A stretch of 64,000 nucleotides of DNA. It comes from a virus. Taxonomy: Duplodnaviria; Caudoviricetes. The number at the start of each line of letters is the position of its first letter. Positions within the stretch are counted from its first letter, which is position 1. The notes under the pieces are model-generated. The model made no database searches, was not told the origin of the DNA, and saw nothing but the letters and a program-made list of their open reading frames with translations. The translations under genes were made by a program, and so were the position numbers. The DNA is taken from IMG/VR virus record IMGVR_UViG_3300050159_000048. One strand, 5' to 3'. Positions 1 through 64,000 of this stretch are shown here, one piece after another.

Positions 1-2827
1 ACAAGCTGTCAACGAACAGACTTTGCTTGCTCGGAGGTCGCTTGTTGATTGCCTTCAGGATGTTAGCCAACGGGTTGTCAACGAGTCGCTCGATGTGGGC
101 GTCCACATCCACGTTGCAGTGGATGTTAAACCAAGGTGGCACAGTCTCTGTGTCGGTCGGTAGAGCGATGCTCTTAAACCGTCCGTTCTTGTTTTTCAGG
201 TAGTACACCTTAAGCTTCATGCCTGACACAATGGGGGCACTATTCTTATCGTTGTACTGCTTGAGGCACTGATTGTAGTGAATGGCAGCAGCGACGTGAC
301 CAGGAAGGCGCGTCCCAATGTCTGCATCGTATGCAATTGAGTAATCCTCCAGCTTCTTGACACCCTTCGGTAGGCCAATTCGTAGAAGATCACCGCCAGT
401 ACCCGCGTCAGTTAGCTCCGTCTTGTAGTCCACAATCGACACAGAAATGTCTTCCCACGTCTCACCCTTCAGGTATCGCTCGATGAAACCGTTCAACTTC
501 TTGGAGACGTCTGCGGGGAGGGTTGTCTTCTTGGTATCAAGACCCATCACCTTCATCTTATCGACTGGCTTACCGTCCAAGTCAACCAAGTGAAGAATGT
601 ACCGCTTCTTATCAACGAAGATGCCCTTATCAGACACAATTTCACGGCCTGCTTTAATAATGTCATCATAGCCGGGAGTGCACAAAAAAGTGTTACGCAT
701 GAAGTCCGGATACGACTTGTTGACAATGTCAGCGACCATATCAGCGACCTTAATCGCTTCTTCCTGCGAAGTCGCAAATGTGCGGAAATACGTGGAGTCA
801 GTGTCTCCGTAAATGACAGCTTCTGAGTGATGTTTCCCGTTGAATACTGGACCATCCATGGAGATCAGACGCGCTTCTTCCTCCGTATAACCGCTTTCCA
901 TTGCGTCCTTCAACGTCTCGTATAGCGGGAATTCGGAATCGTAACTATCCCCCAATGCTTCCGCAGCCGTCCGGCATTGGTGCTTCAGGATGATACGTCC
1001 AGAGCCAGTGGTAGATTCACCCAACCGCAAGTCGTAGAATCGGAAGTACAGATTAGTAAGTGCGCCGTATAAGCTGTTCAGCTTGATCTTGTACACATAC
1101 TGCAGCCGGTCGTAGTAGCCCGCCTTTTCGTAATCTCCTACGTCTCCAGCTTCCTTCTTCATCTTCTGGTACTTCTTACGTAGGTCGTACCAGTTAGCCA
1201 ACAGTCCTGGGATAAAGCCTTGCTTCGTCTGGTCAAACACCGTACCGTAACCTGAAATAGCCCAGTTACGCTCTGCTAACCAGTCACGCCATTCACTCGC
1301 AGGCATCGTCAGCTCGGATTTATCATGCTCAAGCACCATCGTACATAGTTTGAAGCTACCCGCCGCAATTTCAATGAAGTCCTTGACGTCACTCTTGAAC
1401 TGACCTCGTAGCGTCTCAGGCGAAATGTTCAGAGATCGAATAGCAGACGGATACAGTGAGTTAATGTCGATCGATCCAACCCATTCATGCAATCCAATCT
1501 GCGGGAACAGCACCAGAGCTCCGTCAATCGAGCGGTCGACCTCTGGCTCAGTCACATTGTTGACCACGCGGCGGAGTTCGTGGTGGCAATAGTTGACTAG
1601 CGCCAATTCAGCAAGTTTCAGAGTGCCGAGAACGTGAGGCATCAGACCTGTTGACAGGTGGTAGTTCACGTTAGCAATGTCGATGTATCCCAGCTTCTGT
1701 TCGAATCCGTACAGGATCTCAGTATCTCGGATGTTGTATCGCACGAAGAACGGGAAGTTTTCACGGTACAATTCACGCAATGTCTTTTCGTACGTTAGCT
1801 TAGGCAGCGTTGGTTCACCGGTCTTATCATCAACCAGGACTTCTTCAGAGATCGCTTCCAACTTATACGACGGCTTTTCGCCTGGTTCGTACTTCTTAAC
1901 CAAGTTCATGTAGTCGATGCGAATACGACCAACGAGGTCGAGCGTATTGCCCATCAACTTTCCGTTTTCCTTGTTCTGCACAGCTCGGAACGTAGGGCTT
2001 CCATGCATCGGAAAATCGAGACGTTTGAGCCAGCGATACTGTCCTTGCTTTGCGATTGCAGGGTTCGGATTCTGAGCGTATGTAAGGGACAGCTTGCCGG
2101 TGTACTCATTGATTGACTCAGCAGTCTCCAGCGACACTTCTTGGTTATCTAGAACGCGCACAATTCGTTGCGCAGTATATGGAACGTCGAAGAAGTCACT
2201 GTTCCAGCCGCCGATGACGTCACTCTGCTCAATTTCAACGAGAAAGTTCATGAGGAGTTCACGCTCATCCGCACACACAACATATCGAATGCGAAGGTTC
2301 GACATGATCGGGGCATCAGGAGCGCACGTATCAACCTCACGACGGAGGCGCTCCTCATCCCACCCCTCTTCGGGCGGAACGCACAACACAACAATCTCTT
2401 TCTTCCAGCAATGGATCAGTGAGACGGAGTTGATTGGGGCATACGGATTCGTAGCCACCATGTCTTGCACCGTGACGCCCATCTCCGGGTCGTAATCCAC
2501 CTCGATGTCAAACAGCGTTACGTTCAGCTTCGGAGCAGGAATACCGTAATAGTGGTTGGATAACACACGCATCTCGGGGGGAACGTCAGATTCCCACGTG
2601 CGAACACGCCGGACGTCAAATTCCTTCTTGGCAGCGTAGTATTCCGACGACGTGTCGAACTCAGCCTTCGACACTCTTGTGTCGTAGATGGTACGATACT
2701 CCCCATCCTCGTCGTCATAGTAGAAGTAGTACGGAGCAGGGTAGTCTGTGACGATTCGCTCCGTTTCAGACAATCGTTCCCACACGTAAACGCGATTGTT
2801 CTTTGTTACTGCAGAGATATAACTCAT
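1..2827 (-). CDS. Family B DNA polymerase (T4 gp43-like), 3' end outside window
   Basis: Manual translation from ATG 2827 stays open to position 1: exonuclease motifs FDIE and GWNSDFFD, polymerase motifs DINSLYPS, KIKLNSLYG, YGDTDS, KKRY. Missing from ORF track because there is no stop in the window. Confidence 0.97.
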   Translation of the reverse strand, partial: MSYISAVTKNNRVYVWERLSETERIVTDYPAPYYFYYDDEDGEYRTIYDTRVSKAEFDTSSEYYAAKKEFDVRRVRTWESDVPPEMRVLSNHYYGIPAPKLNVTLFDIEVDYDPEMGVTVQDMVATNPYAPINSVSLIHCWKKEIVVLCVPPEEGWDEERLRREVDTCAPDAPIMSNLRIRYVVCADERELLMNFLVEIEQSDVIGGWNSDFFDVPYTAQRIVRVLDNQEVSLETAESINEYTGKLSLTYAQNPNPAIAKQGQYRWLKRLDFPMHGSPTFRAVQNKENGKLMGNTLDLVGRIRIDYMNLVKKYEPGEKPSYKLEAISEEVLVDDKTGEPTLPKLTYEKTLRELYRENFPFFVRYNIRDTEILYGFEQKLGYIDIANVNYHLSTGLMPHVLGTLKLAELALVNYCHHELRRVVNNVTEPEVDRSIDGALVLFPQIGLHEWVGSIDINSLYPSAIRSLNISPETLRGQFKSDVKDFIEIAAGSFKLCTMVLEHDKSELTMPASEWRDWLAERNWAISGYGTVFDQTKQGFIPGLLANWYDLRKKYQKMKKEAGDVGDYEKAGYYDRLQYVYKIKLNSLYGALTNLYFRFYDLRLGESTTGSGRIILKHQCRTAAEALGDSYDSEFPLYETLKDAMESGYTEEEARLISMDGPVFNGKHHSEAVIYGDTDSTYFRTFATSQEEAIKVADMVADIVNKSYPDFMRNTFLCTPGYDDIIKAGREIVSDKGIFVDKKRYILHLVDLDGKPVDKMKVMGLDTKKTTLPADVSKKLNGFIERYLKGETWEDISVSIVDYKTELTDAGTGGDLLRIGLPKGVKKLEDYSIAYDADIGTRLPGHVAAAIHYNQCLKQYNDKNSAPIVSGMKLKVYYLKNKNGRFKSIALPTDTETVPPWFNIHCNVDVDAHIERLVDNPLANILKAINKRPPSKQSLFVDSL

Positions 2828-2914
2828 TTTTTCCTTTCTATCACCTGTCATTATCACGTCGAGGGTTGGGTCAAATCAAGCGCGGATGTGACAGGGGAGC
2901 TATTTATCACGCAT

Positions 2915-2945
2915 AAAAAAAGAGCCCCTTTCGGGGCTCTTTTTA
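2915..2945. terminator. Intrinsic terminator (bidirectional shape)
   Basis: aaaaaagagcccc-tttc-ggggctcttttt. Confidence 0.85.
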
Positions 2946-3302
2946 TTCATCAGACTTGTCTAAGGGGTCGTTATGCCCACCAACATCGTCGGGGTCGCGC
3001 AGCTTCCCTTCAATGACGGTTTCGTACAGCGTCTCGAAGTGGCGATTTTCCTCGAGCATAGATCCGTAGTTGTGCTTGTACATCGTGGCAGCAATCTTAC
3101 GAACCAGCTTCTTGTCAACACCGTATTCAGCAGCAATGTCTGCAACCGATTCCTTCATACCTTCCTTCAGATCGTCGATTTGTTGGTGGTAATGAGTCAC
3201 AGTGGCCAGTGCTGACTTGAACTTCTTGCGAATTTCCGGATCAGCCAGAATGTTGCCCTTGTTGTTATCGTCTGCGGAACGTGCTTTTACTGGTTTAACC
3301 AT
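2943..3302 (-). CDS. dsbA: T4 DsbA-like double-stranded DNA binding protein
   Basis: Helical 119 aa protein with IDDLKEGMKESVADIAAEYGVDKKLVRKIAATMYK..ETLYETV resembling T4 DsbA pattern. Confidence 0.65.
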   Translation of the reverse strand: MVKPVKARSADDNNKGNILADPEIRKKFKSALATVTHYHQQIDDLKEGMKESVADIAAEYGVDKKLVRKIAATMYKHNYGSMLEENRHFETLYETVIEGKLRDPDDVGGHNDPLDKSDE

Positions 3303-3338
3303 GATTTCTCCTTATTGTTATAGTCTAATCTTAGTGGG

Positions 3339-4052
3339 TCAAATACGTTGCGACAACAGGCCGTGTTTTTTGTTAAACGGCTGAACTTGCTTTGTAATCA
3401 AGCTCCGTACGCCTACAACGTAGGCGTATTGGGCTGGTGAGCGTAGATGTTCCACGTTACCGATGCCCATATTGTATGCTGCTACTGCCTTATCCCAGTT
3501 GCCGTTGCATAGGTCAAAGTACAACTTGAAATGCATTGCAGCGATTCGAATGTTTGCCTCGTCATTGTTTAGTAGCAAGGCTACGATCTCATCGTTGGTG
3601 ACTTTATCGTATGGTTTGTGGGGGAAGTAAACTTTCGCAACTTGGGGGTTGCGCTGCAAAACTGACCGTGCTGCAACCACTTGAACTTGCATCAATCCGT
3701 ATGATCGCTTGCTTGCTGCTGCTCCGCGGTTACCGATCGGGTCGCTCTGGCCACCCTTAGTTTCACGCAGCAAGATAGCTTGCAGGGTTTCTGGATGTCC
3801 TACCTCACTTCCAATCTGAAACACTCTCTTCATGTTGTCTACAGCAGTTCGCGTAAACGCTTGGAGTTGTGTTGTGGTTTCTGGCTGTGTACGCGTTGGT
3901 GTACGCACAACAGTTGCTTGTGGCTCTGCTACTACAACTTCTGGCAGCGCTGATTCAGTGGATGCTGAACCTTCTGCATATGCGAATGATTCAGTCATCA
4001 TCAACACGAATAGCAACAGAGACGCGGTTATTCGATGATTGCTCATCTTCAT
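3339..4052 (-). CDS. Lytic transglycosylase (SLT domain) with N-terminal signal/TM segment
   Basis: AILLRETKGG catalytic Glu, SYGLMQV, AVAAYNMG motifs; hydrophobic N-terminus. Confidence 0.9.
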   Translation of the reverse strand: MKMSNHRITASLLLFVLMMTESFAYAEGSASTESALPEVVVAEPQATVVRTPTRTQPETTTQLQAFTRTAVDNMKRVFQIGSEVGHPETLQAILLRETKGGQSDPIGNRGAAASKRSYGLMQVQVVAARSVLQRNPQVAKVYFPHKPYDKVTNDEIVALLLNNDEANIRIAAMHFKLYFDLCNGNWDKAVAAYNMGIGNVEHLRSPAQYAYVVGVRSLITKQVQPFNKKHGLLSQRI

Positions 4053-4101
4053 TCCTTTCGTCAAAAGTTATACCCTCCTGGTATTACTACCAAGAAGGGC
4101 G

Positions 4102-4130
4102 ATTATAGTTGAGATAGGGAGTTAAATCAA
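4102..4130 (-). promoter_or_regulatory. Sigma70-like promoter
   Basis: TTGATT-17-TATAAT upstream of SLT gene. Confidence 0.7.
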
Positions 4131-4759
4131 CTGGGTTGGTTTAGGTATGGTCCAAACCAAGTCGTATAGTTACCAGGGAAGCTACCTGGATTATACATAT
4201 ACGGCGTTTTAGCTACGATGTGGAATCGTGCTTGAAAGAGGTCACCCGCAAACACCTCTGTGGTGTTATTTATGAAGTGAGGATCACTGGGGAACACGAT
4301 TAGTGTGCCACGCTGCGGATTAAATCCGAAATGATGTTGAACAAACTCAAGTTTGCCGCCATATACATCAAATTCCTGTTCAAACGGAGTATTTTCTTGA
4401 TAATCTGACAGGAATAGAACTGCTGTCAGATCGCGAGCATTTGTGCGAACCCACTTGCCTCGTAAGTGCTCACTGTTCTCAGCCCGGAAGGTGCCAGAAC
4501 TTCCCGCAGGAAACCACTCAAATTCAACACTCTCCGTGCCACGGTACAGCATCTGATAGTGCCCTTGGATTTCGGGCAGTAACATAAGCAGCCGCTCATA
4601 AATCAAACCTTCAGCAGTTTCCGACCGTTTGGTCGTCTTCACATACTTCCCGTCCTTGTTTTGATCAGGGACATTGAAATCCACAATATCAACAATATCT
4701 TCACACATCAGAGGAGAAATGAACTCCTCAACAACATAAAACGGAGACTTATTCATCAT
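4127..4759 (-). CDS. 2OG-Fe(II) oxygenase-fold protein with degenerate metal ligands
   Basis: RDLTAVLFLSDY, GGKLEF, P.RGTLIVFPS fold motifs; HxD...H...R positions appear substituted. Confidence 0.7.
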   Translation of the reverse strand: MMNKSPFYVVEEFISPLMCEDIVDIVDFNVPDQNKDGKYVKTTKRSETAEGLIYERLLMLLPEIQGHYQMLYRGTESVEFEWFPAGSSGTFRAENSEHLRGKWVRTNARDLTAVLFLSDYQENTPFEQEFDVYGGKLEFVQHHFGFNPQRGTLIVFPSDPHFINNTTEVFAGDLFQARFHIVAKTPYMYNPGSFPGNYTTWFGPYLNQPS

Positions 4760-5291
4760 TATGGACTTTGAGAGTATTCAGGTACGTAACCAATTCCGGA
4801 ATAGTTACATTATGTTTTGCTAGAATTTGAACAGCTTCCATGATTTGCATATCGCGATCAATATTGGCGGCAGATTCGGAAGTTGGGGCGTCCGCCTCAT
4901 CCTGATTTGGGTTAATCAGGAAGTTACCTGCTTGCAGGATATTCTGACCGACAAGGATTGCTGTATCCATGTGTGAGCGATCATTCAAGTTGAACGTAGC
5001 AGCCTTGAGTTGAACTCCTTCAATTTCAACATCCAACCGCACCATTGGTCGATGCTCTCCACCGTGGTCTGCAGAATGCACTTCCTGTGTCCCGTCGACG
5101 TCAAGCGTGATTTGGTTCTTGGATAGCTGTGGACATACAAAAGTAACCGTTCCACGCTTTTCGTCCATCTGGATATTCTCAGCGTGGAGTGATGAGGTTG
5201 TTGCCCCAGTGTCAACCTTCCCCTCAAGGGAGCGACCCAATTGTAAGAAATTCACTGTTACACTGTTGCCAATTACCTTGTTGTTCATCAT
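4749..5291 (-). CDS. Retropepsin-like aspartic peptidase (RimK-associated 'Zn protease' family)
   Basis: GKVDTGATTSSLHA, RPMVRL, FNLNDRSHM...ILVGQN. Confidence 0.85.
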   Translation of the reverse strand: MMNNKVIGNSVTVNFLQLGRSLEGKVDTGATTSSLHAENIQMDEKRGTVTFVCPQLSKNQITLDVDGTQEVHSADHGGEHRPMVRLDVEIEGVQLKAATFNLNDRSHMDTAILVGQNILQAGNFLINPNQDEADAPTSESAANIDRDMQIMEAVQILAKHNVTIPELVTYLNTLKVHNDE

Positions 5292-5956
5292 TACACTCCA
5301 TACGTTTTGTGATACGTATTTATGCGTCGAAGAAGTGGCTCAATGTATGGCTCAATCGGTTGCTTGAATATCAACGGTACAGCTCCTCGTTCGCTGCTCA
5401 TGATGATCACAATTTGATCAATTTGAATGCCATACCGCTCCAGATACATCAATGCATACGCTGTTGTCTGTAGGAAATAGTCACCAATCATCGATTGCTT
5501 CTTATCGGTTGTTGATGTTTTGAAGTCGATGATTGCGGGCACTCCGTCGTATTCGCCAATACAATCAACACGCCCAGCAACACGCATTACATCACTCCAC
5601 AGCGCGGATTCTTGAGTGTGAATGTTATTGATCCGCTTTAGATGGACCTTCAGCATGTTGAAGTCTGGAATGTGGGCCGGTAACATATCGCGAGTAGGAT
5701 CTACCTCATTGTTGAGGTACCGCTCCACCATCAAGTGAACTGCTGACCCTCGGTCGGCTGCTCGCTTCATTTCAGCGTCTGCTCGATCTGCGCCCATACT
5801 GTCACGCCACTCTCGAAGCCACGGTTTGTCACCAGCTCCCAAAATGGTGGTAATTGACGGATACTTGTTGCCTTCTGGCGTCAAATAAAAACGCCCGTTA
5901 GGACCCTCTTCTGTGTTGAGGTTAACGGGCGTGATGTTGTTGAGATGCGTGAACAT
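5291..5956 (-). CDS. PD-(D/E)XK (Cas4-like) exonuclease
   Basis: YPSITTIL, RGSAVH, AGRVDC, IIDFKTS, QTTAY. Confidence 0.88.
   Translation of the reverse strand: MFTHLNNITPVNLNTEEGPNGRFYLTPEGNKYPSITTILGAGDKPWLREWRDSMGADRADAEMKRAADRGSAVHLMVERYLNNEVDPTRDMLPAHIPDFNMLKVHLKRINNIHTQESALWSDVMRVAGRVDCIGEYDGVPAIIDFKTSTTDKKQSMIGDYFLQTTAYALMYLERYGIQIDQIVIIMSSERGAVPLIFKQPIEPYIEPLLRRINTYHKTYGV
5317..5324 (-). promoter_or_regulatory. T4-like late promoter CATAAATA
   Basis: 26 nt upstream of peptidase start. Confidence 0.55.
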
Positions 5957-5966
5957 AATGTCCTAA

Positions 5967-6284
5967 TTATGCGACGCCACCTCCTGGGGTTGCAGCACCG
6001 GCACTGCCGGGAGTTGTCGTCATCGTGCGAGCCTGGGCATTTGGTGCTCCAGGTTGTGGAGTTTGAGCGTTTGGAGTTGCTCCGGAACGCTTGTCTTCCA
6101 TTTGTTTTTGCTTAGCCTTCAATGCGAGCATCTTAGACAATTGTTGCTTACGTTGAAGCAGCGGTGCAGTACGTTGGTTGATCTGAGCATCAATTTGAGC
6201 CATATCCGTGGAGATTTTGTCAATCTCAGCTTGCAGATCCTCATCCAGTCTAGTCAAAAACTGCTTAAAAGACAACTGGGTCAT
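5967..6284 (-). CDS. Hypothetical coiled-coil protein, possible internal head protein
   Basis: N-terminus SFKQFLTRLDE resembles T4-type capsid targeting sequence. Confidence 0.55.
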   Translation of the reverse strand: MTQLSFKQFLTRLDEDLQAEIDKISTDMAQIDAQINQRTAPLLQRKQQLSKMLALKAKQKQMEDKRSGATPNAQTPQPGAPNAQARTMTTTPGSAGAATPGGGVA

Positions 6285-7405
6285 TACTTAACCCTCCCGA
6301 TGATGTACTGAGCAATGTCGTGTGGGCGGAGACGACCCTTAGGAACATTCAACTTCTTGGTTGGGCGAAGCTTTGATACACCCGGAGCGCGATGCGTTTC
6401 TTCCTCTTCATGTGACGACATGGAGATTGGCTCTAGGCTGTCATCGTCTTGATCACCGCCGCCGTCTCGTTGGCCCATCTCATGTTTGAATTTGGCCAGC
6501 TGAGCCAAACGCTTAGCTTCGCGGTCTTCATCCTTGCGCGCCTTGTTGTATGTTTCCATGTCAAGGTACTGTTCTTCTTGCTTGACGCGAGACATTGCTT
6601 GAGCTACGATGGCATCAGCTTCCTTGGCCTTGGCTTCAGCCTCTTTGGCGCGAGCCTCAGCCTTGCGTGCTTCCGCGTCAGCCTTCATCATGTCAATCAC
6701 TTGGGTGAGCAAGTCCTGAACCTGACCATCTCCAGCGCCACCCGTATCCATGCCCATATCCATGTCAGCTGATGGGTCAAGATCGAGATCACCGCCTTCT
6801 GGGTCCGGTTCTTGGCCTTCACCACCCGCAAGTTGTGCTTCTTGCTCCTCATCTTCAGCGATTTCCGGCCACTGAACGTCAACAATGTTGAACTGGTCCT
6901 TTAGCTGGAACAAGATTTCTGCAATTTCGGGGACATCCTCGTCTGTACCTTCACGATCCATCAAGAACGATTCTAGGGCACGCTCAAAATCATCAGCTTC
7001 TTCAGATTGAACAACAACACGGATCAATCCACCGTTATCGTCTTGCAAGCCAAACGTTACTGTATTGCGGTTGTCTGTTGTTTCACGCTTTTCCAAACCC
7101 TTCAGCTTGCCGATTAGGCTGTCACGATCAAAGTTGTTGGTGTTACCTTCGTCTTCGTCGGGATTTGCCAGGTCTTCGGAAACAATGTTGAATGCTTCAC
7201 GAAGCTTGGTGGTCTTGGTGATTTTCTTGGCTTTGGGTTTGGTGCTAGGCTCAACAATTGGTTCTGCGACCTTTGGTTTCGCGCGCCGTACCATTTGGGC
7301 AAACAGAGGCGTGCCCGCAGAGGCAATTGAGCCCCCGCTGACTGCACCCATTGCTGCTTCTTCCGATACCATGGGGCGTGTGTTGAGTTTTTTGATTAGG
7401 TTCAT
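6284..7405 (-). CDS. Acidic hypothetical late protein (possible head core/internal protein)
   Basis: Start at MNLIKK after GAGG SD and late promoter; very acidic, coiled-coil C-terminus. Confidence 0.65.
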   Translation of the reverse strand: MNLIKKLNTRPMVSEEAAMGAVSGGSIASAGTPLFAQMVRRAKPKVAEPIVEPSTKPKAKKITKTTKLREAFNIVSEDLANPDEDEGNTNNFDRDSLIGKLKGLEKRETTDNRNTVTFGLQDDNGGLIRVVVQSEEADDFERALESFLMDREGTDEDVPEIAEILFQLKDQFNIVDVQWPEIAEDEEQEAQLAGGEGQEPDPEGGDLDLDPSADMDMGMDTGGAGDGQVQDLLTQVIDMMKADAEARKAEARAKEAEAKAKEADAIVAQAMSRVKQEEQYLDMETYNKARKDEDREAKRLAQLAKFKHEMGQRDGGGDQDDDSLEPISMSSHEEEETHRAPGVSKLRPTKKLNVPKGRLRPHDIAQYIIGRVK

Positions 7406-7430
7406 GAGCCGTCCTCGTATTAGTGTCGGG

Positions 7431-7438
7431 TATTTATG
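7431..7438 (-). promoter_or_regulatory. Late promoter CATAAATA
   Basis: 26 nt upstream of ATG 7405. Confidence 0.6.
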
Positions 7439-7450
7439 GACGGCAAAAGG

Positions 7451-7475
7451 AAAAGCCCGCACAAGGCGGGCTTTT
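7451..7475 (-). terminator. Intrinsic terminator
   Basis: aaaagcccgc-acaag-gcgggctttt after 7482 gene. Confidence 0.8.
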
Positions 7476-7481
7476 GTTGAG

Positions 7482-7778
7482 TTAGCGAAGACCGCTCTGC
7501 TTGAACGCTCGCCATTTCGGCTCAATCTTGTCACCTGTGGTATGTTCTACCCAAGTTTCGAAGTTGAACATCGTGGACATCATGCGGTCACGGTACTCAC
7601 GGTACTCTGCGTGCAGCTTCGCGATGCGCTCACGTTCAGCTGGCTCCACATCCGACAAGTCGATCGCACGAATCAAATCCGACGGCAGAGACACTGGCAG
7701 AATGACGCGGGTAGTGACATCCTGCTTGCCTTGACTTTCGTACACAATAGACGTGATTTGGTTCTCGGTCAGATTCAT
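7482..7778 (-). CDS. Hypothetical protein
   Basis: ORF coupled (ATGA) in minus-strand operon. Confidence 0.65.
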   Translation of the reverse strand: MNLTENQITSIVYESQGKQDVTTRVILPVSLPSDLIRAIDLSDVEPAERERIAKLHAEYREYRDRMMSTMFNFETWVEHTTGDKIEPKWRAFKQSGLR

Positions 7779-8059
7779 TCTGCCGCTCCCTCAGCACCGT
7801 CGTTGGCAGCGGGTAGGAGGCCCAGGTTCTGCGCCTTTTGCATGGCTTCTTCACGCTCCTGCTTCAGCATCTGAACCAGAGCGGTTTGAGCGTCGCGCAG
7901 CGCGCTTCGCACCATCAGCAGGTCAGACGACAGGTCCGCCTCCTTCTGACGCCAATCGTCAAAGAAGCCAACGAGCTGCTGCACTTGTTCGCTCATCTTG
8001 GCAACTTCATAGGTTGCATCGTCAAGTTGAATGGTCAGGGTGGGTTGTACGGGTTTCAT
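7775..8059 (-). CDS. Hypothetical coiled-coil protein
   Basis: GGAG SD, operon position after helicase. Confidence 0.65.
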   Translation of the reverse strand: MKPVQPTLTIQLDDATYEVAKMSEQVQQLVGFFDDWRQKEADLSSDLLMVRSALRDAQTALVQMLKQEREEAMQKAQNLGLLPAANDGAEGAAE

Positions 8060-8078
8060 ATAGTTCTCCTAGGAAATT

Positions 8079-9431
8079 TTACTGGCCGTCGCCAGTATCA
8101 AACAGATCATCCCAACCACGCTTAGTGGATTGGTTCTTTTTGATTTTGTTGGGGTCGATCACACCATCGTCATCGACCGGGTCGGCGTCTCGATTAAGAA
8201 TGCGTAGGAAGCCGTTGTCCCACTTGAGGAACAGTTGCTTACCGACAGCGTCGCTACTGCGGGACTTAAGGAAGACAAATCCAATTTCTCCTGCCGCCTT
8301 CATGGTTGCATTCATAATGATCGACACATACCAGTCAACGGTATTCACTTTACTGATACCGCCTGCGATGTGTCCCTGATTTAGTTCTTGTGCATCAATA
8401 GCTGAACGGTTCTGCTGCGATGCGGTTGCTCCGAACATATTGAAGTCAAACAAAATGTCGCGCAGCTGTTCTGTGGCACGCTTATCCTTTTCAAACACGT
8501 TATCGGCTGATACATGTTCATTAGCCCCCATCAGGTCGAGATAGTCAACGACTATCATATCGGGGACATACCCATGAACGAGCTCAAACTCCTTTAGATA
8601 CGCGCGAATGCGGTTGCTGTTAGTGCCAACAGGCATCCGCTTAATCGTCAGCTTGCCCATCTGTGGAGCAACAAGGTTAATCGTTTGAGCGATCTCATCC
8701 TTGTGTTGTGCCCAAATAACCGACGACACGCCCGACAGCATCTGGTCAAACCGCTGTGCGATCATTTCTTCGGAGAGTTCCAAAGAAAGATACAGCACGT
8801 TCATCTTCTCTTTGCTGCCCGGTGTCCGGGATTGCATCAGGAAGTTTAATGCTAGGTTGGCAAGCGTAATAGACTTACCACCACCTGAGTTGGCTGAGAA
8901 CAGTAGGATTTCTTTGCGTGCCAATCCACCACCAAGCAGATCATCAAATTCCTTCCAACGAGTTGGAGTGCGCAAGGGAACCCTGGATTGTTCATCGAGG
9001 CGAACATCTGGGTTCGAGAAGTAGTCCAACCCCAGGTCGCGGTTCAGAGAAATTGTGATCGCATCGCGGATTAGCTGCTCGGCCGTACCGTAGTCAACGT
9101 CCGATGCAACTTCGTTGATTAGCTTGGAAGATTTAACAATCGCTTGCTCGAATGCGCGTCGCTTGCAAAACGCTTCGATCTGGTCGGACATGAACTTGAT
9201 CTCTGCACGAGAAACGTCGTCACGAGCCTTTAGAGAGACATTGGTCTCAGCATCAATTTGAGAGGGCGTGGGGGTAGCGTTGTACTTGTCGTAGTACTCG
9301 TGGATAAAGTCCACAGTTTTGCGCAAGTCGGGGTCGAAGTAATCCGACTTGATGATGTGCTTACACAGAGCGAATGTGTCGGGTGACGACACCACATATT
9401 CAAGGAGCAATCGTTGTTTTTTGTTATTCAT
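8079..9431 (-). CDS. Replicative DnaB-like helicase (T4 gp41-like)
   Basis: Walker A ANSGGGKS, YLSLELSE, IVVDYLDL, TASQQNR, KSRSS. Confidence 0.95.
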   Translation of the reverse strand: MNNKKQRLLLEYVVSSPDTFALCKHIIKSDYFDPDLRKTVDFIHEYYDKYNATPTPSQIDAETNVSLKARDDVSRAEIKFMSDQIEAFCKRRAFEQAIVKSSKLINEVASDVDYGTAEQLIRDAITISLNRDLGLDYFSNPDVRLDEQSRVPLRTPTRWKEFDDLLGGGLARKEILLFSANSGGGKSITLANLALNFLMQSRTPGSKEKMNVLYLSLELSEEMIAQRFDQMLSGVSSVIWAQHKDEIAQTINLVAPQMGKLTIKRMPVGTNSNRIRAYLKEFELVHGYVPDMIVVDYLDLMGANEHVSADNVFEKDKRATEQLRDILFDFNMFGATASQQNRSAIDAQELNQGHIAGGISKVNTVDWYVSIIMNATMKAAGEIGFVFLKSRSSDAVGKQLFLKWDNGFLRILNRDADPVDDDGVIDPNKIKKNQSTKRGWDDLFDTGDGQ

Positions 9432-9453
9432 TAGTCATCCTCATCAGAAGGTG

Positions 9454-9482
9454 ACTATATTACAATACAGCGGTTACGTCAA
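9454..9482 (-). promoter_or_regulatory. Sigma70-like promoter
   Basis: GTTGACG-17-TATAGT upstream of helicase. Confidence 0.7.
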
Positions 9483-10478
9483 CAGAATGTGCGGGTAAAT
9501 TGACCGAATTACCGATTTTTGAGCATACGCTTTTCCCTGAGCATAGTACAATTCAGGTTGTGAGCTGTTAATGTACCCAAGGTCGATATACTGGTCATAG
9601 ACTCGGTCCACATTTGTGTGAGGAGAGCGACTCAGTAGTAGCAGCACTTCACCGGGCTGCGGTTGGCCCGATCCGTTGAAACTGTATGGGTAGAATAATG
9701 AACCGTTGGAGATTGCGCCAACAGAGAAATACAGTGGCGCGTTCGGAGTCGTCACGATGTTGAAACTACGTAGAATGTATTGATTACCGTTGGCAACAAT
9801 ACTCTCATACCCAGCCCAAGGCGAGTTGATTGACGGCACATAGTCAATACCAACATATTCAATGGTGTTGTTGGATGAGCTACCTGAGTAGAATGTGACA
9901 CCCAAACTAACCATTGGCGAAGTTGCCAACGTAGCAATCGTAATTTCGCCCGCATTTGTAGAAATCTGGACTGGGGCAGTATCGGAACTGGTTGACGACA
10001 GAGCCATTGGATTCACAGTGTTTTCCGATGACAATGCGATGCATTGTACCAATCCTGATACAGCAACGTCAAACGTCAGGATGACCGTGTTCGAGTCAAC
10101 GATTTGAGTACTCGTTGGAGTTCCGGGCTCTAGTGTGGCACTACCAGAGGAGGTGTCGCGATACACGTATACGTGTAGAATTGGACGGTTTGCTAGATTA
10201 TGCTTTACAATCCATTGATTGGATTGTACAGGTTGTTCGTGAGTGTACAACACCTTGCGTTGGTGCCAATCTTGCAAACCTTCTACCTCAGGAGGGAACG
10301 CTGGCGTGGCGTTAATCTCTTTGGTCTGAGTTACACGGTTTAGCTTACCTTGGCAGTTGTAAGTAATGATGCAGCGCTGCATCACTTCCATTCCCTGCTT
10401 ATTTGCAGGGACACGGACGCGACGCTTGCACGTCGTGCATTCATATACGCTTTCACCTTTGACTACAACTGCTGGCAT
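9474..10478 (-). CDS. Hypothetical beta-rich, probable virion structural protein
   Basis: N-terminal CxxC, WIVKHNL..RP motif seen in tail/baseplate proteins; S/T/N-rich. Confidence 0.55.
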   Translation of the reverse strand: MPAVVVKGESVYECTTCKRRVRVPANKQGMEVMQRCIITYNCQGKLNRVTQTKEINATPAFPPEVEGLQDWHQRKVLYTHEQPVQSNQWIVKHNLANRPILHVYVYRDTSSGSATLEPGTPTSTQIVDSNTVILTFDVAVSGLVQCIALSSENTVNPMALSSTSSDTAPVQISTNAGEITIATLATSPMVSLGVTFYSGSSSNNTIEYVGIDYVPSINSPWAGYESIVANGNQYILRSFNIVTTPNAPLYFSVGAISNGSLFYPYSFNGSGQPQPGEVLLLLSRSPHTNVDRVYDQYIDLGYINSSQPELYYAQGKAYAQKSVIRSIYPHILLT

Positions 10479-10480
10479 GA

Positions 10481-10795
10481 TTACATCATTTCAAGACGAT
10501 CTAGCTGACCAGCTAGAATGATTTTGGATGTGCGTTCCAAATAAGCCTTTTCCAGGTTGGCTGGGACCTTGACTGCGAACGACATCACGGTGTTCAGGTT
10601 GAATACATGCTGACCTTCAGCGTCAACCAGACTGTGAGGGAATAGATCCAGTACAACCGACTCGCCACGTTGCATTGGACGGATCACCAATGGTTGTTCC
10701 AGTGTGATTGTGTTTTGTTCGAGGTTGCGTTCAACAACACGCCCGATAACTTCTGCACCAGCGATGGTGACAAACAGCATTAGTTCTGTATTCAT
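10481..10795 (-). CDS. Hypothetical protein (possible Sm-like fold)
   Basis: G.EVIGRV...ITLEQPLVI pattern common in T4-like phages. Confidence 0.55.
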   Translation of the reverse strand: MNTELMLFVTIAGAEVIGRVVERNLEQNTITLEQPLVIRPMQRGESVVLDLFPHSLVDAEGQHVFNLNTVMSFAVKVPANLEKAYLERTSKIILAGQLDRLEMM

Positions 10796-10803
10796 AGTAT
10801 ACC

Positions 10804-11388
10804 TTATTTGTTATGATTAGTATTTAGTAGCTTACCGTATCCGTCACACGCACTGGCTCGGACCGCATAGTAGTACGGAATCCCATACAGTATCACCTCC
10901 GCGTCGGCAGAAATGCCTTCGTGAAGGTTATGCGTGACGTATGTGTACCTCACAACATCTGCAATGATGGAGGAGGCTTCTGCCTTGTCGTCTAGCTCTT
11001 CAACCAGGGCGGTTAGAGCCGTTTGGTAAGCCGTATTTGATTCATGTACTTCTTTGCTGTACATGAACTGATATCCGTCGATTGGGAAGACGTAGAACGG
11101 CTCTGTGTTTTGAGGCAGGGATGGAGTGTTTGGGTAAGCAAAGATTGCGCGTTGGCGAATATTACTGAACTGCTTACCGAATGCCATATTAAACGCGTCG
11201 GACACGTCGTCTTTGCGTTTTTGTTGGCGAACTTTCACCTTGTGAAAGTTGTGATACGTCACTGGGAGAGCTTTGAGTAAAGGCAATCCAGCCGACTCTT
11301 TTAGGAACTGTGCGCAATCAGTCTTGATCTTTTGCACCTCGCGAATTCCAAGACCAACGCTCGTTCCAATAATGTCCTCAATGAGCAT
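10804..11388 (-). CDS. Hypothetical late protein
   Basis: ORF with CTAAATA at 11407-11413 and GGAA SD. Confidence 0.65.
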   Translation of the reverse strand: MLIEDIIGTSVGLGIREVQKIKTDCAQFLKESAGLPLLKALPVTYHNFHKVKVRQQKRKDDVSDAFNMAFGKQFSNIRQRAIFAYPNTPSLPQNTEPFYVFPIDGYQFMYSKEVHESNTAYQTALTALVEELDDKAEASSIIADVVRYTYVTHNLHEGISADAEVILYGIPYYYAVRASACDGYGKLLNTNHNK

Positions 11389-11406
11389 ACTTTCCCCTTT
11401 GACGGG

Positions 11407-11413
11407 TATTTAG
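11407..11413 (-). promoter_or_regulatory. Late promoter CTAAATA
   Basis: Upstream of 11388 start. Confidence 0.5.
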
Positions 11414-11438
11414 GGCTCATTGAGGACGTTTCTGCGCC

Positions 11439-11804
11439 TTAGTTTTGGTAAGACGTTTCAGTTTGCTCAGCAGCCAGGTCTTGAATGGTCTGGTCGATGA
11501 ACGCATTGCAATCAGCAATGTGCTTCTGCATCATGCAGCGAGGGCCTTGTACGACCTCGTTCAGCCGGTACGCAAACTCAGTTTGCATCAGATACAAGCG
11601 GTTGGCACCACCGTTCTTCGAACGGAAAGGACGCTCCATACGAGCGGTTGCTTGATTGAAGGCAGACGACAGGTAACGAACGATCTGACCGACGTCCTTT
11701 TCCTTCACGGGTTCTTTTTCTGTCATAATGGTTCCTATGACGGGTTTATCAAGAGATAGCGCATCAACGCTATCAGCGGGTTTTTGCGAGAACGCACGAC
11801 TCAT
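11439..11804 (-). CDS. Hypothetical protein
   Basis: ORF divergent from dCMP deaminase. Confidence 0.55.
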   Translation of the reverse strand: MSRAFSQKPADSVDALSLDKPVIGTIMTEKEPVKEKDVGQIVRYLSSAFNQATARMERPFRSKNGGANRLYLMQTEFAYRLNEVVQGPRCMMQKHIADCNAFIDQTIQDLAAEQTETSYQN

Positions 11805-11938
11805 TATGCGGAAAAGAATTCGGGGGACAACAGTGTTGTTCTTACCGCTAAAAGCAGATACAGTATAACTATGCGAAATTTAGAGGGTTTTTGAACCCCC
11901 GCTATTGAAGAAAAACAAGAACACTAAATAGCCAACCT

Positions 11939-12349
11939 ATGAAACTACGACAAGCAATTGCCCACATGCAGGCGGCATACATTTACGCATCTTTATCGTA
12001 CTGTGTTCGCAGGCAAGTGGGGTGTGTTGTGGTTCGTGATAACCGAATCATCTCTATTGGGTACAACGGCACACCTGCAGGAGAAGACAATACTTGCGAA
12101 GCTGAAGACGGTAGCACAAAGTCCTGTGTCATTCATGCTGAAGACAACGCTCTACGTAAATTAGAGCGTTGTGGTGAGACTGCTGAGGGCGCCACATTAT
12201 TCGTCACGACCGCGCCGTGCAAGACGTGCGCTGAAAAGATCGCAGCACACAACGTTAGTCAAGTGCTATACGACGATCTGTATCGGAACGACGACGGAAT
12301 CCGTTACTTGCAATCTGTAGGGATTGCAATTGAACAAATGACCACATAA
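11939..12349 (+). CDS. cd: dCMP deaminase
   Basis: S.C.RRQVGCV, GYNG, HAEDN, PCKTC. Confidence 0.95.
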   Translation: MKLRQAIAHMQAAYIYASLSYCVRRQVGCVVVRDNRIISIGYNGTPAGEDNTCEAEDGSTKSCVIHAEDNALRKLERCGETAEGATLFVTTAPCKTCAEKIAAHNVSQVLYDDLYRNDDGIRYLQSVGIAIEQMTT

Positions 12350-12373
12350 CAACTACAAGAGGAAAACACCCCC

Positions 12374-14182
12374 ATGTCTCAAGACACATATTTGGGCATT
12401 AACATTGACCTATCACGAGACGCGCTTCTGGACGAAATCGGCATCCAGCGCTTGAAGGACTCGTACCTGATGGAAGATGAAACATCTCCCCAGCACCGAT
12501 ACGCGTACGTATCCAAGGCTTTCGGTAGCAATCCGGAACATGCACAGCGACTCTATGAATACGCCAGCAAGCATTGGATGGGTTATTCTACTCCCATCCT
12601 GTCGTTTGGTCGTAATGCTTCTGGCTTGCCGATCTCGTGCTTCCTGGTCAACGTTCACGACTCCAAGGAGGGTCTAGTTGAAGCCCTATCCGAAACCAAC
12701 TGGCTGTCGATGCTAGGCGGTGGTGTGGGCGTTTACTTCGGTATTCGTGGCACAGACGAAAAGTCGGTTGGTGTCATCCCCCACATGGGTGTGTATGACC
12801 GCTCTTGCTTGGCTTATAAGCAGGGTACAACACGTCGCGGTAGCTACGCGATGTATCTCGACATCAGTCACCCCGACATTCTCGAATTCCTTGATATGCG
12901 CAAGGAAACTGGTGACCAGAACCGTCGAGGTTTGAACCTTCACCACGGTGTAAACATTCCTAACAGCTTCATGGAAATCATTGAGCGTTGCATGCGCGAT
13001 GCCAATGCCGATGACTCGTGGGAGCTGCGCGACCCTGCTTCAGGTAAGGTTCACGAAGTTGTTTCAGCGAAGGATCTGTGGGTTAAGTTACTCGAACTAC
13101 GGGCCGGCCAAGGTCGTGGTGAGCCATACATCCACTTCGTCGACAATGTTAACAACGCTGTCAAACCATACTTGAAGGACAAAGGTTACAAGGTTGTCCA
13201 ATCAAATCTGTGCTCGGAAATCGAGCTGATGACTGACAAGGACACCACAGCTGTGTGCTGCCTGTCATCAATCAATCTGGAACATTGGGACGAATACTGC
13301 GACAATTACCAATTCTTCCGCGATATTGCAGAAATGTTGGACAACGTGTTGCAATACTTTATCGACAACGCCCCTCCGTCGATTGCTCGAGCAGTCAAGT
13401 CAGCTCGCGAAGAACGCAGCATTGGTATTGGTGTGATGGGTTTCCATTCATATCTGCAGAAGAACATAATCGCGTATGACGGCGTGATGGCAAAGGCTGC
13501 AAATAACCGCATCTTCACCCGGTTCCAAGCTCAACTGGATCGCGCCAATGCTGATCTCGGCGCTGAACGCGGTTCGCCTAAGTGGCTTGAAGGCACAGGT
13601 CTGCGGTTTGCGCACATGAGCGCGATCGCCCCAACGGCCAGCAATGCTCTGATCTGCGGTAATGTGTCGCCTTCAACCGAAGCATGGCGCGCTAATGCAT
13701 TCCGCCAAGACACATTGTCTGGTACGTTCATTCAGAAGAATAAGCATTTGGACGAACTACTAAAGAAGTTGGATGCTGATGGGGCGTGTGATTACCAAGA
13801 AGCTTGGCTGAAGATTGTTCAAGCCGAAGGTTCTGTTCAGGGACTGGAGTGTTTGTCGGATATTGAGAAGGATGTCTTCAAAACGGCTTCAGAAATTGAT
13901 CAGCTGTGGGCAGTTGAGTTGACGACTGATCGTCAACCCCGCATTGACCAGGGCCAGTCGTTCAACATCTACATTCGTCCAGATATCAGCATCGCTAAAC
14001 TGCACGCCATTCACTTCTCCTACTGGAAGAAGGGTGGCAAGGCCATGTACTACGTGCGCACAGAAAAGCTGGCTAACACAGACACAGTCGGCAAGAGGGT
14101 TGAGCGAGTCCGCATTGAAGAGGAAATCGACCAGTTGCGACAAATTGCTGAAGGCGTTGATTGCATCGCGTGCGAAGGCTAA
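12374..14182 (+). CDS. nrdA: Ribonucleotide reductase class Ia alpha subunit (no N-terminal ATP cone)
   Basis: STPIL, PISCF, SNLCSEI, IAPT, YYVR, C-terminal CIACEG. Confidence 0.97.
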   Translation: MSQDTYLGINIDLSRDALLDEIGIQRLKDSYLMEDETSPQHRYAYVSKAFGSNPEHAQRLYEYASKHWMGYSTPILSFGRNASGLPISCFLVNVHDSKEGLVEALSETNWLSMLGGGVGVYFGIRGTDEKSVGVIPHMGVYDRSCLAYKQGTTRRGSYAMYLDISHPDILEFLDMRKETGDQNRRGLNLHHGVNIPNSFMEIIERCMRDANADDSWELRDPASGKVHEVVSAKDLWVKLLELRAGQGRGEPYIHFVDNVNNAVKPYLKDKGYKVVQSNLCSEIELMTDKDTTAVCCLSSINLEHWDEYCDNYQFFRDIAEMLDNVLQYFIDNAPPSIARAVKSAREERSIGIGVMGFHSYLQKNIIAYDGVMAKAANNRIFTRFQAQLDRANADLGAERGSPKWLEGTGLRFAHMSAIAPTASNALICGNVSPSTEAWRANAFRQDTLSGTFIQKNKHLDELLKKLDADGACDYQEAWLKIVQAEGSVQGLECLSDIEKDVFKTASEIDQLWAVELTTDRQPRIDQGQSFNIYIRPDISIAKLHAIHFSYWKKGGKAMYYVRTEKLANTDTVGKRVERVRIEEEIDQLRQIAEGVDCIACEG

Positions 14183-14344
14183 CATGAAAGGTCCCAGGGG
14201 AACTCAAGGCGTATGTTTCGAACCATCGAAAAGGGCTCCGTGAGTTCCCTGGGACGATTTGGTCATCTTCAAGTGTGAGTGATGCAAGAAGTGGACCACC
14301 CGAAAGACCCGGAAATCAAAACAAGATAGAGAACTGGACCTATA

Positions 14345-15349
14345 ATGGTTAAGACTAACAAGAAAACAAAACTAACAGACACCCGCGCAACGTTCAAGCC
14401 GTTTGCGTACCCCAAGTGCTATGAACTGTGGCTCAAGCACGAACAGGTTCATTGGCTGCATACTGTGATCCCAATGCAGCAGGACGTGTACGACTTCAAG
14501 AAGCGTCTGTCTGAAGGCCAGAAGGACTTCCTTACGCAGATCCTGCGTCTGTTTACACAAGGCGATGTGGACGTCGCGGCTGGCTACGTGAACAACTACT
14601 TGCCGGTATTCCCACAGCCGGAAGTACGGATGATGTTGCTTGGGTTTGCAGCTCGTGAGGCTGTTCACATTGCTGCGTACAGCCATCTACTGGAAACCCT
14701 CGGCTTCCCGGACACTACGTACAATGAATTCATGGAATACAAGGCGATGGCCGATAAGCATGACTTTATTGCACAAATTACGCAGTCTGGCGATAACGCT
14801 AAGGTGATCCAGCAGATGTGTGCCATTAGCGCGTTTACTGAAGGCATGCAGTTGTTTAGTTCGTTTGTCATGTTGCTGAACTTTGGACGCAACAACATGA
14901 TGCCAGGCATGACCAAGATTGTCACATGGTCAATCATTGACGAAACGATGCACTGTGAAGGTATGACGTACCTGTTCCGTGAGTTTGTGAAAGAGAACAA
15001 GGACATCTGGAATGACGATCTGAAGCGTGAGTTGTATACGATCGCTGAAAAAATGGTTGAACTCGAGGATGCGTTCATCGACCTTGCATACAGCAAGCTG
15101 GATCCGTCAGAGTTCAAGCAGCAACTGTTGAAGGCTGACATGCATGCATACATTCGCTACATTGCTGACCGTCGGTTGATCGGGATGGGGCTGAAGGGCA
15201 TCTTTAAGCACAAGAAGAATCCGCTTCCGTGGGTTGACGAAATGCTTGCGCTGCCATCACACACCAACTTCTTCGAACAAACTGAGTCTAGCTATTCCAA
15301 GGGTGCGCTGCAAGGGACTTGGGATGATGTGTGGGGTGTGCTTAAGTAA
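14345..15349 (+). CDS. nrdB: Ribonucleotide reductase class Ia beta subunit
   Basis: FTQGDVDV, REAVHIAAY, EGMQLFSSF, DETMH, NFFE. Confidence 0.97.
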   Translation: MVKTNKKTKLTDTRATFKPFAYPKCYELWLKHEQVHWLHTVIPMQQDVYDFKKRLSEGQKDFLTQILRLFTQGDVDVAAGYVNNYLPVFPQPEVRMMLLGFAAREAVHIAAYSHLLETLGFPDTTYNEFMEYKAMADKHDFIAQITQSGDNAKVIQQMCAISAFTEGMQLFSSFVMLLNFGRNNMMPGMTKIVTWSIIDETMHCEGMTYLFREFVKENKDIWNDDLKRELYTIAEKMVELEDAFIDLAYSKLDPSEFKQQLLKADMHAYIRYIADRRLIGMGLKGIFKHKKNPLPWVDEMLALPSHTNFFEQTESSYSKGALQGTWDDVWGVLK

Positions 15350-15369
15350 GCTGAGCGGACACTTAGATC

Positions 15370-15397
15370 AAAAAAAGGGGCGTTGTCGCCCCTTTTT
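15370..15397 (+). terminator. Intrinsic terminator
   Basis: aaaaaggggcg-ttgt-cgccccttttt. Confidence 0.85.
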
Positions 15398-15433
15398 GTT
15401 TTGGGGTATACTGGATCAGAAGGAGTATTTGAT

Positions 15434-15940
15434 ATGATTGAAATTACAGAAATCAACATAGACCTGGACGGAGTCATGGTAGACTTTCGGAAAAAGGCGC
15501 TGGAAGTCGCCGGAATTGTCCCCGAACACGACCCCAACAACAAGCAACTGCGTCGCGACTTTTGGAAGCACATTGAGATGCATGTTCGATCCGGCAAGCC
15601 TTTCTTTGGTGCGATGGATCCCATGGAGGACGCGTTTGTGTTGTGGGGGTATTTGTTGGCCTCTGGCAAACCTCTGGTGATCAACTCAGCAACAGGACAC
15701 ATTCGTGGTGCTAGTGAAGAGAAGCGGTACTGGGTGCGAAAGCATCTCGGTCACGATGCTGCGAACGCGGCACGCTTCGTGCGCGATGCAGTAATGAAGT
15801 CGCAATATGCGCATCACACCAAGGTCCTGATTGACGATCGCAGGAAGGCAATTGATCCTTGGGTCGCGGCTGGTGGGATTGGAATACTACATACTAGTGC
15901 TGTAGAAACCATTGAGCAACTGAAGTTGCTAGGAGTATAA
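15434..15940 (+). CDS. HAD-family 5'(3')-deoxyribonucleotidase-like protein
   Basis: DLDGVMVDF, LIDDRRKAIDPWVAAGGIGILH; start after AGGAG. Confidence 0.88.
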   Translation: MIEITEINIDLDGVMVDFRKKALEVAGIVPEHDPNNKQLRRDFWKHIEMHVRSGKPFFGAMDPMEDAFVLWGYLLASGKPLVINSATGHIRGASEEKRYWVRKHLGHDAANAARFVRDAVMKSQYAHHTKVLIDDRRKAIDPWVAAGGIGILHTSAVETIEQLKLLGV

Positions 15941-15942
15941 TT

Positions 15943-16323
15943 ATGGGATATGAGGCTTTTGTATTGACGGAAGCATCTCGGGCGAGTTTGCTCGAGCAGT
16001 TTCCGCCAAAGTTCCCTGATGTGATCGCGCATCACATCACACACCGATTTGGTGTGCATAAGCCGGCAGAGATGCCGGCTCCTACACCTACGTCATTTGA
16101 GGTCGTAGGTTATGCTGCTGATGACAGCCTGGAAGCATTGGTTGTTCGTAAGCGTACCGCCGTCGGACAGAATCGTCCGGACGGTAAACCCTACCACATC
16201 ACGTGGTCGTTGGATCGTTCAAAGGGACGTAAGCCCGTTGATTCCAACGCGGTCATTGCGAACGGGTTTGAGCCGATCGATAAGCCAGTTATCGTGGCGG
16301 CTCAGTTCCATTACATTGATTAG
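15943..16323 (+). CDS. 2H phosphoesterase
   Basis: Two HxT motifs: HHIT and YHITWS. Confidence 0.75.
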   Translation: MGYEAFVLTEASRASLLEQFPPKFPDVIAHHITHRFGVHKPAEMPAPTPTSFEVVGYAADDSLEALVVRKRTAVGQNRPDGKPYHITWSLDRSKGRKPVDSNAVIANGFEPIDKPVIVAAQFHYID

Positions 16324-16574
16324 TAGTCGTCAGAATAGCGACTAGTTTTGGTGTGCTTAGAAGAGGAGGCTTGATATTCGTCAGCCTCCTCTTCGTCCAT
16401 CTGCTGAGTGTAAGCAGCCCACTCGTGCACCGTGTCGAACGACTTGTATTCAAACGGATCCCAGACAGAACCGTCGTCGGGATCGATTTCGATCCCGTAT
16501 TCTTCCATCAGTTGTTCAACGGACATAACGTGTGCGTCATGCAGAACAGTACTCTGCATGTGGTGCTTTGACAT
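16320..16574 (-). CDS. Small acidic hypothetical protein
   Basis: AGGAG SD; AATAAATA at 16613-16620. Confidence 0.6.
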   Translation of the reverse strand: MSKHHMQSTVLHDAHVMSVEQLMEEYGIEIDPDDGSVWDPFEYKSFDTVHEWAAYTQQMDEEEADEYQASSSKHTKTSRYSDDY

Positions 16575-16625
16575 GGAAACTCCTAGAGGGGATTGTTAGT
16601 ACTACGAGTGGATATTTATTTCAAA

Positions 16626-17972
16626 TCACAGAGTTGCGTAGATGTTTTTGGTATAGTTACCCAAAATCTCTTGCAATTCAGAGATATAAACCTTCTTCCG
16701 TTTGTCTTCGGAAGACAACAGATCGAGATATGTTTGCAGCTCAGCTTCCGCATCCTTGATTCGCTGCTCATTTTTGAGGCGCTCCTCTTCCGTGAAACGG
16801 TAAATGGGCAGATCAGCAATGTAATCAATGTGGACGATGCCAATACCGGCCAGCAATTCCTTTAGTTCAGACCGTGACTGAGTCTTGCCAGCAGTTGCAC
16901 TGATCTTGTGCTTGATTGCGGTGCGGATGTCGTAGTACCGCTGCAGGTCTAGCTTGATCAAGTCACGCAACCGCTCATAACGCTGCACGTACCACCCAAG
17001 ACGCCAATCCGTAAATTGACGAATCAAATCTACGGGATTGGTGCTCATAATGCTATCCCCAGAGAAGTCAACCAGATTCAAGTTCTCTGTGTGGCGGCAC
17101 GTCAGCTTCAACATCTGAATGAGTGTTTCTTCGGTGTAATCCTTCAGAAATCCACGTCGGAATTTGACATCAATGTTGATTGTATTGCGTGAATTATCGA
17201 CGTAGTCAACGAGCGTGTCACCTTCGAGAAGGGCGTCAAGACTTTCGAGGAATTTCGCGTGAGATAGTCCGTACGGAAGGGATGTTACCTTTGCTTCGGT
17301 TGTGTTCTTGATTACAACCGAACCAGAGAATACGTACACGTTATCCTTCACCGGGATTCCCGCCTGCTGCAGAGGCATGAACTTGGGGAGCGGTGAAGAG
17401 ATACGTTTAGCACCCTTCAGGTGGGCGATTTGGGCTAGAATGATGTCATCTAAGGCACGAGGCAAGATCGATGTCGCATACCCCAACGCAATGCCTTCGG
17501 CTGGGTTGATCATGGATACAGGAACCAATGGCAAGAAATGGGTCGGTTCATCCACCGTGCCATCATAGTTCTTCTGCATAGGAACAACTTCAATGTCGCG
17601 GAAGACCACATCCTTGGTGAATTTGGATACTTCGACGGAGGTGTATCGACTTGCACCGTATGCCTTGGGAGCTAGCAGAGTACCGAACGATCCATGCTTC
17701 CTGAACAGAGGAATGTTGTTGCCGTACGGAGCAGCCAGCGTATCGATGGCTCCTTCTGGTGCATCGTGCGGGTGCAGCGGCATTGCGGCACCTGCAAGAG
17801 TGGCGCTTTTGTATTTGTGGCCATCACGAGCAATCCACAAAACGCGTCGCGCCCCTGATTTCAGACCGTCAGCTGCTGACGGAATGGCACGCTGTTGCAT
17901 CACGTATAGAGCGTAACTCCGTCGGCAATCATTGACGTATTGTGAGCCTTGCTTCTTGGTCGTCTTACTCAT
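16626..17972 (-). CDS. DNA topoisomerase II small subunit (gp52/GyrA-like)
   Basis: DGLKSGARRV, HPH, catalytic ASRYT, GIALGYAT. Confidence 0.95.
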   Translation of the reverse strand: MSKTTKKQGSQYVNDCRRSYALYVMQQRAIPSAADGLKSGARRVLWIARDGHKYKSATLAGAAMPLHPHDAPEGAIDTLAAPYGNNIPLFRKHGSFGTLLAPKAYGASRYTSVEVSKFTKDVVFRDIEVVPMQKNYDGTVDEPTHFLPLVPVSMINPAEGIALGYATSILPRALDDIILAQIAHLKGAKRISSPLPKFMPLQQAGIPVKDNVYVFSGSVVIKNTTEAKVTSLPYGLSHAKFLESLDALLEGDTLVDYVDNSRNTINIDVKFRRGFLKDYTEETLIQMLKLTCRHTENLNLVDFSGDSIMSTNPVDLIRQFTDWRLGWYVQRYERLRDLIKLDLQRYYDIRTAIKHKISATAGKTQSRSELKELLAGIGIVHIDYIADLPIYRFTEEERLKNEQRIKDAEAELQTYLDLLSSEDKRKKVYISELQEILGNYTKNIYATL

Positions 17973-18664
17973 TTTTGTTCTAGATAGTTGCGAGCTTGAG
18001 CACACACGTCACGCAGATTGCGAGGTGCGCTGCCAGTATGTTCAACGCAGATGTTGATGTTCCACGGATTTGCAAGCCATTGGTGAATATGACCGTGCAC
18101 GTTCACGCTGTTGGCCGGAACACTATCCATCGGATAGTGGGTGAAGTGTAGTTGGTATTCAACACCATCGGGTTCAACAATCGATACAGGAAGGCACAGG
18201 TGTCGTTCGTCGAAATCGAGTTCGTACAGCGTGCCGTCGCGATGCATGTCATGGTTGCCGACAATTTGGATTTTGTACCCAGGCAAACTATGCAGAATGT
18301 CATTCATAGCATTTACGCTACCAAAACAAACGTCTCCACCAAAGATTACAATGTCTTCCGGCCCAACAACCGCCAGGTAATTTGCAATCATCACCGCATT
18401 CATCTCTTCCTTGGAAGCAAAAGGACGCAACGGTGCTGTGTACTTGATGATGTTATTGTGACCAAAATGAGTATCGCTCCACACCCAAACATCCCCGCGA
18501 AACGGGTCAATTGACGGTGCGGAACTCTCTTGCTTTACGTATGGAGTGATTGCCTTCCACGCAGCAATGTTCCGCACTTTAGGCGTATCACGCCCGTGAT
18601 GCACGTCGGGGAGTGTGAGGTCGTCCAGATACCACTTGGTTAGGACTTCTTGGGTAATCTTCAT
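17969..18664 (-). CDS. Calcineurin-like metallophosphoesterase
   Basis: SDTHFGH, GDV, GNHD, THYP, HGHIH. Confidence 0.92.
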   Translation of the reverse strand: MKITQEVLTKWYLDDLTLPDVHHGRDTPKVRNIAAWKAITPYVKQESSAPSIDPFRGDVWVWSDTHFGHNNIIKYTAPLRPFASKEEMNAVMIANYLAVVGPEDIVIFGGDVCFGSVNAMNDILHSLPGYKIQIVGNHDMHRDGTLYELDFDERHLCLPVSIVEPDGVEYQLHFTHYPMDSVPANSVNVHGHIHQWLANPWNINICVEHTGSAPRNLRDVCAQARNYLEQK

Positions 18665-20553
18665 TTGGTAATCCAATTCTTTCTCACGTCAGCATCATTG
18701 CCGAACAGTAGTTCGAGCGTCTGACGCATATTCCCATCATCTACGATAGGAATCAACGACTCAGTCTGACCAGATAGGATCATTTCCCAATCTTCAGGAG
18801 CCATCGAGCCTAGGCCCTTGTAATAGTCAACGTGATATCCTTTGTACTTGTGTGCAACAGCTTCATAGTCTGCTCGTGATGCGAAGTGAATCCGCTGCTT
18901 CCCTTTCGTCAGACAGACATTGGGTGCACAAAGTCGAAACACAATTGGTTCATACGATGCATCAAACATCTCAGGCCAAGATTGGTACAGAGCGCAAACC
19001 AATAGAGTAAAAATGTCGTCACCGTCAAAGTCAGCGTCAGTTGCAATTACCACCTGTCCGTAGTTCAGCTCACTCCGTCGAACCGACTTGCCAGGGGTAA
19101 CGCCAATTGCTGCGAATAGTTCCTTCAGCTTACCCATTGCCAGAATTTGGGCGGGTGTGCAACCCCAAGTGTTGTTGATCTTACCTGTTAGGGCAAATGC
19201 GGCTGTAGTGGCCGGATCACGAACTTCACAAATTTGTCCCTTTGCTGACTCACCTTCAGTGATCAGTAGGCGACATTCTAGACGGTTGCGACTTGTCGCA
19301 TCCAGCAGTCCAGGAATTCGTTGGGACTTACGCTTTTCGTGTTCCTCCTGAGCTTTCTTGTTGGCGCTCTTGTGGTGTCGCTCATTCGCACGTTCTAGTA
19401 CGGAAGCAAACCAGTCCACGTGCTTTCGAGTGAAAGCTCGCCACTCAGCATCAATCAAGGTGAACATTTCCTTACGCATGTCAGGACCCGTCAGCCGCGT
19501 TTTCGCTTGGCTGTCGTATTCAGGATTGCGTACCTTTAGGCTCGCCAACACCAACAGTCCTTGCCGGATATCGTTTCGGGTCACTTCTGACTTTGTCTTC
19601 TTTGCGTCCTTTTCTAGGTGCGCAATCACACGATCAAAAAATGCATTGAAGAACTGAGTGTTACATTTACCACCATCAAACAACAGTGAGCTGTTGACCC
19701 ACGTGTACATCTGCTCATCCTGACTTTGGTGTGCATCTAGGATCACATAAATTTCACCCGTCACGTTTGCAGTGTCCACTTGGAAGCAATACGATTGTTT
19801 ACCGTCAGCAATTTTGCTGATGATCTCCTGTAGTCCTTTACGGAAGCGATACTTTTCGCCGTTGTACACCACCGTTACGTCGGGGTTTGCCATAGCGATC
19901 TCAACAGCGCGATTGCGCATGAGGTCGTCAGGCAAGGCCACATTTTTGAACACCAGAGGATCGAGCTGGAACGTCACTTCCGTTCCTGTTGTCGTTACTG
20001 TAGTGTTTGTGATCTTCGGCGGTGAAACTTTGTCCGCGCCGTCGATGAATTTTTGATGGTACTTCTTGCCGTCGCGGTAGATCGTGACCTCAAAATCTGA
20101 AGAGCAGTAGTTAGTACATGCCGCACCAACACCGTTCTGGCCAATCACACCAACCATCTTGTCGTCGGAGAAATTTCGGCCTGCCTTCAAGCTACCGAGG
20201 GCAACTTCAGGCGTGCGCTTGCCGGTTGCGTGCATATCAATCGGAATGCCACGACCATTATCGCCAACCGAATACCAACCGGTTTCCGGCTTGGCATTGA
20301 ATGTTAACGTCTTGTTCTTCGACGATAGTTGTGAGAATTCATCCAACGCGTTGTCGACAACTTCACCAATTGCTTTGTACACGGATGGCACAAACTCCAC
20401 CTCTTTAACGGTGAGCGCGTCACCAGTTAGGATGGGGATATTGTATGTTGTCGGGGACATGCTACCCAGATAGATTTGGGTGCGCAGACGTACGTGTTCT
20501 CGGTCGGACAGGGATAGGATGTCCGCACCAGTGTATTTCTTGTCTTTTGCCAT
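18661..20553 (-). CDS. DNA topoisomerase II large subunit (GyrB/gp39+60-like, unsplit)
   Basis: EVVDNALDE, DNGRGIP, GQNGVG, TEGESA, TDADFDG, KGLGS. Confidence 0.96.
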   Translation of the reverse strand: MAKDKKYTGADILSLSDREHVRLRTQIYLGSMSPTTYNIPILTGDALTVKEVEFVPSVYKAIGEVVDNALDEFSQLSSKNKTLTFNAKPETGWYSVGDNGRGIPIDMHATGKRTPEVALGSLKAGRNFSDDKMVGVIGQNGVGAACTNYCSSDFEVTIYRDGKKYHQKFIDGADKVSPPKITNTTVTTTGTEVTFQLDPLVFKNVALPDDLMRNRAVEIAMANPDVTVVYNGEKYRFRKGLQEIISKIADGKQSYCFQVDTANVTGEIYVILDAHQSQDEQMYTWVNSSLLFDGGKCNTQFFNAFFDRVIAHLEKDAKKTKSEVTRNDIRQGLLVLASLKVRNPEYDSQAKTRLTGPDMRKEMFTLIDAEWRAFTRKHVDWFASVLERANERHHKSANKKAQEEHEKRKSQRIPGLLDATSRNRLECRLLITEGESAKGQICEVRDPATTAAFALTGKINNTWGCTPAQILAMGKLKELFAAIGVTPGKSVRRSELNYGQVVIATDADFDGDDIFTLLVCALYQSWPEMFDASYEPIVFRLCAPNVCLTKGKQRIHFASRADYEAVAHKYKGYHVDYYKGLGSMAPEDWEMILSGQTESLIPIVDDGNMRQTLELLFGNDADVRKNWITK

Positions 20554-20554
20554 C

Positions 20555-20809
20555 TTAGTACTTTGGTTGCTTTTCTTGTACACGATGATCAACGATTTCG
20601 TTGATCATGTCTAATGCTTGCTGGAGCGCATTATACAGCATTAGATAGGATGGAGGCGACGACGGGCCGATAATAGTGGAAAGTGTCGACAGTTTCTGGA
20701 TAGCTAGCTCTTGCTGCTGATTCAGCTGTTCAAGAGACATTGTGTGCCAAAGATCGGACCGTAACTCGGTTTTTGGATCGGTTCCTGGGGTATATGAGAT
20801 CGTAGTCAT
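20555..20809 (-). CDS. Hypothetical protein
   Basis: Operon position. Confidence 0.55.
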   Translation of the reverse strand: MTTISYTPGTDPKTELRSDLWHTMSLEQLNQQQELAIQKLSTLSTIIGPSSPPSYLMLYNALQQALDMINEIVDHRVQEKQPKY

Positions 20810-21215
20810 TGTGTTTGGTTTCGTCTAGGTTCTGCTCAAGCTTCAGTGTTGTGGTTCGTCTAATCCGATTTTGGTGTTGAAAGAATGAAGGACCGTGTCC
20901 CATCGTTAACTCGTTGAGATGTTCCCACGCGTGAACCATCTCGTGCACCAAAATTGTCAAGAACAGTCTGCGCGAATTCAACCGTGGACAAATTGAGAGA
21001 CGAACCCTCTTATTAGCCAACGGATAGCACCACGCATACGCCTTTCTGTGTTGGACCAAATCTACCCTCACTGGAGTTGGTAGTTTGCCGTCGAACACGG
21101 CAGTATTTAGAACTCTCCACCAATGGGTGACCACAGATGTCGTGAGTGTTATTGGCTCAAAACCTCTTCGCCGAAGATGATCTTTTATTCGCTGGCGCGC
21201 TACGTGTTGTTCCAT
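20730..21215 (-). CDS. SprT-like zinc metalloprotease domain protein
   Basis: LNTAVFDGKLP, ILVHEMVHAW, HGPSF. Confidence 0.8.
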   Translation of the reverse strand: MEQHVARQRIKDHLRRRGFEPITLTTSVVTHWWRVLNTAVFDGKLPTPVRVDLVQHRKAYAWCYPLANKRVRLSICPRLNSRRLFLTILVHEMVHAWEHLNELTMGHGPSFFQHQNRIRRTTTLKLEQNLDETKHNDYDLIYPRNRSKNRVTVRSLAHNVS

Positions 21216-22224
21216 TGCAATACAGTTCCACAAGGGCTTCCGCTATGAAGCCACTATATGTATTGGACATGATCGATTTCTGTGTATACAGCAGTCCGTA
21301 TCGTCCGACAGCCGCATCAACGTCTTTGCAATCGCCAATGTCGGGGAGTGCAACAGACCAGCCGAGTTCAAGCGCCTGTTTTGCTAGCAAATGACCGTCA
21401 CCGAATTTGTCTGGAATTACTACCTTGGTGCGGTGCGATCTATTGATCCACCTAATTTGATTGGCGGTCATCTTGTTGCTAAAAACAGCAACACCGTTCA
21501 TGTGGTAGGCATCAAACCACCCTTCTGTGATGTACAGCGGCTCATCTACATGTTGGTTGATTTCGCGATAGTCTGACAGAATGTTATCGCGCGCCACGTT
21601 AGGATTTAGGTACTTCTTCACATGCAAGTCGGTGAGGTCTCGACCTTGCCAGAAGATCACGTTCCCGTCCTTGTAGAACGGAATGATCAACCGACCGTAC
21701 CACCTGTCGTTGTCAGGGTGCTCTACCTTCCGAACAAGATAGAACGGTTGAGATTTCCAATTCACGTGCCGTGATTGCAGATATTCGATAGCGTATTGAG
21801 CCCACTCGTCCGTTGGATCGTCTGTTAGCGGATAGAAGAACGGCAGCAATTGCAGAACTGCTGGCTCCATTGCTGTCAGTTCAACACGCTGCTCGGTTGG
21901 CGTAGTGCCGTCTACCCGCTGAACGAGGGAGTTGAACAGTACTGGCTCCCAGTCCACTTTGGGAATGTCAAACGCGTCTAATACAGCCATCATGTCTTTC
22001 GGCATGGATTGGTGTTTTGCAGGGTCATATCCCGCACCGTGACCACAATTGAAGCAGTTGTAGCCAACAGCGTCGCCTTCAAACTTGAATCCAGCACGCT
22101 TACCCTTCTTACCGTGGTCGTTGCAAACTTTGCATAGCACAGTAAAAAATCCCCGGCCGTTTGCACGAGCGGGGAGTGAAATGTGATTGCGAATCACTTC
22201 TTGTAGGGTTGGAGCTTGAATCAT
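21157..22224 (-). CDS. DNA primase (T4 gp61-like)
   Basis: Zn finger CKVC..CFNC, RLIIPF, WQGR, TEGWFD, DVD. Confidence 0.92.
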   Translation of the reverse strand: MIQAPTLQEVIRNHISLPARANGRGFFTVLCKVCNDHGKKGKRAGFKFEGDAVGYNCFNCGHGAGYDPAKHQSMPKDMMAVLDAFDIPKVDWEPVLFNSLVQRVDGTTPTEQRVELTAMEPAVLQLLPFFYPLTDDPTDEWAQYAIEYLQSRHVNWKSQPFYLVRKVEHPDNDRWYGRLIIPFYKDGNVIFWQGRDLTDLHVKKYLNPNVARDNILSDYREINQHVDEPLYITEGWFDAYHMNGVAVFSNKMTANQIRWINRSHRTKVVIPDKFGDGHLLAKQALELGWSVALPDIGDCKDVDAAVGRYGLLYTQKSIMSNTYSGFIAEALVELYCNGTTRSAPANKRSSSAKRF

Positions 22225-22255
22225 TTTCGTATTATCGCTCCACCCCAACTAAAGG

Positions 22256-23005
22256 TCAAGCCTTCTTCGCAGGGGCTTTCTTCGCAGGGGCTTTCTTTGC
22301 GGGTGTCGGTTTTTGACTTTGAGCAATAGCAGCTTCAATTGCGTCAGCAATCGCTTGCTCGGCCTTTTGCAGCTCAGCAGCTTCTTCATTCATCTTTTCC
22401 ACCATCTTTTCCAGACGGGTACGAATCTCAGGAGACTGCATCCACTTGTCCTCACCGCGAGCGATCCGTTCGTACTCCTCTTCAGTAAGGAAGGGAATGT
22501 AGATGTCTTTTGCGAGGGAATTGAACCAGCTAACCGTCGCCTCCAGTTCTGCAACAAGCTCATTACCCTTACCGATCAGGCCACTGTTGAAGTTGTGGAA
22601 CATCATCATGCAGTGATCATTCACAACCATCTCGTCACCAGCAAGGAAGATCAGTGTTCCGAGGGAGTATGCTACACCCTCTAGCACAGTAACTACCTTA
22701 GCTTGGCTGTTTTGGATAGCGTTGATGATTTGGACACCAGTGTCCAAATGTCCGCCTGGTGTGTTCAAATGAATGAAGATCACGTCTGAAGGGCCAGCGG
22801 CACTGATTCGATAAATCATGTCCACGTAGTGTTCAGCTTCGCCGATCGTTTTGCTGATGTAGAAATGCGCATGCTGAGCCGTATACGTCTGCTCAAAATG
22901 GCGGTAGGGCTTTTTCTCGAGTTCAGCCAGCGGAAACTTGAGTTCCTGCTGTTCCTCGTCGTCTCCAGGTGTATTACGGCGTGCCGCTGCGTACTTGTAT
23001 TGCAT
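22256..23005 (-). CDS. clpP: ClpP-like serine protease with C-terminal PAKKA repeats
   Basis: LNTPGG, AYSLG (Ser), MFHN (His), GEDKW (Asp). Confidence 0.88.
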   Translation of the reverse strand: MQYKYAAARRNTPGDDEEQQELKFPLAELEKKPYRHFEQTYTAQHAHFYISKTIGEAEHYVDMIYRISAAGPSDVIFIHLNTPGGHLDTGVQIINAIQNSQAKVVTVLEGVAYSLGTLIFLAGDEMVVNDHCMMMFHNFNSGLIGKGNELVAELEATVSWFNSLAKDIYIPFLTEEEYERIARGEDKWMQSPEIRTRLEKMVEKMNEEAAELQKAEQAIADAIEAAIAQSQKPTPAKKAPAKKAPAKKA

Positions 23006-23067
23006 TCTCGTATTCCCTCCATAAGGTGCAGGTATATACGAGCGAAATGTTGGGGCGGAGAAACCCA

Positions 23068-23101
23068 AATAACGAGAGCACCCGAAGGTGCTCTCGTTAT
23101 T
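23068..23101 (-). terminator. Intrinsic terminator downstream of tmRNA
   Basis: 15-bp perfect stem, UUCG loop on minus strand, followed by U-rich tract. Confidence 0.8.
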
Positions 23102-23199
23102 AGTTTGGTAATAAGGTTAATCACACCTCATGCCGGTATGTTATTAAGCTGCAAGGGCACCTTTTTATCAAGGAGCGGATTACACACAGCAAATGGAAA

Positions 23200-23507
23200 G
23201 AGGTGGATGTTAGTCCACCTCTTTAATCATGTTGGGTTACAAGGTTGATCAGACCCCGTGGAGTTTACGCCGCTAGGCGCATTTCTCCGTAAAATGCATC
23301 GTTAGCATTTAGTTGATTTGCTTGATTTACGGTCATCGCCTACCGTGCTGTCCACTTCAATACTCATCGCCCAGTCGAAACCATGACATCCCCATTACAA
23401 ATCACACCAATTGGTGTGATTTGTGGTGGAGATGGCGGGAGTCGAACCCGCGTCCTGAACTCTTTCTATCCACTTCTGTTCCTACTTTTGTAGGATGTTC
23501 ACAGCAA
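23200..23507 (-). ncRNA. ssrA: Circularly permuted (two-piece) tmRNA; outer ends approximate
   Basis: Acceptor piece ends GCGGG-UUCGACU-CCCGC-CAUCUCC-A-CCA at 23424; coding piece starts GGGGAUG at 23393; G3:U70; tag frame 23306-23265 ANDAFYGEMRLAA*. Confidence 0.92.
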
Positions 23508-23539
23508 TACGTCTATTTACTCATATTTTGAGGGAAACG

Positions 23540-23749
23540 TCAACTGTCACAATCTAGCGATTCTTCGTCGTCGTGATCAATAATGTGTCTTAGTTGTTGC
23601 TTACCTATGTTGCGCTCGCGCTTATGGATCGCATGCTTGATCTTTTTGCGAGCCTCACGGACTTCTTTCTTATTGGATTGTGTTTCCACCTGACCCAACA
23701 AATCGTACGTCTCCTTCAAGTGCTGAGTTCTTTTGTCTTGTTGCTTCAT
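23540..23749 (-). CDS. Hypothetical basic protein
   Basis: Start MKQQDK after GAGG SD. Confidence 0.5.
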   Translation of the reverse strand: MKQQDKRTQHLKETYDLLGQVETQSNKKEVREARKKIKHAIHKRERNIGKQQLRHIIDHDDEESLDCDS

Positions 23750-24065
23750 AATTGGCCTCGTATTGTTCCACAAGGTAACGCACAATGTCACGAAGTTCGC
23801 CGCCAGTCAACTCACAAACCTTCATGACTTGTGTATCTTCGGCACCTAAATGATACCGAATGGGATTGATTGAGCCCATATCGTGCCGTTGGGCAATGAC
23901 GATATTGTCAAAATCAATTTCGTTGTAGCTGTCCCCTTCAGGCACAGTGAAGAACTCACCTTCACCCTCAATGTAGCCATCCTCGTCAATATTGACAGCG
24001 ACGAGTACTACTGAGGATTCTCCGGGCTCAGAGGGGACACGAATAATGGCTAGATCTGGTTTCAT
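23670..24065 (-). CDS. Hypothetical acidic protein
   Basis: ORF in minus operon. Confidence 0.6.
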   Translation of the reverse strand: MKPDLAIIRVPSEPGESSVVLVAVNIDEDGYIEGEGEFFTVPEGDSYNEIDFDNIVIAQRHDMGSINPIRYHLGAEDTQVMKVCELTGGELRDIVRYLVEQYEANYEATRQKNSALEGDVRFVGSGGNTIQ

Positions 24066-24078
24066 GATTGGTATTCAG

Positions 24079-24594
24079 TTATGTAGTAAGGATACGTACG
24101 TCAGCACGGTTTATGTCTTGATGAATGGACAACCGGCTGCAAGCCAATGCCTCCTCACGAGTTGCGCGGAGAGCATACCATATTCCGTTCTCACGCTTAC
24201 GAAACCCGGTACCGTGTTGGTATACACCGTCTGCAGCGTTGTAGTATTGAGGCGGGCTAGGAATGCTGTGATGCTTGGTAAGTGTCCATCCTTGATCAGT
24301 ATCAGCAGTGTTCCACGTAAAGAAAACAGTCACTGTATTTGGGTCAACAACCTCAATGCGATGAGCGGTTTTGTTGGTATGGAAAATGACAGAACCTACG
24401 TTGTGACGGGTGTATTTGAGCGAGCCGTTGCGGCTCATTGTAGCTTCTGTATAGCCACCTCTCACAACAACGGACACGTAGTGGAACGGGTGGGTGTGGA
24501 GGAACGGGGTGCGATCAGCTGTCTTGATTTCGTGTATGCGAACGCGAAGCCGACCAATGGAGCCCACATGCCAGCGATGCAGATACCCTGGCAT
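24079..24594 (-). CDS. Cupin-fold protein
   Basis: LHTHPF...GGYTE...HRI metal-binding cupin pattern. Confidence 0.7.
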   Translation of the reverse strand: MPGYLHRWHVGSIGRLRVRIHEIKTADRTPFLHTHPFHYVSVVVRGGYTEATMSRNGSLKYTRHNVGSVIFHTNKTAHRIEVVDPNTVTVFFTWNTADTDQGWTLTKHHSIPSPPQYYNAADGVYQHGTGFRKRENGIWYALRATREEALACSRLSIHQDINRADVRILTT

Positions 24595-24616
24595 GTGGTT
24601 GTAAGGTTTGGTGATC

Positions 24617-25144
24617 TTACGACTTAGTCTTCGCAGCCCAGTCCAAATCCAGGTCTTCGCCATACTCATGATTGATCTTGAGTTTGCTGATAGCGTCCGC
24701 AATATCTGGTAGGGTTTTTTCGTCCAAGTCGCCAATGTCATACGAGAGTGTGACGTGCGTTTTGTATTCGGGGAAGTCGTAGGTGGCATCATGCTCGTCC
24801 ATCAATTCCTTATGGCGATCGTTTAGCTCCTCACATTTGAACTTCATTACCAAGCAGCGCTTTGGTTCTTCGTCACGAAGCTTTCCTTTTGACTCCCACA
24901 CCTCCAACCCAACAGGAGTACCGATCCAAGCTGGATCAATGTCACCCTGTGGCTCATAATCTGGACAGTGTTTGCGACTGTACAGAACTGTGCAGTGCAG
25001 TTTTTCTGCTGGCACACCGTTTGGGATCTCGTTGTTCTCAATATACTTGCGAATGTTGTTGACGGTACTCTCGTCAAACTTCACCGCTGCATATGTACCG
25101 GGTTCTGGGCTGTCTTCTTTTTCGAGGAGTTCAAATAGTTTCAT
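24617..25144 (-). CDS. acb1: Acb1/T4 gp57B-like 2H phosphodiesterase (anti-CBASS nuclease homolog)
   Basis: YAAVKF, LHCTVLYSR, LEVW, ATYDFPEYKTHVTLSY, EYGEDLDLDWA match T4 57B pattern. Confidence 0.88.
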   Translation of the reverse strand: MKLFELLEKEDSPEPGTYAAVKFDESTVNNIRKYIENNEIPNGVPAEKLHCTVLYSRKHCPDYEPQGDIDPAWIGTPVGLEVWESKGKLRDEEPKRCLVMKFKCEELNDRHKELMDEHDATYDFPEYKTHVTLSYDIGDLDEKTLPDIADAISKLKINHEYGEDLDLDWAAKTKS

Positions 25145-25158
25145 TATTCACTTTTCGT

Positions 25159-26265
25159 TCACACCGGTTCAAATCCAGTGCGGCCCTCTTTCAATGTGTT
25201 AGGGATCACGGGTTGTCCATACATCCAGTGTCTGGTTGTATTGACGTGGCCTTTGCGAACGTATTTACCGACCATTTGTTTGAACTGACTGAAGTGGAAA
25301 GGCTCGTCAACACGAATGACATAGCCTTCAACCTCGCCTCTGGCGGCTTCGCGTTGCTGCTTCAGGGTGCTATATGATTGCTCAATCTTGGCTCGATCAT
25401 ACTCGCCCCAGTAAATCACCGGGCATGGAGTGACGCCAAGCAGTTCATACCACTGCAGCGTGTCTTGCCAGGTCAGGATGTGATTTGTGTCATCCCACAT
25501 GGCAAAACCATACGCATATGTTTCGAGGTCAACATATGTAATCGAGTGCTTTGCGTACATATTTTCGACGCTGAGCCTCCAACCTTCTGGAATGTCGTGT
25601 TGGAACTGAGAGGCGAACGCACGGATCCAATCACGAGACGGGTGTCCACCAGAAGTGACGGAGCGAGCATGCATGTAATCGTTGTAGATTGACGTGTTTT
25701 CACCGTCCAATTTCTCCATCACGACAACCTTTCGGCCTTCGAAGATGGAAACGTCTGGCATCATACGATCGTCATCGTGCATGCCCGGAGACCACGGCAA
25801 ATGGAAGGTTCGGGGGTATTTGACGTACTTGACAAAATCCCCAATCACGCCACCTTCAGTCAGAACCTTTTGGACGCTCTCGTCGTTAAACAGTTCGCCC
25901 CGCAGCCTGCGATTATCGTCAAGGATTACATTACCCCACTTATCGTATACGGTGTCGGTGTACATATGGGGAGGGAGGATTGGTTTGGTGATGCCGGCAT
26001 ATTCCCGAATTTGCTCAACAGTGATCTGAGTTCGTTCACACGCAAGGTGATGCTCGGAACATACGGATGCACCGTTGTTCAAGTGATATCCCTGACAATC
26101 ACCAAACAACCTTCGCTCAATTATATGATGGGCATCAACCGCTGGTGCCCCACACACAACGCAGCGGTAAGCGTCACGTTGGAATGTATGCTCACGAAAC
26201 TGATCACGTGTCAGTCGTTGATTGGTGGTGCAGCACGAGCTTGCACCAGCTGATAAATTGCTCAT
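25159..26265 (-). CDS. HNH-domain/RNA ligase fusion protein
   Basis: N-term CVVC..DAHHI..NGASVC..HH; C-term KYPRTFHL, EKLDGEN, EGYVIR, KYVR. Confidence 0.88.
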   Translation of the reverse strand: MSNLSAGASSCCTTNQRLTRDQFREHTFQRDAYRCVVCGAPAVDAHHIIERRLFGDCQGYHLNNGASVCSEHHLACERTQITVEQIREYAGITKPILPPHMYTDTVYDKWGNVILDDNRRLRGELFNDESVQKVLTEGGVIGDFVKYVKYPRTFHLPWSPGMHDDDRMMPDVSIFEGRKVVVMEKLDGENTSIYNDYMHARSVTSGGHPSRDWIRAFASQFQHDIPEGWRLSVENMYAKHSITYVDLETYAYGFAMWDDTNHILTWQDTLQWYELLGVTPCPVIYWGEYDRAKIEQSYSTLKQQREAARGEVEGYVIRVDEPFHFSQFKQMVGKYVRKGHVNTTRHWMYGQPVIPNTLKEGRTGFEPV

Positions 26266-26947
26266 CTGTCATATCTCGTTTCATTACGTTGATCATTTTA
26301 TGCACCCACTGAACATTGTCAACAGTATACCCTTTTGTTGAATCTATTCTATCTAGTGAGGCAGTGCATTTCTTATTCCAAGCTGTTCCAAATTCAATAT
26401 CCACCCCGCTTAACGCACATCGTTTTTGTTGGGCTACAAAAATATCCCAACCTTCCTGGGGGGTTAGTTCAAACGGAATATTTCGCTTCGCCGCACCACA
26501 TTTCCACCCACCCCATCGTGATCCGTATATTTCTTCATACCCTGTAAACGAGGCTTGGCGGCCATTGTTTTGTCGAACTTGATGGAAGGCAGCACATCCT
26601 GGGACTCCACAAGTTTTTCTACCGCCGTTGATAATCTTTCTTGTGACATCTTGGACAGGATTCCCACATTCACAACGACCAATGATATTCCATTCATGAT
26701 ACTTGTCATTGTAAATGAAGGCCTCAACAGTAATGGAATTGAACTGTTGACCAACCAAGGATTGGTCTGGAAGTGTCCGCGGGGGATACTTTCGTCTGAG
26801 CGGTAATCCTTGTTCACGTAAGTATCGTTTGATTGGTGCTTCTCCGACCTTAAGTTGTTTGCATATTTGTGTGACCGGAACGAGAGTGTTGTACAGCTCG
26901 TTGATTAGCTGCTGTTCTTGTTCTGTGAACTGACGTAGTGGTTGCAT
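26204..26947 (-). mobile_element. Free-standing HNH homing endonuclease
   Basis: CALSG..ASLDRIDSTKGYTVDNVQWVHKMIN; N-terminal HTH-like region; late promoter at 26975-26982. Confidence 0.88.
26295..26322 (-). promoter_or_regulatory. Sigma70-like promoter embedded in HNH 3' end
   Basis: GTTGACA-16-TAAAAT, about 30 nt upstream of ligase ATG 26265. Confidence 0.6.
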
Positions 26948-26974
26948 GTGGTGTTCCGTTCAAGACGTTGAAGG

Positions 26975-26982
26975 TATTTATG
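26975..26982 (-). promoter_or_regulatory. Late promoter CATAAATA for HNH endonuclease
   Basis: 28 nt upstream of ATG 26947. Confidence 0.6.
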
Positions 26983-27027
26983 CAACTCCCTTCTGAACTA
27001 CCAATCATTTGCGTCACTTAAATTCTC

Positions 27028-27153
27028 TTATTTGAACAGCCGACGTTCAATAATGTGGTGAGCATCAACAGCCGCAGCGCCACAAACAACGCATTTGTGG
27101 TGATCGCGGTTGAATACGCTTTCGCGGAAGACGTCTCTGGATAGTAGTATCAT
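27028..27153 (-). pseudogene. Orphaned 5' stub (41 aa) of the HNH-RNA ligase gene
   Basis: MILLSRDVFRESVFNRDHHKCVVCGAAAVDAHHIIERRLFK*; 28/37 residues identical to N-terminal region of 25159-26265. Confidence 0.9.
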
Positions 27154-27178
27154 GGTAGTTTTCTGGATTTTGTTAAGG

Positions 27179-27207
27179 ATGATACGGTATCACCCAAGGT
27201 CAAGCAA
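27179..27207 (-). promoter_or_regulatory. Sigma70-like promoter of the ligase stub
   Basis: TTGCTT-17-TATCAT. Confidence 0.5.
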
Positions 27208-27227
27208 CTACCAAAGATTACTAGTAA

Positions 27228-27473
27228 TTACAACCGCTTGATATCTGCGCCAACAATAGTGCATTCAAACGTGTCTTCTGACAGCTTCTTGGTCACACGC
27301 ACGCCATACAGATCAATGTCGTCTGTTTCGATTTTGTCAATTGTGCTGCCAACAGTCGCATTACCTTTGATGTTGACGGTCGTCCAAGAGTGGCCAGTAA
27401 TCTCACGCGTGCCGTTGGGGTGGATCTTTTCTACTGCGTTGAGAACAGGTTTAGTGAGGATTTCGTAAGTCAT
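27228..27473 (-). CDS. Hypothetical protein
   Basis: ATGA-coupled to DHFR. Confidence 0.6.
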   Translation of the reverse strand: MTYEILTKPVLNAVEKIHPNGTREITGHSWTTVNIKGNATVGSTIDKIETDDIDLYGVRVTKKLSEDTFECTIVGADIKRL

Positions 27474-28180
27474 TTGCGTCTCCAGACCGTAAAGCGCAAG
27501 TCAGGAGCGCTTTCAGCCTTAAACATTTTGTCCATGTTGAAGTGTTTGAGCACATAGTTCACGGGGAAGAACAGATCAGCTTCAACATCCTTGTTTACCA
27601 CAGTGATGTACGCCGTATCCGCTTTCGCGATTCCCTCACGATATATGCGCTCGCCGCCGATGAAGAACACCATCTTACTGATGTCCTCATCGATGATGTA
27701 CTTATCAACCTCCCCAATCGAAGTGACTGCCGTTGCATTATCCCGAGGCAGAGGACTGGAGGTAACCACAAAACATCTACGGTTAGGTAGCACACTACTT
27801 TGTGCCTTGTCGCCAAGACGTTTGTTGATATCATCGTACGTGGCACGACCCATCACACAGATTTGGTTCGACGTGGTCTGTTGAAACCACTTGAAATCTT
27901 CCGGATAATTCCACGGAATTTCCCCATCTTTGGAGAACCCACCTTTCTCGTCAACCGCGACAATTGCAGCGTATTGGCGCCGCGGAGCAGTATTGATCTC
28001 GTGCTGCGTCAGTTGAGCAAAGTGTGCTGCTTTCATCGCTTCAATTTCATGAACGCGTTGTTCGGCTCGGTGCTTGAGACGCGCTTCAAGTTCCACACGC
28101 ACTTGTTCCTTCTGCTCGGGAGGCATCCCGGTAGTAAACTCTTCAAATGCGCGTTTTTGATGGTCACTCATCATCGTCAT
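27470..28180 (-). CDS. folA: Dihydrofolate reductase with ~65 aa N-terminal extension
   Basis: AIVAVD..GGF..GEIPW..PEDF..F, VMGRAT, LPNR, IGGERIY, ADLFFP. Confidence 0.92.
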   Translation of the reverse strand: MTMMSDHQKRAFEEFTTGMPPEQKEQVRVELEARLKHRAEQRVHEIEAMKAAHFAQLTQHEINTAPRRQYAAIVAVDEKGGFSKDGEIPWNYPEDFKWFQQTTSNQICVMGRATYDDINKRLGDKAQSSVLPNRRCFVVTSSPLPRDNATAVTSIGEVDKYIIDEDISKMVFFIGGERIYREGIAKADTAYITVVNKDVEADLFFPVNYVLKHFNMDKMFKAESAPDLRFTVWRRK

Positions 28181-28421
28181 GGGTTTGCAGATCCTCTACG
28201 ATAGTTCTACGGCGGCGAGCCGGCGGCATGCGAACTGTGTCTTTGTACAGTTCGTAATATTCGTCAAATTCAGTGTGATCGGTGTTGCGGATGAAGTCCT
28301 TGAAGTCCATCAGCTGATCAGATTTTTGATCAGGTGTCAGTTCAGGGAGAGCCCAAATTTCTTGGCGTCGTCCTTCTAGAATGATACTGTACTTACTGCT
28401 AACACCATCACCGTGAATCAT
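28164..28421 (-). CDS. Hypothetical protein
   Basis: Coupled ORF. Confidence 0.5.
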   Translation of the reverse strand: MIHGDGVSSKYSIILEGRRQEIWALPELTPDQKSDQLMDFKDFIRNTDHTEFDEYYELYKDTVRMPPARRRRTIVEDLQTHDDDE

Positions 28422-28828
28422 ACGAAATCTTGCTCCATTATTGGGTTCCTGAGACAGGCCATCATGCTGATCCGCGCCTCTTCGTACCGCGGATCGTGAT
28501 GAAGGATATTCTCCCGCATCTGCGGCGTTAAGTCAAGGAAGTAACGATCAACGGACAGGCCGCACAGACCGCACCCCAGCAGGTGCGCTACAGATAAGAA
28601 ACGAAATTGTTGCCGTCCAACCTGTACGATATGGCGAACATTCCTAACCACCGGTTGTTTTTCAGCCATTAGCTTTGATGCAAACTGAGCGGCAGCTAAT
28701 TCTGCTGCTCTTGCGGTTGGTCCAATGTATACGTATTGGTTAGATGGATCGCCAAGATCCACCTCACCCATCAATAGATCAACATATTGAGTTGTTTGTT
28801 CATGATTCTTTTTCACGTAATGTGTCAT
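28418..28828 (-). CDS. Hypothetical protein
   Basis: ATGA-coupled to ligase C fragment. Confidence 0.6.
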   Translation of the reverse strand: MTHYVKKNHEQTTQYVDLLMGEVDLGDPSNQYVYIGPTARAAELAAAQFASKLMAEKQPVVRNVRHIVQVGRQQFRFLSVAHLLGCGLCGLSVDRYFLDLTPQMRENILHHDPRYEEARISMMACLRNPIMEQDFV

Positions 28829-29625
28829 AGCATAGCCTTCAGTTCGTCTTGAGAAATTACAGTAACGCCCAAATCGCGCGCCTTCACTGCTTTCCCAGAT
28901 GTGCTGTTGGGCTCTGCTGTGACCAGATACGTGGTCTTGCTGCTAACTCCGGTGCTCATCACACCACCCACATCAACGATTTGCGCTTCTAGTTCTTTGG
29001 AGCGGAACCCAGTGAACACGAACGACTTACCAGACAGATGGCCTTGTTTCTTCGCAACGAATGCGGCGATCGACACATACTTATCAATCGCGCTAAGGAA
29101 CTTCAAGAAAGTGGGGTAGCCAGCAACAATCTTCTTGGCCGTCTTGACGTCGAAGCCTTCCACAGCAACGATTGCATTCAGATCGGCACACTTTGCCATA
29201 TCACCAGCAAATGCTTCTTCCAGTTTCTTCATCTTTCGCACCCCAACGCCGCGTCCGAACGCGGCGCACGATCCCATCAGCACGTGCATCGGGATGTTGG
29301 TGAAACGCTCGCGCATGTTGGTGAAAATCTTCTTACCAATTGCCATACTACCGACCAAGCTGCCGATGTCTTCCAGCGTCAGAGGAATGATCTTTTCAGG
29401 AGTATCGAACCCCATGTCGAACATTTGGCGCAGATTGCCTTCACCGAGGTGAGGGATGTCAACGGATGAGAAGAAGTCAACCAGACGTTCAAACCGAGCA
29501 GTTTCGTTGTTTGCAGCATCAACGGCTACTGCATCGACCCCTGTCTCATTCCAATGCCAATCACCTAGGTTATCCAGTTGAGCGTTAAACCATGTTTCGT
29601 ATGCTTGTTTGTATTCGGGGGTCAT
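28825..29625 (-). CDS. ligA: NAD-dependent DNA ligase, C-terminal fragment (HhH + BRCT)
   Basis: WNETGVD, GVGVRKMKK HhH, BRCT LSGKSFVFTGF..GVSSKTTYLV..K..KARDLGV; GGAG SD. Confidence 0.9.
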   Translation of the reverse strand: MTPEYKQAYETWFNAQLDNLGDWHWNETGVDAVAVDAANNETARFERLVDFFSSVDIPHLGEGNLRQMFDMGFDTPEKIIPLTLEDIGSLVGSMAIGKKIFTNMRERFTNIPMHVLMGSCAAFGRGVGVRKMKKLEEAFAGDMAKCADLNAIVAVEGFDVKTAKKIVAGYPTFLKFLSAIDKYVSIAAFVAKKQGHLSGKSFVFTGFRSKELEAQIVDVGGVMSTGVSSKTTYLVTAEPNSTSGKAVKARDLGVTVISQDELKAML

Positions 29626-29634
29626 GGGGTTCTC

Positions 29635-29642
29635 CATAAATA
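29635..29642 (+). promoter_or_regulatory. Late promoter CATAAATA for endonuclease
   Basis: Overlaps the antisense GGAG SD of ligase C fragment. Confidence 0.55.
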
Positions 29643-29667
29643 AACGGAATGACATCACTTACCGTGT

Positions 29668-29696
29668 AGTATACGGTTGAATTTCGAAAAGATCAA
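29668..29696 (-). promoter_or_regulatory. Sigma70-like promoter for ligase C fragment
   Basis: GTTGATC-17-TATACT. Confidence 0.7.
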
Positions 29697-29698
29697 CA

Positions 29699-30442
29699 AT
29701 GAAACGACTAACATTTGACCAATTTGTCCAAAAGAGTAGGCTCATACATGGGGACAAATATCAGTACACGACCTATCATAAGAATTCTGTTAAGACAGAA
29801 ATAATTTGCCCCAACCACGGATCATTTTGGCAACGACCACTGGATCACATGCGTAGCGATGGTTGTCCAGTGTGTAAGTTTGAACACCTTGCTTCACTAA
29901 AGCGTGGAAATGTTGCATCGTTTATTAAGCGTGCTATTAATGTGCACGGAGACGTATACGATTATTCGCAAGTAATATATGTGAACGCTATTACGCCTGT
30001 TGAAATAATTTGTCCCAACCACGGATCATTTTGGCAAACTCCTGATAAGCACACTTCAGGCCAAACTCGCTGTCCCAAATGTTCACAACAATCGTCGCAT
30101 GGAGAGGCTGAGATTGAAAGGTGGTTAGACCAGCACGGTATTCAATACGAACGAGAGAAGCGGTTCGATGATTTGTGTGGTAGTACCCCAAATTCACGGC
30201 TGCGGTATGACTTCTTCTTACCAGCTTACAACATGCTGGTAGAGTTTGATGGCGAACAGCACTTTACCCCGGTTCGTACAAAGGGTAAGCTATCAACCGA
30301 GCAGGCTGTCGTCAAACATCAACGTACAGTTGAAAACGACGGTAAGAAAACAGCGTATGCGGAGAAGCATGGGTATCAGCTTCTCCGCATACGATATGAC
30401 CAGGACATCAATTCTCACCTTGCAGCGCGGGTGCGGTTATAG
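29699..30442 (+). mobile_element. Free-standing homing endonuclease (DUF723-like repeats + PD-(D/E)XK Vsr/DUF559-like nuclease), antisense within ligA
   Basis: IHGDKYQY, repeated ICPNHGSFWQ, RYDFFLP..LVEFDGEQH. Confidence 0.85.
29798..30037 (+). repeat. 36-bp direct repeat (29798-29833 and 30002-30037) encoding the endonuclease Zn-binding repeats
   Basis: gaaataatttg(c/t)cccaaccacggatcattttggcaa, one mismatch. Confidence 0.9.
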
Positions 30443-30722
30443 TGGGCGTGATTTCGTTTGAAGTGTTCGACCTTTCGGCATGTATGTGCTTGATGTTAAT
30501 GAGGGCAATTGGTATGTTGCCATACACACTACCTGTACCGATCCATTCATCCTTCTCATACAACTCCATTTGCATTTCTGGTGTCGGTCGACAACCATCC
30601 ATCCTAACAGTAACCTTTGCGTCACCCAAGTGTGGTTTTGCTTCCCGAAACCACACTTTAATTTGACAAGCAGGGCTGGTGAGAGGGGGACATTGCCAAT
30701 ACCAGAGCGTATAGTGTCTTTT

Positions 30723-31916
30723 TCATTTCATATTCTCCAAGGGCATGGGTTCAATGCACCGCAAAATTTGCGGAATGACATCGCCCGCGCGGGTAATTTC
30801 AATCTTGGCTCCAGGACCGATGCCGTTGTCCTTGATGAACTTAGCATTAAAGCCAGTCAGGTTGGAAATGGTGACGCCAACCAGATCAACCGGATGAATC
30901 TGAACGCGCGGCTTGTAGTAGCCATCCTTCGACACGTTCCACTCAACTTGTCGCACGGTAGCAACAGCAAGGTTTGATGAGTCAGCAACCTTGAACTTGA
31001 CCGCGTATTCTGGATTCAGCTCATCGGTTGCCAGGCGAGCGCGGGTTGCTGCTGCGTCGATGTCAATCACAATACCGTCAATTTCGTATTCCGTAACAGC
31101 CCGACGGTCGTTCAGCAGCTTGGTCAGGCGATCGTCGTTCCAATAGTCGGCTTGACCAATTGAGTATTCAGCAACCTTGAAGCCCCACTTTGCCAATTGT
31201 TCAAGTTGGTCAACCTTGGCCATCTTGCTGCCAACAATTTCGTACGCGACCGTATCAATCGCAGTGTACACTTCGGGATGGTTCTCCGACGAATTCATCA
31301 AGCCGGAGACCATGTTGCGGGGATTTTTGTAGATTCGGCCACCACGCGCAAACTTGCCGGTATTGATTCGACTAAATGATGCAGGGGAGATGATGTTTTC
31401 CGCACGAATCGTCACCGTGTCGCCAGTCAAGTTTGTGATTTGCTTGGGGACATTGTGAATTTTAGAAACGTGCCGTGTGATATCTGCACCCTCTTCGCCG
31501 TCGCCGCGTGAATATGCGATTTGCAGCTTGCCGTCAGTGTCGTACACAAGCATTGCGCTTGCACCGTCCAACTTATCGCTGATCACAATCAGATCGGTTG
31601 TCAGACCATGTTTGGCAATCCACCTGACGTAATCGCCTTGGTACACTTGATTCAGTGAGCCCATCTTGTATGGCAGCTTGATTTTTCCACCACGAACTGC
31701 ACTACCAATGCCAGTGAAGTAGGCATCAGCAGGACTGGTCTTCTGAGCGTACTGCTTCAGAGCGTCGTACTGGTTATCTTCCATCAAAGGCTCTTGATCA
31801 TTGAAGAACGCGTCATCCGCTGCTTTGAGCAACTCAATAACCGTGGCAATTTCAACGTCTTCGTATGAGCCGAAAACGAACATTTCTTCAACAAGGCGCT
31901 TATGATCAGTAGACAT
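30723..31916 (-). CDS. ligA: NAD-dependent DNA ligase, N-terminal fragment (adenylation + OB)
   Basis: DKLDG (adenylated Lys), YSRGDG..G.DIT, EIDGIV, AVKFK, TRAGDVIP; ends right after OB fold. Confidence 0.93.
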   Translation of the reverse strand: MSTDHKRLVEEMFVFGSYEDVEIATVIELLKAADDAFFNDQEPLMEDNQYDALKQYAQKTSPADAYFTGIGSAVRGGKIKLPYKMGSLNQVYQGDYVRWIAKHGLTTDLIVISDKLDGASAMLVYDTDGKLQIAYSRGDGEEGADITRHVSKIHNVPKQITNLTGDTVTIRAENIISPASFSRINTGKFARGGRIYKNPRNMVSGLMNSSENHPEVYTAIDTVAYEIVGSKMAKVDQLEQLAKWGFKVAEYSIGQADYWNDDRLTKLLNDRRAVTEYEIDGIVIDIDAAATRARLATDELNPEYAVKFKVADSSNLAVATVRQVEWNVSKDGYYKPRVQIHPVDLVGVTISNLTGFNAKFIKDNGIGPGAKIEITRAGDVIPQILRCIEPMPLENMK

Positions 31917-31932
31917 GGGTTCTCCAAACGAA

Positions 31933-31964
31933 AAGAGGACGGATGCTGAATTATCCGTCCTCTT
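31933..31964 (-). terminator. Hairpin after thyA overlapping the ligA promoter
   Basis: aagaggacggat...atccgtcctctt. Confidence 0.6.
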
Positions 31965-31978
31965 CGTGGATATGTCAA
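31950..31978 (-). promoter_or_regulatory. Sigma70-like promoter for ligA
   Basis: GTTGACA-17-GATAAT. Confidence 0.7.
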
Positions 31979-31981
31979 CGC

Positions 31982-32995
31982 TTACACTGCGACGTCCATA
32001 GTGATCGTTGGGTGTGATTGATAACCTTCAATAACAAAGTCTTCATATTTGAAGTCATCGATGTCAGAGACAGGTCGGGTGAACTTGAACTTTGGAGGAT
32101 CGTACGAATCCAACAGGAGTTGGCCACGCAGTTTGTCCACATGATTTTCGTAGATGTGAACATCGCCGCCATTCCACACAAAGTCTCCAGGGACCATGTT
32201 TGCAACTTCACACAACATTCGCAGTAAGATGCTGTATTGGACGATGTTGAACGGCACACCGAGACCCACGTCACATGAGCGCTGATTCAACATCAAAGAC
32301 AACTCATACCGCGGAATGTTGGCATCATCGAGCCAGGCAGACACATCTGACTCATTATCCAGAACGTCGTTGAGGCTGTATGTCTTACCAGCAATCTTCA
32401 TCCGCTCCACTTCTGTTAGAGGACGAGCGTAACATTGGAATGTGTAGTGACACGGAGGTAGAGCTTGGTTGCCCATAGCCACATTCTGATCAAACGACAG
32501 TGATGTATCAGGTAGAACTGAGGGATTCCAGCCAGTCACAATCATCCGACGATCTTCTGGGTTGGTGCGTAGGAGATGAACCAGTCGACCAATTTGATCA
32601 ATTGGTTGTTCATCGACATAGAACAGAGGTTCATCCGCTGGATTATCAAACTCTGTGATCACGTAATTGGGCCAGCTGCGCCACATAACACCATACACTG
32701 GACCGAGCTGACCGGACTTATCAGCCCACTCATCCCAGATCGTGACATTGTGCTCCTTGAGATAGCTGATGTCACCAGTGCCCATCATATACCACAAGAT
32801 TTCACGAACGATACCGCGGGTGAACATCTTCTTTGTGGTCAGCATTGGGATAGTGCCGTCTCGCAGATTGAACCGCATTTGGTATCCAAAAACCGAACGG
32901 GCGGGTTTACCTGTCCGGTTTTGTTTAACAATGCCGTTATCTAAGACGTACTGTACCAAATCGTGGTATTGCTTATCGTGTTTATTTAGAGTCAT
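31982..32995 (-). CDS. thyA: Thymidylate synthase
   Basis: TTKK, IWDEW, RRMIV, LPPCH, QRSCDVGLGVPFN, HIYENH. Confidence 0.97.
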   Translation of the reverse strand: MTLNKHDKQYHDLVQYVLDNGIVKQNRTGKPARSVFGYQMRFNLRDGTIPMLTTKKMFTRGIVREILWYMMGTGDISYLKEHNVTIWDEWADKSGQLGPVYGVMWRSWPNYVITEFDNPADEPLFYVDEQPIDQIGRLVHLLRTNPEDRRMIVTGWNPSVLPDTSLSFDQNVAMGNQALPPCHYTFQCYARPLTEVERMKIAGKTYSLNDVLDNESDVSAWLDDANIPRYELSLMLNQRSCDVGLGVPFNIVQYSILLRMLCEVANMVPGDFVWNGGDVHIYENHVDKLRGQLLLDSYDPPKFKFTRPVSDIDDFKYEDFVIEGYQSHPTITMDVAV

Positions 32996-33170
32996 TTTTC
33001 ACTACAAAGAGTACGTCGTCCCGTACCCACTTTTTCCAGGTTCCGACGATCGTGTCCACAGGCGTAACCTCGTGGACAATATCAACACGCTTACTGGGGA
33101 GGGTATTGGTGGCGGTCCTCCCCGTCTTGCGCACCTCTACGTTGTCGTAGACGTATGTTACTTCACTCAT
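32982..33170 (-). CDS. Small hypothetical protein
   Basis: ATGA-coupled to Thg1. Confidence 0.55.
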   Translation of the reverse strand: MSEVTYVYDNVEVRKTGRTATNTLPSKRVDIVHEVTPVDTIVGTWKKWVRDDVLFVVKNDSK

Positions 33171-33907
33171 TCTGCCACCTTATCGATGTACACGTGTTGT
33201 TCAATATATGCCCGGTCTTGGGAGAAGATCGGGATGTTCTTATCAACCCCGTCGCGGGTCACGCATGTACCCCGTCGCATCCACGTTGGCAAATCATTCC
33301 AGTTGGCGCTGTGTTCGGCCATCAGCATATCTTGAACTTCACTGTTGCTCTTGCCGTGCATTTGCTTGGAAGAGAAGAAGTGACGACCATACATCTGCAC
33401 ACTGTTCCTGGACGCGTCGTTTTGGCGCCACAAGAAGTAATTGGCAACTTCTTCTTTGGGGAGGTTATACGCTCGGCTATCAAATTTAGCCATATCTTTC
33501 ATAGACATTGGAGTGCGAACTTCACCAAACTTGAAGTTGAAAGCTGCGGTGGCTTCAGCGGCTGATACCGATACAATCTTCTGTAAGTTGTTGTCAAACC
33601 AAGCTTCCGTCTCAAATGTATCCCAGTCACGCAGAAGTAGTGAGATTTCATCACTCTGTGTATAGCCGAGGACACATCCTTGCATGGTGTCAACAAGGTG
33701 TTGTGTGGTGAATGTCATCACTTCATTCATGATCACGCTGAAAGGTGTCTTGTCGAGTGAGACATCATATTTTGATAGGCACTTGGTCCAGGTGTGGAAC
33801 GCTTTGCCGTCAATGCGCACGATTACGGGCGTGCGCTTCATCAGATCACTTTGCGTGACCGATTCGTACCGCTTCATGCGGTCGCCCAAACTGTCTTTGG
33901 TTGTCAT
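33167..33907 (-). CDS. thg1: tRNA-His guanylyltransferase / Thg1-like 3'-5' polymerase
   Basis: LGDRMKRYE, VRIDGKAFH, YTQSDEISL, FDSR, YFLWRQND. Confidence 0.95.
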   Translation of the reverse strand: MTTKDSLGDRMKRYESVTQSDLMKRTPVIVRIDGKAFHTWTKCLSKYDVSLDKTPFSVIMNEVMTFTTQHLVDTMQGCVLGYTQSDEISLLLRDWDTFETEAWFDNNLQKIVSVSAAEATAAFNFKFGEVRTPMSMKDMAKFDSRAYNLPKEEVANYFLWRQNDASRNSVQMYGRHFFSSKQMHGKSNSEVQDMLMAEHSANWNDLPTWMRRGTCVTRDGVDKNIPIFSQDRAYIEQHVYIDKVAE

Positions 33908-33965
33908 GGTAGGGTAATCCTTAGTTGAAATTACCCTACCATTTTACTCTAGGTCAACAATTACC

Positions 33966-34748
33966 TCAACCAGCTAAAGCATTCATTTCTTCAGCCGCGA
34001 TGATCCACGATTTCACAAAATCACTACGAATGATGTCGTGCTGCGTGAATGTTACGTTTGTAAATGCACCCATGCGGTCCGTAACTTTCATCATCATTTC
34101 CATACCGCTAACTTCACCCTTCTTACGAAGGTCGGTTTGGGGCAGGTCTCCTGCAAGAATGATGCGAGAATTGCGTCCCAGGCGAGTCATGATGGTGTTA
34201 ATCTCATGGAACGTCATTGATTGAACTTCGTCCACCACAATCACCGCATCATCCCAAGTAAGACCGCGAATGAAAGACGTGGTTTGGAAATCAACCATGT
34301 TGCTTTCCTTCATGTCTTGGTATGTTGTCGAGCGACCCATCAGTTCGTGGAAGATGTCCTTGTAAGGCATTTCATACAGGGCTGCCTTTTCTTCAAGTGT
34401 ACCTGGCATGAAGCCGAGGTCGCGGGTAGGTACGGCGGATCGAACAAGAATGATCTTCTTGCATTCGGATTCTGGGTTCAACACTTCCTGCAATGCCAGA
34501 TAGATTGCCAAGAATGTCTTACCAGTGCCGGCAGAACCTGATGCTACGATGTTTTGTCCCTCCATGAAATCGTAGATCATTTCGCGCTGTGCTGGTGTAA
34601 GTGGCTTGATGTCGTGGAGATCGTGACGAGACCAGTGCTTGCGCTTCGTCGGACCTTCTGTGACTGCTCGTCCGTTAGCGAGCAGTGCTTGTTCTAGTTG
34701 ATATACGTTATTGCGAACTGATGCTTTAAGGGCACGTTTACGGGACAT
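33966..34748 (-). CDS. phoH: PhoH-like ATPase
   Basis: GSAGTGKT, RSAV, GFMPG, IRGLT, DEVQ, GDLPQTD. Confidence 0.95.
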   Translation of the reverse strand: MSRKRALKASVRNNVYQLEQALLANGRAVTEGPTKRKHWSRHDLHDIKPLTPAQREMIYDFMEGQNIVASGSAGTGKTFLAIYLALQEVLNPESECKKIILVRSAVPTRDLGFMPGTLEEKAALYEMPYKDIFHELMGRSTTYQDMKESNMVDFQTTSFIRGLTWDDAVIVVDEVQSMTFHEINTIMTRLGRNSRIILAGDLPQTDLRKKGEVSGMEMMMKVTDRMGAFTNVTFTQHDIIRSDFVKSWIIAAEEMNALAG

Positions 34749-34933
34749 AGGTCAAGCCTCCTAAGTGAATAGGTGTTGTTTAGGTTGGTGGGGATTGCGC
34801 GGAGAACTCCGCAGAGGAACTTGAACGGGAAAAGAAAAAGAGACAGTGTGTGATATGCATCATTTTCCTAACCGGTGATAGGGTAGGTAAAGATATTTAT
34901 CACACACTGTCTCCAAACGAAAAAAATGTGAGT

Positions 34934-35260
34934 TCACCGCGGTTTACGTGGTGGTTTCGCGGGATCTTTGAACCAGTTGTCGATTGCGCCAATCGTATAC
35001 AGGTTTGTGAATCCGTACTGCTCCAAGTAGCCTAAAACTGTGTTGACGGTTGTGTCAGTATCAGTCACGCCGAAAGCAATGATTCGTGTTGCTTTCGGGT
35101 GTTTAAGCATTTGAGCAAGTTGGTGTGTTGCTAGATTTACAGCACCAGGGATAGTACCGTCACGAAAGTGGACGGGTGTCCGAGCATCCAACAGGACAGC
35201 CCCCTTAGCTAGGAGCTGTTTTGCCTTTGCGACGCTGATGCGTTGTCCTGTTGTATTCAT
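34934..35260 (-). CDS. Rhodanese-like domain protein
   Basis: LLDART..HF..GTIPGAVN. Confidence 0.8.
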   Translation of the reverse strand: MNTTGQRISVAKAKQLLAKGAVLLDARTPVHFRDGTIPGAVNLATHQLAQMLKHPKATRIIAFGVTDTDTTVNTVLGYLEQYGFTNLYTIGAIDNWFKDPAKPPRKPR

Positions 35261-35269
35261 ATCATGTCC

Positions 35270-35914
35270 TTAGAATCCCTCAGCGTCTGCGTCAGGCACA
35301 TTACCAGCATTCAGGCGCTCCTCTAGTAGGTTACGCTCGGCGTCAATGTCGCGATCAATCGTCGCTTCAGCGCTGAACTTGCTCCCCTTGTTGCGCGAAC
35401 GCAACTTGGCGATATTTACTTCTTGAATTTGCTCCCAATCACCACCCAAGGCGTCGACGGCGATTGCGTGGTACCAGTTCAAATCACCCAACTCTTCCAG
35501 AATGTTGATGCCATCAATCTCTGTGTCTTCGGTGATTGCTGTGTGCAGGGCTTCCAACAGTTCTACAGCCTCAGTGGCCAGACCAATGATGGCATGAGCC
35601 ACACGTGGGTTGATTTTCTGCAGTGTACGGACGGGGGATGGGCCAGCAGAGTCACCAGGGAAAGTACCAGCTGATGCAAGCGGAGCTGCTCGGCGGAGTG
35701 CTTGAGCGTTGAGGGCGAGGCGATCCTGACGCGCGGATGCTTTCTTAGGGTCCGTTGGCAGACCGTAGAATGTGTCTTTCTTGATTACGTCCAGCAGGTT
35801 ACCTGCTGCGATCGTTGCTTCAAGCACATAGGTCAGGTGTTGAACGTCGGTAGTAACGTTGTCGATGACGCTCTCTGTTTCGATAGCTTTGGAGATGTAG
35901 TCTTGTAGGTTCAT
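35270..35914 (-). CDS. MazG-like NTP pyrophosphohydrolase
   Basis: GLATEAVELLE, EELGDLNWY, NIAKLRSR. Confidence 0.85.
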   Translation of the reverse strand: MNLQDYISKAIETESVIDNVTTDVQHLTYVLEATIAAGNLLDVIKKDTFYGLPTDPKKASARQDRLALNAQALRRAAPLASAGTFPGDSAGPSPVRTLQKINPRVAHAIIGLATEAVELLEALHTAITEDTEIDGINILEELGDLNWYHAIAVDALGGDWEQIQEVNIAKLRSRNKGSKFSAEATIDRDIDAERNLLEERLNAGNVPDADAEGF

Positions 35915-35969
35915 GGGATTGTATCCTCTTATGGTTGTGTGGATACAATCCCAGTTTATTTGGGGGTTG

Positions 35970-36554
35970 TCAACTGTCGAATACGGTTTCAACGATTGTG
36001 TTGATGGTTTCTTGGTGCAGTAGCACTTCGAAATGATTAGTGCCAATCTCCACATGATTAGCATACCACACCGCTCGTTGACTGGCAAGACTGACAACAC
36101 CGTCTGTCTGACCAATGCCGGGATACGTGCGACCGTTGGTGGCGATGATGCTGGTGATGCGATCGAAGTCAATTCGGTCAGCTGACCGAATTGTTTGGTA
36201 TACAGGATGGTTTGGATGAACGTTGGCTAGTACCGGAGAGAAGTGAGATGCAAACGGAACACGAGACACCTCACACCCACCAAGAGGAGAAGCGATTGTG
36301 GTAATCGATTCAACGTTGTCACTGCGAAGGGCAGCGAATAGAGAGATCACGCCACCAAGACTGTGGCCAACCAAATGAACCTTTTCGGGATAGGTCGTCA
36401 GTAGAGTTTGCAAGCGATCACACGTCTCGAGCAACGGAGCTGTTGCATCATATGCAAACAGGTCTTCGTTGTGGTCAGGCAGACTGTTAATGATGTGTTC
36501 AAAACTGAGCGGAGTCATGTAGGCTCCGTGAACGTATACGATTGTAGGTTTCAT
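35970..36554 (-). CDS. Alpha/beta hydrolase (lipase/esterase-like)
   Basis: VHG, GHSLGG, IASPLGG, DGVV, NH. Confidence 0.88.
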   Translation of the reverse strand: MKPTIVYVHGAYMTPLSFEHIINSLPDHNEDLFAYDATAPLLETCDRLQTLLTTYPEKVHLVGHSLGGVISLFAALRSDNVESITTIASPLGGCEVSRVPFASHFSPVLANVHPNHPVYQTIRSADRIDFDRITSIIATNGRTYPGIGQTDGVVSLASQRAVWYANHVEIGTNHFEVLLHQETINTIVETVFDS

Positions 36555-36562
36555 GGCAATGA

Positions 36563-36586
36563 AGAAAGGGCCCGGAGGCCCTTTCT
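36563..36586 (-). terminator. Intrinsic terminator
   Basis: agaaagggcc-cgga-ggccctttct. Confidence 0.75.
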
Positions 36587-36587
36587 G

Positions 36588-37175
36588 TTAGTTGAGTTTG
36601 ATTGGGTGCAGGATTCGACTGTCCTTTGTCACTCGACTTTTCAGAAATTCCATCTGATCCGCAAGGATGTTGCGGTTCATCAGGATCAGGTATTCTGATC
36701 GGTTCGGAGCGTACGGCAGATACAGAAGCTTCATGCCAGCTTGTTCCAGCGTGCGGTCATCCTTCAGTTTGTTGCAGCCGCCACATGCAGTGACAACGTT
36801 AGTCCAGACGTCCGGGCCACCACGAGAGCGCGCCACAATGTGGTCACGGGTCAAGTGGTCATGACCGAATTCGTTACCGCAGTATGCGCAAATGTGTTGG
36901 TCACGTCTGAACAGGGCTCGATTGGTAAGAGTGGGAATGCGAAAGCGACCCTTATCACCAATCTCACCCTTGACTGCAATGATCGTGTTCAGATCCATTG
37001 ATGATTGTTCACCCGTTAGGGCGTTTTCACCACCATAAATCGTGAACTCATCCTCTCCATAGACCCATGCGATGAGGTCTTTTGCCTTGTAGTAGGCAGC
37101 ATCCTCATATGTCATCCAACGGCATGGATTGCCTGCGACGTCAAGTTGTAGAATCAGCGGGTGTTCTCTCGCCAT
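36588..37175 (-). CDS. HNH endonuclease (bacterial McrA-like family)
   Basis: LFRRD..CAYCG..LTRDHIV..SRGG..W.NVVTAC..CN..K. Confidence 0.9.
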   Translation of the reverse strand: MAREHPLILQLDVAGNPCRWMTYEDAAYYKAKDLIAWVYGEDEFTIYGGENALTGEQSSMDLNTIIAVKGEIGDKGRFRIPTLTNRALFRRDQHICAYCGNEFGHDHLTRDHIVARSRGGPDVWTNVVTACGGCNKLKDDRTLEQAGMKLLYLPYAPNRSEYLILMNRNILADQMEFLKSRVTKDSRILHPIKLN

Positions 37176-37233
37176 GATAATCTCCAGAAATTGTGGGGGA
37201 TTCCCACAATTTATTTATCGTGGGAATTTCATC

Positions 37234-37262
37234 ACTATAACAGAGGGGTTGAGGTAAGTCAA
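37234..37262 (-). promoter_or_regulatory. Sigma70-like promoter
   Basis: GTTGACT-17-TATAGT. Confidence 0.7.
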
Positions 37263-37280
37263 CCCCTCTCCGCCGGTAGA

Positions 37281-37580
37281 TTAGGTGTGCAAGCTAAACC
37301 GCTCAAGCGGTTTGCGCTGATCACCAATCAGAGGTTGGGTACAGATAGCGGTGTATCCGAGGTTGTTATCAGGCTCGAAGAACATTTGGTACTGAATGTT
37401 CGACCTCTCAAGGAACAAGGCCTGCTTCTCAAGCTCTGCCTGTGATGAGGAGCGCAGGCAGATAAGATGAGAATGTTCACCAAATCGCTCACCGGCTTCG
37501 TGGGCTGCGTGTGCTGCCTGCACAATTTGCTGTGCAGGCGTCAGGTCGCCACGAATGAACAAATAGGTATATTGAGTCAT
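37281..37580 (-). CDS. Peptidyl-tRNA hydrolase 2-like protein
   Basis: IRGDL..AQQIVQAAHA, F.EPD...YTAIC..P. Confidence 0.75.
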   Translation of the reverse strand: MTQYTYLFIRGDLTPAQQIVQAAHAAHEAGERFGEHSHLICLRSSSQAELEKQALFLERSNIQYQMFFEPDNNLGYTAICTQPLIGDQRKPLERFSLHT

Positions 37581-37918
37581 TACATTTCCTTCGTGAGGTA
37601 GATGGAAATGTCAGTCTCAATGGCCTGAACTTGCTCGGTGGTAAGCTCAACACCAAACACAGAAGGCGTTTGGTATGCACGCTTCCAGTGGCGGCAGCCG
37701 TATGTCACTTCGTTCAGGGCATCACAAAGTGAACGAGAGGGATTTTGCCCGTTTGCTAGTTTGGTGTTGTTGGTAATCTTGGAGAAACCGCGGCCGAGGG
37801 GGAGTCCTCGGATCCAGTTGTAGATTACGTGGTCTTTGGCAGAGCCGTGGATCTTTTTGTGTGCCTTGCACAGGGCATGGAACTGGTCGATGGTCAGATG
37901 TGTGTTTGTCGGCGTCAT
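37580..37918 (-). CDS. Hypothetical protein
   Basis: AAGGA SD, coupled to Pth2-like gene. Confidence 0.6.
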   Translation of the reverse strand: MTPTNTHLTIDQFHALCKAHKKIHGSAKDHVIYNWIRGLPLGRGFSKITNNTKLANGQNPSRSLCDALNEVTYGCRHWKRAYQTPSVFGVELTTEQVQAIETDISIYLTKEM

Positions 37919-38052
37919 GATGTATCCTTAGGAAAATGGTTAAAAGTTGCAAGAGACAAAGATAACCATACCCTCGGAGGGCCAACATTACGAATCAAAA
38001 CCTACAGTGCCATGATTTGCTCCAGTTAGACATGCGTTATTGCATGGATGTC

Positions 38053-38081
38053 AGTATATATGACGGTTTTTCTAAAGTCAA
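38053..38081 (-). promoter_or_regulatory. Sigma70-like promoter
   Basis: GTTGACT-17-TATACT. Confidence 0.75.
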
Positions 38082-38353
38082 CTGTCCCACTCAGCGTATT
38101 GGGTAATCATAGGGGGAGACGTTGTGTTGGTGAGTTCCCACAGGGCTTCATACTCAACGCCATCAATGACGTACGTCAACGATGCACAATGAAGAGAAAG
38201 ACCGTCACGAACGGGTTCAATTTGTCGCGCTTGGATCATTTCCCACACAACTGCTGATTGCTCAGCAGTTAGTTGCGTCATCTTTCTTGGGAACGCCTTC
38301 TTGAGGAAGTTGATAGCTTCCTCACGCGTTAGATTCGGTATCTCCTTGGTCAT
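38078..38353 (-). CDS. Hypothetical protein
   Basis: ATGA-coupled to prs. Confidence 0.55.
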   Translation of the reverse strand: MTKEIPNLTREEAINFLKKAFPRKMTQLTAEQSAVVWEMIQARQIEPVRDGLSLHCASLTYVIDGVEYEALWELTNTTSPPMITQYAEWDS

Positions 38354-39306
38354 GATTGTGCAATCTCGCTAACTGACGTTCCGTTGTGCACCCGCTTGAT
38401 CGTCTCTGCGAGCAAAGACGCTACGCTGATTTGACGAACCTTTTCAAAACCAACAAACGAGTCAGTGAGAGGGATGGAATCTGTGACAACCAGTTCTTCA
38501 AGCTTGGATTCAGCCAAGTTCGTCAACGCCTTGCCAGACAGCACGCCGTGAGATGCGTACGCTACAACACGCCGTGCACCACCACGATCAATCAGCGCGT
38601 TCGCTGCTTTGGCAAGCGTACCGGCGGTATCCACCATGTCGTCGATCATAATGCAGGTACGATCTTCAACATTGCCAATGATGTTCATCACTTCAGATTC
38701 ATTTGCCCGTTCACGTCGCTTGTCAACGATCGCAAGTTCCATGTTATTCAGCTGGCTGGCCGTAGCACGAGCTCGCGCCACACCACCAACGTCAGGTGAC
38801 ACAATAATCGGATTTTCCGTACGCCACCTGTGGTAGATGTCACTAACGAACAGTGATTGTGCACCCATGTTATCAACCGGAATTGTGAAGAACCCCTGGA
38901 TTTGGGTTGCGTGCAAGTCGATTGTGACAACATGATCAATGCCGACACCTTCCAGCATGTGCGCCACAACGCTGGCGGAGATTGGGACGCGAGAGTATCC
39001 GGGACGGCGGTCTTGCCGAGCATACCCAAAGTACGGAATCACCGCGACAATCTTTTGAACGGACGACCGGCGCAGCGCATCCGCAATCAGCATCGTCTCC
39101 ATGAGGGTGTCGTTGGCGGGTGCGCATGTTGGTTGAACGATGAATGCTGTACAGCCACGAACGTTGTCTTTCAGCTCTACGCGGATTTCTCCGTCGCTGA
39201 ACCGCTCAACGTCTACACGCTCAAGGCCAATGTTGAGTTTTTGTGCAATTGCTTGCGCCAATTTACGGTTTGCTGTTCCTGCAAACAATTTGATCTCACC
39301 GTTCAT
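38350..39306 (-). CDS. prs: Ribose-phosphate pyrophosphokinase
   Basis: FSDGE, PYFGYARQDRR, DLHA, SPDVGG, DKRR, DDMVDTAGT. Confidence 0.97.
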   Translation of the reverse strand: MNGEIKLFAGTANRKLAQAIAQKLNIGLERVDVERFSDGEIRVELKDNVRGCTAFIVQPTCAPANDTLMETMLIADALRRSSVQKIVAVIPYFGYARQDRRPGYSRVPISASVVAHMLEGVGIDHVVTIDLHATQIQGFFTIPVDNMGAQSLFVSDIYHRWRTENPIIVSPDVGGVARARATASQLNNMELAIVDKRRERANESEVMNIIGNVEDRTCIMIDDMVDTAGTLAKAANALIDRGGARRVVAYASHGVLSGKALTNLAESKLEELVVTDSIPLTDSFVGFEKVRQISVASLLAETIKRVHNGTSVSEIAQS

Positions 39307-39337
39307 GGGGGATCTCCTCAAATAAAGAGGAATAATA

Positions 39338-39344
39338 CTAAATA
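39338..39344 (+). promoter_or_regulatory. Late promoter CTAAATA
   Basis: Upstream of tailspike. Confidence 0.5.
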
Positions 39345-39382
39345 ACACCACAATAATCAACTTAGGGTAAAGGACCTAATGC

Positions 39383-41578
39383 ATGCCAAATCCGTCATAT
39401 GTCAAGTCCATGAATGTTAACTTCAGCGATAGGAAACAAGATGTAGTACAAATTGTGTCATCGCCAAACATTGTTGCACTTTGGTATTCGATGAGTGATG
39501 CTGATAGGGCCAATCTTGCAACATTGGCTACAGCCAACGGAGGTTCTCTACCACTACCGTCAATGGCGCTCGCACATTCAACCCTAATGCCGAACGGAAT
39601 GAGTTGGTGGCAGACGTATCAAGGTATGTGCAAAACCATTCCCGCAAGCCTCAAGTCGTCTGTTGGATCAGCCGCTGATGGAATGAGTTCGGCTGATGTT
39701 TCTAAAATCCAGTCGTTGGTGTCAGGGGATGAATTTCGTGAGTACCCGCTGAGACAGTACGGTGATGCGCGCAGGGCCACCCGCTTTAAGGCCGCGGGCG
39801 CCATGGACATCATTTCGACCGAGCTGCGCATCACCGGCTACACGTTCACCGACTCGGACGTCGGCAAGACCGCGGCGATCAAGGGCCCCGGCGTTGGCTC
39901 CCCAACCTCAGACTTTGCTGTCGTCGCCAATGACGGCGTGCTGATCGGCACCATCCTGTCGGTCAGTGGTGGCAAGGCATACCTGTCGGTGGCGGCCACC
40001 CAGACGGCATCCAACTGCGAAGTGATCTTCGGGTGGCCGTGCGACGACGCGTTCGTGGCCGCCGTGGCCAAGTGCCGTGCCGACTACGTAGCCGACGGCG
40101 TGCCGGGCAAGGTCATCATTCCCGGTGGTGACTACATGGTCACTGGCCGCCTGCCGGTCAGTTCGGGCGTGTCGATGGGAGGCTGCCGACGCGACGGCAC
40201 GAGTGTCTACGTGTGCAAGGTCGTCGCCAACGCCGACGACTCGAACACGGCGCCCTGGATTGCTCGCGAAAGCTCCTTTGCAGTCGGCGGGTACTACGAC
40301 TGCGTGTGCCTGGAGAATTTCAGCCTGATCGGCACCTTCTTCGCATCCAGCGGGCCCTACGGCAGCGACATGAAGATGATCTCGATGGATGGCACGAACC
40401 AGTCGTTTGTGCGGCACATGCGGATCGTGGACAACCCGAGCACGGCGCTGGGCTACGATAAGTCCATCGCCTGCGAGCTGGCCCACAACCTCATCATCCG
40501 CCCCGCACGGCTGGCAAGGCCCAGCACCAGCGGCAACTCGGGCGGCGCGGGCGGCTCCGGCATCGGTATCGCGGTCGGCGATACCGAGCTGTCGATGCAC
40601 GTCCACCACAACACCATCATCGGCACACTGGCGGCGGGCATGGGCAACTTGGCCGCAGGCGCGGTCGGCCGCAGCGGTATCAACATCGAGGCGTCAGCCG
40701 AGACGCCTAACCCGCCCGCATTCGGCGGTTCCGGCCTCATCATCGAAGCCAACATCGTCCGCGGCTTCTTCAACGGCGTCGTGGACAGCGGCGCGCAGGG
40801 TACGCGCATCGTTCACAACGTCATCAGCCAGTGCGTCCACGGGATCAAGGCGGGCAGCAACGGGGTGACATACGGCCGCGTAGCGCGCGACACGCTGATC
40901 GCACACAACGATATCAGCAACTTGTTCACCTGGAATGCCCAGTACAGCGCGGGCATCATGGTCAACAGCGCCGTTGGCGCGACTGCCAACGGTCAGTCTG
41001 GTATCGCGCTCGCCTATGGTCGCTCGCGCGTGCTGGACAACACCATCCGCGCCGCCGCTGGCGGGTACGGAATCGCGCTGATCGTCAACGCGGGAAAGCC
41101 GCTGCTCGGACTTACGGTGCGCGGCAACCTGGTGTCCGACTGCGACCTGTCGGGCATCCGGTTGTTCGGTGGGTTCATCGACTTGGAGCTTACTGACAAC
41201 ATGATGATCTCCAACGGCCGCGCTGCCACCGCGGGGAACAAGGCTCCGATCCGGTTCGATACCGGCACCACCTGGGTGGGCGGCAAGTACTCGGGCAATC
41301 ACTACCTGGACCCCGAGTCGAGCCCGACGCAGGACGCGGCGCCGACCGTCAACAACGCAACGCTCACGAACGTGTGGGCAGCCGAAAAGGTGTTGGCGCT
41401 CGCCAGCAACGCGGTCGCCAACTTGCCGGCCGCTTCGGCTGCGTACAAGGGATTCCGCGCGACCGTGACGGATGCGTCCACGGCGTACACGTCGGCCAAC
41501 GTTGGCGTCACGGTCGCGGCCGGCGGCGCCAACACCGCGCCTGTGTTCTGCAACGGCACCAACTGGGTGATCGGCTGA
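39383..41578 (+). CDS. Tailspike/tail fibre with pectate-lyase-like parallel beta-helix
   Basis: Repeated N-x-I beta-helix pattern, G/A/S/N rich, C-terminal TVAAGGAN..PVFCNGTNW motif; high GC after ~39770. Confidence 0.8.
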   Translation: MPNPSYVKSMNVNFSDRKQDVVQIVSSPNIVALWYSMSDADRANLATLATANGGSLPLPSMALAHSTLMPNGMSWWQTYQGMCKTIPASLKSSVGSAADGMSSADVSKIQSLVSGDEFREYPLRQYGDARRATRFKAAGAMDIISTELRITGYTFTDSDVGKTAAIKGPGVGSPTSDFAVVANDGVLIGTILSVSGGKAYLSVAATQTASNCEVIFGWPCDDAFVAAVAKCRADYVADGVPGKVIIPGGDYMVTGRLPVSSGVSMGGCRRDGTSVYVCKVVANADDSNTAPWIARESSFAVGGYYDCVCLENFSLIGTFFASSGPYGSDMKMISMDGTNQSFVRHMRIVDNPSTALGYDKSIACELAHNLIIRPARLARPSTSGNSGGAGGSGIGIAVGDTELSMHVHHNTIIGTLAAGMGNLAAGAVGRSGINIEASAETPNPPAFGGSGLIIEANIVRGFFNGVVDSGAQGTRIVHNVISQCVHGIKAGSNGVTYGRVARDTLIAHNDISNLFTWNAQYSAGIMVNSAVGATANGQSGIALAYGRSRVLDNTIRAAAGGYGIALIVNAGKPLLGLTVRGNLVSDCDLSGIRLFGGFIDLELTDNMMISNGRAATAGNKAPIRFDTGTTWVGGKYSGNHYLDPESSPTQDAAPTVNNATLTNVWAAEKVLALASNAVANLPAASAAYKGFRATVTDASTAYTSANVGVTVAAGGANTAPVFCNGTNWVIG

Positions 41579-41638
41579 TTCCCATCCCCCGCCAGTAGAT
41601 ATTGAAAAGAAACGCTAACTAACACAAGGAGATTGTGC

Positions 41639-42211
41639 ATGGCTTATACAAACGAAGACTATAAACGCGTTGCAGAACAACTAAAGTGCGAACCAGCAGC
41701 GGTTGCCGCAGTTGCTGCCGTGGAATCTGCTGGCAGTGGTTTTGATCCCGAGGGATTTCCAAAGACCCTATTCGAAGGACATTGGTTCTACAAGCTAACA
41801 AACGGTAAGTATGCTCAATCTCATCCCGATCTGTGCTATCCGAAGTGGACCAAGCAGTTCTACGGAAAGACCTGGCGTGAGGAGAAGGATCGTCTTAATC
41901 GAGCGATTGCTCTAGATAGGAATGCGGCATTGATGTCTGCGTCGTGGGGTTCGTTCCAAATCATGGGATACAACTTCGCTAAGTGTGGGTACAAAACCGT
42001 GCAGCAGTTCGTTAATGATATGTGTAAGGGCGACGGTGCTCAACTTGATGCGTTTGCAGAGTTTGTTCACGAATCCGGAATGGCTGACGAGCTTCAAGAT
42101 AAGCGGTGGGCTGATTTTGCGCGCCTGTATAATGGCCCTGGATACGCACAAAACAGCTACGATAAGAAGCTAGCGGCAGCATATGCAAAAGCCCTACAAA
42201 CCCTAGGTTGA
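41639..42211 (+). CDS. N-acetylmuramidase endolysin (DUF3380-type)
   Basis: AVAAVES.G.GF, LFEGHWF, SASWG.FQIMG.N, FARLYNGP.Y..N.YD. Confidence 0.92.
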   Translation: MAYTNEDYKRVAEQLKCEPAAVAAVAAVESAGSGFDPEGFPKTLFEGHWFYKLTNGKYAQSHPDLCYPKWTKQFYGKTWREEKDRLNRAIALDRNAALMSASWGSFQIMGYNFAKCGYKTVQQFVNDMCKGDGAQLDAFAEFVHESGMADELQDKRWADFARLYNGPGYAQNSYDKKLAAAYAKALQTLG

Positions 42212-42237
42212 CTTAACGCATTCTGATAACGTATAAT
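42208..42237 (+). promoter_or_regulatory. Sigma70-like promoter
   Basis: GTTGACT-18-TATAAT. Confidence 0.7.
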
Positions 42238-42263
42238 CGCCTCCATCAATCCAATTTGGGTTA

Positions 42264-42767
42264 ATGGAGGCGATTTTGTTTCTAGACGTTTCATCTATAA
42301 CTGACTGGCGGTCCGCAACAAAGACTCGCCCCATTGTGGCTAAGCACGTCACAGCTCTCACCACAGATCAGCGTTTGCTTTCACAGCTGCTGATTGGTAC
42401 GTTGGAAGGGCGTGAGCCTATCGACGCACATAATGTGATCTGTGTTGGTGAGCATGGTGATGCTTGGCAATCTACTCCAAAGAAGTTGCTGGCAAAGTAC
42501 AGCATTTCTAGTATTGACCAGGATGGGTGGTTGGTATGCGACCCCAAACCCGACAACGCTGTTGATTGTTTTGAGGTCACGTCTGATCACATTGACGGCG
42601 ATCAATTCTACGTAGTTGGTTTGTGGGGTGAGACGTTGCCGGATGGTACAAAGAACGTACAAACCGGTCTTCGAGGCGATATCGTCTGTCGAAGCCAAAC
42701 CGACCAATCAGACATCTGGATTGTTCGTCGAAAATTGTTCAATTCAACATACGAAATCAGAGGATAA
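42264..42767 (+). CDS. Hypothetical protein (weak PGDYG-family resemblance)
   Basis: TLEG.EPI..ICVGEHGD.W and ..GDIVCR...D.WIVRR..F..TY halves. Confidence 0.55.
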   Translation: MEAILFLDVSSITDWRSATKTRPIVAKHVTALTTDQRLLSQLLIGTLEGREPIDAHNVICVGEHGDAWQSTPKKLLAKYSISSIDQDGWLVCDPKPDNAVDCFEVTSDHIDGDQFYVVGLWGETLPDGTKNVQTGLRGDIVCRSQTDQSDIWIVRRKLFNSTYEIRG

Positions 42768-42796
42768 CATGAAAATCCGTACAACGAGTGATGAAA

Positions 42797-43462
42797 TTAT
42801 GCAAGACGCCAGCCTTTTGCCGTTCGTTGAGTGCCTTTAATGAGGGCTGTAATCATAGGACGAGGGACGTTGTGCGTTGTATGAAAGTCCTGTCTCGTTC
42901 CCACAAAAGTCTCACCTAATATATGTTGGAAGGTCAGCACTTCTGGATTGAAGTTAGGGTTGGCTGTCCCTACGCCGGAGCGAGATCGGCGAATGCGTTT
43001 CATATCTTCCGAACGTGTTTGTCGCAGAATAGCTGCCAATGCTTCACCGTGTCGCTCTTCGTATGATTTTCCGGTATACCGGTCTTTTGCACCCTGGGAT
43101 AAGCGTTGACGTACTTCTGAGGTATGTGTCTTACCCCACATGCCGTTGGAAGTTCCATGCAGGATTGGTCCTCTATCACCACCCAGTGTCATATTGTATC
43201 CAATGTATCGCTTGTGCGTTCCATTTTCCAATATGAATCTCTCCTCCGCCCACCAAGCGTCTTGTTCTGTGTATGCTACGAATAACACTTCCGATGTCCA
43301 GTTGCGTGCTCCATGTTTTCGTATGGCTCGGTGAAAAGGTGTTTTTGACCCACCATTCGCCGCGCTGATATGTTGGGAGAAACGCTCTTGCATGGTGTGT
43401 TTAGTGTAACCAACATATGACTTGCCGTTGACTGTATTTGTGTGTTTGTAGATAGTGAACAT
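42797..43462 (-). mobile_element. GIY-YIG homing endonuclease (Seg-like) with NUMOD-type repeats
   Basis: TIYKHTN..NGKSYVGYT, ERF..H, E..FI..GYNMT.GG, MWGKTHT.E. Confidence 0.92.
43428..43456 (+). promoter_or_regulatory. Sigma70-like promoter embedded antisense in GIY-YIG 5' end
   Basis: GTTGACT-17-GATAGT, 41 nt upstream of ATG 43498. Confidence 0.5.
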
Positions 43463-43479
43463 TCAATGTCTCCGTTATC

Positions 43480-43487
43480 TATTTATG
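43480..43487 (-). promoter_or_regulatory. Late promoter CATAAATA for GIY-YIG
   Basis: Followed by GGAG SD and ATG 43462. Confidence 0.65.
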
Positions 43488-43497
43488 AAAGATCAAT

Positions 43498-44295
43498 ATG
43501 AAGTTGAGGATTTGTTCAGATTTACACCTTGAATTTGCTGACTATGAAGTTCCAGCTCTCGAAGGAGACAAGGAGACGGTGTTGGTGCTTGCTGGTGACA
43601 TCGGCCTCGTGCACAAAAAGAGCAACATGACGGAGCGGTATATTCCGTTTCTGGCGCGGGCGAGTGCTCAGTTTCGTAAGGTGGTGATGATTGTTGGTAA
43701 TCACGAACATTACCACGGATCGTTCAAGAAGACTCACGCCCTGCTGCGAGCTGCCATCGAGGCAGCTGGATTGCAGAATGTGGCTTTGCTGGAAAAGTCG
43801 TCCTGTGTGGTGGATGATGTTGCGTTCATTGGATCCACTTTGTGGACTGAATGTGACAATCAGAGTCCGTATGCAAACATGCTGTTTCGTGGGATGAATG
43901 ATAGTCGTCTTATCCGCACAGGCATCAACGACCCATACGAGCGAGCGTTTAGTGCTACCGCGTCATGGGTGGATTTTTCGAAGGCTGTGATGTATACAAT
44001 GGATGAGCTTGCTAAGCAGCGAGCTGATGGCAAGAAGACGGTTGTGGTTACTCACCACGCTCCGTCACATCTGTCGATCCATCATTTGTACGTTGGGTCA
44101 CCCATGAATATGTTCTATGCATCCGATTTGTCAAATTACATTCGAGAGGCGAAGCCTAATTTGTGGATCCATGGTCATACCCACCACCAGTTTGATTATG
44201 CCCTATACGACACTCGTGTGGTTGCGAATCCTCGCGGATATCACGGACACGAGGACACGTCAGGGTTTAACGAAACTTTGGTGATCGAAGTATGA
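43498..44295 (+). CDS. Calcineurin-like metallophosphoesterase
   Basis: SDLHLE, LAGDI, GNHEHY, THHAP, WIHGHTH, NPRGY. Confidence 0.93.
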   Translation: MKLRICSDLHLEFADYEVPALEGDKETVLVLAGDIGLVHKKSNMTERYIPFLARASAQFRKVVMIVGNHEHYHGSFKKTHALLRAAIEAAGLQNVALLEKSSCVVDDVAFIGSTLWTECDNQSPYANMLFRGMNDSRLIRTGINDPYERAFSATASWVDFSKAVMYTMDELAKQRADGKKTVVVTHHAPSHLSIHHLYVGSPMNMFYASDLSNYIREAKPNLWIHGHTHHQFDYALYDTRVVANPRGYHGHEDTSGFNETLVIEV

Positions 44296-44861
44296 GGATT
44301 GTTGTCACAGGCAACATGGGGTGTGGCAAGAGCACATTCGTCAAACTGATGAGTGAGTGTTTGCCACACTATACTGTGTTTGATTTTGATGCTGCAGTTC
44401 ATTCACTGTATGAGGATGAGGACATCCAGCTGAAGTTGGATGAGGCGTTCGGTACGCACATTCGTCAAGAAGTTAGAGAGCAGGTATTTGCTGATCCGCA
44501 TAAAATGCGACAGCTTGCCAACATTACCAACCAAAAGCTGTTGCTCCGTACCCTATCCGCCGCGGAGCATGAGAACAGGATTTTGGATATTCCCCTGTAC
44601 TTTGAATACTATGCTCGTTCCATTAAGCAATACACCCACATAGACAAGGTGATCTGTGTCACAGCATCACCCGAAATCCAACGGGCTCGCATCAAGGTTC
44701 GGAACGGACATTCTGACAGCATGATCGACGCGATTTTGTCGAAGCAGATGGATCCGGTACACAAAGCGAAACTGAGTGATGTTGAGTTTATCAATAATTT
44801 CAGTACAGTAGATGAAATGAGAAATGCTGTTCGGCATTTCGTTACACAGGAGATTTTGTAA
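44292..44861 (+). CDS. coaE: Dephospho-CoA kinase-like protein
   Basis: VTGNMGCGKST, D.D..VH.LY, RQEVREQVF, LDIPLYFE, QRARI..R. Confidence 0.8.
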   Translation: MRIVVTGNMGCGKSTFVKLMSECLPHYTVFDFDAAVHSLYEDEDIQLKLDEAFGTHIRQEVREQVFADPHKMRQLANITNQKLLLRTLSAAEHENRILDIPLYFEYYARSIKQYTHIDKVICVTASPEIQRARIKVRNGHSDSMIDAILSKQMDPVHKAKLSDVEFINNFSTVDEMRNAVRHFVTQEIL

Positions 44862-45358
44862 TGCGGCGTGGTATGATTGCTGGGTCATTTGATCCAATTA
44901 CACACGGACATACATGGATGATTGAGCAAGCTGCACAGCTTGTCGACAAGCTGTATGTTGTTGTCGGTAACAATCCCGCCAAAAAGTACATGTTCAATGC
45001 TAACGACCGAATGGACATGGTCAATAATGTGTGTGACCGGGTTTGTGGAGTTGGGTATACCGCTCTGTACTTGCCGCATGACCAGTTGCTGATCGACATG
45101 GCGAAGGAGCATCAGTGCGATATCCTTATCCGCGGCATCCGCAATAATGAAGACTACAACTATGAAGCTCAACTACGGTTGATCAACCGTAGGATTTCTC
45201 CTGAGATTGAGACGATCTTTCTGATGCCTCCTAGAGAGCTGTCGGATGTAAGTTCCTCAGCGGTGAAGGGATTGGTTGGTTGTGGTAACTGGCGGCAGAT
45301 TGTGTCCGAATATGTTGATCCTTACGTGATGACGTATTTGGAATCAATCCCCAAATAA
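44861..45358 (+). CDS. coaD: Phosphopantetheine adenylyltransferase
   Basis: AGSFDPITHGH, NPAKK.MF...R, RGIR...DY.YE, VSSSAVK. Confidence 0.9.
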   Translation: MRRGMIAGSFDPITHGHTWMIEQAAQLVDKLYVVVGNNPAKKYMFNANDRMDMVNNVCDRVCGVGYTALYLPHDQLLIDMAKEHQCDILIRGIRNNEDYNYEAQLRLINRRISPEIETIFLMPPRELSDVSSSAVKGLVGCGNWRQIVSEYVDPYVMTYLESIPK

Positions 45359-45373
45359 AACGGAGAATTTAAG

Positions 45374-45649
45374 GTGACATTCCAAACCATCAAAGTTGAA
45401 AAGCTTGAGCCGCATACGTTCAATTCATGGACCGACGGAGCGAAAGTGCTTCTGGCCACTCGAGCGTGCATGGATGTACCTTACCGACCACTCGGACTAC
45501 CCTCTGTTTGGGCAAGAGCTGAGCGGTTACTTGAAGAGATTGGTAACTGGCCGGCTATTACAACATTCTACGTGTATGCTGATCTTGGCGAATTTCTACC
45601 AATGGTGTACGCATACCCGGATCGAGATTTGCGGTTGCTGATTGATTGA
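45374..45649 (+). CDS. Hypothetical protein
   Basis: GTG start after GGAG. Confidence 0.5.
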   Translation: MTFQTIKVEKLEPHTFNSWTDGAKVLLATRACMDVPYRPLGLPSVWARAERLLEEIGNWPAITTFYVYADLGEFLPMVYAYPDRDLRLLID

Positions 45650-45670
45650 CGAGCAACGATAGATACTAAA

Positions 45671-46030
45671 GCCTGCCAACGAAGTAGGCCGCTGAAACAA
45701 CACAGCGTAATAACTAGAAACATCAGGAGTGCATGCCTTTTCTGCCTCCGGAGTGGGAACAGAGACTGTGGAGCCAGTCTAACGAGCCTTTGGCTATAGA
45801 AGCCATAAAGTTGACCACCTTGGGAGTAATGGCTCCTTTTTTACCAAAACAGTAAGCCTGTGTTCTCAGGCCGCGAGGTATCTTCCAAATCAGCTGCGTT
45901 AATGCGGGGGCAGGGGATGATTAAAGAGCCCGGCTTGTATTAACCGAGTATGACAGCTTCCGAACTATGGCAACGTTATGAACGTAGTGAGTAACGTGCT
46001 GATAGTTCGCCGCCTGTAAAGGCGGTCTCT
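45671..46030 (+). ncRNA. Candidate structured non-coding RNA(s)
   Basis: ORF-free 360 nt with at least 8 hairpins, G-U pairs and a GNRA loop favouring the plus strand. Confidence 0.5.
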
Positions 46031-46056
46031 CTATGATGCCGGCATGGATCTGCGTG

Positions 46057-46085
46057 TTGATTTCCGTTAACGGTTAAACTACTAT
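46057..46085 (+). promoter_or_regulatory. Sigma70-like promoter
   Basis: GTTGATT-17-TACTAT upstream of NadM-Nudix. Confidence 0.55.
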
Positions 46086-46140
46086 ATACGCATGTGATGG
46101 ATAGACCGTCACATATCAAATCAATTTGAAGGAGTTTCAA

Positions 46141-47175
46141 ATGTCCCAAAAGCCCTATGACCTGATTGTCTTTATCGGTCGTTTTCAACCCGTCCATACC
46201 GGACACATCAACGTAATCCAAACCGCACTTTCCATGGCAGAAGATGTTGTTGTCCTTGTTGGCAGCAGCAACCAACCCCGTACCAGCAAGAATCCGTGGC
46301 TGTTTCATGAACGTGAAGCCATGATCTACGGGGGCCTGGATGAAGCTGATCGTTGCCGCACTGAGGTGAAGCCGCTGCACGACCAGAAGTACAACGATCA
46401 AGCTTGGGCATCAGAAGTCCAACGTCTCGTGGACGAAGCCGCTGCGCAGATTAGCAGCACTCGCTCCCTCAAGATCGCCCTGATCGGCCACAACAAGGAT
46501 GAATCGTCGTACTACCTGAAGATGTTCCCGCAGTGGAAGCTGATCGATCACGAGATGAACGAGAACATCAATGCTACCGACCTGCGTGAAATCATGTTTG
46601 AAGGCAAGAGCCTGAAGTTCCTGTCTGGCGTTCTCCCTCAATCAGTCTTGGTTGAGCTGGAGCGGTTCACTTACACGGAAGACTTCAAGCTGCTCCAACG
46701 CGAATACAACATGATCAAGTCGTACAAGAAGGCATGGGAAGCTGCTCCATACGCCCCCATCTTCGTTACGGTTGATGCTGTGGTTGTTCAATCTGGCCAC
46801 ATTCTGTTGGTTGAACGCGATGCCGCTCCTGGTGAGGGTCTGTTTGCAATGCCTGGTGGATTCCTCAACCAGGACGAATGGATCGAGGACGGTGTGTTGC
46901 GTGAACTCCGTGAGGAGACCAAGCTGCGGGTGCCTACTCCAGTCCTAAAGGGAAGCATCAAGTACCGGGGCGTGTTTGACCGCCCTGACCGCTCCTTGCG
47001 TGGCCGCACGATCACCCACGCGTACCTGATTGAGTTGCCGCCTGGTGAGCTCCCCACAGTGAAAGGGAGCGACGATGCACGCAGCGCCTTCTGGCTCCCG
47101 ATCAGTGAGCTGTCTGAGTCGCAAATGTTTGAGGATCACTACCACGTGATCAAGGCCCTGCTCGGCAAGCTGTAA
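46141..47175 (+). CDS. nadM: Bifunctional NMN adenylyltransferase / ADP-ribose pyrophosphatase (NadM-Nudix)
   Basis: GRFQPVHTGH, KNPW..ER, NATDLR, Nudix box GGFL...E...GVLRELREET. Confidence 0.95.
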   Translation: MSQKPYDLIVFIGRFQPVHTGHINVIQTALSMAEDVVVLVGSSNQPRTSKNPWLFHEREAMIYGGLDEADRCRTEVKPLHDQKYNDQAWASEVQRLVDEAAAQISSTRSLKIALIGHNKDESSYYLKMFPQWKLIDHEMNENINATDLREIMFEGKSLKFLSGVLPQSVLVELERFTYTEDFKLLQREYNMIKSYKKAWEAAPYAPIFVTVDAVVVQSGHILLVERDAAPGEGLFAMPGGFLNQDEWIEDGVLRELREETKLRVPTPVLKGSIKYRGVFDRPDRSLRGRTITHAYLIELPPGELPTVKGSDDARSAFWLPISELSESQMFEDHYHVIKALLGKL

Positions 47176-47185
47176 TCAGCTGTTG

Positions 47186-47219
47186 AAAACCCCACCGTCA
47201 TTGAGTATGGTGGGGTTTT
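47186..47219 (+). terminator. Intrinsic terminator
   Basis: aaaaccccacc...ggtggggtttt. Confidence 0.75.
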
Positions 47220-47238
47220 CCTGTTTTCGGAGACACAC

Positions 47239-47580
47239 ATGATTGACCTAGACCACCTCATCAACACTGTTACGGTTGTTGACCATGCTGTGGGGGATAT
47301 TGTGTATACCATGTACGGTCACGATTACGCCAAGACAACCCCCTATACAGCCAAGGTGGTCAGTGTAGTTGACAATGAGACTTCGCAAGGCCTCGGTGTG
47401 CATTATGTGTTGCATGTTGACACTCATGTGGGGGACTATCTTGACCTAAAGTCCGCCAACCGAGTATGGAAAACGCGTGAGGAGTGGGAGGTTGCACGAA
47501 AGTTGTCGATCCGCAAAATCCAAGAATTCAATGAGCGGATCAATGCCGCCAAAAGGAAGCTGAATGAACCCAACAAATAA
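47239..47580 (+). CDS. Hypothetical protein
   Basis: GGAG SD. Confidence 0.6.
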   Translation: MIDLDHLINTVTVVDHAVGDIVYTMYGHDYAKTTPYTAKVVSVVDNETSQGLGVHYVLHVDTHVGDYLDLKSANRVWKTREEWEVARKLSIRKIQEFNERINAAKRKLNEPNK

Positions 47581-48154
47581 ACATACACGGCCGTGGGCTG
47601 ACAACAAGAAGTTGAAGGTAATCAACTTCTTTGGTGGCCCTGGCACAGGAAAGTCAACGTGCGCTGCTGATCTGTACTCCCTGATGAAAAAGCGGGGGTA
47701 CAAGGTTGAACTGATTCACGAGATTGCAAAAGACTTCGTGTGGGAGCGATGGGATCACATCTTCCGTGAACAAGATTACATCTTTGCTCATCAACACCGT
47801 TTACAACGCCGACTGGTTGGTCACGATATTGACTATGTGATTGTTGATAGCTCATTGATCCTTGGGTTGTTCTACATGCCTGACGACTTTCCGCCGTCAT
47901 TCAAGCAATTCATACAAGATGTGTACAACAGCTACTCAAACATCAATATCTACCTGTTGCGTAGTGATGCGTTTGAGTACGTGCAAGAAGGTCGCAATCA
48001 GACTGAGGAAGAGGCAAAAGAGATTGATCAACGAGTGTTAGAATATTTGCTCACTGAGGAGATCGACTTCTACACGACAGAATCGGGTGATGACGCTGCT
48101 GCCGCAATTCTGCACACGATCAAAGACCTTGCTTCTCGAGAAAGCTGTCAATGA
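47564..48154 (+). CDS. NadR/AAA_28-like P-loop kinase
   Basis: FGGPGTGKST, EIAK..V, IVDSSL, GRNQTEEEA..ID. Confidence 0.8.
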   Translation: MNPTNKHTRPWADNKKLKVINFFGGPGTGKSTCAADLYSLMKKRGYKVELIHEIAKDFVWERWDHIFREQDYIFAHQHRLQRRLVGHDIDYVIVDSSLILGLFYMPDDFPPSFKQFIQDVYNSYSNINIYLLRSDAFEYVQEGRNQTEEEAKEIDQRVLEYLLTEEIDFYTTESGDDAAAAILHTIKDLASRESCQ

Positions 48155-48824
48155 ACAACATCCCGCGCTTGACCAATTGACGGTAGGTGCGGGACTTTGT
48201 CTTTTCAGGGAACAACTGCTCAATCTGACGAGCACGCATTGCCTCCCCAAAGCGCTTAATAGCCACATCGCGAGCATTCGCTGGATTCTCACGTAACGCC
48301 TTGCGCATTACTCCTGTCATCAAATGGAGAACCTCAGAGAATCGCGCATTGAGCTCCATTGGACTAGCTAGGTACTGATAATCTCGATCGGAGTTAGACG
48401 CATCTGGTGCCTGAGTGTACCGATCACTACTCGTTGCGCGGTATCCCGACAAGATATCATCCAGCGCATGACGCAATTCGTGGGTAATAATCGTCCGCAT
48501 GCGAGATTCACCCAACCGATCGCGATTGAGCACAAGCATCTTATATTCAGGATCCCAAAATCCCATATACCGCTCTGCATTTTCTTCGCTGTATTCCTGT
48601 CGAGCGAATGCTTGCATCTCTTCAGCGCCATACAGGACAACATCAATAGCATCAATCTGCTTATTGCCTGTGTTAACAAACTTGCCAATAGGCCCCAACA
48701 TTTGCGCTTCGCTTGGCTGAAACTCTGATGTTGCCATTGGCTTCAACTTTGCATACAATGAGTTAGCTGCACGTATCAATGTGTGCTGATCTTCAATGCC
48801 TTCCAGTACTTGTTGCAGCTTCAT
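48120..48824 (-). CDS. Late protein with HExxH zincin motif
   Basis: THELRHALD..ELNAR; N-terminus MKLQQVLE; CTAAATA upstream. Confidence 0.7.
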   Translation of the reverse strand: MKLQQVLEGIEDQHTLIRAANSLYAKLKPMATSEFQPSEAQMLGPIGKFVNTGNKQIDAIDVVLYGAEEMQAFARQEYSEENAERYMGFWDPEYKMLVLNRDRLGESRMRTIITHELRHALDDILSGYRATSSDRYTQAPDASNSDRDYQYLASPMELNARFSEVLHLMTGVMRKALRENPANARDVAIKRFGEAMRARQIEQLFPEKTKSRTYRQLVKRGMLFIDSFLEKQGL

Positions 48825-48845
48825 GTTAACGATCTCCAGATAGGG

Positions 48846-48852
48846 TATTTAG
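48846..48852 (-). promoter_or_regulatory. Late promoter CTAAATA
   Basis: 21 nt upstream of ATG 48824. Confidence 0.6.
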
Positions 48853-48860
48853 CAGGTCCG

Positions 48861-48889
48861 TTGACTTAATCTTTACCCTTTGCTATAGT
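48861..48889 (+). promoter_or_regulatory. Sigma70-like promoter
   Basis: GTTGACT-17-TATAGT upstream of large ncRNA and tRNAs. Confidence 0.75.
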
Positions 48890-49019
48890 TCACTGCATCG
48901 GTTAAACGACACGTTGTTGAGAAGGGCGGGATTGATCCCCACAACAGCAACTCTCTTTTACCCGATACTAAATAGATGCCCGTTGACTTAAAGACGAAAA
49001 CGTAATACAGATGACGACA

Positions 49020-49945
49020 TCGCAAGCAACAACAGCTTGCAACGCTCTTTAAGAAATTAGTAGTAAATCGAAACTACTTTCACAGACGACTGTGAAAGAC
49101 GGTTTTCCGTGAAAGTAGTTTTGGGGCATGGCCCCGATAAGCGTGGCGACACGTAAAAGCAGAATGTCCTACACATCTGCGCCAAAACCGAAAGGTGGTG
49201 GTCAATCCATGCAAGCCTAAACCTCTTCCGAAAGGAAGTAATCGCTGACCGCGGTTATAGGTAGGAAGTCAGTGTTGTGGAAAGAACGTTTGCTCAAGCG
49301 CCCGCAAGGGTAACGCAAGTAGACGGAAAGTAACGCGTGGTGGCGACTTCACAACAAAACCAACTGACCAATACGTATGGTTAAAGGTAGTGTTATGGTC
49401 TGAGATTCGCACTCAAAGGCTGTAATGCAAACTGATAGGGCATCGGTGACTGAGATATGTTGTCAGTGTTCTTGAAAGTTGATTGAGTAGCCGGCAGGTG
49501 AAAGATATGAGGTGTGTTGTATTTCGTAGCCCAAAAGGTTATGAAGCAACTGGACGCACACATCTCGGTAGGTTATGCAGCGGGTGATTCCGCACATTTC
49601 AATAGGTATGAAATCTTTATCAAAAACGCAAAGTTGCGTCCGGTGCAACGTGAAAGTGGCTTAATCCTGCAGCTGAAAAGTAATGCAGGCAATCAAAGCT
49701 CGCAAGGCAGAGATTGTTGAAGAAGAATCGCACGTAGAGAGTTAGCGCTCTTGAACAGCCCGCAAGGTTGGCGGTAGAGGAAACTTCGAATAGCGTTGTA
49801 CGACGAGCGAACCGCCACGCTCTAAATAAGGCAGTCATGTTAGTGTACATCCTTGAGGATGTGGATAAGAGTAGAACCGCTGGTGTAGCAACTAGTTGGA
49901 TAATGACTCAAAAGTGCTAACATTAATGGTGTAATCTCAACCATA
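49020..49945 (+). ncRNA. Large structured ncRNA, GOLLD-like
   Basis: ~925 nt without credible ORF, many GNRA hairpins, 3' domain AAGGCAGUCAUG..GAGUAG..ACUCAAAAG..GUAAUCUCA directly before a tRNA. Confidence 0.7.
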
Positions 49946-49950
49946 CTCAT

Positions 49951-50025
49951 CTCGGTGTAGCGCAGTCTGGTTAGCGCATCTGCTTTGGGAGCAGAGGGTC
50001 GTAGGTTCGAATCCTACTACCGAGA
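49951..50025 (+). tRNA. tRNA-Pro(UGG)
   Basis: Cloverleaf, tctgc-tt TGG ga-gcaga; CCA not encoded. Confidence 0.95.
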
Positions 50026-50043
50026 CATAAATAGAAGTACAAT

Positions 50044-50119
50044 GCGGACATAGTACAATTGGTAGTACATCACCTTGCCAAGGTGAAGGTTGCGGGTTCG
50101 AGACCCGCTGTCCGCTCCA
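50044..50119 (+). tRNA. tRNA-Gly(GCC)
   Basis: tcacc-tt GCC aa-ggtga, CCA encoded. Confidence 0.95.
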
Positions 50120-50120
50120 A

Positions 50121-50558
50121 ATGATAACGTGTGTAGTTTGCAAACAAATAAAACCCGATGAAGATTTTAATTGGCGAAATAAAAGCCAAGGCCTCAGAAA
50201 GAACAATTGCAAACCATGTGATCGTGAAATGAAACGGCGGTTTTATGTAAACCATCGTGAGCAGGTGATTGCTGAGAATGTTGACCGAAATCTAAGGAAG
50301 AAGCAAACCTTCCAATCTTGGAAACAATCTCTGTCATGTTGCATGTGTGGTGAAACAGATGAAGCATGTTTAGACTTTCACCACAAGGACCCAACTCAGA
50401 AAGAATTCTTGATCTCTAAGTTGGTAACCAATAGCTCTTTTGAAAAGTTGAAAGCAGAATTGTCTAAGTGTGTTTGTGTGTGCGCAAACTGCCATCGCAA
50501 AATACATAAATACAATCTGTCAGTTCCTGATAATGCGGGTGTAGTGTTTAACGGTTAG
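50121..50558 (+). mobile_element. HNH endonuclease inserted in tRNA cluster
   Basis: CVVC..CKPC N-terminus; CCMCG..CLDFHH..KCVCVCANCH. Confidence 0.85.
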
Positions 50559-50612
50559 CACGAAAGTCTTCCAAACTTTAGGTGAGGAGTTCGAATCTCC
50601 CCACCCGCTCCA
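50535..50612 (+). tRNA. tRNA-Gly(UCC)
   Basis: aaagt-ct TCC aa-acttt, CCA. Confidence 0.93.
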
Positions 50613-50628
50613 AAAGAAGAAAAACAAT

Positions 50629-50702
50629 TGCGGGTGAGTGTGATGGTAGCACGCGAGTCTCATAAGCTTGAGGGCCGGTTCGATTCCGAGACCACGCAAC
50701 CA
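50629..50702 (+). tRNA. tRNA-Met/Ile2(CAU), irregular acceptor and T stems
   Basis: cgagt-ct CAT aa-gcttg; bulges in acceptor and T stem. Confidence 0.7.
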
Positions 50703-50812
50703 AACAACAAATAGTACATATTGACTTCGTAGAGTTGGGATAGCCGAACTCTACACTAACTGACTTTAATAAAATGGGTTCTTAGTCAGTGAGCCGTTGG
50801 AAAGAGGAAATC

Positions 50813-51685
50813 ATGATGTATGGCAATAAGCTAGCCTTTGCTGTGAAGCATAATGGCAAAATTCTTCGCGAACTCAATCGCGACACAGTGTACGTTCCGT
50901 TCGGGGCTGAATACACAATCCTAATCAAAAATCTGAACAATGTCCGTGCTCTCGTAAACATTACGATTGACGGCACAGACGCTGTCGAAGGCGGCCTTGT
51001 GGTTGACGCTAACCGGGAGGTTGAGCTGAAGCGATTCGTCAAGAATGGCAACATGACACAAGGTAATAGCTTCAAGTTCATCGAACGTACCGCTGGCGTA
51101 GAACAACACCGCGGCATTGGTATTGAAGACGGACTGATCCGTGTCGAATATCAATTTGAAGATGCTGTGGCTTATCGGCCAACACCAGTATGGCGCGAGC
51201 GTTGGGTCAAAGACGGATACTGGGACTACGAAACAGACCGGCGTCTGTTGGGATCAACCAACACTTCATATTCCGGCAGTGGTGGTGTGAGCGGTAGTCT
51301 GGGTGATGGTCTCGCAAGCATGGCGCTTAAGAGCTACACTGCTCCAACCAGCCGCACTCTACGGTCTCACTCTGTCACTGCGAGTGCCTCAATTGCTAAC
51401 ACCACCCAATCAATCAATGTGGTAGCACAGAATGCTTCATTAAATGATGTTGGCGTTACCGTCCCAGGTAGCCTAAATGATCAAAAGTTTAGCCAAGCAT
51501 CCTGGTTCCCTGTAGAAGCCACGAAGCACGTGCTTGTAGTTAAGCTCCTGGGAGAAACCGCAAGCGGCCCGGTTGTTCAAGCCGTCACCGTAAACGTCAA
51601 GCCAAAGTGTGTGACGTGTGGTAAGCAAAACAAAGCCACGTCTAAATTCTGCACGGATTGTGGAACATCACTAACAATCGTCTAA
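50813..51685 (+). CDS. Conserved phage hypothetical protein with C-terminal zinc ribbon
   Basis: C-terminal CVTCG...FCTDCGT; GAGG SD. Confidence 0.8.
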   Translation: MMYGNKLAFAVKHNGKILRELNRDTVYVPFGAEYTILIKNLNNVRALVNITIDGTDAVEGGLVVDANREVELKRFVKNGNMTQGNSFKFIERTAGVEQHRGIGIEDGLIRVEYQFEDAVAYRPTPVWRERWVKDGYWDYETDRRLLGSTNTSYSGSGGVSGSLGDGLASMALKSYTAPTSRTLRSHSVTASASIANTTQSINVVAQNASLNDVGVTVPGSLNDQKFSQASWFPVEATKHVLVVKLLGETASGPVVQAVTVNVKPKCVTCGKQNKATSKFCTDCGTSLTIV

Positions 51686-51761
51686 GCAGACGACTAATAT
51701 GTGGGGTAAAATACCCCACATCCCCCAGTTATGACCCCACATCGGGCCCGTCGCCCCAGTG

Positions 51762-51790
51762 TTGACATTGTTGAATAACCGCCGTATAAT
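51762..51790 (+). promoter_or_regulatory. Consensus sigma70 promoter
   Basis: TTGACA-17-TATAAT 9 nt upstream of suppressor tRNA. Confidence 0.9.
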
Positions 51791-51799
51791 AGCCGCCAT

Positions 51800-51875
51800 G
51801 CGCTCGTAGCTCAGTGGTTAGAGCGGCGGTCTCTAAAACCGTTTGTCGCGGGTTCGAATCCCGCCGAGCGCACCA
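51800..51875 (+). tRNA. Amber suppressor tRNA (CUA)
   Basis: gcggt-ct CTA aa-accgt; complete cloverleaf, A73, CCA. Confidence 0.92.
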
Positions 51876-51904
51876 GGCTTTGTGGTAGGCGTCAAGGGTA
51901 TTCG

Positions 51905-51912
51905 CATAAATA
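51905..51912 (+). promoter_or_regulatory. Late promoter CATAAATA inside a hairpin
   Basis: gggtatt-cgcata-aataccc upstream of vWA gene. Confidence 0.55.
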
Positions 51913-51983
51913 CCCCTGTCGTCGGCTATGCTGGCTGACGAATTTGTTCAGATCTGAACTAGACTTTTAGAAGGGAAATTGAC

Positions 51984-53276
51984 ATGAAGAAGACCTACAT
52001 TGGCATTAGCCGTGACCACTCCGTCTCGATGCGATCGCTGACCAAAGCAGCCGCTAAGGACTACAACGAAACGATCAGCTCCATTGCCGCAGAAGCGGCA
52101 GCTGTCAGTCAAGACACGATTGTCAGCGTGGTGGAATGTGGCCAAACCACGAAGCGCGTCGTCGTTAACAGCTCTGTCAACGCTCTCAAGCCCCTGAATG
52201 AGGGTGAGTATCTTGCCTACGCTGGCAGTACTGCACTGTTTGACAGTATCGGTGACCTGATCACCCAACTCGAAGCCACTCCCGATGCCAACGATCCTGA
52301 CGTCACGTTCCTCGTGATGGCGATCACTGATGGTGAAGAAAATTCCAGCCGCAACTGGCCTGCCTATCGCCTGATGGACAAGATCCAACAACTACAGCGA
52401 TCGGACCGCTGGACGTTTGTGTTTCGCGTCCCTCGTGGCTATGCTGCCAGCCTGGCCCGACAAGGTGTGCCGATTGGCAACATCCTGGAATGGGACCAAA
52501 CTGACCGCGGCTTTGCTGCTTCGACGGAAGCCACTCGCTCCGCATTCTCTGACTACTACAAGGGCGTATCGTCTGGCGCCATGAAGTCGACCACCAAGTT
52601 CTACGCGAACATGGCTGATGTGTCGCTGAAGGACGTCAAGAAGACGCTGACTGACATCAGCCCGTATGTCAACCTGTGGTATGTGGATCAGAAGGATTCG
52701 ATCCGTCCGTTCTGCGAACGCAAGAGTGGTAAGGCATTCGTCAAGGGTGCTGCATTCTACCAGTTGACAAAGACGGAAGACGCTGTGCAGGACTACAAGC
52801 AAGTGGTGGTTCGCCACAAGCCGACCGGCGCTATCTACGGTGGTGCCGGTGCTCGCCAAATGCTCGGTCTGCCCGCAGTCGGCACCATCCGCGTCCACCC
52901 TGGCGATCACGGTGATTACGAAATCTTCCTGCAGTCGACATCGGTGAACCGCGCCCTGCCCGCCGGCACTCAACTGCTGTACTGGCCTGGGTACAACCAA
53001 CCGATCCCCGTCGCAACCCCTGTGGTCGCCAAGACTCCTAAAGTGGCTGTTGCAAAGAGCAATCTGCCGAAGCCGGCAGCGACGCCGAAGGCCAATTACG
53101 CTGGCACGACGGTTGGTGTGTCGCAACACTACGTTGATGGCTACATTGCTGGCTTTGAAAGCGGCAAGGCTAAGAGTGCTAACCGCACGACCACCGTCGG
53201 TACTGCAGACTTCCGCAAGGGTTGGGCCGACGGTTACAAGGACGGCCGCGGCAAGAAGAAGCGCCTGTACAAGTAA
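51984..53276 (+). CDS. vWA domain protein
   Basis: MIDAS DHSVS..T(ALFD)..ITDGEEN. Confidence 0.85.
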   Translation: MKKTYIGISRDHSVSMRSLTKAAAKDYNETISSIAAEAAAVSQDTIVSVVECGQTTKRVVVNSSVNALKPLNEGEYLAYAGSTALFDSIGDLITQLEATPDANDPDVTFLVMAITDGEENSSRNWPAYRLMDKIQQLQRSDRWTFVFRVPRGYAASLARQGVPIGNILEWDQTDRGFAASTEATRSAFSDYYKGVSSGAMKSTTKFYANMADVSLKDVKKTLTDISPYVNLWYVDQKDSIRPFCERKSGKAFVKGAAFYQLTKTEDAVQDYKQVVVRHKPTGAIYGGAGARQMLGLPAVGTIRVHPGDHGDYEIFLQSTSVNRALPAGTQLLYWPGYNQPIPVATPVVAKTPKVAVAKSNLPKPAATPKANYAGTTVGVSQHYVDGYIAGFESGKAKSANRTTTVGTADFRKGWADGYKDGRGKKKRLYK

Positions 53277-53292
53277 TCGTCGTTGACGACAC

Positions 53293-53329
53293 AAAGGGTG
53301 ATGTAGGAAACTACATCACCCTTTCTTTA
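53293..53329 (+). terminator. Intrinsic terminator
   Basis: aaagggtgatgtag-gaaa-ctacatcacccttt then U-rich. Confidence 0.85.
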
Positions 53330-53343
53330 TTCGGAGAACTATA

Positions 53344-53598
53344 ATGGCAGGCAAGAAATTTTACGCGCTGCCGGACTACGCCAAAGTCACCGCTGACATT
53401 GATGAGTACATCAGCGCATGGCAAGGTATGGCGAAGCCGGTTGAAACTGCTCTCAACCTGACGTTGTCAGGATTCGACCCTGAGTTTGTGTTTACCAAAG
53501 GTAACCCAAACAGCGGTAACGCGATCACAGTATCGCTTCCTGTTTGGTTTGTTCGCGACCTATCACAGAGCCTGACGGGAGCTCAAAATGCGGTGTAA
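53344..53598 (+). CDS. Hypothetical protein
   Basis: GGAG SD. Confidence 0.6.
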   Translation: MAGKKFYALPDYAKVTADIDEYISAWQGMAKPVETALNLTLSGFDPEFVFTKGNPNSGNAITVSLPVWFVRDLSQSLTGAQNAV

Positions 53599-54163
53599 TC
53601 TAGACATCGAATCCAAGCGGCTGAAAAAGCTACACTCCGATGTGCTGGAGATTCTCACCCCCGGAGGCGTGTGGCTGGCTGGTGGCTCGCTTCGCACTGT
53701 AATCGACCCAACCCACGATGTGGCTGACTATGATCTGTTCTTTGCCAACGCAAGGTTGGCGGAGGGAGTTGTCAAGCAGCTGGAAATCATGGGTTGGACA
53801 GTTGTCTGGCAGTGCCCGAAAGGCGAGCTAACCACACTGAAGGATGAAGACGACACCAAGATTCAGTGCATCACAAAGCGGTACTACCGTACAATGAGTG
53901 AGTTGATTCACTCATTTGACTTCACAGTGTGTATGGCTGCGTATGACGGCGAAGTGTTTGAATTTGACCCCAGGTTCATTCGTCATGTCAAACGCAAGCG
54001 GCTGTCGATCAATGCTGTCACCTTTCCGGTTGCGACAATCAACCGAATTTACAAATACCGCGCCCGTGATTTTGTGATGTATGAACAAGACGTGGTTGAC
54101 CTCGTGTGTCAGATCAATGAGATGACTCTGAGTGCTGACAACATGGCCCTATACGTGGACTAA
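53588..54163 (+). CDS. Pol-beta superfamily nucleotidyltransferase (CCA/polyA polymerase head-like)
   Basis: LAGGSLR...DYDLFF, SFDFTVC. Confidence 0.8.
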   Translation: MRCNLDIESKRLKKLHSDVLEILTPGGVWLAGGSLRTVIDPTHDVADYDLFFANARLAEGVVKQLEIMGWTVVWQCPKGELTTLKDEDDTKIQCITKRYYRTMSELIHSFDFTVCMAAYDGEVFEFDPRFIRHVKRKRLSINAVTFPVATINRIYKYRARDFVMYEQDVVDLVCQINEMTLSADNMALYVD

Positions 54164-54164
54164 A

Positions 54165-54665
54165 ATGATCTTCCCAATCAACTCTTACGACATTTCGCAG
54201 TTGCCAACCAGTGAGCATCCGGGTGCTTTCGGAACGATTCGGAAGCATCATAGGCACGAAGGAATTGATTTATATGCAGGAAAGAACGCACTGGTTCAAG
54301 CGATCTCATCTGGCGTAATCGTTGCACTGTATCAATTCACTGGCGAAGCTGTTGGGATGCCGTGGTGGGAAGATACTTGGGCAATGGCTGTGCAGGACGA
54401 TACGGGGATTTGGGTGTACGGTGAAATCCAACGCCCCGTCACGCGAGCAGTCGGTGATGTGGTGGTAGAGGGGCAGTACATTGCCCAACTCAAGCGCGTC
54501 CTGAAAACAGACAAGGGTCGTCCAATGGACATGCTGCATCTGGAGCGGTGGAAGAAGTACAGTGCACCACACACAATGCTCTGGCAGGTGGATCAATCAC
54601 AACCAGACTTTCTGCTCGACCCAACCCCGTTACTACAGGAGATCCAGCATGATGCTAGAACTTGA
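54165..54665 (+). CDS. M23-family peptidase-like protein
   Basis: HEGIDLY (HxxxD), V..GDVV..GQ.IA, MLHLE. Confidence 0.8.
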   Translation: MIFPINSYDISQLPTSEHPGAFGTIRKHHRHEGIDLYAGKNALVQAISSGVIVALYQFTGEAVGMPWWEDTWAMAVQDDTGIWVYGEIQRPVTRAVGDVVVEGQYIAQLKRVLKTDKGRPMDMLHLERWKKYSAPHTMLWQVDQSQPDFLLDPTPLLQEIQHDART

Positions 54666-54870
54666 CTGTCTTGATGAACCATTGGAATTTGATGATTCTG
54701 AAGTGATTGAGCAAGAAGGTGCAAAGGCGTTCGATGCGTCCTTGCTAGACACTGATAACCCATACCCAAAAGGTGACAAATATGATGGCTCACCTTGGGC
54801 CATGTGGGATGATGGGTGGTGGCAAGCGGCTGATGCTTGGATGAGGCAACAATACCCCGACCGCTTTTGA
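54649..54870 (+). CDS. Small acidic protein, RMF/CrpP-like motif
   Basis: EGAKAF..DNPY..W..W..GW. Confidence 0.55.
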   Translation: MMLELDCLDEPLEFDDSEVIEQEGAKAFDASLLDTDNPYPKGDKYDGSPWAMWDDGWWQAADAWMRQQYPDRF

Positions 54871-54880
54871 GGATACTAAG

Positions 54881-55045
54881 ATGACCGAACTATCACAGCG
54901 AGCGATTGAGAACGCATATTGGTATGGAGTGTCAGCTCAACAGAGTGATCTCCCTATGACTGACAACGAGTATGACCCCACCAAAGAACCCGAATTGTAT
55001 GAATCCTGGTGTAGGGGATACCACGATTCAGAAGACGATGAGTGA
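54881..55045 (+). CDS. Small acidic protein (54 aa, below ORF track cut-off), RMF/CrpP-like motif
   Basis: MTELSQRAIENAYWYGVSAQQSDLPMTDNEYDPTKEPELYESWCRGYHDSEDDE; GAGG SD. Confidence 0.55.
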   Translation: MTELSQRAIENAYWYGVSAQQSDLPMTDNEYDPTKEPELYESWCRGYHDSEDDE

Positions 55046-55117
55046 ATGCAGTAGTCATTACCAATGATAAGATAACGACAATTTCACGAGTTGAGATACT
55101 TCCAGAAACGGATCAAA

Positions 55118-55870
55118 ATGAAGAAACCATATATTGGCGTAACTGACTTCAAGAGCCTGGACCAAATCAATCAAGCTCTTACGTGTATTCCTCCCGAAGC
55201 AAATCGTCGTCTGCACGTTGGATTGATGTGTAGCTGGAAGACGATCAACGATGTTCCGACAGCTACAGGATGGGAAAACATCTGGCCTACTCCTGAAGAG
55301 ATTCACAGCATGTTTCTCCGCAGGCATGAGGTGTACAACGTAATCCACTACGCAGATTACGACGATCGCAGTAACCTGGTTGACTTGATGCGGGCTGTTG
55401 ACCGGTGTGGGCACAATGCCGTAGATGCAATTCAGTTGGATATGAAGTGGCCAGACCCCAAATTGCTGTCTGGATTGAAAGCTGTGTACCCCCACGTTGA
55501 AATCATTCAGCAAATTGGACACACGGCGATTAGTGAATCGCCTGATTGGGAGCGTGATCTCGCAATGTACGAAGGTCTTGCTGATTACGTGCTCCTTGAC
55601 TGTGGGATGGGCCGTGGCACTCCGTTCAATCCTCAACACATGGTTGAGATGGTTGAAACTGCCTTGAAGCACTTTGGTGAAGATCAGATTGCTGTTGCAG
55701 GCGGCCTTGGCCCTGACACGTACATGAATTTAGCGCCCATCTTGAAGGCGTATCCGAACATTTCATGCGACGCACAAGGCCAACTACGGACATCACTCAA
55801 GGCCACTGATCCGATTGAAATGGATCGGGTATGTGCATACATCAGCGGCGTATGCTCGTTGATTGAGTGA
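55118..55870 (+). CDS. TIM-barrel protein, TrpF/ribulose-phosphate-binding-like
   Basis: AIQLD, VLLDCGMGRG, IAVAGGLGP, SCDAQG. Confidence 0.6.
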   Translation: MKKPYIGVTDFKSLDQINQALTCIPPEANRRLHVGLMCSWKTINDVPTATGWENIWPTPEEIHSMFLRRHEVYNVIHYADYDDRSNLVDLMRAVDRCGHNAVDAIQLDMKWPDPKLLSGLKAVYPHVEIIQQIGHTAISESPDWERDLAMYEGLADYVLLDCGMGRGTPFNPQHMVEMVETALKHFGEDQIAVAGGLGPDTYMNLAPILKAYPNISCDAQGQLRTSLKATDPIEMDRVCAYISGVCSLIE

Positions 55871-55874
55871 CCCG

Positions 55875-55903
55875 TTGACCCTAGACGCGATCTCTGATAG
55901 AGT
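55875..55903 (+). promoter_or_regulatory. Sigma70-like promoter
   Basis: GTTGACC-17-TAGAGT. Confidence 0.55.
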
Positions 55904-55927
55904 AGCGTCTATTGATTTCAAGGAGAT

Positions 55928-57064
55928 GTGATGAACTTCAACCAATTGTACCAAGAGCTGATGGCCCTGACCGCCAACGAAGCGTTTTACTTCCAGGACT
56001 TTGACCTGGACGGTGTGAAGTACCGCATCTTCAACTACCGCTTGGCGTCGTATTCGGATTTCCTGATGCCCTCGGCAATTGAATGCCGTGGCATCATGTT
56101 TGAGGTTGATGCTGCTGGCAACGCTGTGCGTCTGGCTTCTCGGCCCATGCCCAAATTCTTCAACCTCAACGAGAATCCCATTACCATGGGTCTCGATCTG
56201 TCGCTTGTGGATACTGTTGAGCTGAAGGCTGATGGTTCGCTGATGTCAACGTATTCCCATAACGGTGAGTTGCGTCTGAAGTCCAAAGGCTCACTGTTTT
56301 CTGAACAAGCGCTCGACGCAATGAAGTGGTTGGGTGTAAACGCACCAAGCCCGTCTCACTTTTACATGCAACTGCTGGCGGCGGAACAAGACGGCTACAC
56401 AGTGAACATGGAGTGGTGTGCTCCCCACAACCGCATTGTGATCGGTTACGATCACGCCCACCTGAAGGTACTGAACGCTCACCATCGCGATTCTGGTACG
56501 TTCATGTCTCGTGGCAGTTTGGAAATGCGGTTTGGTCCGCATGTAATCGATCGTGTTGACACGTGGGGTATGGATGTTGCAAACTTTGTCCAAACCATCC
56601 CTTCGATGCAAGCCGATATTGAGGGGTATGTGTGCCGGATTGGTGAACTGTGGTTCAAGGTGAAAACTGAGAAGTACATGTCGCTGCATCATGCAAAGGA
56701 CAGCATCACGAACCCCCGTCGCCTGTTTGAGGCTGTGGTGGACGAAGGCGTTGATGACCTGCGCTCAATGTTCGCTCATGATGCACTGGCAATCAGCCAG
56801 ATCGACGAGATGCAAACCAAGGTTACCAAGATGTACAACCATCTGGTGGCTGTTGTTGAGCAGTATCACGAAGCCAACAAGCATTTGGACCGCAAGGACT
56901 ATGCGATTGGCGCTCAATCGATGAACATGAACGGCATCAAGTTGCTAGGTCTTCTGATGAACAAATATCTCGGCAAAGATGCTGATTACAAGGACTTCTT
57001 GAAAAGCAAGTACAAGGAACTTGGCTTCAAGGACACCGCAACGGAGAAGACCAGTGCTGAATGA
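55928..57064 (+). CDS. rnlA: RNA ligase 1 (T4 RnlA-like)
   Basis: IFNYRLASY..F, ECRGIMF, KFFNLNE, K.DGSL, EGYV, FKVKT. Confidence 0.93.
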   Translation: MMNFNQLYQELMALTANEAFYFQDFDLDGVKYRIFNYRLASYSDFLMPSAIECRGIMFEVDAAGNAVRLASRPMPKFFNLNENPITMGLDLSLVDTVELKADGSLMSTYSHNGELRLKSKGSLFSEQALDAMKWLGVNAPSPSHFYMQLLAAEQDGYTVNMEWCAPHNRIVIGYDHAHLKVLNAHHRDSGTFMSRGSLEMRFGPHVIDRVDTWGMDVANFVQTIPSMQADIEGYVCRIGELWFKVKTEKYMSLHHAKDSITNPRRLFEAVVDEGVDDLRSMFAHDALAISQIDEMQTKVTKMYNHLVAVVEQYHEANKHLDRKDYAIGAQSMNMNGIKLLGLLMNKYLGKDADYKDFLKSKYKELGFKDTATEKTSAE

Positions 57065-57211
57065 TCCAGCTAAGGGAGTGGGAGTGTGGCTCCCACTCCC
57101 TACTCATTGCAGCATTCCACAGTTGGTTCCAGTTGGCCCTACCACAATGTCTAGTGCTACCCGTCCGTTGTGGATGGGCAAGATCAACCTAGTCCAACCA
57201 AAGGATACAAA

Positions 57212-57439
57212 ATGACAACCGCTTCGTGGCCTACCCATCGACCGTACACGTACCACCGGTCTGCGAAAAATTGGTTCAGTGATGATGAATGGTCGATCGT
57301 GTTTGAAGGCAGCGTTGTTCGTGTGATGCACGGCACCAAATCTGATGCCGATCACATCGTCAATACCCTAAACATCGCATACACGCTCGGTGTGATGGAA
57401 GGTGAGCGCAATGCCAACATCCAAATCCAACCCACTTGA
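57212..57439 (+). CDS. Hypothetical protein
   Basis: AAGGA SD. Confidence 0.55.
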   Translation: MTTASWPTHRPYTYHRSAKNWFSDDEWSIVFEGSVVRVMHGTKSDADHIVNTLNIAYTLGVMEGERNANIQIQPT

Positions 57440-57683
57440 CCAACTGATCCACCGCGCCGTATCGCCTCTCGGAGGCTCTGACGGTCCGTACCTGCATCAT
57501 AGCGTCCAGACGACCCTACTGCGCCGCACCTGGAATCCCAATTACAATCAGAATGCTGAATGTAAGTGTGGACATGAGTATCATCGCCACTTTGATTCGT
57601 ATGAAGAGATGTGGCCGATTGGATGTAAGTACTGTGAGTGTGGTGAATTCAAACAGACGGAGCATACTGATTCTGGAGAGTAA
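57402..57683 (+). CDS. Hypothetical protein with Cys/His cluster
   Basis: CKCGH..H...CKYCEC. Confidence 0.55.
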   Translation: MSAMPTSKSNPLDQLIHRAVSPLGGSDGPYLHHSVQTTLLRRTWNPNYNQNAECKCGHEYHRHFDSYEEMWPIGCKYCECGEFKQTEHTDSGE

Positions 57684-57705
57684 TGGCTAAGTTCAACGTT
57701 GCGTG

Positions 57706-57713
57706 CATAAATA
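57706..57713 (+). promoter_or_regulatory. Late promoter CATAAATA
   Basis: Heads operon 57741-60335. Confidence 0.65.
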
Positions 57714-57740
57714 TCCGACACATTTCCTCAAGGAACACAT

Positions 57741-58781
57741 ATGTCGAAACAAGGATACTTGATTGCACGCAACCGCCAAATTGGTGCATTCTTCACAACA
57801 GCTAGTGCGTATGACCGTCCTCGCTGGGTTGCTCTAGATGAAGCAACCAAATACATGTCGGTTGACATGGCTCAGGCTGCACTCAAGAAACTGCTTGGCT
57901 ACGGAGCGTTCGAGGCTCGCTTGGTGCCTATCCAAGAGGTAATCTCTCTTGAGCTACCCGACGACGCGCCAGCTGACCCTGCTGGCGACCTACCACCAAC
58001 CGATGCCCTTCCTCCTGAAGGCGACCTGTCCCCTGAAGATCAGATGCCAGGCGACGATCCAATGGACGACCAAGGAATGGTTGCTGATAACTCTGGCGAC
58101 GTTTGTCCAGGTTGTCAGCATGAGCCATGCACATGCGAGCAACATGATGACGACTTGGGCGATGATGTCAGTGATGAGACTGACATTGATGCGGAAGTTG
58201 ATGAACTGTTGAATCGCGGTGAGTTTGAAGGCCGTGATATCGCCAAGCGCAAGGCGTTGGACGACGAACTGAGCGATCAGGTCCAATTCCGCGAATCAGC
58301 TACAATGCCTGCAAAGCCAGCTCTGAACGGTCGCGCTGACAATAAGAATACTGTCGATTCAGCCAAAAAGCCTGAGAAGGTTAAGTTCAAGGATGATCTG
58401 CGCAATGCAGATGCTGCCCCCGGTAAGTCTGAGCCAAATGTTGGCGATGATTCCGAGAAGGTAAATGTCCCTGCATCCGTACTATCAGCACTGCAGAAGG
58501 TCTCTTCCGAGATGACAGCTGAAGCTAACAAGTACAAAGAGCGCGATGATGCACGCTCTTCATTCTGCATGACTGTTGCTGCTGCAATGGACACTCTGAA
58601 AATGCACCTGTCTACCGGCACTGTGGACGGCGTTAAGCAAGCTCAAATTCAACTGGGCACGATGATGAGCCCAATCACACAACATATCCCAGATGACGTT
58701 AAGAAGTACATCCACACAGGTGGTCGTAAACCATCTCTGAAGGATATGTTTTCAGTAAAGTGGGAAGCTAAGCGAGGTTAA
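57741..58781 (+). CDS. Acidic late protein (possible head core/internal protein)
   Basis: AAGGA SD, D/P-rich linker. Confidence 0.75.
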   Translation: MSKQGYLIARNRQIGAFFTTASAYDRPRWVALDEATKYMSVDMAQAALKKLLGYGAFEARLVPIQEVISLELPDDAPADPAGDLPPTDALPPEGDLSPEDQMPGDDPMDDQGMVADNSGDVCPGCQHEPCTCEQHDDDLGDDVSDETDIDAEVDELLNRGEFEGRDIAKRKALDDELSDQVQFRESATMPAKPALNGRADNKNTVDSAKKPEKVKFKDDLRNADAAPGKSEPNVGDDSEKVNVPASVLSALQKVSSEMTAEANKYKERDDARSSFCMTVAAAMDTLKMHLSTGTVDGVKQAQIQLGTMMSPITQHIPDDVKKYIHTGGRKPSLKDMFSVKWEAKRG

Positions 58782-58782
58782 T

Positions 58783-59238
58783 ATGCGTCTAATTGACTAT
58801 TTGTTTGAACAAGCTGATACGAAAGCTAGTTTGGAAAAGAAGCTAGCGCAAGCTCGCAAAGACCTTCGTGCCATGGGTAACGGCACCTTGACCAGCCAAA
58901 CTCACGCAGACTCAATTGATGATCAACGTGCCCTGATCAAGAAGCTAGAGCGCCAGCTTGATCAAATTTCTGAAGCTGTTGAAGACCAAGCTGTTGACGT
59001 TGGTTCGCAGTCACCGGATATGGAAGAAGATTACAGCCGTCACGCACGACCAAACCGCGCATACGACATTCTGACAGCTAAGATCACAAAGCTGACACAA
59101 TCAATCCAACAAAAGTTGTCACAACATCAAGAATCATACCGCAAAGACGATCGCAACTGGGGCTACATTGGTGACCTTGAGCACGCAGTTGAACTGTTGG
59201 AACGACTTGACAGCCACCTGACCACCGGAGCAGTATAA
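58783..59238 (+). CDS. Hypothetical late protein
   Basis: N-terminus MRLIDYLFE; coiled coil. Confidence 0.7.
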   Translation: MRLIDYLFEQADTKASLEKKLAQARKDLRAMGNGTLTSQTHADSIDDQRALIKKLERQLDQISEAVEDQAVDVGSQSPDMEEDYSRHARPNRAYDILTAKITKLTQSIQQKLSQHQESYRKDDRNWGYIGDLEHAVELLERLDSHLTTGAV

Positions 59239-59480
59239 TGAAGCTCGCCGATATCACCGAAGCCCACAACTGGCAAGCGGAAATGTATCGGCGTTGGGTT
59301 CAGGCTGTTCGGGCAGCGTGGCCCAATGCGACATTTACCGGATCCAAGTATCAAGCGCAAGCGGTAGATTGGATGTCTCGGGCCAATGAAGTAGCGGGCG
59401 ATTGGGAAAATGACAAAGGTGTTGTGTATAAGCCAGGATCGATGGGTCGTGAGGTCCTAGAGGTCATTGGAGAACGATAA
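59238..59480 (+). CDS. Hypothetical late protein
   Basis: N-terminus MKLADITE; TAATG coupling. Confidence 0.7.
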   Translation: MKLADITEAHNWQAEMYRRWVQAVRAAWPNATFTGSKYQAQAVDWMSRANEVAGDWENDKGVVYKPGSMGREVLEVIGER

Positions 59481-59644
59481 TGCTAGACTTCCTAAAGAAG
59501 CACGGCGTTCCAGCAGGTCTGGCAGCTCTCATTGTGCTTATCGCAACGATTGGCCCAATGTACCGACAATACAAATTGGACAAAGAGCAAGATGCTCGCA
59601 TTGCAGCTCTAGAAGCACGGATTCGCACCAATGAAGCTAAGTGA
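59480..59644 (+). CDS. Small membrane protein (54 aa, not in ORF track)
   Basis: MLDFLKKHGVPAGLAALIVLIATIGPMYRQY...; TAATG coupling. Confidence 0.6.
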   Translation: MLDFLKKHGVPAGLAALIVLIATIGPMYRQYKLDKEQDARIAALEARIRTNEAK

Positions 59645-60335
59645 TATTCTGCTTGAAGCGATCAACACGCCGGCCCATCCAACCAAGACCACAATGGGGC
59701 GAGTGACGGCTGCCATGCTTAACAGGCAGGGGCGGACTGAAACTTCGCCTGAACGGATTGGGCGTGGTGCGTATGGGTCAGTATTCGATCAACCAAATGC
59801 TGACGTTGACCATGTGCTGAAAATATCTCGATCGTCCGGAACCTCAAACGAGGAACCTGACGGGTATGCATCGTACATTGAGCGTATTCTCAATCTACAC
59901 AATCCGTACTTCCCTCAAATTGGCGAGTTCAAAGTGCTGCGCAATCGTGATACGGGTCGAGATATGTATAAAACTCGCATTGAGACACTCGCGCCGTTAC
60001 AGACCCTGACAGACCAGGAAGTTCAGATGTTGTGGAAACGAATTTTCGGAGACCACACACGACGGACAACCATCGATCGTAGTGATCGTGACTCTGCTCT
60101 TGACTACATCATGCAGGTGATTAGAGCAGCAGTGGCAGGATACGACATGGACGGATATTGGGTAGATGTAGACAACATCGCTGACCCATCTTTCATCGAA
60201 GCGTTAAACGTCATTAGGCAGATCAAGAATGACGACCCAGAGCATGAGCTCGGAAGTGACATCCACTACGGGAATGTGATGGTTCGCCGGACGAAATACG
60301 GTCCGCAGCTCGTAATTACTGACCCTTTTGTATGA
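59631..60335 (+). CDS. T7 gp0.7-like protein kinase
   Basis: GRGAYGSV, VLKI, DGYASY, DIHYGNVM, ITDPF. Confidence 0.8.
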   Translation: MKLSDILLEAINTPAHPTKTTMGRVTAAMLNRQGRTETSPERIGRGAYGSVFDQPNADVDHVLKISRSSGTSNEEPDGYASYIERILNLHNPYFPQIGEFKVLRNRDTGRDMYKTRIETLAPLQTLTDQEVQMLWKRIFGDHTRRTTIDRSDRDSALDYIMQVIRAAVAGYDMDGYWVDVDNIADPSFIEALNVIRQIKNDDPEHELGSDIHYGNVMVRRTKYGPQLVITDPFV

Positions 60336-60340
60336 CGGTG

Positions 60341-60370
60341 TTGACTTTTTGACAACGAAGCATATATACT
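60341..60370 (+). promoter_or_regulatory. Sigma70-like promoter at head of tRNA array
   Basis: GTTGACT-18-TATACT; further GTTGAC copies at 60432, 60441, 60469; CATAAATA at 60453. Confidence 0.6.
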
Positions 60371-60508
60371 CTCATCATTGATTGATAACCGCTTAGGAAA
60401 TCAATCGCAAAACGAACCCCAACTGCGAAAAGTTGACCCCGTTGACTTCTAGCATAAATAGAAAGACAGTTGACGTAATCGTTCAACAACATTCAAGGAT
60501 TTAATCAA

Positions 60509-60640
60509 ATGCAACACTCTCTGCGACATTTTGGAAGCCAACTGAGCCAGCAATGGTTTAGCATGGACTCCGTCCGTCCAGAATTGTGTGGTGATTATAG
60601 CCTCGAACCTACGATCGCCCTTTGTGGAGGAACTGTATAA
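60509..60640 (+). CDS. 43 aa leader-like peptide
   Basis: AAGGA SD; MQHSLRHFGSQLSQQWFSMDSVRPELCGDYSLEPTIALCGGTV*. Confidence 0.4.
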   Translation: MQHSLRHFGSQLSQQWFSMDSVRPELCGDYSLEPTIALCGGTV

Positions 60641-60672
60641 GCGAAAGCAAAATACAAGTTCAGAATAAACGC

Positions 60673-60709
60673 AAAGGGCCTCGGGTAAAACCAAGGCCCT
60701 TTTCTTTTG
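60673..60709 (+). terminator. Intrinsic terminator/attenuator before tRNA array
   Basis: aaagggcct...aggcccttttctttt. Confidence 0.75.
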
Positions 60710-60884
60710 TCCTGTACAAAAACCGGTGGAAGGCCATCGGTATAGCAAAATAAACTGACCGCGTTGACTCAGCCGAGTACTCTTCAGGCTGCCGAGTGCG
60801 ATAAAGGGAAGCATTGGGAAACGGTGCTTGTGAAAACAAGCATTGTTTCTACAGAGCATACAAAATGTGTTCTGTAAAAACAAT

Positions 60885-60961
60885 GGTGTACGTAGCTCAA
60901 TTGGTAGAGCCCAGGATTGTGATTCCTGCCGTTGCGAGTTCGAATCTCGTCGTACACCCCA
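60885..60961 (+). tRNA. tRNA-His(GUG) with encoded G-1
   Basis: cagga-tt GTG at-tcctg; G-1:C73; CCA. Confidence 0.95.
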
Positions 60962-60970
60962 AATTTCAAT

Positions 60971-61044
60971 GGTGGTTGTAGTGTAGTGGCAGCAAAACAC
61001 GCTGTGAACGTGTAGGCGAGGGTTCGATTCCCCCATCCACCCCA
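60971..61044 (+). tRNA. Second tRNA-His(GUG), degenerate stems
   Basis: acacg-ct GTG aa-cgtgt; mismatches in D, T and acceptor stems. Confidence 0.65.
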
Positions 61045-61053
61045 AATTTCAAT

Positions 61054-61145
61054 GGAGCGCGGGCTGTGTGGCAAAGGCAGCACCCTGCTAAGGTGTAGGC
61101 CGGTGATGAGCCGGCCGCTGGGTTCGATTCCCAGGCGCTCCGCCA
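61054..61145 (+). tRNA. tRNA-Ser(GCU)
   Basis: gcacc-ct GCT aa-ggtgt, long variable arm, G73. Confidence 0.93.
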
Positions 61146-61162
61146 AACAATGTGTGTAGTGT

Positions 61163-61249
61163 CTGGGTGTAACTCAGCCAGGTCAGAGTGCCAGTTTTGG
61201 AAGCTGGAAGCCCGAAGGGATCTCGCAGGTTCGAATCCTGCCATCCAGA
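61163..61249 (+). tRNA. tRNA-Pro(UGG) with long variable arm
   Basis: ccagt-tt TGG aa-gctgg; 17-nt variable region. Confidence 0.85.
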
Positions 61250-61264
61250 CAGTACACATATTAT

Positions 61265-61340
61265 GCCCTTGTAGCTCAATTGGTAGAGCGCAGGATTGAA
61301 GATCCTGGCGTTGCTGGTTCAAGTCCGGTCGGGGGCACCA
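61265..61340 (+). tRNA. tRNA-Phe(GAA)
   Basis: cagga-tt GAA ga-tcctg, CCA. Confidence 0.95.
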
Positions 61341-61351
61341 AAACAATCAAT

Positions 61352-61428
61352 ACCTCTGTAACTCAGTGGACTAGAGTACTTCGCTACGAACGAAGGAGTC
61401 GCAGGTTCGAATCCTGCCAGAGGTACCA
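61352..61428 (+). tRNA. tRNA-Arg(ACG)
   Basis: cttcg-ct ACG aa-cgaag, CCA. Confidence 0.95.
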
Positions 61429-61446
61429 AACAATGCAAAGATATAG

Positions 61447-61535
61447 AGGGGCGTAGTGTAATTGGTTAACATCCCAGGCTTTGAACCTGGAGACCGAGAA
61501 GGTATATGTAGGTTCGAGTCCTACCGCCCCCGCCA
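61447..61535 (+). tRNA. tRNA-Gln(UUG) with long variable arm
   Basis: ccagg-ct TTG aa-cctgg; 17-nt variable region; A1:C72 mismatch, G73, CCA. Confidence 0.85.
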
Positions 61536-61540
61536 ACAAT

Positions 61541-61670
61541 GGAGTTTTAGTGTAATGGATAGCACAGAAACAATACTCAAGTTGATTTTGACTCACGAAA
61601 GTGCTGCGTAAACGTAGAGTTACTTCGTATGTGAAACGACTAGACCGCGGTTCGATTCCCGGAAACTCCA
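61541..61670 (+). ncRNA. tRNA-like RNA with expanded anticodon domain
   Basis: Acceptor GGAGUUU/AAACUCC, D arm GUGU..GCAC, T loop UUCGAUU, ~75 nt multi-hairpin insert instead of anticodon arm. Confidence 0.65.
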
Positions 61671-61777
61671 CAAATGAAAGTAGTTACAGCGCTGTGTGCT
61701 TAGTCGGATGGTCCGTAACTGTAATGCCTGCCCGTTCGATTCGGGATGTAGGGTAATAGCACACGCTTTCATCCAAT

Positions 61778-61850
61778 CTCTCGCTCATATAACTGGATAA
61801 TATACAACCCTACGAAGGTTGGAATACGGGTTCGAATCCTGTGCGAGGGT
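61778..61850 (+). tRNA. Second tRNA-Arg(ACG)
   Basis: caacc-ct ACG aa-ggttg; CCA not encoded. Confidence 0.8.
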
Positions 61851-61875
61851 CAGATACACACGAGGAAAGGTCAAC

Positions 61876-62775
61876 GTGACAGATGCAGAGGCACTTCTCC
61901 TAGTTTGGAAGTACGTCAACGGTTCAATACCGCGCGTGTCGCAACAATCTGCAGACATGATCGCACTAGTTGCTCCACCGTACAATCAAACAATGGGATC
62001 AGCGTTAATGATGCTGACGGGCTATGCAAATCGTCCTGCAAGCATCCAATGCATCGCACAGCTAATTGATCATATCAACCGTGTGAATGGTCCGACTAAT
62101 GATCTTTTTCATTGGGTTGAAAAAACACTGATTAATCTGACAAGTCATGTGACTGACGAGATTGGTGTTGAATTCTGGCCTGACGGTGTGAGTAAGATTG
62201 CGTTCCCTGATACAAACCATTACAAATGGCAGCTGGTTCAGTCGGAACAGCAAGCAGGTCACGGTGAGTGGATGCAACACTGTCTACGCAATCCAGATGT
62301 TGTGTGGAACAAAATTGCAACAGTCTATTCATTGGTTAATACCAACGGTGTAGCAGTACGTACAGCAGCGTGCTCGTTAAACGGACATGGATTGTTTGTA
62401 GTTGCAGGCAAGCAAAGCTCACAGCAAAGCACGCTAGCGCGTGTACAAGCGTTGTGTGAGCTTCTCAACACAAACCCTTCTCTGCTGTTGACGTTATCAG
62501 ATCCGATCCTACATAATCAAGGAATTGTTTATGCAGACGAACATTGGCAGCGGTTGTCAACGTTGGGGTTAAAGCAGATAATTAGTGGTAGTTTGAACTG
62601 CAACAACTACCACCAAGCAATCAATTTGCGTCCAAGCCTTGTAATTCAAGGAAACGCTTTTTGGTGCAATACGCGAGCAACACCGCAATGCATAGTTGAA
62701 GGGGATGTGATCACACATCCATCTCAATTGCATAGTAAAGTTTGTGAGCTGTATGGTGAAAGTATAATGGCGTAG
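61876..62775 (+). CDS. Hypothetical protein embedded in tRNA array
   Basis: GTG start after GAGGAAAGG; stop runs 7 nt into tRNA-Asp. Confidence 0.65.
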   Translation: MTDAEALLLVWKYVNGSIPRVSQQSADMIALVAPPYNQTMGSALMMLTGYANRPASIQCIAQLIDHINRVNGPTNDLFHWVEKTLINLTSHVTDEIGVEFWPDGVSKIAFPDTNHYKWQLVQSEQQAGHGEWMQHCLRNPDVVWNKIATVYSLVNTNGVAVRTAACSLNGHGLFVVAGKQSSQQSTLARVQALCELLNTNPSLLLTLSDPILHNQGIVYADEHWQRLSTLGLKQIISGSLNCNNYHQAINLRPSLVIQGNAFWCNTRATPQCIVEGDVITHPSQLHSKVCELYGESIMA

Positions 62776-62844
62776 TAGCATAGCGGCTAATGCACCTCTC
62801 TGTCTAAGAGGTTTACGAGGGTTCGAGTCCCTTCTACGTCGCCA
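62769..62844 (+). tRNA. tRNA-Asp(GUC)
   Basis: cctct-ct GTC ta-agagg, G73, CCA. Confidence 0.93.
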
Positions 62845-62997
62845 ATTGTGTGCGGCTGAAAGCAGCGGCGGATTTAGCTCCCGTCGTCACAGTAAGCCAG
62901 AAACCCAGGCTCTGACCGGAGGATATTTGAACAAACCGGTGTAGCATTTCAAGTAATCTGGCCAGAGAACGAAATGTGAGGTAACACAATGAACAAT

Positions 62998-63072
62998 GGG
63001 GTGTTGATATATGGGTTATTATCCTTGACTGTCTATCAGGGCAAACGGGTTCGAGTCCCGTACACCTCGCCA
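62998..63072 (+). tRNA. Second tRNA-Asp(GUC)
   Basis: cttga-ct GTC ta-tcagg, G73, CCA. Confidence 0.9.
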
Positions 63073-63078
63073 AACAAT

Positions 63079-63150
63079 GAGCCCGTTGACGCTGGGACAT
63101 GCGCGCGCCCAACGATAGTGGATTTGCCGGTTCGATTCCGGTCGGGTTCG
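63079..63150 (+). pseudogene. Pseudo-tRNA
   Basis: Acceptor gagcccg/cgggttc and T arm intact; anticodon arm does not pair; no CCA. Confidence 0.6.
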
Positions 63151-63164
63151 CAGAGAGAAACAAT

Positions 63165-63247
63165 GTAGGTGCCATCCTTGGAGAGATAAGCACGCTGTAA
63201 ACGTGTGGCCTTTGGCTGAGTAGGTTCGATTCCTACCACCTACACCA
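63165..63247 (+). tRNA. tRNA-Tyr(GUA)
   Basis: gcacg-ct GTA aa-cgtgt, long variable arm, A73, CCA. Confidence 0.88.
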
Positions 63248-63293
63248 ATTTAACCCTGTTGACCGAAAGACCGGGTTAGAATACAATGAAATC

Positions 63294-63491
63294 ATTCGCT
63301 AATCTCAACCTCTGATACAGCATCAAATGGATGTTACTTAGTTTGAAAAAGGTCGGCACAACGCGAGGAACGCTCAGTCCAAGCAAAACCGGCGCCTATT
63401 CTGAGCAAATAGGAAAGTCTTCGGCGGTACGGCGGACTACCCGTGAAAGGGCGGTCAGGAAACCGGAGCTCGGAGGTTGAGATTAGTGAAT
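63294..63491 (+). ncRNA. Unclassified ~200 nt structured RNA with pseudoknot
   Basis: 19-bp closing stem 63294-63312/63473-63491; loop CUGAGC pairs with GCUCAG. Confidence 0.7.
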
Positions 63492-63497
63492 ACAAAT

Positions 63498-63584
63498 GGG
63501 TGATGAGCAGCACTGGCGACTGCAGCAGACTGTAAATCTGTGTGCCTTCGGGCAAACTAGGTTCGACTCCTAGATCACCCACCA
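63498..63584 (+). tRNA. Second tRNA-Tyr(GUA)
   Basis: gcaga-ct GTA aa-tctgt, variable arm tgcc-ttcg-ggca, CCA. Confidence 0.93.
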
Positions 63585-63729
63585 AATATGAGGGGGCGGA
63601 AGCACTACCTCGGAAACTGAAGGTTGATCCATATCTCAAAGGATACCGCCTAATTAGCGGGAAAGTATGGCAGGGGTGGATCGTGAAGACTGCGGAACGA
63701 CCGATATGCCGCTAGTTTCCAAATACAAT

Positions 63730-63804
63730 GTCCCGTTAGATTAATGGTGAGATCAGCAGGCTTTCAACCTGCAGGGAGGGGATCGTGACCCCTACGGGAT
63801 GCCA
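63730..63804 (+). tRNA. tRNA-Glu(UUC)
   Basis: gcagg-ct TTC aa-cctgc; T loop AUCGUGA; CCA. Confidence 0.9.
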
Positions 63805-63807
63805 AAT

Positions 63808-64000
63808 GCAGTGGTACGAGAATTGGTATATCGGCTGGCCTAAAGCCAGTGTGCGGAGGCATTAATAGACAGATTCAATCTAGATGCGATGAAGTCTAAG
63901 TGATGTCCCTGGTTAAGTGAATGAATCCTAAGACGGATGAGGTAAACCTAGCGCTGGGTTCTCAACGATCAAAGGTAAAAAGCCGCTAATTGTGGGTTCG
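63808..64000 (+). ncRNA. tRNA-Leu-like 5' half with large insertion; truncated by window end
   Basis: GCAGUGG + Leu-type D arm, then ~150 nt before GUGGG-UUCG at window end. Confidence 0.5.

Follow-up and report, generated by a model that had tools for sequence, protein, structure and literature searches.

An NAD-dependent DNA ligase encoded in two pieces around an antisense homing endonuclease gene in an uncultivated giant phage

Introduction

How does a DNA ligase gene come to lie in two pieces on either side of an endonuclease gene, and can the two pieces still make one enzyme? The question is raised by a locus within a stretch of 64,000 nucleotides (64 kb), here called the window, from an uncultivated giant phage from leaf litter. 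In this locus, the NAD-dependent DNA ligase is encoded by two genes, LigN and LigC, with an antisense endonuclease gene between them. Two-piece phage ligases (T5) and endonuclease-split genes (NrdA of Aeh1) are already known. The split ligase with its homing endonuclease gene (HEG) is real and well supported, and its function we infer; the reading that we prefer, with a probability of roughly three in four, is that of a genes-in-pieces ligase, in which a HEG cassette splits LigA at a hinge by homing with co-conversion and the halves reassemble.

Results and Discussion

Organisation of the locus

The original prediction held that LigA is split in two, with its HhH-BRCT half restarting downstream. 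This observation is confirmed in its coordinates and sequences (Table 1), and the Pfam domains agree with it. The break is located after the OB fold, in the hinge ahead of a zinc-finger-like module. LigN ends in ..GDVIPQILRCIEPMPLENMK, followed by a TGA codon; beyond the residues EPM it has a tail of eight residues, ending in PLENMK and the stop, and its frame meets no further stop over the 104 codons after the TGA. The orphan ORF in the gap has no match in Pfam or among the PHROG families and no homologue among the related loci, the gap ORFs of different loci being mutually unrelated. The LigC reading frame spans 28825–29658, with the best start at the ATG of 29623–29625, 6 nt past a GGAG, and the two ligase halves are in different reading frames. 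A megablast search of the locus against cultured phages gave no match; the ligases of the nearest cultured relatives (XacN1, Xoo-sp13, Phosso and Atu_ph07) are all unsplit, with an identity of at most 50%.

Table 1. Positions of genes and candidate control elements of the split ligase locus in the window.
Feature	Position	Strand	Remarks
LigN promoter candidate, sigma-70-like	31950-31978	minus	TTGACA-17-GATAAT, 11/12 matches, consensus scan
LigN	30723-31916	minus	397 aa; domain Ia, adenylation domain with KLDG, OB fold
Upstream (coding) copy	30744-30782	minus	codons D-V-I-P-Q-I-L-R-C-I-E-P-M
Orphan ORF in gap	30408-30656	minus	82 aa, LigN's frame
HEG, free-standing, Vsr-like	29699-30442	plus	247 aa, antisense to ligase
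LigC promoter candidate, sigma-70-like	29668-29696	minus	TTGATC-17-TATACT, consensus scan
CATAAATA, promoter-like motif facing HEG	29635-29642	plus	inside downstream copy; 56 nt upstream of HEG ATG
Downstream remodelled copy	29623-29656	minus	LigC 5' UTR, GGAG, ATG
GGAG, Shine-Dalgarno of LigC	29632-29635	minus	inside downstream copy
LigC, C-terminal ligase subunit	28825-29625	minus	266 aa; HhH repeats, BRCT

The duplicated segment

The 12-mer GATGTCATTCCG, noticed earlier at two sites, is found exactly there (30771–30782 and 29645–29656, both on the minus strand) and nowhere else in the 64 kb; with one mismatch allowed, shuffled sequences gave 0.31 matches. It is part of a duplicate, about 40 nt long, of the GDVIP...EPM codons. 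The first copy of the 12-mer has gaacccatg 18 nt further on, and the second is followed by gaaccccatg, overlapping the last base of tttatttatggag. The upstream copy is homologous to a contiguous GDVIPFILGVVEPM in the unsplit relative P0026, which reads ..GDVIPFILGVVEPMPINPTDYNDWF.. without interruption, with EPMP directly adjoining a Y..WF head. This contiguous reading makes the Met of EPM the natural origin of the LigC start, in agreement with the earlier proposal that it is the new initiation codon.

In three related split loci (L033, L034 and L095), the duplicated element is 91–96% identical over 22–24 nt while the ligase proteins are merely 42–65% identical, which rules out chance. The downstream copy reads DVIPFIY in the window, in a frame other than that of LigC; in L095 it reads GDVIPFIY, in frame with LigC, and in L034 GDVIPFIYEAL-stop. 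That it is a remodelled duplicate, as was suggested at the outset, can thus still be read from the related loci, and it supplies the GGAG. No duplicated element is present beside LigC in L093 and L044.

Promoters and the motif facing the endonuclease gene

The candidate LigN promoter is located 34 nt upstream of the LigN ATG. The scan also returned the elements of GTTGATC-17-TATACT, put forward before as the LigC promoter; its -35 element is immediately adjacent to the start codon of the HEG, and sigma-70-like candidates occupy the same position in L033, L094 and L095. HEG start codon and -35 element together fall inside a 21-nt stretch that is identical between the window and L095.

On the opposite strand, the promoter-like motif anticipated inside the downstream copy, CATAAATA, is both over-represented and conserved ahead of the endonuclease genes. 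The window contains 11 copies, where 1.33 would be expected (about eightfold enrichment), most of them lying 17–87 nt upstream of ORF or tRNA starts, and the motif is found 45–75 nt upstream of the HEG start in four of the five HEG-bearing loci (the window, L034, L095 and L096). The fifth has TATAAATA instead, the T4-type late promoter motif, which is absent from the window. Among the sequencing runs found to contain the locus, none is of an RNA type. Promoter use, the start sites and the absence of splicing are taken here as the sequence suggests them.

The homing endonuclease

The plus-strand ORF between the halves, recognised from the start as an antisense endonuclease gene, matches DUF723 and a treble-clef zinc finger in Pfam, and PHROG 559 (E 5e-50); its match to Pfam DUF559 is weak (18.7 bits, below the 20.6-bit cut-off). 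It consists of two DUF723/treble-clef zinc-finger DNA-binding modules, followed by a putative carboxy-terminal Vsr-like PD-(D/E)xK nuclease domain. Invariant across seven homologues are the Cys/His zinc ligands and residues D171, E182, D184, H188, D214 and K217. A structure model (pLDDT 83.8) has Vsr (PDB entries 1CW0 and 1VSR) and I-Bth0305I (PDB entry 3R3P) as its top Foldseek matches (probability 1.00, E 0.02–0.06); a PDB sequence search with the HEG profile gave no match. With its zinc ligands and catalytic residues invariant, and with Vsr and I-Bth0305I as the closest structures to its modelled fold, the product is likely to be an active nuclease, the cleavage activity and target of which we infer.

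Recurrence and mobility of the junction

At least seven further metagenomic loci share this junction, four with an antisense HEG (L034, L093, L095 and L096) and three without (L033, L094 and L044). The HEG-less gaps measure about 60–310 nt, and in L033 a 7-codon HEG stub is kept beside the shared promoter. Stand-alone C halves form 26 clusters (251–278 residues, without an OB domain); all 16 clusters inspected begin at the conserved head. In every split locus whose contig extends far enough, an intact LigN adjoins LigC. From these sequences, the layout is widespread and apparently mobile, not a single event. For annotation, the stand-alone "BRCT proteins" of about 265 residues and the 400-residue "truncated ligases" beside them in large phages are best treated as one enzyme.

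The relatives have diverged by 35–58% in protein, and their synonymous sites are saturated.

In a tree of the ligase backbone, from which the junction columns had been removed, the split ligases are polyphyletic, appearing in at least three places. Forcing the split rows into one clade costs 188 lnL units (AU p of about 1e-67, for a split group defined after a first tree was seen). When a tree is made from the junction only, the window and L033 group with other split and head-bearing forms. The polyphyly of the split ligases implies that the junction moved between ligase lineages, and by its distribution the junction looks like a portable cassette, the direction of its transfer being a presumed one. 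Alternatively, the backbones could have become mosaic through homologous recombination of the usual kind on either side of a split of long standing, not through HEG-driven co-conversion.

The split might be older than, and independent of, this endonuclease, with HEGs and accessory genes merely occupying the gap and the duplication stemming from some other event. We regard this as unlikely. The three HEG-less split loci would fit it, but the stub in L033 makes the absence of the HEG there secondary. Its other supports are the unrelated accessory ORFs found in the gap across lineages, the break of the T5 ligase at the same hinge with only promoters in the gap, and the heterogeneity of the HEGs at the site, which comprise two-module and three-module forms that are 34–65% identical; this heterogeneity, together with the lack of a duplicated element in L093 and L044, indicates that some occupants may be later arrivals. 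Against it stand features that tie junction and nuclease gene together: the duplicated element itself bears the HEG-facing motif in four of five HEG-bearing loci, the HEG start abuts the LigC -35 element within the stretch shared with L095, and the junction is common to polyphyletic backbones, which requires a mobile agent.

LigN and LigC as ligase subunits

LigN contains the adenylation domain (PF01653, E 2e-34) and the OB domain (PF03120, E 8e-17) of NAD-dependent ligases. Residues K115-L-D-G, E173, D280-G281, K307 and K309 are invariant over 23 homologues, and a domain-Ia-like D..F.N....L..D.QYD.L can be read from the sequence, the hallmarks of these enzymes (the KxDG lysine, motifs III, IV and V, and domain Ia) being present in LigN. 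LigC contains a BRCT domain (PF00533, E 1e-9) and has 43 invariant columns, including Y19, W22, F23, G31 and W35, over 16 stand-alone homologues that are 42–67% identical to the window copy. Its amino-terminus forms a Y..WF..QL helix, followed by a Trp-rich, cysteine-free module that replaces the zinc finger; the four cysteines are missing at this position in unsplit relatives too. The single-polypeptide order of OB fold, four-Cys zinc finger, HhH and BRCT is thus not found here, with the OB fold on LigN and the BRCT domain on LigC, and the pair would be an atypical two-chain, cysteine-free variant working like LigA.

Prediction of the LigN-LigC complex gave scores of 0.78, 0.78 and 0.77 over three runs, against 0.00 for the best of three controls; among solved complexes 58 of 80 attain the mark applied, and among mismatched pairs 2 of 110, a calibration that applies only roughly to the unpaired alignments used, and the score may partly be memory of single-chain LigA structures. 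The predicted interface is formed by residues 324–365 of the LigN OB fold and 390–396 of its tail with head residues 15–60 of LigC. Since both halves are conserved and a complex is predicted, LigN and LigC presumably reassemble non-covalently into a two-subunit ligase. The short docking elements indicated, the Y..WF..QL helix on one side and the OB surface with the carboxy-terminal tail on the other, may be of use in split-ligase engineering.

It is quite improbable that LigN alone matters as a ligase, with LigC dispensable, decaying or in a separate role, even if some viral NAD-dependent ligases, such as that of entomopoxvirus, do without carboxy-terminal domains. LigC is intact, with its many invariant columns; its promoter candidate, Shine-Dalgarno sequence and start are all conserved; it stands beside an intact LigN wherever the contig of a split locus reaches; and it is predicted to dock on LigN. 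The Haloferax ligase also argues for a contribution of LigC: without its C half, Haloferax LigN still self-adenylates, and the authors assign the ZnF/HhH/BRCT part to post-adenylation steps (PMC1684257). No other ligase gene was found within the 183-kb record, which is only about 52% complete, so that a second ligase may be encoded outside it; the phage could also rely on the LigA of its host.

A continuous ligase, restored across a group I or other intron or by bypassing of the insert, is very improbable. Endonuclease genes are often intron-borne, and the repeated 12-mer is superficially like take-off and landing sites, but the HEG is antisense, the ligase halves are in different frames, and the stop, promoter candidate, Shine-Dalgarno sequence and ATG are conserved, as are, at the protein level, the extra residues of tail and head. 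The HEG-less gaps are also short, and no family reached significance when the gap of the window and that of L033, which has no HEG, were compared with Rfam, the matches (ylbH leader, E 0.35; an lncRNA model, E 0.4) being at the level of chance.

Three specific candidates were rejected. For a group I intron with an intron-encoded endonuclease, there is no Rfam match with E <0.3 and the ORF is antisense. In the case of an intein, intein blocks are absent, LigN continues for only eight residues past EPM, and unsplit ligases can be aligned with the head of LigC. Translational bypass between the 12-mers would have to span 1.1 kb, over the same conserved stop and restart signals.

An assembly artefact or chimera, a concern with any sequence of metagenomic origin, is practically excluded by a locus structure that is 100% identical across separate JGI assemblies and present in at least 13 runs, by contigs of four further runs that bridge both junctions with alternative joints absent, and by homologous layouts from unrelated samples.

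A proposed mechanism

In the genes-in-pieces reading, the Vsr-like HEG would have settled, in antisense orientation, at the hinge that separates the OB fold from the zinc-finger-like/HhH/BRCT part, its insertion flanked by the direct duplication of the GDVIP...EPM codons. The upstream copy still codes for the end of LigN, continuing into a short new tail and stop, while the downstream copy would have become a control element for both directions: for the ligase, it would act as LigC 5' UTR with GGAG and ATG behind the sigma-70-like promoter, and on the opposite strand, its CATAAATA would be aimed at the HEG. The Y..WF..QL helix and Trp-rich module of LigC would dock on the OB fold and carboxy-terminal tail of LigN, and the pair would act on nicked DNA like single-chain LigA. 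The portable unit would comprise tail and stop, HEG, divergent promoters, duplicate and LigC head; homing with co-conversion of the flanks is the most likely cause by which unsplit ligase genes would be turned into split ones. In some lineages, the HEG would later have been deleted while the ligase remained in two genes, a state like that of T5 ligA/ligB.

More tentatively, and at somewhat less than even odds, the HEG may carry a self-contained gene-splitting kit, with which it homes into the essential ligase of diverse phages and leaves a working two-subunit enzyme. The kit would consist of a stop codon, two promoters placed back to back, the head by which the downstream subunit docks, and a second copy of part of the target. 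On one strand this copy would provide the ribosome-binding site and the start codon, on the other the nuclease promoter. Its direct repeats could permit precise reversal, and loss of the nuclease would make the split permanent, as in T5.

The loci form a natural series of how a selfish endonuclease may interrupt an essential gene and the host survive, from unsplit head-bearing ligases through split ligases with an intact nuclease gene and with a stub to those that lack the nuclease altogether. The two-subunit ligase of T5-like phages, long annotated but unexplained, could plausibly have originated along such a series.

Comparison with known systems

The T5 genes ligA and ligB encode subunits A and B of an NAD-dependent DNA ligase (Wang et al. 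2005, as cited in PMC1684257 and PMC3632103). T5 and the window share the hinge at which the ligase is broken, between the OB fold and the zinc-finger position: T5 LigA extends for eight residues beyond the OB-fold motif G-V-I-P, and LigB begins just before the zinc finger. In both, the second ligase gene has its own promoter (a candidate in the window). Unlike in the window, the T5 gap of about 200 nt has no HEG and no recognisable duplication, the four-Cys zinc finger is kept and the Y..WF..QL head is absent. Since the T5 proteins match the window ligase too weakly to rank among the phage matches listed, the T5 split is, by sequence comparison, most likely an independent event, and common descent is unlikely given the different junction features. 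A biochemical reconstitution of the T5 enzyme was not found in the literature searched.

The Aeh1-like layout of the original prediction is present in the window: two co-oriented ORFs cover one protein, a HEG lies between the two, and neither an intron nor an intein was found. Aeh1 NrdA is likewise an essential replication-related gene with a free-standing HEG. The interrupted gene there is nrdA, not a ligase gene, and mobE of Aeh1 is an HNH enzyme co-oriented with nrdA, whereas the window HEG is Vsr-like and antisense. The window also differs in that its target duplication would give the restart signals and double as HEG promoter region, and in that its cassette occurs on many diverged backbones. 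Both polypeptides of the HEG-split Aeh1 NrdA (nrdA-a/mobE/nrdA-b) reportedly retain function (Friedrich et al. 2007, PNAS, PMC1851037; cited in PMC10448857).

In their study of fractured genes, Dassa et al. 2009 (PMC2677866) describe one SbcD-like gene that a Vsr-like HEG splits without any intein and that has gained additional residues at each of the new ends; they also report TATAAATA-type elements upstream of the HEGs. A split intein is what defines a fractured gene, and the ligase in that study contained one; the window ligase has none. The fractured-gene HEGs, I-Bth0305I and the window HEG probably belong to one nuclease fold family, but hairpins, and no duplicated target segment as in the window, were described upstream of the fractured-gene HEGs.

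Organization of the split ligase

Two minus-strand open reading frames within 28825-31916 jointly cover one NAD-dependent DNA ligase. The amino-terminal gene, LigN, contains the adenylation and OB domains and ends in ..GDVIPQILRCIEPMPLENMK, followed by TGA. The best start of the carboxy-terminal gene, LigC, is an ATG with GGAG six nucleotides before it, the same start point as in all homologous stand-alone C-terminal halves. A homing endonuclease gene (HEG) lies antisense between the two. The LigN frame stays open beyond its TGA, where gene callers place an orphan ORF of 64 or 82 residues; no homologue of this ORF was found in any library searched or related locus.

Features of the ligase locus and of other regions of the window
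Feature	Position	Strand	Remarks
LigN	30723-31916	minus	397 aa; PF01653 adenylation domain, E 2e-34; PF03120 OB domain, E 8e-17
Open LigN frame past TGA	30408-30722		104 codons; orphan ORF
HEG	29699-30442	plus	247 aa; DUF723, treble-clef zinc finger, weak DUF559; PHROG 559, E 5e-50
LigC ORF	28825-29658	minus	BRCT domain, E 1e-9
LigC start	29623-29625	minus	ATG
12-mer copies	30771-30782, 29645-29656
Sigma-70-like promoter candidate	upstream of LigN		TTGACA-17-GATAAT, 11/12 matches
Sigma-70-like promoter candidate	upstream of LigC		TTGATC-17-TATACT; 29668-29696, minus strand
CATAAATA	29635-29642	plus	opposite LigC, within duplicate
CATAAATA	4267-4274, 5317-5324, 7431-7438, 26975-26982, 43480-43487	minus
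CATAAATA	50026-50033, 50505-50512, 51905-51912, 57706-57713, 60453-60460	plus
247-aa ORF	26204-26947 (region 26104-27207)		no Pfam match; CATAAATA shortly upstream
GIY-YIG gene	42797-43462 (region 42797-43487)		CATAAATA shortly upstream
tRNA cluster	49951-51875		Pro-TGG, Gly-GCC, Gly-TCC, CTA anticodon (ARAGORN: tRNA-Pyl)

Alignment with unsplit orthologues, from the cultured phages XacN1, Xoo-sp13 and Phosso and from many IMG/VR contigs, shows the break to lie in the linker that follows the G-D-V-I-P motif of the OB-fold, directly before the zinc-finger substitute, a module rich in Trp and without the four cysteines throughout this phage group. The original prediction of a ligase in two genes with an antisense endonuclease gene between them is borne out by the ORFs and their Pfam domains, and its placing of the break just after the OB-fold by this alignment. 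Unsplit relatives have two linker types: a short one, as in the metagenomic locus L006 (..VIPFILETVKPVAPQMPDD..), and a longer one with an inserted Y..WF..QL helix, here called the head (L039, L040, L043, L048-L050, P0022 and P0026). In unsplit P0026 the sequence GDVIPFILGVVEPMPINPTDYNDWF.. is uninterrupted; the split forms are P0026-type sequences severed after EPM(P), with LigN tails that resemble each other across loci (EPMPLENMK, EPMPVENM, EPMPEENM and EPMPVKNMIE).

The locus is 100% identical in JGI leaf-litter samples assembled separately, and at least half of its sampled words are present in 13 runs. In four further runs, contigs span the LigC/duplicate/HEG and HEG/gap/LigN junctions, and no alternative joints were seen in these bridging contigs. 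The identical separate assemblies and the bridging contigs argue against an assembly artefact. An intron is very unlikely, given the lack of Rfam intron matches in the gap of the window and in that of a HEG-less relative, the antisense orientation of the HEG and the different frames of the two halves. Split inteins are ruled out, the new termini being too short.

The duplicated segment and its control signals

Ahead of LigC, the GDVIP...EPM codons are present a second time in degenerate form, here called the duplicate. Across the 64-kb window there are exactly two copies of the 12-mer GATGTCATTCCG, one followed by gaacccatg and the other by gaaccccatg; shuffled sequences gave 0.31 matches with one mismatch allowed. 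In L095, the duplicate is in frame with LigC and still reads GDVIPFIYVGVLM, in L034 it reads GDVIPFIYEAL-stop, in L096 ..IPAIYGVVM and in the window DVIPFIYGEP, in another frame. Over its core of 22-24 nt, identity among the window, L033, L034 and L095 is 91-96%, against only 42-65% for their ligase proteins. This is a genuine duplication, and an old one. The coding copy of L033 (..GGTGTGGAGGAACCAATG) already has GGAGG seven nucleotides ahead of the Met codon, so that a duplicate of this stretch is a ready-made ribosome-binding site and start. Its putative use in both directions, for the LigC start signals and for CATAAATA on the opposite strand, would explain why the duplicate is conserved as DNA.

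Sigma-70-like promoter candidates are located upstream of both LigN and LigC; L033, L094 and L095 contain equivalent or better ones in the same position relative to the duplicate. The motif CATAAATA occurs 11 times in the window against 1.33 expected, an approximately 8-fold excess (none of 100 shuffles reached 11). Most copies are 17-87 nt upstream of the start of an ORF or tRNA on the same strand, among them the starts of a GIY-YIG and a zinc-protease-like gene. CATAAATA precedes the HEG start by 45-75 nt in the window, L034, L095 and L096; in L093, TATAAATA takes this place. HEG-less L033 keeps CATAAATA and HEG-less L094 has a decayed form, CACAAATA. The T4-type late motif TATAAATA is absent from the 64-kb window. 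CATAAATA is likely a phage-specific promoter motif resembling this T4 late motif. The two 12-mer sites, each followed by gaaccc(c)atg, the LigC promoter candidate and the promoter-like antisense motif facing the nuclease had all been predicted originally; each is present in the window, and the last two recur in other loci. In L093, a near-palindrome that includes TATAAATA (ctatctatttatagatag as read along the ligase strand) is located at about 1355-1436, upstream of a three-module HEG, and recalls the late-promoter regulatory hairpins described for Aeh1 mobE and fractured-gene HEGs.

The endonuclease

The endonuclease family has two or three zinc-finger modules, the Cys/His ligands of which are invariant in seven homologues; in the carboxy-terminal domain, D171, E182, D184, H188, D214 and K217 are likewise invariant. 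The AlphaFold model of the window protein (pLDDT 83.8) has Vsr (1CW0, 1VSR) and I-Bth0305I (3R3P) as its closest solved folds, with a probability of 1.00 and E-values of only 0.02-0.06. Going by this modelled fold, the family is probably the Vsr-like family of Dassa et al. (2009), which those authors found in fractured genes and, in addition, once in an intein-less split SbcD-like gene (PMC2677866).

Elsewhere in the genome, a paralogue with 37-41% identity (G000:C1:5905-6636; L005 1492-2277) lies antisense between cREC_REC and CCA-adding/poly(A)-polymerase-family genes, and in L034 a second DUF723-type HEG adjoins the CCA-adding enzyme (PolyA_pol) gene; members of the family may thus have a second site for homing in this neighbourhood. 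The HEG of the window stops at TAG, with a TGA two codons on. The CTA-anticodon tRNA of the window could be an amber suppressor, a hint of TAG read-through or recoding in the phage.

Related loci and apparent mobility of the junction

A search with LigC yielded 26 clusters (proteins of 251-278 aa without an OB domain, 38-67% identity), and all 16 stand-alone C-terminal halves inspected begin at the head, Y..WF..QL...G.W.W.

Related split ligase loci
Locus	HEG	Gap between the halves
L033	none	152 nt; Thg1-ThyA-LigN-LigC-DHFR synteny, as in the window
L034	antisense, 246 aa	also 302-aa and 86-aa ORFs
L093	antisense, 326 aa	nothing else; LigN cut by contig end
L094	none	313 nt, with 40-aa ORF
L095	antisense, 245 aa	also 170-aa ORF
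L096	antisense, 324 aa	also 75-aa and 114-aa ORFs
L044	none	about 60 nt

Beside the shared promoter, L033 retains a stub, GTG-R-R-L-T-F-D-stop, homologous to the opening codons of the window HEG (M-K-R-L-T-F-D); therefore, the HEG was deleted there and the split retained. The gap gathers unrelated small ORFs (L034 4005-4913 and 5722-5982; L095 3681-4193; L096 4400-4982; L094 4702-4824), several of which resemble lipoproteins or membrane proteins (signal-peptide-like ...LLVGC, ...LTGC). In L034 and L096, the Shine-Dalgarno sequence and ATG of the duplicate are now used by a gap ORF. Just downstream of DHFR in L033 (8105-10258), a 717-aa RNA ligase has a LAGLIDADG match, possibly an intein or fused HEG.

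On the maximum-likelihood tree built from concatenated ligases, the split forms fall in separate places. Unsplit short-linker ligases (L006, L035 and L038) belong to a well-supported clade that also contains the window and L033; L034, L094, L095 and L096 form a separate clade, and L044 stands apart. Leaving out the junction columns gives the same outcome; with that reduced alignment, a tree constrained to a single clade of split forms is worse by 188 log-likelihood units (AU p ~1e-67, for a group named only after the first tree had been seen). In a tree of the junction only, which is short and weakly supported, the window and L033 are placed with other split or head-bearing forms and not with their backbone relatives. 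The N-terminal half of the window ligase is closest to L006 (73.5%) and the C-terminal half to L035 (70%), and identity to L006 falls at the junction. From these comparisons, the junction (LigN tail and stop, HEG, promoters, duplicate and head) appears to have moved between ligase lineages. The simplest reading of this spread is that the flanks were co-converted during homing, or that some equivalent recombination took place around the insert, and it fits the report that nuclease genes mark exchange boundaries between phages (PMC10448857).

Comparison with known split genes

In phage T5, the break between ligA and ligB is at the same hinge, and the 200-nt gap between them contains two promoters. 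T5 lacks both an HEG and the duplication, and its zinc finger is still a true one. According to citations in PMC1684257 and PMC3632103, mentions of the divided T5 enzyme go back to 2005. Precedents for genes left in pieces by HEGs come from Aeh1 NrdA/mobE and the fractured-gene loci. New are a Vsr-like occupant in antisense orientation, the redeployment of a duplicated target segment as a putative two-way control element, the evidence for portability of the split junction itself and the graded series from intact HEG via stub to none.

Predicted interaction of the two halves

All catalytic and DNA-binding motifs are kept in both halves across the split lineages, and the 183-kb record, about 52% complete, yielded no other ligase gene. 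For Haloferax, a fragment equivalent to LigN self-adenylates, and its authors conclude that the carboxy-terminal part acts after adenylation (PMC1684257). Complex prediction for LigN with LigC scored 0.78, 0.78 and 0.77, the best of three controls scoring 0.00; 58 of 80 solved complexes reached the mark applied, as did 2 of 110 mismatched pairs, counts that apply only roughly here, our own alignments having been used. The prediction supports binding of LigN to LigC, although single-chain LigA structures learned by the predictor may contribute to the score. Confident predicted contacts are between residues 324-334 and 357-365 of the OB domain and 390-396 of the tail, and LigC residues 15-60, which make up the Y..WF..QL helix and the Trp-rich module.

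Follow-up and report, generated by a model that had tools for sequence, protein, structure and literature searches.

Does the stretch of about 0.9 kb (49020-49945) that directly precedes a tRNA gene in a phage genome encode a giant RNA of the GOLLD family, and if so, where does that RNA begin and end and how might it be produced? GOLLD ranks among the largest non-coding RNAs of bacteria and phages. A preliminary description of the locus had proposed a GOLLD-like RNA on the basis of dense pairing, of 3′ motifs like those of the family and of the adjoining tRNA. The window, which is the whole 64,000-nucleotide stretch of DNA analysed here, comes from a 183-kb IMG/VR virus record of an uncultured phage from leaf litter with a CheckV completeness estimate of 52%. 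This giant phage is T4-like but very divergent, its topoisomerase being about 34% identical to those of its nearest cultured relatives.

A GOLLD RNA gene beside tRNA-Pro

We utilized cmsearch over the whole window, the check that the preliminary description had proposed, and identified a match to the Rfam 15 family RF02032 (GOLLD) at 49509-49943 on the + strand. Its score of 218.8 bits exceeds the gathering score of 150 (E = 1.4e-60), its alignment spans the full length of the model (positions 1-416 of 416), and it is the only GOLLD copy in the 183-kb record. ROOL, the other family named for comparison, gave no match at the gathering threshold in the whole window and none in a permissive scan of 48825-49520, and the Rfam 15 scan of the whole window returned no match to other large-RNA families. 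The permissive scan of 48825-49520 also produced a hit to Ysr197, whose 16.8 bits fall far below the gathering score of 167 and which we regard as a chance match.

The region had been described as non-coding, and no ORF longer than 76 amino acids overlaps 49020-49945 on either strand. The fold of 49020-49945 has a z-score of -3.72 against shuffled sequences on the + strand, whereas the - strand is not better than its shuffles (z = -1.61). All of the pairings quoted earlier could be located at their places in the sequence. These include the GNRA hairpins ccGAAAgg (49188-49195) and cttccGAAAggaag (49225-49238), cGCAAg loops at about 49301, 49699 and 49770, the pairings atgttag/ctaacat (49838-49844/49919-49925) and acatcc/ggatgt (49848-49853/49858-49863), and the terminal atggt-gtaatctca-accat (49926-49944), which is followed after 6 nt by tRNA-Pro. 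The 3′ motifs had been attributed to the GOLLD 3′ domain and the covariance model (CM) alignment agrees; the linkage to a tRNA (tRNA-Pro(UGG), starting at 49951) and the phage context (an IMG/VR virus record) were likewise correct. With a probability of roughly 0.9, the locus of this giant phage is a genuine GOLLD RNA gene. The family was known before, and what the new member adds is modest, namely an apparent rRNA-style leader and the probable ends of the RNA.

The upstream half is a covarying GOLLD 5′ domain

The RF02032 model covers the conserved GOLLD 3′ domain only, and the upstream half of the RNA was therefore subjected to a separate test. A search with the conserved 3′ pattern retrieved 63 IMG/VR loci, and blastn revealed that part of the upstream half of the window is common to a subset of these. 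A pattern built from the invariant columns of the 5′ domain identified at least 118 further IMG/VR contigs, and among the matches listed 88 carry the GOLLD 3′-terminal motif 550-700 nt downstream of the 5′ pattern. An alignment of 57 sequences, together with its consensus fold, delimits the domain as follows.

49123..49508 (+): GOLLD 5′ domain (cap domain), opening with the hairpin GGGGCATGGCCCC

Conservation in the 57-sequence alignment begins at this hairpin (49123-49135), which is followed by GATAAG. RNAalifold on the 57 non-redundant sequences yielded 116 pairs, 91 of them with compensatory changes, a pair being counted as such when at least one sequence has both sides changed. In control folds, in which the 3′ partners were slid by 1-3 columns, standard pairing fell from 98.0% of cells to 33-45% and the number of double-change pairs from 91 to 39-53. 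The window's own sequence satisfies almost every helix of the consensus fold. The upstream half thus represents the common GOLLD 5′ domain, shows strong covariation and joins directly onto the 3′ domain. As a structured unit it answers to the 5′ part of about 400 nt (P1-P13) of known GOLLD RNAs.

The 3′ domain, linker and flanking tRNAs

The CM alignment resolves the 3′ domain into the P13 hairpin, an unpaired linker, a long-range helix, a three-way junction with P21a and P21b, and a terminal hairpin. Two tRNA genes follow on the same strand.

49509..49943 (+): GOLLD 3′ domain (RF02032, 218.8 bits) with P13 hairpin, J13/15 linker, P21a, P21b and P27
49572..49640 (+): variable single-stranded linker J13/15, unpaired in the CM alignment
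49737-49752 (+): P21a, loop UUAGCG (CM alignment)
about 49756-49771 (+): P21b, loop CGCAAG (CM alignment)
49926..49944 (+): terminal hairpin P27 with the conserved loop GUAAUCUCA (CM alignment and fold)
49951..50026 (+): tRNA-Pro(UGG), 6 nt after P27 and 7 nt after the end of the RF02032 match (ARAGORN and Rfam)
50044..50119 (+): tRNA-Gly(GCC), next in the same rightward stable-RNA unit as GOLLD and tRNA-Pro (ARAGORN and Rfam)

ARAGORN detected no tRNA within the window's J13/15 linker (49572-49640), whereas 41 of the 56 non-redundant relatives that share its 5′ domain type have a tRNA, or a module resembling one, at this place. These linker tRNAs are mostly Asn(GUU) or Lys, some having odd anticodon loops that ARAGORN reports as '???'. 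The window RNA belongs to the shorter minority without a linker tRNA (about 790-826 nt). To have a tRNA no more than 30 nt from the GOLLD 3′ end, as the window does, is rare (2/56 relatives).

Among GOLLD RNAs of known structure, env-38 is an 833-nt RNA from a marine metagenome that was resolved by cryo-EM as a 14-mer (PDB 9MEE; Kretsch et al., bioRxiv 10.1101/2024.12.08.627333). Compared by published description, the window RNA shares with env-38 the two-domain layout, the conserved 3′ domain with P21a and P21b, the P27 loop GUAAUCUCA, a similar length (about 822 against 833 nt) and a phage context beside a tRNA. The placement of the tRNA differs, that of the window lying downstream, 6 nt from the 3′ end, whereas env-38 is itself downstream of tRNA-Met. 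The 700-nt GOLLD of Streptococcus agalactiae forms a 12-mer and its 3′ domain alone a 10-mer (PMC12990946). Cage formation has thus been reported for the GOLLD family (bioRxiv 10.1101/2024.12.08.627333; PMC12990946), in which the linker faces the cage interior and P21b, P11a-c and similar elements govern whether a 10-, 12- or 14-mer forms (bioRxiv 10.1101/2024.12.08.627333; PMC12990946). The S. agalactiae and Mycolicibacterium GOLLDs are of the same family as the window RNA, share its 3′ core and likewise lie in tRNA arrays. However, S. agalactiae GOLLD lacks P9, P11a-c and P21b, of which the window RNA keeps P21b, and Mycolicibacterium GOLLD carries a tRNA-Phe in J13/15, where the window has none. 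ROOL, like GOLLD, is a large ornate phage-associated RNA found near tRNAs that forms RNA-only cages, although the two are unrelated in sequence and fold.

Candidate promoters and a proposed rRNA-type leader

Upstream of the conserved body we identified a number of candidate promoter and leader elements.

48861..48889 (+): P1, putative sigma70-like promoter TTGACT-17 nt-TATAGT with a TG extension (consensus scan, 10/12 matches)
48983..49011 (+): P2, candidate promoter TTGACT-17 nt-TACAGA with a weak -10 (spacing read from the sequence)
49022..49040 (+): boxB-like leader hairpin GCAAGC-7-nt loop-GCTTGC (-8.9 kcal/mol; z = -1.39, not significant alone)
49043..49059 (+): putative boxA-like antitermination motif CGCTCTTTAAGAAATTA (14/17 against the E. 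coli rrn boxA-spacer)
about 49068-49124 (+): long, lineage-specific leader hairpin of 22-24 bp (-29.5 kcal/mol; z = -6.45), a candidate RNase III-type site

The consensus scan thus recovered, as P1, the sigma70-like promoter that had been placed upstream of the RNA. The putative late promoter of the preliminary description would be of T4 type, with the candidate motif cTAAATAg at about 48969. The 12-mer CCGTTGACTTAA occurs in two exact copies on the + strand, 122 nt apart (48858-48869 and 48980-48991), with P1 in the first and P2 holding the second. Allowing up to two mismatches, 11 copies were found against 4.7 expected, a count as high being reached in 1 of 100 shuffles, which is suggestive of a motif that may act as a phage-specific early promoter. 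Copies with two mismatches also precede the tRNA array at 60439 and 60467. No sigma70 promoter was seen by eye directly upstream of 49123. A hairpin with a U-run after P1 (48913-48960), considered as a terminator or small RNA, was rejected, its fold being not significant (z = -0.28).

The boxA-like motif CGCTCTTTAAGAAATTA matches the E. coli rrn boxA-spacer ugcucuuuaacaauuua (PMC2724277, Table 1) at 14 of 17 positions, and its first base is that of the lambda nut boxA (PMC2724277, Table 1). The 12-mer GCTCTTTAAGAA occurs once in the 183-kb record, exactly in the leader. The shorter 9-mer GCTCTTTAA shows no enrichment across the window, where 10 copies with up to one mismatch stand against 10.7 expected. 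The only other exact copy of GCTCTTTAA in the window (45921-45929, - strand) falls in an intergenic stretch (45667-46027) and could be a second boxA or a chance occurrence. No boxC was recognised by eye in the window leader.

Comparable leader sequences occur in about a third of the related GOLLD loci. A sense G[CT]TCTTT core following a hairpin lies within 300 nt upstream of the RNA body in 18 of the 56 relatives. These 18 sense occurrences compare with 2 on the antisense strand and with an expectation of 3.5 derived from the remainder of the loci (Poisson P = 3e-8). In nearly all cases a -10 box comes first, then a short hairpin and then GTTCTTTAAAAA. The remaining relatives, about two thirds, have no such core within 300 nt or have a promoter directly at the RNA.

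The long leader hairpin includes a 14-bp stem (49070-49083/49109-49122). This was the first stem quoted in the preliminary description as part of the RNA; it is indeed present, but it belongs to a non-conserved leader and probably lies outside the mature RNA. The hairpin does not align with most of the 56 relatives, being conserved neither in position nor in sequence. Taken together, 49020-49122 looks like a leader composed of a small hairpin, an rrn-type boxA and a long hairpin, and we regard the chances that the boxA is functional as evenly balanced.

RNA-library contigs and the probable ends of the RNA

Contigs from four metatranscriptome runs (four studies) fall wholly within 49130-49918 and are 98.6-100% identical to the window.

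49132-49907: metatranscriptome contig, 776 nt, 10 differences
49237-49918: metatranscriptome contig, 682 nt
49142-49853: metatranscriptome contig, 712 nt
49130-49280 and 49552-49836: metatranscriptome contigs, both identical to the window

Their lengths in the four libraries range from 151 to 776 nt; these are contigs, not reads, and RNA libraries may contain DNA. They stem from near-identical freshwater relatives and not from the leaf-litter phage itself, and Logan contigs may be truncated. All are free of loose ends, and the starts of three fall within a span of 12 nt (49130, 49132 and 49142). Leaf-litter DNA runs cover the whole stretch and pass uninterrupted through 49130-49142. No RNA contig reaches into the 49070-49122 hairpin, a weak hint in the same direction. 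Depth is zero at 48500-49091 and 50128-50497 in all four RNA runs, which we did not count as evidence. Two tRNA-sized pieces from the RNA runs (49972-50016 and 50533-50577) were rejected as data on the GOLLD-tRNA junction, as they have loose ends and derive from other organisms; the joints found in the RNA runs were likewise from other organisms.

Where the RNA contigs differ from the window, most of the changes are compatible with the structure. Compensatory double changes convert U-A to C-G at 49227/49236 and A-U to G-C at 49740/49749, a G.U pair becomes Watson-Crick at both 49737 and 49499, and C-G becomes U.G at 49229. One variant, 49226 T>C, would give a C.A mismatch and break a pair.

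Among the 56 relatives, several have a TTGACA-17-TACAAT promoter whose end lies about 8 nt upstream of the first conserved hairpin, and others have a tRNA immediately 5′ of it, so that the functional 5′ end should lie at the conserved body. Contig starts alone are a weak hint; because they agree with these comparative data, we place the mature 5′ end probably near 49123-49132 and not at 49020. The RNA-library contigs and the comparative data thus jointly suggest where the mature RNA starts, and a length of about 0.82 kb is suggested for it. The earlier start at 49020 fits the start of a transcribed leader, whereas the conserved body begins about 100 nt later.

Proposed production and role

Transcription would run rightward from sigma70-type promoters, namely P1 (48861-48889) and possibly also P2 (48983-49011). 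In bacteria the rrn leader nucleates a termination-resistant polymerase (PMC10250234), and an untranslated transcript of about 1 kb is the kind of RNA that would need one. With odds that we judge about level, the leader hairpin and boxA would recruit host NusB/NusE, allowing the structured transcript of about 1 kb and the tRNAs behind it to escape termination. The leader of the window shares with bacterial rrn leaders tandem promoter-like sites, a hairpin, a boxA (14/17), a long stem before the stable RNA and co-transcribed tRNAs (PMC10250234, PMC2724277). In contrast to the bacterial arrangement (P1/P2, boxB-boxA-boxC and an RNase III stem), however, no boxC was recognised in it, and its long stem is a local hairpin rather than a leader-trailer helix.

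The 22-24 bp hairpin (49070-49122) might then be cut away, perhaps by RNase III, a tentative step that we rate somewhat below even. At the other end, RNase P cleavage at the 5′ end of tRNA-Pro would quite probably leave the GOLLD 3′ end at about 49944-49950. By homology with env-38 and S. agalactiae GOLLD, the RNA of about 0.82 kb would most probably assemble without protein into a closed homo-oligomeric shell, in which the 5′ domains would form the caps and the 3′ domains the rings, with the linker facing the interior.

An rrn-like boxA leader in its proteobacterial-type form suggests that GOLLD may be a Nus-protected stable RNA. We tentatively extend this to a scheme in which GOLLD would be made as an rRNA-like product. 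Phages that differ in host group would place a host-type boxA leader before it (GCTCTTTAA in the window, GTTCTTTAAAAA in many lake phages), and host enzymes would then release the RNA by an RNase III-type cut at the leader hairpin and RNase P cleavage at the abutting tRNA. If this holds, cage synthesis would be tied to the host rRNA/tRNA transcription machinery and to growth-rate control, and it would point to a role in the takeover of translation. Our best guess, held with less than even confidence, is that GOLLD takes part in the phage takeover of the tRNA and translation economy, because it is constantly placed in tRNA arrays and here appears to be made like a stable RNA.

Alternative readings

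A reading of the region as no more than a structured leader or spacer belonging to a tRNA operon, without a product of its own, would fit the two tRNAs directly downstream on the same strand, but we consider it scarcely credible given the full-length match to the curated family RF02032, extensive covariation over about 800 nt and the discrete contigs of about 700-780 nt in RNA libraries. If the locus is a GOLLD gene, its RNA could still be longer than proposed here, the mature form spanning about 49018-49950 (0.93 kb) with the boxA region and the 49070-49122 hairpin kept as an extra 5′ arm of the particle. The hairpin is very stable (z = -6.45), a few relatives (L086, L118) also have an additional hairpin just 5′ of the conserved body, and Logan contigs can lose their ends. 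On the other side, the hairpin is unconserved in sequence and position across the 56 relatives, three RNA contigs from different studies start at 49130-49142 without loose ends where the DNA runs continue (a weak hint), and in relatives with a promoter immediately upstream the RNA must begin at the conserved body; an extra arm is in our judgement distinctly unlikely. The boxA-like motif with its preceding hairpin may have arisen by chance beside an ordinary promoter, with no Nus-dependent antitermination. We rate this somewhat below even. It accords with the unenriched 9-mer, the non-significant fold of the boxB-like hairpin (z = -1.39) and a core that is absent within 300 nt in two thirds of the relatives. 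Two further stable-RNA leaders in the window, at 60400-60900 for the main tRNA array and at 23500-23900 (- strand) for the tmRNA, also contain no convincing boxA. A functional boxA is favoured by the 14/17 match to the rrn boxA-spacer, by a 12-mer whose single occurrence in the record falls exactly within the leader, and by the strand-specific enrichment of the hairpin-then-boxA layout in 18/56 relatives (P = 3e-8).

The main rival to a role in translation takeover is one in defence. The GOLLD shell would then act as a decoy or would sequester components of host defence, such as nucleases that cleave tRNA or other defence proteins that bind RNA, and would not be a helper of tRNAs or translation. 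GOLLD always accompanies phage tRNA arrays. Such arrays are widely thought to offset tRNA-targeting defences. The cage interior could also hold macromolecules (bioRxiv 10.1101/2024.12.08.627333). However, no conserved defence-related partner gene lies beside GOLLD in the loci inspected and the neighbouring genes in the window have no informative Pfam match, and we view a decoy as unlikely, preferring the translation-takeover guess.

GOLLD in cultured jumbo phages

GOLLD matches above threshold were identified in the Xanthomonas phages XacN1 and X1 and in the Stenotrophomonas phage CM1, all full-length and scoring 179-227 bits.

XacN1: GOLLD at 2904-3317 of locus L003 and at record positions 357365-357778, one in each 66-kb terminal repeat (2 copies)
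CM1: GOLLD at 3004-3429 of locus L002
X1: GOLLD at 2904-3333 of locus L004

The RNA is unannotated in the GenBank records of all three phages. In the literature searched, no publication connects GOLLD with XacN1, CM1 or X1, and the word is absent from the XacN1 genome paper. Stenotrophomonas phage RAS14 and Xanthomonas phage BUDD also carry GOLLD, as detected by blastn only. Of the GOLLD RNAs in cultured phages, these come nearest to the window in the 3′ domain (66-68% identity). Like the window phage, their carriers are giant phages with tRNA arrays, XacN1 also having a permuted tmRNA. However, the 5′ domains of the cultured jumbo phages are of a different variant, which lacks the window's 5′ motif and aligns poorly, and no boxA-like leader precedes the RNA; for the leader this was observed in CM1 and XacN1. 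XacN1, CM1 and X1 are plaque-forming and thus practical for the deletion and expression work that the GOLLD family has lacked. The window copy brings nothing categorically new, but its leader and ends, together with the cultured phages, could aid functional work.

Neighbouring genes and other stable RNAs

Pfam searches of six neighbouring ORFs identified a weak DUF6782 metallopeptidase, an AAA_28 kinase-like protein and a zinc ribbon, and none of the six could be linked to GOLLD by Pfam. The window encodes about 17 tRNAs and a permuted tmRNA (ARAGORN, Rfam). The tRNAs of the main array (61163-61250, 61447-61535, 63165-63247 and 63498-63584, + strand) include several duplicated types (His, Asp, Tyr, Arg), and its Pro (88 nt) and Gln (89 nt) tRNAs are unusually long, such that their types may be miscalled. 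A tRNA with the anticodon CUA, an amber suppressor reported by ARAGORN as tRNA-Pyl, lies 1.8 kb downstream of GOLLD at 51800-51875 (+). The permuted (two-piece) tmRNA falls at 23174-23524 (-) and carries the tag ANDAFYGEMRLAA; permuted tmRNAs also occur close to GOLLD in XacN1 (1511-1930 of L003) and in a further GOLLD-bearing contig, L047 (2136-2594).
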